From Macrostomum lignano (Eukaryota): 25,331 bases of DNA. Made by a program: the position numbers and the translations under genes. This document shows, one piece after another, positions 1-25,331 of the stretch. Where the stretch lies: positions 1 through 25,331 of the forward strand of contig NIVC01003256.1 of assembly GCA_002269645.1 (NCBI GenBank), written 5' to 3'. Under the pieces are notes generated by a model. It ran no database searches. It was given only the letters and a program-made list of their open reading frames with translations, and was not told the origin of the DNA. Each line of letters opens with the position of its first letter. Position 1 is the stretch's first letter.

Positions 1-65
1 AATTCTTCTGTCTGAGAATCTTTCTGAGTATTATTTTCTATTCTAACCTTGAGAGTTCTCGCCAT
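1..65 (-). CDS. Putative gag N-terminus (MARTLKVRIENNTQKDSQTEE..., open to the window edge)
   Basis: ATG at 65-63 lies just downstream of the third PBS-like site and has no stop before position 1. It is too short for homology. Confidence 0.45.
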   Translation of the reverse strand, partial: MARTLKVRIENNTQKDSQTEE

Positions 66-286
66 TTCTCTAATCTTTATCGCTGCTACCAAGTTGTCGT
101 AGGGCTTACTTCTGTCCTCCAACTATCCCACTATTGCCACCAAAGTTGTCGCAGGGCTGTTTTACCTCCTACTCTATCAATTTTAATCCCAACCACTGAT
201 ACCAAGTTGTGCTAGGTTTTCAATTTTCCTCTGCTGATTCTGCCTTTGGTATCTCTAACTGTTTCTTAGAATTTCACTTAAATATA

Positions 287-372
287 CTGGTAGCGTCTTA
301 TGTATTAATCTGGTAGCGTTCTTAGTATATTAGTCTGTAGCGTTCTTAGTATATGGCCTGAGCGGTCTTACT
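287..372. repeat. ~25-bp imperfect tandem repeat (tggtagcgttcttagtatat-like, 3-4 copies) inside the LTR
   Basis: Units visible at 287, 310 and 336, plus a degenerate unit at ~360. Confidence 0.8.
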
Positions 373-2912
373 AGTTTATGTACTTTCTCTCTCCAGTCTG
401 GGCATTACCGAGATTAGAGGGTCACAGCGATTACTCTTGGTATTACTCTTTGCATGAATCCCAATTGCAACCTCCAACCTTCTTTACAATACTTTTAGAA
501 ATGAACAATGATATGAGAATGATTTATAGAACACGTTTTGAGCTTATAGCTATTGAACAAGTGTTGTCTTTTCTTGCCTACAATTCTCTTCCTTTTATAC
601 TAGTTGATCACGTGTATTTTAAATAAATTGTTACAAGTTGAAAATATTTTGAGTATTAAAACAACAAATATAAATTTCGCGCTAATTTGAAAAATGAGTT
701 TATAAGAAACAAAAGGTACCACTATTACATATATTGCATGAATATTAAAAAATTATTATATAAAAATTTCAAGTTGATAAGTTTATCTATTTAAAATGAC
801 AAAAGTTATGGCAAAATTCTCATTACTTTTGAAACACCCTTCATAATAAGCTTCAAACTTCATTGATTCTTTAAAAAATACTTTTTTATTTCTACTAACT
901 TATTAGCCTGCTAATCTGCTATACTCTAAAAATATTAAAATTTTGTTATTTCTATACATCATAAAAAATTGTTTTAAACAACTATGAAAATTTCAGTAGG
1001 CCTAGGCTATATTAAATACTAAAAAGGTAGGCCTAGTATTAGAAAGTAAGTTGAACAAAATAAATAACCTTAAAATCTCAAGAATAGGCCCTACTAGGCC
1101 TAACCTCAATAAACTAGGCCTAGGGCCTACACAATGATTTAAAACTTTTTTTTAAATAACTCTTACTCTTTTTGAGATGCAATGCAAAGACTTTTGATCA
1201 CAGAAGAAACAGTGACCCGGTTTTGGCTCTGGTCTGGTTAATAACCAGATGCAATCTGTTTGCCAAAGTATTGCAAACAGCCATCCATCATATTAGAATA
1301 CTAGGCCTATTATATAAAATTAGAATTAATTAGTACTTTGTTAGGCCTATGTATCTATCTAGTATGAAAATTGTATAGTAGTAGTATTAATACTTAGACC
1401 TAGACCTTAGACCTAGGCCTAGTATTAAAAATAATATAGTAGGCCTAATAAATTACTTTATAAATATATTAAATATACTATACTAATATAGTAAAAAATA
1501 ATCCCAGAATTTTACATCATAATAAGTAAAGAGAGAAAAGCAACCGTTAGAACAACTTGGAGTCAGCTTTGAGATTAGATAGAAGCACTTTATTCATTCA
1601 TTGCGAATGAATGCACGAATGCGTCGATCGATCGTGCGTCGTTCATTTAAAGTGACATATATTTTAAATAAAAAACATTTTAAAATAGGGTGAAATATAC
1701 ACAGCATTTGCTTTCTAGATTAAAAAACAAAAGAGTTTTTTGTGAAACCACTTTTTGTCACTTTATCGCTAATATACTTCACAATAGCTAGTCGATTGTG
1801 CGCCATTTGTTTAAGATTACATTTGACTCGAAGTCGCGCGTGGATTCAAAACATTGGAAAGTGGAAATCGAATCTATTAAACTGGATTTAAATCTAGAAG
1901 TTTCAGTCCGGCTTTAGACTAGAAAGTTAAGTTACGTTTTTTCTGAAATGGCAATAGCATCTATTGAATTTCAGAGTCAAGATTTAACACTGTAGAAGCT
2001 GAGTGGCGGTAAACTGAGGGGAGTTACTTACTACTTTTAGTATGCCTTTCACTTGCATGGTCTGGGTTCAGATTACAGATCTGATCTCAACTTGTTAGCA
2101 AAGGTATTTAATTCAGATTATTAAATTGTAGAATAAAAATACTACATAATGTTCTATGCACTTTTCTCAATTTTTTGTTCTATATATGAAATAATCCTTG
2201 TTGGGCCTATTAATAATTTTAAAGCAGCATTCTGGTAGGCCTAAGCCATCAAGGCTATTTTTCTAGACTAGACATACCTATCCATCCCTATTCCCTATTG
2301 TAATAAATAATCATTAGTGCAGATAGTGTCTAGCACAAATTTGTAGGCTTATCTAGTAGTATAGTATAGTCTACCCTAGTCTAGACTTACGCATATTAAG
2401 CCTTAAGGGAAGGGTGTAACTGGGTGTTTGCTATTTGGCAATCAATCTGGCATAGGGGGCCTAGTCTAGACCTTGGCTCCGATAGGGCTATTTTACTATC
2501 TATGGTTTTCACTTAATATAAATATTTGGCAAAAAAATAGTCATAAAGTCTTCAATTATTTTATATAAATAATGAAATAAGTTAGGGCCTAATAACTAAA
2601 GGATTCAACCCCACTTTAGTGAAGGAATTTTCGGCAAAAGTCAATAATGGCAAAAAAGACTTTTGCAATGACCATTTCATCTAAAATTGATCCACTTTGG
2701 CAAAGGGTTATTTTTATTATTGGCAAAAGGCAAGCAATTATGCATTATATGTGTAGTAATTATAACAAATAAAAAAATTGGTGTCTATAAAAAAAATAGA
2801 ATGAACAAATTGAGCATTTAAAATTGATTATTAAAATTAAAAGTTGTTTGGGCTAAGACATTTAAAATAAAGTTAAATATATCCATTGTCATTATCATTG
2901 TATCCATATTCA

Positions 2913-3368
2913 TCATGCCAGTTGGCTTGGTATTCCTGATTTGCTGTGTTTGCCAGATGACTGGCATCCAAAGATTGGGTACATTCTGTGGATTTGTGTA
3001 TTGCTGCAGCTGTCAATGCAGTCAGCTTCAATCTTCAGACTACATGTGCTATATGTAGTCTGTACTAGTAGTTTAATGTATTTTTGCTTGCCTGAATGGT
3101 CAGCAACACGCAAAACCTCTTCACACGAAATTTGTGCCATCAAATGAAAAATATTTTCTTACACTCTTGCCTTAACACATTGGTGCACCAGATCAGACGC
3201 TTCTCTGTTGGTAGATTTTTTGGGGGATGATAATGTCTGCTTGATCCTTGTTGAAAACCCTACATTAGACAACCGTTGCTTGGCACATTCTGTGTGAATT
3301 GCAAACAACACAGCGCCAATATGTAGTCTACTAAGTGATCCATGACAACAAATGAAAATTGTCCATTA
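2913..3368 (-). pseudogene. Degenerate coding remnant inside the TIR element (possible transposase C-terminal fragment)
   Basis: One minus frame reads TIFICCHGSLSRLHIGAVLFAIHTECAKQRL...VHQCVKARV*ENIFHLMAQISCEEVLRVADH... for ~150 codons with a single internal stop. The family is not recognised with confidence. Confidence 0.35.
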
Positions 3369-3370
3369 AC

Positions 3371-3500
3371 TCCGCTAGTGGCAGCTCCTGATTGGGTGGC
3401 TCTGCTAGTGGTGGCTCCTGATTAGGTGGCTCTGCTAGTGGTGGCTCCTGATTGGGCAGCTCTGCTAGTGGTAGCTCCTGATTGGGTGGCTCTTGATTGG
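3371..3500. repeat. 30-bp minisatellite (tctgctagtggtggctcctgattgggtggc, ~4 copies)
   Basis: Exact 30-bp periodicity, built from two related 15-bp halves. Confidence 0.95.
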
Positions 3501-4559
3501 CACATGGCTGGCACTACCAACTTATCTATAGCTCGCCTGGGGTTTCAATTCATGCTCACGTACATGAACAGAATAATACATGTATGTGAAAAGACAATGT
3601 GTGCACATATATATGCACTGATAAGTTATATCCGTACCTTTCTATATCTGGATATATTGTTGGTGCAAAATCCCTGTTTGACATTTTTGATGCTGCCATC
3701 CACCATATCTATCACAACTGATGGTGTGTTGATAAGCACTTACAATTTTCTCATAGAGAAAACATAAATTGCTAGGTGCATTCATAAGTGCAGAGCGCAA
3801 GTCAAGTTTTTCTGAAAACTAAGCAGAAATAGTCTAGTGCTATTGTGTTTGTTTAATTATGCTCAATCTTTCTAGTGATTAAATTCATTTATTCATGTAT
3901 TGGTTAGTACATATGGACTAGCAGCCATGTCTCCAACTCTCACCCCCCTATAAATCCATCAATTGTACTTTGCATGATGTATATACATTTTTAAATGTGC
4001 AAACTGCAAATATCTGTCTAAGCAGTCAATGATCTTTTCTAGTTAAGTATCTTTTCGCCGAAGTGGTTAATTTCTTTTGACAAAATGTGTATCTGTGTAG
4101 ACAAAAAATTCATCTTCACCAAAACATCTTTTGCTAAAAATTAGTTTGCTGAGATGGGCTGCACCCTAACTAAGTATTTTTATTATAAGCCTATAAAAGC
4201 TTATGGCACTACTGTTTTTACCTAGCAAGGAAATTCAAAATGCCTTATAATGATTGAGATCATGCTGTTTTTATTGTATATAATAAATAAACATGGATCT
4301 AGTTGCTGTGTCAAGTATATAAATAATCATATGATTATTTATGATTATATATATAATCAATATATATATAATAAAATACTGATTGATATCATAAATAATC
4401 CATAATATAATTTTATATCCCCTTCTATCCAATCAATCGCACACAAGGCTACCAGGTTCAAAGTTTTAATATAAGATAGTTCATAAGTAATAATAAGTTG
4501 CTAAACATTGTCTATTTATCATTATAAATAAAGATATTAATGGTGTAAGCAAGACTGCC

Positions 4560-5375
4560 ATATACCAAGACCGCCACACTTGGGGGAGCTAGCTAAGGGA
4601 GAAATTCAGCTCAATGTGTTATTAGATAGTGCTAGAGAGGAGATAAGTGGGTAGGAGCTTGTCCTTGTCCCGTATAGCAACCTGTGCCTCAACATTCTCA
4701 ATGAGTGCCAGGCCAATTGCATCTTCACCAATGGCATTGCCTCAACACTCAACCTGAGACAATGTTACTCTGTAGCTATCAACTCGCGCGTTACCATCAA
4801 TGACCACTGGAACCATGGTGAGCTTCACTGCTACACCAATGGTTCTAAGCAGTCAGCCAACACTGGTTTTGGTATTAGAGTCTTCCTGAATGAGAGGGTC
4901 ATCGCAACCCACACTTAGTACACTGGGGTCAATCCAGTGTCTTCCAAAATAAAGTTCTCACCATCAGGTCTTGCATTGCAAAGCTTCTTGCCACTGGTGT
5001 ATCTAGTTATAACATCATTTTCCATTCGGACAGCCAAGCTGCCTTGCACGCCATTAGTAGCTATAGTACTAATTCTGCTATAGTCTTTGCCTGTATCAAA
5101 CTCCTCAATATGTTAGACTCCATCAACAAAATCACCTTTAAGTGGTTCTGGGACATGTGGGGATCCAAGGAATGAGTTGGCTGACGCCCTTGCAAAAGTG
5201 GCACCTCTGGCTCTTCTCTTGGTCCTGAACCTACCAGGATATGGCATTAGCCATTTAGGGATTAGTAGAATGGGTGCTTGCACCTTCCCATTGTGTCCCC
5301 CTAGGAGAGCCCTGCAACTAAGTCAAGCTGTGGCAGTCTTAGTGTATGGCAGTCTTAGTCATGTGCCATATTAAT
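4560..5375 (+). mobile_element. Dead non-LTR retrotransposon (LINE, I/LOA/R1-type) fragment: RT C-terminal linker plus RNase H domain
   Basis: Hand translation gives LHCYTNGSKQSANTGFGI (YTDGSK motif with D>N), IFHSDSQAALHAISS, and after frameshifts GHVGIQGNELADALAK and GPEP. In-frame stops are present (e.g. TAG 4916-4918). Confidence 0.88.
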
Positions 5376-5980
5376 TAGGCATCTGATCTGATATGAAGCC
5401 TGAAGGTAGTAGGTTATAGGTTTTTTTATTACTAATGGCTAATTGATTGTAGGTGCTTTTATATTTTTTGCTGAATTAATCTATTTGAAAAATATTTCAG
5501 AATGGCAGATATGCTTAACATTTAGCATATTTATAACTCTTAAAAGACAATTGTTAGTTTCAAGTCTATATATGGCAACTCTGAACCAGTGCTTTAAAAA
5601 TTGTTTAGAGTTTTTTTACATGATGCAAACCATACTTTTAGTAAAACCAACCCTCAAGACACAGGTTGTACATGCCTAAAAATTAGAAATTAGACCTCGT
5701 GTTGGTTGTGCTGGTTTAGAGTCAGCAGAATGGGCAGAAATGCCTTAGTGTTATTTGGGAGATAATTTTGCTTAAGGTTGTTGTGCCATGGTGCCCACAG
5801 CTTTATTCATTTATAATAGCGTACAGTATGTACTTGACAAGATAGTAGATACGATTTCTAGCATTAGTCTATCACATATTCATTTACCTAATAGATTTCC
5901 AGGTGCAGTCTCAAACAGTCTAGCTAATGGAATACAGCGACAATCTGGCATCCAATGAGCAAGTGCAGATAGACTTTCAG

Positions 5981-6169
5981 GCATTGAACTGCACGGACTA
6001 AATGGAGCCAATGGTTCCGATGGGGCTAATGGCATCGAGACTGAAATCTATCCTGGCTTAGAGGAGCGCGAAATTGTCACTGAGTTTGGCGTCCCCCTGC
6101 GTGTCTACGTGCATAGGGGCAGCAAGTGCTGCGGATCTATCATCACCTATCACGATTTGGGAACTAATC
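5981..6169 (+). CDS. NDRG: NDRG-family protein, first recognisable coding exon (IELHGL...EEREIVTEFG...IITYHDLGTN); 5' boundary uncertain
   Basis: TYHDLGTN matches the NDRG TYHD(I/L)GxNH motif. Acceptor ttcag at 5980, donor GTTAGT at 6170 (phase 1). Confidence 0.85.
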
Positions 6170-6223
6170 GTTAGTTTTGCGAAATTTTTAAAACAGATTT
6201 CGTCACCCTATACATTTATCTGT

Positions 6224-6590
6224 CAGCATATATCCGCTGTACCTACAGCATACCCATCCGCCCTTACAGCATATCCATCCGTCCTTACAGCATAGCTGCA
6301 TACTCATCCGCCACTTACAACATACCCATCGGCCCTACAGCACATCCATCCGCCCTTACAGCATACCCATCCACCCCTACAGCATCTCCGTCCCTTCAGA
6401 TTCAGAATATCCGGCCCTACCTATAGCATATCTGCCCCTACCTACAGCATATCCGCCCCCTACCTACAGCATATCCGCCCCCTACCTACAGCATATCCGC
6501 CCCCTACCTACAGCATATCTGCCCCTATCTAAAGCATATCTGCCCCTACCTACAGCATATTCGCTCCAACCCTACAGCATATCCAACCTT
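6224..6590. repeat. Intronic ~21-22-bp minisatellite (cctacctacagcatatccgccc)
   Basis: Visible tandem units filling most of the NDRG intron. Confidence 0.95.
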
Positions 6591-6655
6591 GCCCTTTTCA
6601 AAGACTCTAAATAATTACTAAATCGCACGCCTTTACCACCTGTCACACGCGCAAG

Positions 6656-6773
6656 ATCGCTCCCTATTGAGATTCTTCAATCACCCGGACATGCGCGTGA
6701 TCATGGACTACTTCACCGTCTATCATGTGTGCGCGCCTGGTCACCACGACACTGCTGGCCCGGTGGCGTCCGA
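6656..6773 (+). CDS. NDRG: NDRG exon (HRSLLRFFNHPDMRVIMDYFTVYHVCAPGHHDTAGPVAS)
   Basis: Matches the NDRG F-N-x-x-D-M...F-x-V-x-H-V-D-A-P-G segment. AG at 6654-6655, donor GTGAGT at 6774 (phase 2). Confidence 0.9.
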
Positions 6774-6831
6774 GTGAGTGTTTGATTTTATTAGTTGTAG
6801 TTTTATTCTTTAAATTCTTCAACTCATTCAT

Positions 6832-6990
6832 GCGCAACGTAGGGAGGGATTCACCCGGCCGTTTCTATTGGCAACACACACTACAAGTCGCTATTGGACA
6901 GAATAGTCGTCACGTGACTGCTCTCAGCCAATAGCGACTTACATGTGTGTGTTGCCAATAGAAACAGCCGGGTGATTCCCTAGGTTGCGC
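6832..6990. repeat. ~160-bp imperfect palindrome (MITE-like or hairpin RNA)
   Basis: Arm 6832-6897 is the near reverse complement of 6928-6990. The centre is gtCACGTGac. Confidence 0.9.
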
Positions 6991-7107
6991 CCAAGCATGT
7001 TATTTGTTGTGTTATGAATAATGCCTGTTGTTACCATAGGTGTTGTTAGCTTGTATAAAATTGTGAATTACTTACATCGCGCATATAAAACAACTTATTT
7101 TTTAAAG

Positions 7108-7134
7108 GGTGATTGTTTCCGACGATCCTGAAGG
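7108..7134 (+). CDS. NDRG: Candidate 27-nt phase-2/2 NDRG cassette microexon ((E)VIVSDDPE(G))
   Basis: Acceptor ttattttttaaAG, donor AGG|GTGAGA. Length is a multiple of 3 with no stop in the NDRG frame. Confidence 0.55.
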
Positions 7135-7480
7135 GTGAGAAAAGTATTCTGATAATTGTTTTTTAGTCCAATATTTATTGTTGCCGTAGATGCTCGCGGC
7201 CGCTAAGCACTTGTTTATTTTAATTAAATAACGTGCACTGTCATATCTTCTCATTCTTCTGTCTGAGAGATTGTTGCGCACTGGGTGATTCATTATATTA
7301 GTTCTAACCAAAATGTATGTAGCAAAAATGTTGCTTTAAAGTTGCTCGTAATGCAAATTTTTATCGAATTTAAGGAATTTATACAAAGTCGTAATTTTGT
7401 CTGTTATAATTCTCAAATTTGTAATTATGCAACTTTTGTTCATGTTCAAATCCACAGAAATAAATCCTTGAGATAAAAGT

Positions 7481-8488
7481 AATCTACTTCAAACTGCCCT
7501 GTCATCAACAATCAACCCTTCAAACTGCTCTGTCATCAACAATCTACCCCTTAAACTGCCCTGTCATCAACAATCTACCCCTCAAACTGTCCTGTCATCA
7601 ACAATCTACCCCCCAAACTGCCCTGTCATCAACAATCAACCCTTCAAACTGCTCTGTCATAAACAATCTACCCCTCAAACTGCCCTGTCATCAACAATCT
7701 ACCCCCCCCCCAAACTGCCCTGTCATCAACAATCAACCCTTCAAACTGCTCTGTCATAAACAATCTACCCCTCAAACTGCCCTGTCATCAACAATCTACC
7801 CCTCAAACTGCCCTGTCATCAACAATCAACCCTTCAAACTGCCCTGTCATCAACAATCAACCCTTCAAACTGCCCTGTCATCAACAATCAACCCCCTCAA
7901 ACTGCCCTGTCATCAACAATCTACCCCCTCAAACTGCCCTGTCATCAACAATCTACCCCCTCAAACTGCCCTGTCATCAACAATCTACCCCCCCCCAAAC
8001 TGCCCTGTCATCAACAATCTACCCCCCCCCTCAAACTGCCCTGTCATCAACAATCTACCCCTCAAACTGTCCTGTCATCAACAATCTACCCCTCAAACTG
8101 TCCTGTCATCAACAATATACCCCTCAAACTGCCCTGTCATCAACAATCTCACCCCCCCCCCTCAAACTGCCCTGTCATCAACAATCTACCCCTCAAACTG
8201 TCCTGTCATCAACAATCTACCCCTCAAACTGTCCTGTCATCAACAATCTACCCCTCAAACTGTCCTGTCATCAACAATCTACCCCTCAAACTGTCCTGTC
8301 ATCAACAATCTACCCCTCAAACTGTTCTGTCATCAACAATCTACCCCTCAAACTGTCCTGTCATCAACAATCTACCCCTCAAACTGTTCTGTCATCAACA
8401 ATCTACCCCTCAAACTGTCCTGTCATCAACAATCTACCCCCTCAAACTGCCGTGTCGTCAATCTACCCCCCTTCAAACTGCCCTGTTA
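7481..8488. repeat. ~31-bp minisatellite (caaactgccctgtcatcaacaatctacccct, ~32 copies)
   Basis: Tandem units with a variable-length C tract. Confidence 0.98.
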
Positions 8489-8632
8489 TTATATAATAGT
8501 TTTCAATATTTTAAATGCTTCTTAAGCGTAGAGATTAGTTTTGATAAAATCATGAAAGCTTATTGCCGTGTTAAGTGACACCAACTGAATATTGGTTGAA
8601 AATGATTTTGTACTAAAGAATATTATTTTCAG

Positions 8633-8644
8633 TGATGTGTACAG
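8633..8644 (+). CDS. NDRG: Candidate 12-nt phase-2/2 NDRG microexon (TGATGTGTACAG; x-D-V-Y-R/S)
   Basis: Branch-like TACTAAA at 8611, acceptor attttcAG, donor CAG|GTAATT. In frame with no stop. Confidence 0.55.
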
Positions 8645-8839
8645 GTAATTATTGTGCTACGTCTGACAAATTATTAATAAATCATATTCGCCTGGTATAG
8701 ATAATTAAATTTGTCTAATTTATTTACTATTTGGCTAACAATTTAAACGTGGCATATTTTAATTGCTTTGTATATTTTTGTGTCATAATTAAACTACACG
8801 CACTTCAATCTGTTCTAATCATCGTGTGCATCTTTTCAG

Positions 8840-8947
8840 AGGCAGCGTTCGCGAAGGCCTCCTTGGCAGTGGGGGTGGAGCCACTGCCACTAATGGATCG
8901 GCCTCTAATACTAGCTATGCCGTCTATGGACAAGGAAGGGGCACTGT
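8840..8947 (+). CDS. NDRG: Candidate 108-nt phase-2/2 NDRG exon (GSVREGLLGSGGGATATNGSASNTSYAVYGQGRGT)
   Basis: GC-rich island in an AT-rich intron. Acceptor tcttttcAG, donor GTAAGT at 8948, 36 codons, open in the NDRG frame. Confidence 0.75.
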
Positions 8948-8969
8948 GTAAGTTGAGCCCAGATTAGTG

Positions 8970-9022
8970 TGGCTGCCCGGGGAATCGAACCCGGGGACCC
9001 TTATTTATATAGCAAGAGCTAA
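8970..9022 (-). other. tRNA-derived fragment (T-arm/B-box plus 3' CCA); probably a SINE or retroposed tRNA relic, not a full tRNA
   Basis: The minus strand reads ccccgGGTTCGATTCCccgggcagCCA. No intact D or anticodon arms. Confidence 0.45.
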
Positions 9023-9121
9023 AACATAGGATAATTTAAAATTAATTATGAATCTACTACTACTCATTCTTCTACTAATTTTACTAATACTCACTACCCC
9101 TACCTGCACCCATTCCTACAG

Positions 9122-9566
9122 CCCGTCCTACCCCAGCCTAGACCAGCTAGCCGAGATGCTGCAGTCTGTAGTTCAAGCCTACAGCATATCCTGCTTTGTT
9201 GGTGTAGGAATTGGCGCCGGCGCCAATATTTTGGCGCGCCATGCGCTGCGTCATTCGGAGCGCGTACTCGGCCTGTTCCTAGTTAACGCGAACGCTCACT
9301 CGGACAATACCTATTATAACTGGCTGTTCGCCAACTACAATGCCGAGTGGGACAGGTTGAAGCACGGGGTATTGACAATTAGCGCCCAGCGAGCCCTGGA
9401 GATGCACTGGTTTGGCCACACCGAGTCGGAGAGCGTTGATCTCATCGAGCGGTACAGGCGGCACCTGCTGAGCCTCTGCCTGCCTAATGTGGCCGGCTTC
9501 ATTCAGGCCTACAACCAGCGGCCCGACCTGGGCATTCAACGGGGCGGCAGGACTCTTCCTGTGCAG
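9122..9566 (+). CDS. NDRG: NDRG core exon (PSYPSLDQLAEML...GVGIGAGANILARHAL...RPDLGIQRGGRTLPVQ)
   Basis: YPSLDQLAEML and G-x-G-A-G-A-x-I-L (Gly in place of the hydrolase nucleophile) are NDRG hallmarks. Acceptor tacAG at 9121, donor GTATGA at 9567 (phase 0). Confidence 0.95.
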
Positions 9567-9576
9567 GTATGACGGG

Positions 9577-10029
9577 CTCAGTTGCTGGGCAAGCCTCCCA
9601 GATTCTCAGTTGCTGGGCCAGCCTCTCAGATTCTCAGTTGCTGGGCCAGCCTCCCAGATCCTCAGTTGCTGGGCCAGCCTCCCAGATCCTCAGTTGCTGG
9701 GCCAGCCTCTCAGATTCTCAGTTGCTGGGCCAGCCTCCCAGATCCTCAGTTGCTGGGCCAGCCTCCCAGATTCTCAGTTGCTGGGCCAGCCTCTCAGATT
9801 CTCAGTTGCTGGGCTAGCCTCCCAGATCCTCAGTTGCTGGGCCAGCCTCCCAGATTCTCAGTTGCTGGGCCAGCCTCTCAGATTCTCAGTTGCTGGGCCA
9901 GCCTCCCAGATCCTCAGTTGCTGGGCCAGCCTCCCAGATTCTCAGTTGCTGGGCCAGCCTCTCAGATTCTCAGTTGCTGGGCTAGCCTCCCAGATCCTCA
10001 GTTGCTGGGCCAGCCTTCCAAATCCTCAG
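9577..10029. repeat. 28-bp intronic minisatellite (ctcagttgctgggccagcct(c/t)cagat(c/t), ~16 copies)
   Basis: Tandem units between the NDRG donor at 9567 and acceptor at 10095. Confidence 0.98.
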
Positions 10030-10095
10030 GCTTGCTACATGCTGCATTCGATCCAAATCATCAGTTCAAGCCCCACCATCCCCACCCCTCATCAG

Positions 10096-10377
10096 ACATT
10101 CCTACTCACCGGGTCGCTAGGCAAATACCAAGCCAAAAGCCTGGTTGCCATGAACGCCCGATGCGATCCATCCAAAACTGAATACCTCATCGCTGACGAA
10201 GCCGACGGCATGCTGATTGAGGAGCAGCCGGACAAAGCCGCCGGCTACCTGCTGGGCCTGCTGCGCGAGACCGGCCTGGTGGCTTTCCTCACCCCGGCCA
10301 GAGTGCGCGAGCAGGCCATCCGGCTCAGCACCGACGCTCTGATGCGGCGGGACCAGTCTGGCGTCGACGTTTGTTAA
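10096..10377 (+). CDS. NDRG: NDRG last exon (TFLLTGSLG...CDPSKTEYL...[11 protein letters not shown]...VDVC*)
   Basis: Aligns with the NDRG LLVVGD...LDPTKT...QP.KLA segment. Acceptor catcAG at 10095, stop TAA at 10375-10377. Confidence 0.92.
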
Positions 10378-10504
10378 ATTTAATACTTTTTATGACGTGC
10401 TCGCTGCTGTTACTCTCGACTTGAGGTTTCGTCTGACATGTTGGGGACGATGGCCTTGCAATATTGATTTGTAGGTTAATACATAAACATGGAAGGGAGG
10501 GCAA

Positions 10505-10514
10505 ACAGACAGAC

Positions 10515-10552
<38 letters not shown>

Positions 10553-10571
10553 GAGACACAGACAGACAGAC

Positions 10572-10604
<33 letters not shown>

Positions 10605-10670
10605 CACAGACAGACAGACGGACAAGACAGACAGACGACAGACAGACAGATAAGACAGACAGACAGACAC
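10505..10670. repeat. (GACA)n microsatellite downstream of the NDRG stop
   Basis: Direct inspection. Confidence 0.98.
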
Positions 10671-12344
10671 AAAGATTCAGCTAGATGCAAATATTGATTG
10701 ATAATGAATTTATTGCTTGGTAAAAGCAACATTTTACAATGTTTATCTGTATAAAAGAATTTTCAGGCGCGAGTTCGTGTTCACCTGATCAGTAATGGTG
10801 CACTTCACTTACTTTTTTATCTGAACTGCACCATCTTCGATTGCGTTGGAAGCGCAGTGCGCTGATTTTTTTCGATTTTTTCGCGAATTTTTACTGTTAT
10901 AAATATTACGAGTAATTGAGCACTGTATATGCGCCGTAGCTTAAGCCTGTAATTCTGATTTTTCGATCTGTTTGTAAATAAATTCGGGCTTCTGTCAATA
11001 ATTAAAATAGAATCAATTTCTAAGCGCAGTTTTATTAGATTAGTGTTTTATGTATTGACCAAATTTCGTTACTTTATTAAGGAGTTTTAGCCAGTTTTAG
11101 TGTTGAACAAAATATAGGCAGCACACTTTTGCCTAATTGTCCAATTTAAAAGGTTCTGTTGTACTTTAATTTAAGCTGTTATGGCTAAAATTCCTGTCGT
11201 TGACAGTAAACACAGTCTGGAAAGTTTTGCAACAACCATCGTATTTATTGCACTTTGTGTTGTAAATAATTTATGAGAGTGCTCACTCATTTGTCGTGTT
11301 GGGTAAATTGCGCGGTATTTGGTTTGGCTTTTAAGTAGATGGTGTCCACAATAATCCTGTGCTAATCCATATTATCACTAATTTGTTTTATAACGTCGCT
11401 TCTATAGCGCTTCCGATTGTCGCAAAACTATTAAATTTTGATTATAACAAATAAAGGTTTTTATTCTGTTGGATAAATTAATTTTTAAAAGAATCAGTTT
11501 GGCATTTTCGCGTCATAAAAATATTGAATTCGATAGAATAGCTATTTTATTGTCTTGTCTTAATTTCAGCTTTCAGCCAGACTGCATGCAACCTATTAGC
11601 AGCTTTTTTAGTGCTACGTGAACGACGGTCCTAACTGCCTTTATGCAATGAAATTTTGTTTAGTCAATATGTTAATTAATAGCACGTACGGTTCATGGAG
11701 CTATGCACCTGTTTTATATAGCTTCTAACGCCAAAGTTGGCTTTTAGAATCGAAATTTATAGGACAGCTGGTGCGCCCTAGAAACGAAATTAATTATATA
11801 CACAATAAAATTACATTAGAATAGCAATCTACGACTAAGACCAATTGAATGCGATTTAATGCGATTATACAGAATACCATGCAGCTATGCACGCATCTTA
11901 GTCACTTGTATATAAGACGTTTAATGCAGTTCCTTTAAGCTCACATTTAAAGCTGTTAAAGTACAAGTGAAATGTACACGAAAATGCATATGCATCTAAA
12001 GCATCTTAAACGCGGGCAGTCCCTCATCATTAACGTTAATGATATATGTCAATGACCAAAGACGAGAAGAAAGAACAAAAATATAAGTCTGACGAGAAGT
12101 TACATCATAACGAATGTATTCGAATTCACCTAAATGCCTAATTAATCTCTTTGTTCATAACGATGATCATGCAAATTTAACAACTTCTTACTAATGAACT
12201 TTAATATGTGAATTAAAATGGTGAACTTTATGCCCAGTTGTCAACGCGCTACATTTTTAGATATTTCTGTTCGGTTGTTGAATTAACGAACGCAGAAACT
12301 AGATATAATTATCCGGGCGCCCAGTGGCACCAAAAGGGGTTTGG

Positions 12345-12519
12345 CCAATAGGAGGGCGGCTCGTATATTTATGCACGCGGGGAAGGAAAGTTCTGGAAAG
12401 ACCGGGAGAGGGAAACTTCTGGAACTCGTAAACAAGTCCGCGGTGGAAGTTTCTAGAAACGTTGTCCCCGAACTATCTCTACGCATTGCATGCCTTTGCA
12501 AAACACAACAATTCATTGG
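12345..12519. promoter_or_regulatory. Heat-shock-type promoter: three perfect 3-unit HSEs with CCAAT and GC boxes
   Basis: gGAAagTTCtgGAAa 12385-12399, gGAAacTTCtgGAAc 12411-12425, gGAAgtTTCtaGAAa 12445-12459. CCAAT at 12345, GGGCGG at 12354, ATTGG at 12515. Confidence 0.8.
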
Positions 12520-12612
12520 CAAATGAGCATTTAAAAGCGTGTAAATATAACTACTCTTAGAAGGTTTTTTAGTGATTCTGAAAATAGTCTGTACTGTACT
12601 TTGAAGAAATTT

Positions 12613-15180
12613 CCCTAGATGAAATCGTCATGCCATTTCTTAGCAGATCTGTCTGGAGCTTCTCGCTACGTTCTTGCAAGAACGTAACAGATCTGCACTA
12701 TTTAAATATATAGGCAGAACTTACAAGATCTGCAGGAAGATCTTGCACGGTCTGCACAAGCAGATCTTAGAAGATCTGGGCAGATCTTGTAAGATGTATT
12801 AAGCTTTACCAATTGAATGCATTGTCCGTCTTATCAAATCTTCCCAGATCTGTTTAGTAATCCATTTATAAAACCCCAATGCACTAATCTAATTCCAATA
12901 AAGAACACGAGTTATGACAGGACTTTCTTATTTGATTCTGCACTTTTAGTATTGTGCTAGTAAGCTGCCAGAACAAAAGCAAATGTCATTGAACAATCAA
13001 AATAAAGTAGACATATTTATTTGTGAAAATGTAAACAAATACACATATGCTCATGAAATAAAACTTGTATGCACAAGGGAAATAGCACAAGCAAAAAATA
13101 AGTCAACTTCAAAACAAAAGTTAAGCACACATTCAATAGAAGAAATACTAATGGTACAATGGACTAATGAAATTAGGGTGAGCAATACTTTTAGCAACTA
13201 AAAAATAGAAGCAGAAACATTTGAAAAAAACCAGGTGCATCTTTTACTACAATGTACAATTAAATAGGTTTGCAAATAATTGAAACTGAAAGAGTCCAGT
13301 ACTGAAAGATTTTAAAGTCAATATTGCTAGAAAGCTTACTTTGTTATCAATAAAAGTAGGTCTATAAGAGCTCTTAGTAATAATTTAGGGCTCTTTATCA
13401 TGTTGCATTTTTACTTTAGGCTGGCTTCATTTTTTCTTTTAGCAATCATAGGATGCTTGCCACTTTGCCACTTGGTATAAAGACAAGCTTGGAACCCATA
13501 AGTAGTAATGCCATATTGACCATGTAAAGTAGCAGCAATGAAAGGGAAAATTGTAGTAAAGTTCTGGGATTATAAACATTAATATTCAATTCAAAATAAC
13601 TAAAATATAAAACAAATATTGTTGTTATATTTTTAAATAGTCAGAATAATAACTTTTGTAAAAGTTTTATGGTCTAATTAAATTTAGACCTATGTTTTTC
13701 TTCTATTCTATATTTTTCATATTATTCATCTAGGCCTATCTAGCATAAATACTTTTAGATTTTAATATGGCTATATATATTTTTCAAATAGTAGGTCAAG
13801 GCTTAAGATAACTTTCTAACAACCATAAGCCTATATTTAAGCATCCAGGTTTAATTTTAATTCATAAAAACTATACCCTATATAGCAATTACAATTTTTA
13901 GTAGAATAGGGCCTATTTTATTTTACAATAAAAATGATAAGCCTAGTACTAGTTATAACACTATTTACTAATAAGTAGACATTACACTCTTAACCTAAGT
14001 GTTTAAAATCAAGGAGGGATTAAAACCAAGTTTTACAGATATGTCAGTCTACCTATTTATAAATCTAGATAAGCATTTATAAAACAAACAAAAACAGAGT
14101 AGACCTATTTAATTAAGATTTACTTACTAGCTAGGTCACTAGAACTAGCCTAGCCCTAGCCTAGGGGCTAGAACTAGGTATGTATGTATAAATATAATAT
14201 AATGAAATGCAAAAGACTACAAAAATACTGATCTATGTTAGTGTATGTAACTGAATTTCTGAATTATTAATGGTAATGGAATAATGAATTATTAATGGAC
14301 AATATCGCTAGGTCTAGACATGCATTCTGTTTTTATTAAAGCATAGAACAAAGTCATAGGCCTAGGCCTACTCATACTTATAGGCCTGGGAGTAGGAGAC
14401 AAGCCTAGATATATATATAGATATAGATATATATATAGCATACTGCATACATTTTATAGTCAGTCTGTCAATTATGTCAAACTTTTTTTTAATTGATGAC
14501 GCGATCTGCTCTTCATTTAAAGCCGTAGCTATACTCAATCAACAAAGTTATTATGGCTAAAAAATAGTGATACCACACTATGATACAATTTAAGGAATTA
14601 AAAATTACGTATTCGGCCAAGTCAAAAGAAAGAACTGAGATGGATGGATAAATTGCAAGAGCGAGAATTCAAACTATAAGGGTGCACTATGTTCAGAACT
14701 GCGGAAAAAATATTTAAACAAATTCATTTACTGTTGGCTGCCAAAAGAACAACTAAAATAAATAAAAATCATTAAACAAACGTAATTACTAATAATTTAA
14801 ATATTTTGTGGAAAAAACAATTCAGACACTTTTCAAAACTGGTCTGTACAGATCTGCAAGAACTGATCTGACAAGATCCAGCAGAGAAATGTGAAAATAT
14901 ATGAAAGTCTTTTTCTGATATACAGTTGGAAATTTTGTTTTCTCTTTACCTAAGAAGTATTTTCTAAAAAATCACAAAAGTTTTTAACGTACCAAACAAT
15001 AAAAAATGGCTTGCAAAGATTTGCAGTAAGATCTTGTAAGACAAAAGCAGATACAGATCTGCTAAGAGATTTAAGTAAAAACAGATCTGTTAAGAATGTT
15101 AACCAAAATTCACAGATCTGTTAAGAAATTTAAGTAAGAACAGATCTGCCAAGAATGAGTGAACAGAACTTCATCTAGGG
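12613..15180. mobile_element. Non-autonomous DNA transposon, EnSpm/CACTA (CMC)-like, ~2.57 kb
   Basis: Imperfect TIRs CCCTAGATGAA...TTCTT(A/G)GCAGATCTGT at both ends. Dense AGATCT subterminal repeats at 12640-12850 and 14840-15150. TT dinucleotide on both flanks (2-bp TSD). No transposase ORF found. Confidence 0.7.
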
Positions 15181-15346
15181 TTATTCTAGAATAATTCCAG
15201 AATCAAACACCTGCAAGATCTTAAAACAACTCTTATTAACTTATCGGGCAGATGTAACTAATAAGATCAGATGACATGTGATCTGCAATTGGAGTACAGA
15301 TCTATTCAGAAATCACAAGGTGAGTGAACAGAATGTTCTCTAGGGG
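15181..15346. repeat. Second, diverged copy of the transposon right end
   Basis: tgagtgaacagaatgttctctagggg|ttattct versus tgagtgaacagaacttcatctaggg|ttattct, with AGATC motifs in between. Confidence 0.7.
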
Positions 15347-16212
15347 TTATTCTTACTTTTAATAGTATTATACATGTACATACAAATTTTTAAAACTAAA
15401 TATTTAATACTTTTTTAGCTGTAAATCCCTTTTGATGTACCTCTGTGTTTCGCTAAAGCTTGAAAAGCAAATACAGTGCATTATGGAAGTCTGTTTTGGA
15501 AAAGGGCAAGATTTTTGTATTTTCTATGTTAACTTAACGGATTAACACTTACAGTACGTTTCTCAGTTAGCTCGTAACTTTCAGTTAACTTAACGAAATT
15601 AAAAGTTAATAAGTTAAGACTTTTTACCGCTAATGCTTATGCCATTAAAGGAAGTTAAGATTTTCATTAACGATGTCTAATGCAACACTTTTATTTTTAA
15701 TAACACGTTATTGCAAGCTTTAGAAGTTAATTAATATTCAATGATCGACGACTTTTATGGTGGGTTCCGTGTTTTAACGCATTTCCCTGCTATTAATTAA
15801 TACCTTTGTAGGTTTTACGCATTTATTTCAGTTTAAATAGTGTATCCACCCCTTAGTAAACGTTAACGTTGGGAAATTCTGACTGAAACCCGATAGATGC
15901 AACAAAATATATGTACGCATGTACCATGATTCAAAATTGCCGGATCGTTTAACGATAATAAGCAAAATAAAAACAAAACAATAAAGAATTTATGAGAAAT
16001 CAGGCCGGTTTTTTAATACATGGTTAAAAACGCTTTAGAATGTTATGTATGTACATATTTTTTTATAATACTTACAAGTATAATGTGTTTATTTACTGTT
16101 AATTGGCGCGGTTTTAGTTCCTTTTCTATAGATTATTACCATAAAAAATTTATCAATAACTACAGAAAATTTGGAACCATTGTTAACACTTTCTGGCAGA
16201 CAAACAGCAACA

Positions 16213-16599
16213 ATGCCGCTCTTTGGAAGCAAGTATGTGGTTCCTAATTTTTCACGTAAAAAGTCTAGCTCCCTATCAAGCATTAATCTTCAAGAAGAGC
16301 GAAATCGACAGCTCGTCGACCTGCCGAATAAGAAGCTTCAAGTGAATCTCGATGGCAATAAGCTGACATTTGAAAACGGTCTTTGGATTAACGAGTCACA
16401 CGGAAGCCTTCAAAATCAACGCGACTACCTAGACCTTGCTAAGCGGAATGAACAACTGGAAGAGCAGAATAACCTGCTGAAGTTGAAGGTCGACCTACTG
16501 TTAGACATGTTAACTGAAACAACTGCAGAAATTCACTTGCAAGAGACCGAAATCAAGCAGCTTCGCGATATGCAGCGGAAAAGCAAGGCTAAGAACTAA
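16213..16599 (+). CDS. CBY1: Chibby (beta-catenin antagonist / basal-body protein) homologue, 128 aa, intronless CDS
   Basis: MPLFG start, RKKSSSLS, LxFENGxWI and LEEQNNLLKLKVDLLLDMLTETTAE match the Chibby family signature. The ORF track's upstream TTG start is not needed. Confidence 0.95.
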   Translation: MPLFGSKYVVPNFSRKKSSSLSSINLQEERNRQLVDLPNKKLQVNLDGNKLTFENGLWINESHGSLQNQRDYLDLAKRNEQLEEQNNLLKLKVDLLLDMLTETTAEIHLQETEIKQLRDMQRKSKAKN

Positions 16600-17653
16600 A
16601 TTGGGGCGAGGCTTGTGCTTGACCAGCTATTTTAGCCAATCAAACATACAGTAATTCAATTGTCTGAACAGTTTGTTTAGAGTAGCAAGGTGACATGCTA
16701 AGTTTAGCTACTTGTGCATGTTAGTGTCAACCATTTCAAGTTATAAATAGGCAAGTTCATGTTTTTAGTGTAAAATATAGTACCTTTGTTTGCTTGCAGG
16801 TCAAGCAATAATATTAAATGAAACTATAGTAATTTAGTAGTGTTTACTGCTTTATAATAAGCAATATAACTCATCCAAAATGAAGACTTTTCTCAACATA
16901 CCAAGTTAAAGGTGAATACAACTTTATGTTTTGTTTTTTAATTATAAACAAATTATTACTTTTTTATTACACAAGACATGTGTATTTTATCGATCACAAT
17001 TATTTTTCTTTTAGGTATACCATTAGCTTATAAAATACTTTTGATAATTTTTAAAGCACTAAAACTTAGTTTAACTTTTTAATTTGGTACTACCATTACC
17101 AAGCAACATTTTGTTGATATATAGTTTTAGGGAATCAATTGTATTAAGTAAGCTATATTATTCTCATGTATTCTAAAGTAAAGTTCAGTTGATTGTTTTT
17201 TTGTTTAAATGTGTTTAATGTATGTAATCTAATTATTAAAATATAATTGGACCAAATGTATATTGAATACATTTTTGAAAAATGCTTTTGTACCAGCATT
17301 CAAATCCTGTTTAAATTTTCTTTATGTATTTTTTGACATTTATTAGAGAAAGAAAAGAAATGAAGCAGAATGACAACACACATGAAACATTTAATTTATT
17401 GATCCAACATGAGCTGAAGTGTCTGGAGTATGCAGCTCAGCAGAGATACAAATATAAGTATGATTTTATATTCATACCGAATATGCACTTTTAAAAATCA
17501 GTATTGTATTTTAAATTTTCGCATCGTACAAGTTATAAACTGTTTGAGAAACATAGAAAAAATGAAACAACAGATTTGCACAAGCAGATAACTTTAACAG
17601 AGTACGCTTGTATTGTTGATTTTTACTAATACACGTACATAATTTCAATTTAG

Positions 17654-17749
17654 TTACGAGTCAACATCTTGCGAAGATGACGTCACAGGATTAGAAGCCG
17701 AATTTTCCGGTGTTTTATCTTCTGTTTCCTTTGTTAAGTCGGAGTCGGA
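17654..17749 (-). CDS. Coiled-coil gene, probable terminal exon (SDSDLTKETEDKTPENSASNPVTSSSQDVDS*)
   Basis: Acceptor ctaaattgcAG, phase 0, TAA at 17656-17654. AATAAA on - at 17400-17395. Confidence 0.65.
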   Translation of the reverse strand, partial: SDSDLTKETEDKTPENSASNPVTSSSQDVDS

Positions 17750-18317
17750 CTGCAATTTAGAAAAATAAATTTTATTATTAGGTCAGCGTAGAAAATTTAA
17801 TAAAACTAATGGACTAGATAATTGTATCGATAACGTGTTCGTTATATCGATCGATTTGTAGACCGCAGAGTTGCCAGATCTTTTGCAAAGCAACAAAAAC
17901 TGGCAATAGCTTCCATTGTCACAGAGTCTCCGAATTGGCATTTTCTCTAATTTCTCTAAAATAAAATTAAAAAGCGGGTTTTTTAAGGAGACAGAAGAAT
18001 TAAATTTAGGCTCATTAATTATATTTTTTGTTTTAGCTATATTCATATAGAAACATCGAGGTGTCACGCGACTCTCCGTACTGTCCTCGTAACTCCACTA
18101 GTATATATGGAACTACTAGTGAGTAGTAGTGTGTGTTTCGGTTGTCTCTAAAATACGATAGAATTGAGGAATCAAACAATTTATCTTATTAAAGTACCTA
18201 AAAACAGGAATTGAGGATTCGAAGTTATAATGCCAATTTTGCAGCTTAATGTGAGGATAATTTTAACAGTTTAGAACTGCCAATTAGCTGAGTCTCCGGA
18301 GCACATCTTTGAGCACC

Positions 18318-18429
18318 AGCATGCCAATACTTTGCGCAGAAGAGCACTCATACACACGCCCACACGGGGTGTACAGCGGCCCTTTGACCTTCTTTATAAT
18401 CGTGAGGCATGTACACTCTCTGTGCCTTG
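18318..18429. repeat. Dispersed ~110-bp hairpin-containing repeat, copy 1
   Basis: cactcatacacacgcccacacggggtgtacagcggccc...aatcgtgaggcatgtacactctctgtgccttg is homologous to 22429-22532. Confidence 0.8.
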
Positions 18430-18509
18430 AGACTTAACTAGAGTGGCGACTCGCTACTTTGGCAATTCTACTGTTAATTTTAACCGAATGAATGCGTATG
18501 AATGCCTAC

Positions 18510-18869
18510 TGATTTCACAGCATCGTCTGTTTCGCCGCTTGCCAACGCCGCGTTGGATGAAGCTGGTTCGTCCGCAAGCTTCTGACGCTTAGCTGATGGA
18601 GCATTAATGTCTGGCTGCGGCTGCTGCTCAATCTGAACAGCCTGGCGCTCTGCTTGCCGAGTCTTGATCGCTGCCAGCTCTTTCTCTAGGGCAGCGCGTT
18701 TCTTCTCGCTGCAGCGCAGCAGCTCTTCGCTGTCCTGCCGTTTGTCTAATTTAGCGCGCAAAGCAAATAATTCGCTGCGTTTGGCTTCGTTGTCTGTGCG
18801 CAAATCTTTCAGCTGTTGGCTGAGCCGGTCAACCAGCTTCTCGCGGCTTTCCAGCTCTTTTTTGGCATC
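18510..18869 (-). CDS. Coiled-coil gene exon (DAKKELESREKL...APSAKRQKL...DDAVKS)
   Basis: Acceptor acttcAG, phase 0. Donor GTAGGC after 18510; if that donor is unused the frame stops at 18480. Confidence 0.85.
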
Positions 18870-18900
18870 CTGAAGTTTTATTTTTTGCGTCGTTTTTTAG

Positions 18901-20024
18901 CACTGAAGGATTGGGGACAGGGTCACTGAATGATTGGGGACACTGAATGATTGGGGACAGGGTCACTGAATGATTGGGGTCACTGAATGATTGGGGACAG
19001 GGTCACTGAATGATTGGGGACACTGAATGATTGGGGACAGGGTCACTGAATGATTGGGGTCACTGAATGATTGGGGACAGGGTCACTGAATGATTGGGGA
19101 CAGGGTCACTGAATGATTGGGGACAGGGTCACTGAAGGATTGGGGACAGGGTCACTGAAGGATTGGGGACAGGGTCACTGAATGATTGGGGACACTGAAT
19201 GATTGGGGACAGGGTCACTGAATGATTGGGGTCACTGAATGATTGGGGACAGGGTCACTGAATGATTGGGGACACTGAATGATTGGGGACAGGGTCACTG
19301 AATGATTGGGGTCACTGAATGATTGGGGACAGGGTCACTGAATGATTGGGGACAGGGTCACTGAATGATTGGGGACAGGGTCACTGAAGGATTGGGGACA
19401 GGGTCACTGAAGGATTGGGGACAGGGTCACTGAATGATTGGGGACACTGAATGATTGGGGACAGGGTCACTGAATGATTGGGGTCACTGAATGATTGGGG
19501 ACAGGGTCACTGAATGATTGGGGACACTGAATGATTGGGGACAGGGTCACTGAATGATTGGGGTCACTGAATGATTGGGGACAGGGTCACTGAATGATTG
19601 GGGACAGGGTCACTGAAGGATTGGGGACAGGGTCACTGAATGATTGGGGACAGGGTCACTGAATGATTGGGGACAGGGTCACTGAATGATTGGGGTCACT
19701 GAATGATTGGGGACAGGGTCACTGAATGATTGGGGACAGGGTCACTGAAAGGTTGGGGACAGGGTCACTGAATGATTGGGGACAGGGTCACTGACGGATT
19801 GGGGGCAGGGTCACTGAATGATTGGGACAGGGTCACTGAAGGATTGGGGACAGGGTCACTGAATGATTGGGGACAGGGTCACTGAATGATTGGGGACAGG
19901 GTCACTGAATGATTGGGGACAGGGTCACTGAAAGGTTGGGGACAGGGTCACTGAAAGGTTGGGGACAGGGTCACTGAATGATTGGGACAGGGCCACTGAC
20001 GGATTAGGGAAAGGGTCACTGAAG
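18901..20024. repeat. 23/17-bp minisatellite (cactgaatgattggggacagggt) with a 252-bp higher-order repeat
   Basis: The variant order repeats from 18901, 19153 and 19405. Confidence 0.97.
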
Positions 20025-20174
20025 AATACGGGAAACGCCACTGCGAAGGGCTGGGCTGAAAAAATAAAAAAAGATCTCAACTTTACTGCAAATAGCTAAC
20101 TAAGTAGTATTTACGATTTTATAAAGTAAACAGATATTAGACAGAACATATCTGTCAAGTCAAGTCGGTCTCAC

Positions 20175-20316
20175 CTGAAAGACGCTAGCAAAACGTTTCA
20201 TCTTCAATTCGTATCCAGCATTGGCCTCTTTAATATTGGCTAATTCAGTTTCGGCAGCCAATTTGGCAGACTCGGCAGCGGCCTTGGCTGATTCGGCCTC
20301 TTCGCTGGCGGCCAGT
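20175..20316 (-). CDS. Coiled-coil gene exon (LAASEEAESAKAAAES...FASVFQ)
   Basis: Acceptor tttcacAG (phase 2), donor CAG|GTGAGA (phase 0). Phases match both neighbours. Confidence 0.88.
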
Positions 20317-20600
20317 CTGTGAAATTTATGAAAACCGATTAAGGCAAGAAACTGAAATGTTACCATGTACCGTAAGGCTTACGAAACTCACACGGTTTCA
20401 TAAAAATGAGAGCACAGTTAAAACTCGGATTGCTCTGAAAAAAATCGATTTGCTTTTATTGTGTGCAATTTTAACGCAAAAGCAGTCAGGGCCGATTAAC
20501 TTGAAAATGATGGATTCAATCAACTAGTAATTCAACAAGTAATACTACTGGTTAGTAGGACAGCTGGGGTGTGTGAAAAAGGACAAGGACAAGGAGAAAG

Positions 20601-20641
20601 GACAGATAGACAGACATAGACAGACAGGCAGACAGACAGGC

Positions 20642-20678
<37 letters not shown>

Positions 20679-20742
20679 TAGACAGAAAGACACACGGACA
20701 GACAGACAGACAGACGGGCACAGACAGACAAACAGACACACG

Positions 20743-20790
<48 letters not shown>

Positions 20791-20886
20791 CACAGACAGA
20801 CAGACAGACAGGCAGACAGACATAGACAGAAAGACACACGGACAGACAGACAGACAGACGGGCACAGACAGACAAACAGACACACG

Positions 20887-20946
<60 letters not shown>

Positions 20947-20982
20947 CACGGACAGACAGACACACGGACAGACAGACACACG

Positions 20983-21014
<32 letters not shown>

Positions 21015-21050
21015 CACGGACAGACAGACAGACAGACAGACAGACACACG

Positions 21051-21089
<39 letters not shown>
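20601..21089. repeat. Interrupted (GACA)n microsatellite with an internal 144-bp duplication
   Basis: The catagacagaaagacacacgg... block occurs at 20677 and 20821. Confidence 0.97.
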
Positions 21090-21101
21090 TCAGCTACTCA
21101 C

Positions 21102-21703
21102 TTCTCCTCAAGCTGCTGCAGCCGGCCCTTCATCGTGTCCAGCTCGGCAGCGGCTGCGTCAGCTCTCGCCGCCTTGGCCTCGCTGTCGGCCTTGGCTTCG
21201 GCCAGACGCCTCAGCGCCTCGGCTGTCTCAGACTTGGCCGAATCCACCAGCTGCTGCCTGTAGGCCAGCAGCGAATTCAGATCGCGAATTTTCACCTCGC
21301 CGGAGTCGACGCGAGCAGCCAGATCGGAGTTGGACTGCTTCAGATTCTCCAATTCAGAGCTCAGCTTGGCCAGTTTGGCGGCCGAGTCGGCGGCGGATTG
21401 CTGGACAGTTCGCAGCTCGGCAACATCATCCAGAGCGGACTGCAGTTGAGCAGTTAAGGACTGGCAGTCAGACTTGGCTTTGTCCAGCTCAGATTTTGAC
21501 TCGGCCAATTCGGCGCGGAGTTGATCGAGTTTTTGACGGCAGTATTGTGCTCGCCGATTTTCGCTATCGTCATTAGCTGAGCAGGCCTCGCTGTTGTTAT
21601 CATTGTCTGGGAACAGTACGGACTCGAGCTGCTCAGCTTTCTGGTTGAGCTCAGCTCTAGCAGTGGCCAGCTCAGCTTCTATAGCTGCTACTTGTTGACG
21701 GTT
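21102..21703 (-). CDS. Coiled-coil gene exon (NRQQVAAIEAELATARAEL...LQQLEE)
   Basis: 602 nt open. Acceptor attacAG (phase 0), donor GTGAGT (phase 2). Heptad-like E/A/L/K composition. Confidence 0.9.
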
Positions 21704-21786
21704 CTGTAATGTGTTTAATTGAAAATGCAGGTAGCATAAGAATAGTGCGCAATAGGTACTGTTCTGAATATCTCATAACTACTTAC

Positions 21787-21792
21787 CTTTGA
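21787..21792 (-). CDS. Candidate 6-nt microexon (TCAAAG, Ser-Lys) of the coiled-coil gene
   Basis: Long (TTTA)n pyrimidine tract, ggacAG acceptor, consensus AAG|GTAAGT donor. Phase 0/0 like the flanking exons. Confidence 0.45.
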
Positions 21793-21944
21793 CTGTCCGT
21801 TTGAAAGTAAAATAAATAAATCAATAAATAAATAAATAAATAAAAATGTTCGCAGGAGAGATGTGGATTGCGTGAGACAATGCCTTCGGCGACATCGTAC
21901 AACCAGCGATGAGGCAATCCTGCCCATTCCACTGACTCCTGAGC

Positions 21945-22428
<484 letters not shown>

Positions 22429-22532
22429 AGCGCACGAATACTGTACGCAGACATACACTCACACACACGCTCACACAGGGTGTACATCGGCCCTGACTGT
22501 CTAATCGTCAGGCGTGTACACTCTGCGCCTTG
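22429..22532. repeat. Dispersed ~105-bp hairpin-containing repeat, copy 2
   Basis: cactcacacacacgctcacacagggtgtacatcggccctgac...aatcgtcaggcgtgtacactctgcgccttg. Confidence 0.8.
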
Positions 22533-22536
22533 GGGG

Positions 22537-22801
22537 GGGGGTTCACAAACTCGAAATTTCACAAGGTCGAAATTTCACATCGAAAACTCTAGCAAGGGAC
22601 TTCATAAGGTCCAAATTTCACATCGTAGAAAACTACTGCATAGTTCTTGTTAAGTTTTCGACGTGAAATTTCGAGCTTATGAAGTTTCGACCTTGTGAAA
22701 GTGGCTGCTATTTGAGTTTTCTACGTTGTGAACTTTCGACCTTATGAAGTCTCTTGCTAAAGTTTTCGGTGTTGTGAAATTTCGACCTTGTGAAAGCACC
22801 C
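22537..22801. mobile_element. MITE (~265 bp) with ~85-bp inverted arms and a 7-9-bp TSD (CCTTGGGGG); MULE-like
   Basis: ttcacaaggtcgaaatttcaca..tcgaaaactctagcaagggacttcataaggtc..gtagaaaact pairs with the reverse complement of 22715-22801. ccttggggg occurs at 22528-22536 and 22802-22810. Confidence 0.82.
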
Positions 22802-22990
22802 CCTTGGGGGACGGGTTGGTTAGCCCCTTAATGGTGACGAATCGTTCCATTAAGCCCTAAATAAATGTGCCTGCTAAGGGAATCGAATAAAATCACTAAT
22901 TTTTAGCGCCCTGCTCAACATAAAATCTGGTGTGAAAACGCCTTTGACACCAGAGATGCAATGGTTAGCTATATAATAAGCCAGACCAAC

Positions 22991-23248
22991 CTGTTTATCA
23001 GCCTCGGCCATTCGACGCTCCAATTCTTTAACAAAGGCCTGCTGCTTTTCAATAATACTGTCTTTAATCTCCAGCATGGCTGATAAGCCTTCGTCTGCAC
23101 TTGGATTGCTGTCATTGTTTGTCTGACTGCTAAGATTTGCCTGACAGCGGCATTTGGCCAATTTGGCTTTGATCTCGTCTAATGCTGTTTGAGTCTCCGT
23201 CAGGCTGGCTTGGAGCTGCTCGCACTTCGCCTCCGACTCGTTCTGTTC
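22991..23248 (-). CDS. Coiled-coil gene exon (EQNESEAKCEQLQASL...ELERRMAEADKQ)
   Basis: 258 nt open. Acceptor aaacAG, donor CAG|GTTGGT, phase 0/0. Confidence 0.87.
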
Positions 23249-23444
23249 CTGTTTGCCGAATTGTGGTGGGTTTTACTTTGTAAGCATATAATATTGTTTC
23301 TACTTTCAGTAGAATAAACAACAAAAGGCCACTATTATTAATTTTCATACTTAAAATTCATAATTGAAGTCTTGTGTTCTACTCAACAACAGATCTAGAT
23401 AGTCGCATCAAGTACCAAGAACTAAAACAACAACACGAACTCAC

Positions 23445-23571
23445 CTGTAACTGCAGCGTCTTCTCCAAATTCCTTTGCTGTTCATCTTTTAATCGTTCTT
23501 TTAAACTGGCATTAGCTGTCTGAGCAGTGGCCAATTCGGCTGTTAATCGTTGGACCTCTTCGTTGAGATCG
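23445..23571 (-). CDS. Coiled-coil gene exon (DLNEEVQRLTAELATAQ...LEKTLQLQ)
   Basis: Acceptor ttgccAG (phase 2), donor CAG|GTGAGT (phase 0). Confidence 0.87.
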
Positions 23572-23739
23572 CTGGCAATGCATTAGGTGGTAGTAGCTTG
23601 TATATATTAGGGTTTAGTTTAATCTAAACACAGAGCCAGCACTTTAGACTGAAGCTCCATAAGTTAAAAGACCTGACGCCAACTTATCTGAAGCCTGAAG
23701 GTCTGCTTGCTGCTTGAAGCTGCATTGCCTAAAGCCGGA

Positions 23740-24600
23740 AAACCTGAACCTGAAGCTACCCTATGTGAAGAAGAAACTTGAACCTACCCTACCTGAAGCA
23801 AATTACCAATTTAACCCGGTAAACCTGAGCCTACTAACCCCCACCCTTAAGCTATTCTCAATCTCAAATTAAAGCCGGTAAACCTGAAGCTAGACCCTAC
23901 CCTGAAGCTACCTACCCCACACTCAAGCTATTCTCAAATTAAAGCCGGTAAACCTGAAGCTACCTACCCTACCCTGAAGCTACCTACCCCACACTCAAGC
24001 TATTCTCAAATTAAAGCCGGTAAACCTGAAGCTACCTACCCCACACTCAAGCTATTCTCAAATTAAAGCCGGTAAACCTGAAGCTACCTACCCCCACCCT
24101 GAAGCTACCTACCCCCACCCTGAAGCTACCTACCCCCACCCTGAAGCTACCTACCCCCACCATGAAGCTACCTACCCCCACCTTGAAGCTACCTACCCCC
24201 ACCTTGAAGCTACCTACCCGCACTCCGAAGCTACCTACCCCCACCCTGAAGCTACCTACCCCCACCCTGAAGCTACCTACCCCCACCCTGAAGCTACCTA
24301 CCCCCACCCTGAAGCTACCTACCCGCACTGTGAAGCTACCTACCCCCACCCTGAAGCTACCTACCCTACCTGAAGCTATTCTCAAATTAAAGACGGTAAA
24401 CCAGAAGCTACCTACCCCCACCCTGAATCTACCTACCCCCACCCTGAAGCTACCTACCCTACCTGAAGCTATTCTCAAATTAAAGACGGTAAACCAGAAG
24501 CTACCTACCCCCACCCTGAATCTACCTACCCCCACCCTGAAGCTACCTACCCTACCTGAAGCTATTCTCAAATTAAAGACGGTAAACCTGAAGCTACCTA
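23740..24600. repeat. Composite minisatellite (21-bp ctgaagctacctacccccacc plus longer gctattctcaaattaaag(c/a)cggtaaac units)
   Basis: Tandem units that degenerate towards both ends. Confidence 0.96.
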
Positions 24601-24776
24601 CTCTTAATGCGGAATGCCTGAAACTACCGTACCCAACTGAAGTCTGAATATCTGAGGCAACCCTACAGTTACCTAAAGGCCTGAAGCTGCTAGAACCCAG
24701 AAGCTACAATCAATGCTGAAACTTCAAGAGGCAAAGTCTACTAACTAGACAAAATAAGTTAATAAAAGCCACTAAC

Positions 24777-25120
24777 CTAACCAACGCCGAGATGCTTCCA
24801 GTTCGGCAGAGCTCGCTCCAACAGCGCTGGCCGACGAAGTTGGCGGCACAGGCGGTCGCAACGGATGCAGGTGATGACCGCCAGGGACCAGGTGGGCGTA
24901 GCCGGCGGCGGTACAGGCGGAGGCGGAACAGCAGCCGCCTCCAGCGCTGCTGATATTCGGCCGGACTCACGCCCGGCGGCGGCGGATTCGAATAGAGAGA
25001 TGAGCCCGAGGAATGCTGGAGCAGCGGTGGCGACGCGATTTTTTGGCATTTTCATACGCTTGTATAGGATGGGGGATTTTGGTAGCTTGAAATCATGGGC
25101 TGTGGATCGGTGTAGCTGGA
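24777..25120 (-). other. GC-rich probable upstream exon(s) of the coiled-coil gene; frame unresolved
   Basis: GC-rich island ending in tandem donors GTTAGG/GTTAGT near 24775-24782. Two frames can join the next exon in phase 2 (…SSAELEASRR|C or …GSISALV|S). Confidence 0.5.
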
Positions 25121-25148
25121 GTCTGGATTCTTAATTCAGACAAAGGCT

Positions 25149-25151
25149 GAT

Positions 25152-25199
<48 letters not shown>

Positions 25200-25285
25200 G
25201 TATAGATAGGTAGATAGGATAGATAGAAGATAGATAGATAGATAGATAGATAGTGATAAATAGATAGATAGATAGATATATAGAT

Positions 25286-25329
<44 letters not shown>

Positions 25330-25331
25330 GT
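25149..25331. repeat. (GATA)n microsatellite running to the window end
   Basis: Direct inspection. Confidence 0.98.

What the first reader, a model, noticed from the sequence alone, without database searches (positions are those of the whole stretch)
7108..8947. Three hidden in-frame cassette exons (27, 12, 108 nt) in one loop of the NDRG fold
Seen: the phase-2 intron between ...GPVAS and PSYPSLDQL contains three separate AG...GT-bounded segments (7108-7134, 8633-8644, 8840-8947). All are multiples of 3, all are phase 2/2, and all are stop-free in the NDRG frame. Together they insert 49 aa: EVIVSDDPEG-DVYR-GSVREGLLGSGGGATATNGSASNTSYAVYGQGRGTV. None appears in the ORF track in this frame. Known: in human NDRG1 this loop is short (APGQQDGAASFPAGYMYPSMDQL), and symmetric micro-exons underlie combinatorial splicing in flatworm MEG genes. 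Inference: a combinatorially spliced (up to 8 isoforms), acidic/Gly-Ser/Tyr surface loop grafted onto a pseudo-hydrolase, possibly a tissue-specific interaction or phosphorylation switch.
Basis: partly seen in the sequence, partly recalled or inferred. Interest (0 to 1): 0.78.

Follow-up and report, generated by a model that had tools for sequence, protein, structure and literature searches.

The report
Small inserted exons in flatworm NDRG gene
Two of the three "hidden" exons are real and already annotated in a Macrostomum lignano NDRG gene, the 12-base one is plausible but unproven, and the same intron carries mix-and-match mini-exons in nemerteans, brachiopods, annelids, molluscs and other flatworms.

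Summary
The window is a whole 25,331-nt contig of the flatworm Macrostomum lignano that carries an NDRG-family gene. The three segments exist exactly as described: AG/GT-bounded, phase 2/2, stop-free, 49 aa in total.

They are not all hidden. The 27-nt and 108-nt exons are in the contig's own GenBank protein (PAA52360.1), whose annotation is RNA-seq-derived. Both also occur in a transcript of another Macrostomum species, with mostly synonymous changes.

- **108-nt exon:** present in every available model, so it looks constitutive.
- **27-nt exon:** missing from two UniProt models. This could be alternative splicing or a prediction error.
- **12-nt exon (DVYR):** in no model. It has the best splice signals of the 43 in-frame candidates. 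It also resembles an annotated 15-nt microexon (IDIY) at the same relative place in the nemertean Tubulanus.

The intron is ancient, with the same position and phase in a marsupial NDRG2. In RefSeq it hosts combinatorial symmetric cassettes in Lineus (20 loop variants), Lingula (17) and Tubulanus (7), and alternative cassettes in molluscs and trematodes.

AlphaFold predicts a disordered loop. The insert keeps an E-x-L-L island found across phyla.

Verdict: a real feature, partly supported interpretation, a new member of a kind that is annotated elsewhere but that I did not find described in the literature.

The parts
5927..6169 (+). NDRG gene exon 1 (MEYSDNLASNEQ...DLGTN-H). In this contig it carries a 1-nt deletion in a G run near 5979-5981 that shifts the frame.
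   Evidence: tblastn of P0001. Comparison with L001 shows cagGGcattg here against cagGGGcattg there. The donor is aatc|gttagt.
6656..6773 (+). Constitutive exon encoding RSLLRFFNHPDMRVIMDYFTVYHVCAPGHHDTAGPVAS, ending in phase 2 (GA|gtgagt).
   Evidence: The Pfam Ndr and NDRG1 alignments cover it.
7108..7134 (+). 27-nt symmetric (phase 2/2) exon encoding (E)VIVSDDPE(G). It is a real exon and may be alternatively included.
   Evidence: Present in PAA52360.1, PAA79081.1 and PAA79016.1. Absent from UniProt A0A1I8HDD5 and A0A1I8HPG3. Identical in the 92-95% copy L002. The orthologue EVIVAEDPE in transcript L003 shows 4 synonymous changes and 2 conservative replacements, plus G->R at the downstream junction codon.
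8633..8644 (+). Candidate 12-nt microexon T GAT GTG TAC AG, encoding (G)DVY(R). It is unannotated, and comparative data support it only weakly.
   Evidence: It has the best splice signals of the 43 in-frame candidates and a tactaa branch-point-like site about 21 nt upstream. L002 keeps it as TGATCTGTACAG with both splice sites intact. The pattern AG|N(0-2 codons) D-[IVLM]-Y NN|GT occurs only here and at the annotated Tubulanus microexon in 382 kb searched. It is in no protein model.
8840..8947 (+). 108-nt symmetric (phase 2/2) exon encoding GSVREGLLGSGGGATATNGSASNTSYAVYGQGRGTV. It appears constitutive. Two conserved islands (xEGLL and YxVYGQGRG) flank a variable Gly/Ser/Thr-rich linker.
   Evidence: Present in every M. 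lignano model. L003 has it with a 10-aa deletion in the linker. The paralogue L004 has a 78-nt phase 2/2 homologue, GVEEKEGLL...GVPGK. LL-bearing cassettes occur in other phyla.
9122..9566 (+). Constitutive exon starting 1 nt plus 2 codons before YPSLDQL. It encodes the helix after the loop and the nucleophile-elbow remnant GVGIGAGAN.
   Evidence: The boundary is at the same position in Tubulanus, Lineus, Owenia, Opisthorchis and marsupial NDRG2.
10096..10377 (+). Last coding exon ([10 protein letters not shown]...SGVDVC, then the stop codon TAA).
7489..8486 (.). 31-bp minisatellite, about 31.5 copies, C-rich on the + strand. It fills the intron between the 27-nt exon and the 12-nt candidate.
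   Evidence: Copy number and sequence differ in L002.

Best explanation
The region is the ancient phase-2 intron that splits the loop between a beta strand (FTVYHVC) and the following helix (LDQLAEML...) of an NDRG-family pseudo-hydrolase in Macrostomum lignano.

In Spiralia this intron has become a nest of small symmetric (phase 2/2) cassette exons. They lengthen the canonical 14-residue loop into a long, disordered surface loop. The three M. lignano segments have different status.

- **108-nt exon:** an expressed exon that appears constitutive. It carries two conserved peptide islands, x-E-G-L-L and Y-x-V-Y-G-Q-G-R-G.
- **27-nt exon:** an expressed exon under purifying selection, possibly skipped in some transcripts.
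- **12-nt segment:** a plausible but unproven microexon (D-V-Y) immediately upstream of the LL exon. I put about 55% on it being used.

Shown here: exon reality, reading frame, conservation, position in the fold, and predicted disorder.

Inferred: the loop acts as a splice-tunable docking segment. The LL island would be a short linear motif for a partner protein, possibly a dileucine-type sorting or adaptor motif. The flanking mini-exons would change its context or spacing without touching the folded core.
For: **Identity**
- Pfam Ndr scores 128.5 bits against a cut-off of 23.3.
- The best PDB sequence matches are NDRG1, NDRG3 and NDRG2.
- The AlphaFold model matches NDRG3/1/2 structures with target-normalised TM-scores of 0.83-0.90.

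**Exon reality**
- The contig's own GenBank protein and two sister copies contain the 27- and 108-nt exons.
- That annotation was built from RNA-seq with StringTie/TACO at --isoform-frac 0.75 (PMC5730564).
- A 1,372-nt transcript from another Macrostomum species (SRR30276804) contains both exons, with synonymous changes predominating in the conserved parts.

**Ancient intron**
- The phase and position are identical in Tubulanus, Lineus, Owenia, Opisthorchis and a marsupial NDRG2.
- Skipping all cassettes would give exactly the canonical 14-aa loop.

**Cassette system elsewhere**
- There are 20 loop variants in Lineus, 17 in Lingula and 7 in Tubulanus.
- Molluscs show 14-aa versus 27-aa loops, and amphioxus shows 15, 30 and 64 aa.
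- Opisthorchis felineus has an alternative 33-nt cassette.

**Disorder:** pLDDT is below 50 for residues 123-157.

**LL island:** 47 of 65 distinct long inserts contain L[LI], against 16.8 +/- 3.2 in shuffles. 33 contain [DE]xxxL[LI], against 2.7 +/- 1.6. These counts are inflated by isoforms of single genes.

**12-nt exon:**
Against: - No RNA reads could be examined, so inclusion levels in M. lignano are unknown.
- The 12-nt exon is absent from every model, from the other Macrostomum transcript and from the paralogue. No counterpart was found in Lineus, Owenia or Opisthorchis.
- Its single difference between gene copies is a replacement (V->L). The surrounding intron is 94-97% identical between the copies, so that comparison has no power.
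- A splice-site pair this good within 30 nt occurs about 0.10-0.14 times per kb per strand. That gives roughly 0.07-0.1 in-frame examples expected by chance in this intron.
- The similarity to the Tubulanus microexon rests on three residues and was noticed post hoc.
- The main M. lignano gene has V, not D/E, at position -4 of the LL motif (VREGLL). It therefore does not fit the strict acidic-dileucine consensus.
- This particular contig has a frameshift in exon 1, so this copy may be an assembly duplicate or a dead allele.
Confidence: 0.8

Rival explanations
1. One reading: all three segments are independently optional cassette exons, giving up to 8 isoforms, including a skip-all form with the canonical 14-aa loop.
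For: The orthologous intron behaves this way in Tubulanus, Lineus and Lingula, where cassette-free isoforms are annotated. All three segments are phase 2/2, so any combination stays in frame. The 27-nt exon is present in some models and absent in others. The annotation pipeline discarded minor isoforms with --isoform-frac 0.75.
Against: The 108-nt exon is in all eight M. lignano models, in the other Macrostomum transcript, and as a homologue in the paralogue. No skip-all product and no DVYR-containing product is on record.
Confidence: 0.15
2. The 12-nt segment is a chance pseudo-exon, and the gene has only two inserted exons.
For: It is absent from all models and from L003. The chance expectation is about 0.07-0.1 per intron for an equally good in-frame pair. 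The change between copies is a replacement. No counterpart was found in the paralogue, Lineus, Owenia or Opisthorchis.
Against: It ranks first of the 43 in-frame candidates for splice signals and has a branch-point-like tactaa at about -21. Its splice sites are kept in L002. An annotated 15-nt microexon encoding I-D-I-Y lies in the same relative position in Tubulanus, directly before the LL cassette. The defining pattern has no other hit in 382 kb. Microexons of 12 nt are routinely missed by short-read assemblers; this last point rests on general knowledge.
Confidence: 0.45
3. Both annotated inserted exons are constitutive. The 398-aa UniProt models that lack the 27-nt exon are gene-prediction errors, so there is no alternative splicing at this locus.
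For: All three NCBI RNA-derived models and the L003 transcript include the 27-nt exon. Another UniProt model from the same set (P0002) is visibly mis-spliced, lacking PSYPSLDQLAEMLQSVVQAYS. Short exons are easily skipped by predictors; this rests on general knowledge.
Against: The models without the 27-nt exon come from at least two gene copies (P0013 and P0014 differ in sequence). Alternative cassettes at this site are the rule in related phyla, including a 33-nt cassette in the trematode Opisthorchis.
Confidence: 0.4
4. The inserted segments are not coding at all. They would be retained intron pieces or annotation artefacts of a repeat-rich, redundant assembly.
For: The contig is a 99.9% duplicate of another scaffold and has a frameshift in exon 1. 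The introns are full of minisatellites.
Against: Another species shows a codon-level conservation pattern. Homologous exons occur in the paralogue and in other flatworms. The splice sites are canonical and the frame is preserved.
Confidence: 0.02

Closest known systems
RefSeq NDRG3-like isoform sets of the nemerteans Tubulanus polymorphus (X1-X11) and Lineus longissimus (X1-X20) and the brachiopod Lingula anatina (X1-X26)
   Same: They share the same phase-2 intron in the same loop, and all cassettes are phase 2/2. They include microexons of 9-15 nt and an LL-bearing cassette (EKASLL, EREVLL). Tubulanus has a D-I-Y microexon directly before the LL cassette.
   Different: Combinatorial use is annotated there (7-20 loop variants, including a cassette-free form). 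In M. lignano only the 27-nt exon shows presence and absence, and the LL exon is in every model. The cassette sequences other than the LL island are not alignable.
Flatworm NDRG3 genes: Opisthorchis felineus CRM22_002477 (isoforms TGZ71777.1 and TGZ71778.1), Clonorchis, Schistosoma, Spirometra
   Same: They have the same intron and long inserts of 50-93 aa with an LL island and a downstream [YF]x[IV][YF]G-like island. Opisthorchis has an alternative 33-nt cassette that begins E-V, like the M. lignano 27-nt exon.
   Different: The inserts differ in length and sequence. One Schistosoma model (S. margrebowiei) has the 14-aa loop, and it may be an isoform or a misprediction. No D-x-Y microexon was found in Opisthorchis.
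Vertebrate NDRG1-4 (structures 6ZMM, 2XMQ, 6L4B)
   Same: They share the fold, the missing nucleophile serine and the intron position and phase. The skip-all product of the M. lignano gene would have the vertebrate-length 14-aa loop.
   Different: No cassette lies in this intron in the marsupial NDRG2 examined; the intron is about 180 nt. From my own knowledge, not tested here, the known vertebrate NDRG isoform differences lie at the N and C termini.
   Same: Both use symmetric small exons whose skipping keeps the frame.
   Different: MEGs are secreted proteins built almost entirely of micro-exons (my own knowledge). Here at most 2 of 8 coding exons are micro-exons, in an ordinary conserved cytosolic-type protein with no homology to MEGs.

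Membership tests
NDRG / Ndr family (PF03096), alpha/beta-hydrolase-fold pseudo-enzymes | Significant match to the Ndr profile | tested here: met
   The match scores 128.5 bits against a gathering score of 23.3, E = 2.6e-37. NDRG1, NDRG3 and NDRG2 are the best PDB sequence hits.
NDRG / Ndr family (PF03096), alpha/beta-hydrolase-fold pseudo-enzymes | NDRG-type alpha/beta-hydrolase fold | tested here: met
   The AlphaFold model has mean pLDDT 80.9 and pTM 0.81. Foldseek's top 13 hits are all NDRG1/2/3, with target-normalised TM-scores of 0.83-0.90.
NDRG / Ndr family (PF03096), alpha/beta-hydrolase-fold pseudo-enzymes | No nucleophile serine at the G-x-S-x-G elbow | tested here: met
   The sequence reads FVGVGIGAGAN and aligns to GMGTGAGAY of human NDRG1. 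The serine position holds Gly.
Spiralian NDRG loop cassette-exon module (as annotated in RefSeq) | Cassettes lie in the phase-2 intron that ends 1 nt plus 2 codons before [YF]P[STN][LM]D | tested here: met
   The window junctions are 6773| and |9122. The same position and phase are found in L005, L006, L007, L008 and L009.
Spiralian NDRG loop cassette-exon module (as annotated in RefSeq) | All cassettes are symmetric (phase 2/2, length a multiple of 3) | tested here: met
   The window has 27, 12 and 108 nt. Tubulanus has 81, 15, 60 and 42 nt, Lineus has 24, 69, 15 and 30 nt among others, and Opisthorchis has 33 nt.
Spiralian NDRG loop cassette-exon module (as annotated in RefSeq) | A cassette carrying the x-E-x-x-L-L island | tested here: met
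   VREGLL in the 108-nt exon, compared with EKEGLL, EKASLL, EREVLL, DSEGLL, ESANLL and ESEQLL elsewhere. The strict [DE]xxxL[LI] form is not met in this gene, which has V at -4.
Spiralian NDRG loop cassette-exon module (as annotated in RefSeq) | Several transcript isoforms that differ by inclusion of the cassettes | tested here: inconclusive
   Only the 27-nt exon differs between model sets: NCBI 407 aa against UniProt 398 aa. No reads were accessible.
Schistosome micro-exon genes (MEG) | Most of the coding sequence is made of short symmetric micro-exons | tested here: not met
   The coding exons in the window are 243, 118, 27, (12), 108, 445 and 282 nt.
Neural (SRRM4/eMIC-type) microexons | Length of 27 nt or less, and frame-preserving | tested here: met
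   The two small exons are 12 and 27 nt, both phase 2/2.
Neural (SRRM4/eMIC-type) microexons | UGC motif close upstream of the 3' splice site (a feature recalled from the literature) | tested here: not met
   No TGC occurs in the 40 nt before 8633 (ttggttgaaaatgattttgtactaaagaatattattttcag) or before 7108.
Neural (SRRM4/eMIC-type) microexons | Nervous-system-specific inclusion | not testable with these tools
   No expression data are available here.

The most novel reading that the evidence does not exclude
The NDRG loop intron is an ancient alternative-splicing module, shared by Spiralia and possibly by all bilaterians (amphioxus also has 15-, 30- and 64-aa variants). Its core is a cassette carrying a dileucine-type E-x-x-x-L-L motif, flanked by tiny modifier exons. 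One of these would be a conserved D-(I/V/L)-Y microexon shared by a flatworm and a nemertean. Splicing would thereby switch NDRG between partner-binding or membrane-trafficking states. I found no description of this in the literature I could search.
Probability: 0.25. Interest if true: 0.6.

Novelty: new member of a known kind. Interest (0 to 1): 0.4.

Why it matters
NDRG proteins are conserved stress, differentiation and trafficking regulators, and how they act at the molecular level is still poorly understood. This analysis points to one surface loop, split by an intron conserved from flatworms to mammals, that many spiralian lineages have turned into a splice-programmable disordered segment with a recurring LL motif.

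For M. lignano, which is a transgenic regeneration model, the result gives a concrete target that can be tested by RT-PCR. It also flags a probable missing microexon in the annotation.

Tried and rejected
1. **Homeologue comparison (window vs L002).** I used it to look for selective conservation of the 12-nt segment. The flanking intron is itself 94-97% identical, so the test has no power.
2. **Paralogue search (L004).** I searched for 27-nt and 12-nt equivalents. None had acceptable splice sites; only the 78-nt LL exon is present.
4. **Homology searches for other Macrostomum transcripts.** Only one (P0003) was found, and it has no microexon.
5. **Literature searches.** I searched for NDRG with microexon, flatworm, invertebrate splicing, and NDRG3 with the sodium pump. 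Nothing relevant turned up.
6. **Other scans.** The tRNA, Rfam and bacterial promoter/terminator scans of the region were empty or irrelevant to a eukaryotic intron.
7. **A retracted observation.** An early impression of tandem NDRG paralogues next to L001 was an artefact. The file L001.fa holds several loci.
8. **MEG-like gene architecture.** Rejected on exon sizes.
9. **SRRM4-type UGC element.** Not present.
Full report
**1. What the window is**

The 25,331-nt window is an entire contig of the Macrostomum lignano assembly GCA_002269645.1.
- The protein cluster look-up lists PAA52360.1 (BOX15_Mlig024542g1, 314 aa) on a contig of exactly this length.
- The window is 99.9% identical over 14 kb to scaffold NIVC01000654.1, which carries Mlig006737g1 (L001).
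- A third copy on NIVC01000656.1 (L002, Mlig024542g2) is 92-95% identical.

The gene belongs to the NDRG family.
- Pfam Ndr scores 128.5 bits against a cut-off of 23.3.
- Human NDRG1, NDRG3 and NDRG2 are the best solved-structure matches by sequence.
- They are also the best matches by fold, with target-normalised TM-scores of 0.83-0.90 for an AlphaFold model of mean pLDDT 80.9.
- The nucleophile elbow reads GVGIGAGAN, with glycine where a hydrolase has serine. 'Pseudo-hydrolase' is therefore correct.

The coding exons in the window are 5927-6169, 6656-6773, 7108-7134, 8840-8947, 9122-9566 and 10096-10377, plus the candidate 8633-8644.

**2. Check of the observation**

The bare criterion of AG..GT-bounded, multiple of three and stop-free is weak. 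The intron contains 560 AG..GT segments of 3-150 nt, and 43 of them meet it.

**3. The 27-nt and 108-nt segments are real exons and were already annotated**

- The contig's own GenBank protein and the two sister-copy proteins read ...GPVAS-EVIVSDDPEG-GSVREGLL...GRGTV-PSYPSLDQL.
- According to the genome paper, this annotation was derived from RNA-seq and a de novo transcriptome with StringTie and TACO. It used --isoform-frac 0.75 and later removed alternative transcripts (PMC5730564). The two exons therefore have transcript support, and minor isoforms would have been lost.
- A 1,372-nt assembled transcript from another sequencing run (SRR30276804, 74% protein identity, presumably another Macrostomum species) contains both exons.
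- In the 27-nt exon, four of the changes in that transcript are synonymous and two are conservative replacements (S->A, D->E). The junction codon with the next exon also changes (G->R).
- In the 108-nt exon, the ends (GxVRExLLGS and YAxYGQGRG) are conserved with many synonymous changes. The Gly/Ser/Thr-rich middle has a 10-aa deletion.
- The M. lignano paralogue Mlig002036g1 has a 78-nt phase 2/2 exon (GVEEKEGLL...GVPGK) in the same place.

**4. Alternative use in M. lignano**

The 108-nt exon is in every available model, so nothing suggests that it is optional. Two UniProt models of 398 aa, from two different gene copies, lack exactly the 27-nt exon. This fits exon skipping. It also fits a gene predictor missing a 27-nt exon, since a third model from the same source is visibly mis-spliced (P0002). 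I could not reach any read data.

**5. The 12-nt candidate**

No model and no transcript contains DVYR.

In its favour:
- It has the strongest splice signals in the intron: ttattttcag|...CAG|gtaatt, with tactaa about 21 nt upstream.
- Both splice sites are kept in the 92-95% copy, where the exon reads TGATCTGTACAG, giving D-L-Y.
- It resembles an annotated microexon in another phylum (section 6).

Against it:
- Splice-site pairs this good within 30 nt occur at about 0.10-0.14 per kb per strand in these loci. That gives roughly 0.07-0.1 in-frame examples expected by chance in this intron.
- The local intron is itself 94-97% identical between the copies, so conservation there says nothing.
- No counterpart was found in the paralogue, Lineus, Owenia or Opisthorchis.

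**6. The wider context**

*The intron is ancient and the canonical loop is short.*
- In NDRG proteins surveyed with HMMER and the word-index search, the loop between HVxAPG and P[ST][LM]D is 14 aa in the canonical case: 61 of 92 representative proteins, and 110 of 253 sequences (isoforms included) overall.
- Skipping all M. lignano cassettes would give HHDTAGPVASDPSY, which is exactly 14 aa.
- The intron is old. A marsupial NDRG2 has a phase-2 intron at the identical position, about 180 nt long and without a cassette.

*In Spiralia the same intron is full of symmetric cassette exons.*
- Tubulanus polymorphus has cassettes of 81, 15, 60 and 42 nt, all phase 2/2. They are used in at least 7 combinations, including none.
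- Lineus longissimus has 20 distinct loop variants of 14-100 aa. Lingula anatina has 17 variants of 14-87 aa, including a 9-nt exon.
- Molluscs alternate between 14-aa and 27-aa loops, and amphioxus has 15, 30 and 64 aa.
- Opisthorchis felineus has an alternative 33-nt cassette. Schistosomes show 14, 60 and 72 aa.

*A leucine pair recurs in the cassettes.*
- Examples are EKASLL, EREVLL, DSEGLL, ESANLL, ESEQLL, EKSVLL and EKEGLL. In this gene it is VREGLL.
- L[LI] occurs in 47 of 65 distinct long inserts, against 16.8 +/- 3.2 in shuffles.
- Isoforms of the same gene inflate these counts, and the sequences are related.

*Tubulanus has a microexon where the M. lignano candidate sits.*
- The annotated 15-nt Tubulanus microexon C ATT GAT ATA TAT GG (S-IDIY-G) lies directly upstream of the LL cassette.
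- The M. lignano candidate T GAT GTG TAC AG lies at the same relative place.
- The pattern AG|N(0-2 codons) D-[IVLM]-Y NN|GT has only four hits in 382 kb of both strands of all loci. They are the Tubulanus microexon and the M. lignano candidate in its three gene copies.
- The pattern was defined after seeing both sequences, so this is supportive, not decisive.
- I estimate about 55% that the microexon is used.

**7. Structure and likely mechanism**

AlphaFold places the insert (residues 121-166 of the 407-aa protein) between strand 101-107 and helix 172-185. pLDDT is below 50 for residues 123-157, which indicates a disordered surface loop.

Shown:
- The cassettes lengthen a surface loop without touching the core.
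- The ends of the 108-nt exon are under constraint.

Inferred:
- The loop is a docking segment.
- The LL island and the YxVYGxGRG island act as short linear motifs.
- The neighbouring mini-exons modulate their context.

A dileucine-type adaptor motif is attractive because NDRG1 is linked to vesicle recycling (my own knowledge). However, the strict [DE]xxxL[LI] consensus is not met in this gene.

**8. Comparison and novelty**

The feature is not a MEG-like gene, and its small exons lack the UGC element of SRRM4-type microexons. It is a member of a cassette-exon system that is visible in RefSeq annotations of other spiralians. In the open literature I could search, I found no description of that system.

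Two of the three exons are already in GenBank. The possible new items are the 12-nt exon and the recognition that the M. lignano insert belongs to a cross-phylum splicing hot spot.

**9. Caveat on this copy**

Exon 1 in the window has a 1-nt deletion in a G run relative to the 99.9% identical scaffold. This explains why the contig's model starts at MRVIMDY. The contig may be a redundant haplotig with an assembly error, or a dead allele. The conclusions about the exons hold for the intact copies too.

Noticed in passing
window 5979-5981 (exon 1, 5927-6169): A 1-nt deletion in a G run (cagGGcattg here, cagGGGcattg in the 99.9% identical scaffold L001) shifts the frame of exon 1. The contig's GenBank model therefore starts only at MRVIMDY (314 aa instead of 407). 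This could be an assembly indel or a dead haplotig copy.
   Followed up: partly
window 6244-6584, 7489-8486, 9577-10029: Three consecutive introns of the NDRG gene each carry a different minisatellite that is C-rich on the + strand. The units are 21/22 bp, 31 bp (31.5 copies) and 28 bp (16 copies), and they give a strong negative GC skew. Copy numbers differ in the sister copy L002.
   Followed up: partly
window 6845-6881 / 6945-6981: A 37-nt inverted repeat, 95% complementary with a 63-nt spacer, sits in the intron upstream of the 27-nt exon and is also present in L002. It looks like a MITE-like hairpin element.
   Followed up: no
window about 8967-8997: The sequence tggctgcccggggaatcgaacccggggaccc begins about 20 nt downstream of the donor of the 108-nt exon. 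It is the reverse complement of a tRNA 3' half (T arm, acceptor stem and CCA). ARAGORN and Rfam find no complete tRNA, so it is probably a tRNA-derived SINE or retro-fragment. It is also present in L002.
   Followed up: partly
window 13975; L001 18048-22265: The window and the otherwise 99.9-100% identical scaffold L001 differ by an indel of about 4.2 kb at this point.
   Followed up: no
window 18901-20023, 20601-21089, 21945-22426, 24077-24564, 25152-25329: The second half of the contig holds large tandem arrays: 23/40-bp units (25-52 copies), (GACA)n, (ACAG)n, a 21-bp array and (ATAG)n. The 18901-20023 array is much expanded in L002.
   Followed up: no
window 7270-7284: Another in-frame AG..GT segment of 15 nt would encode (E)LLRT(G), which is reminiscent of the LL motif. 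It has G at position -3 of the acceptor and a weak donor, so it is probably chance.
   Followed up: no
L009 1949-2116 (Dromiciops gliroides NDRG2): The marsupial NDRG2 gene has a phase-2 intron at exactly the same codon position as the flatworm gene. It is about 180 nt long and has no cassette, which shows that the intron predates the split between protostomes and deuterostomes.
   Followed up: yes
PDB 9kcl / 9kcm / 9kcr (fold search): Recent cryo-EM entries show human NDRG3 bound to the Na+/K+ pump. I could not check whether the loop studied here lies at that interface.
   Followed up: no
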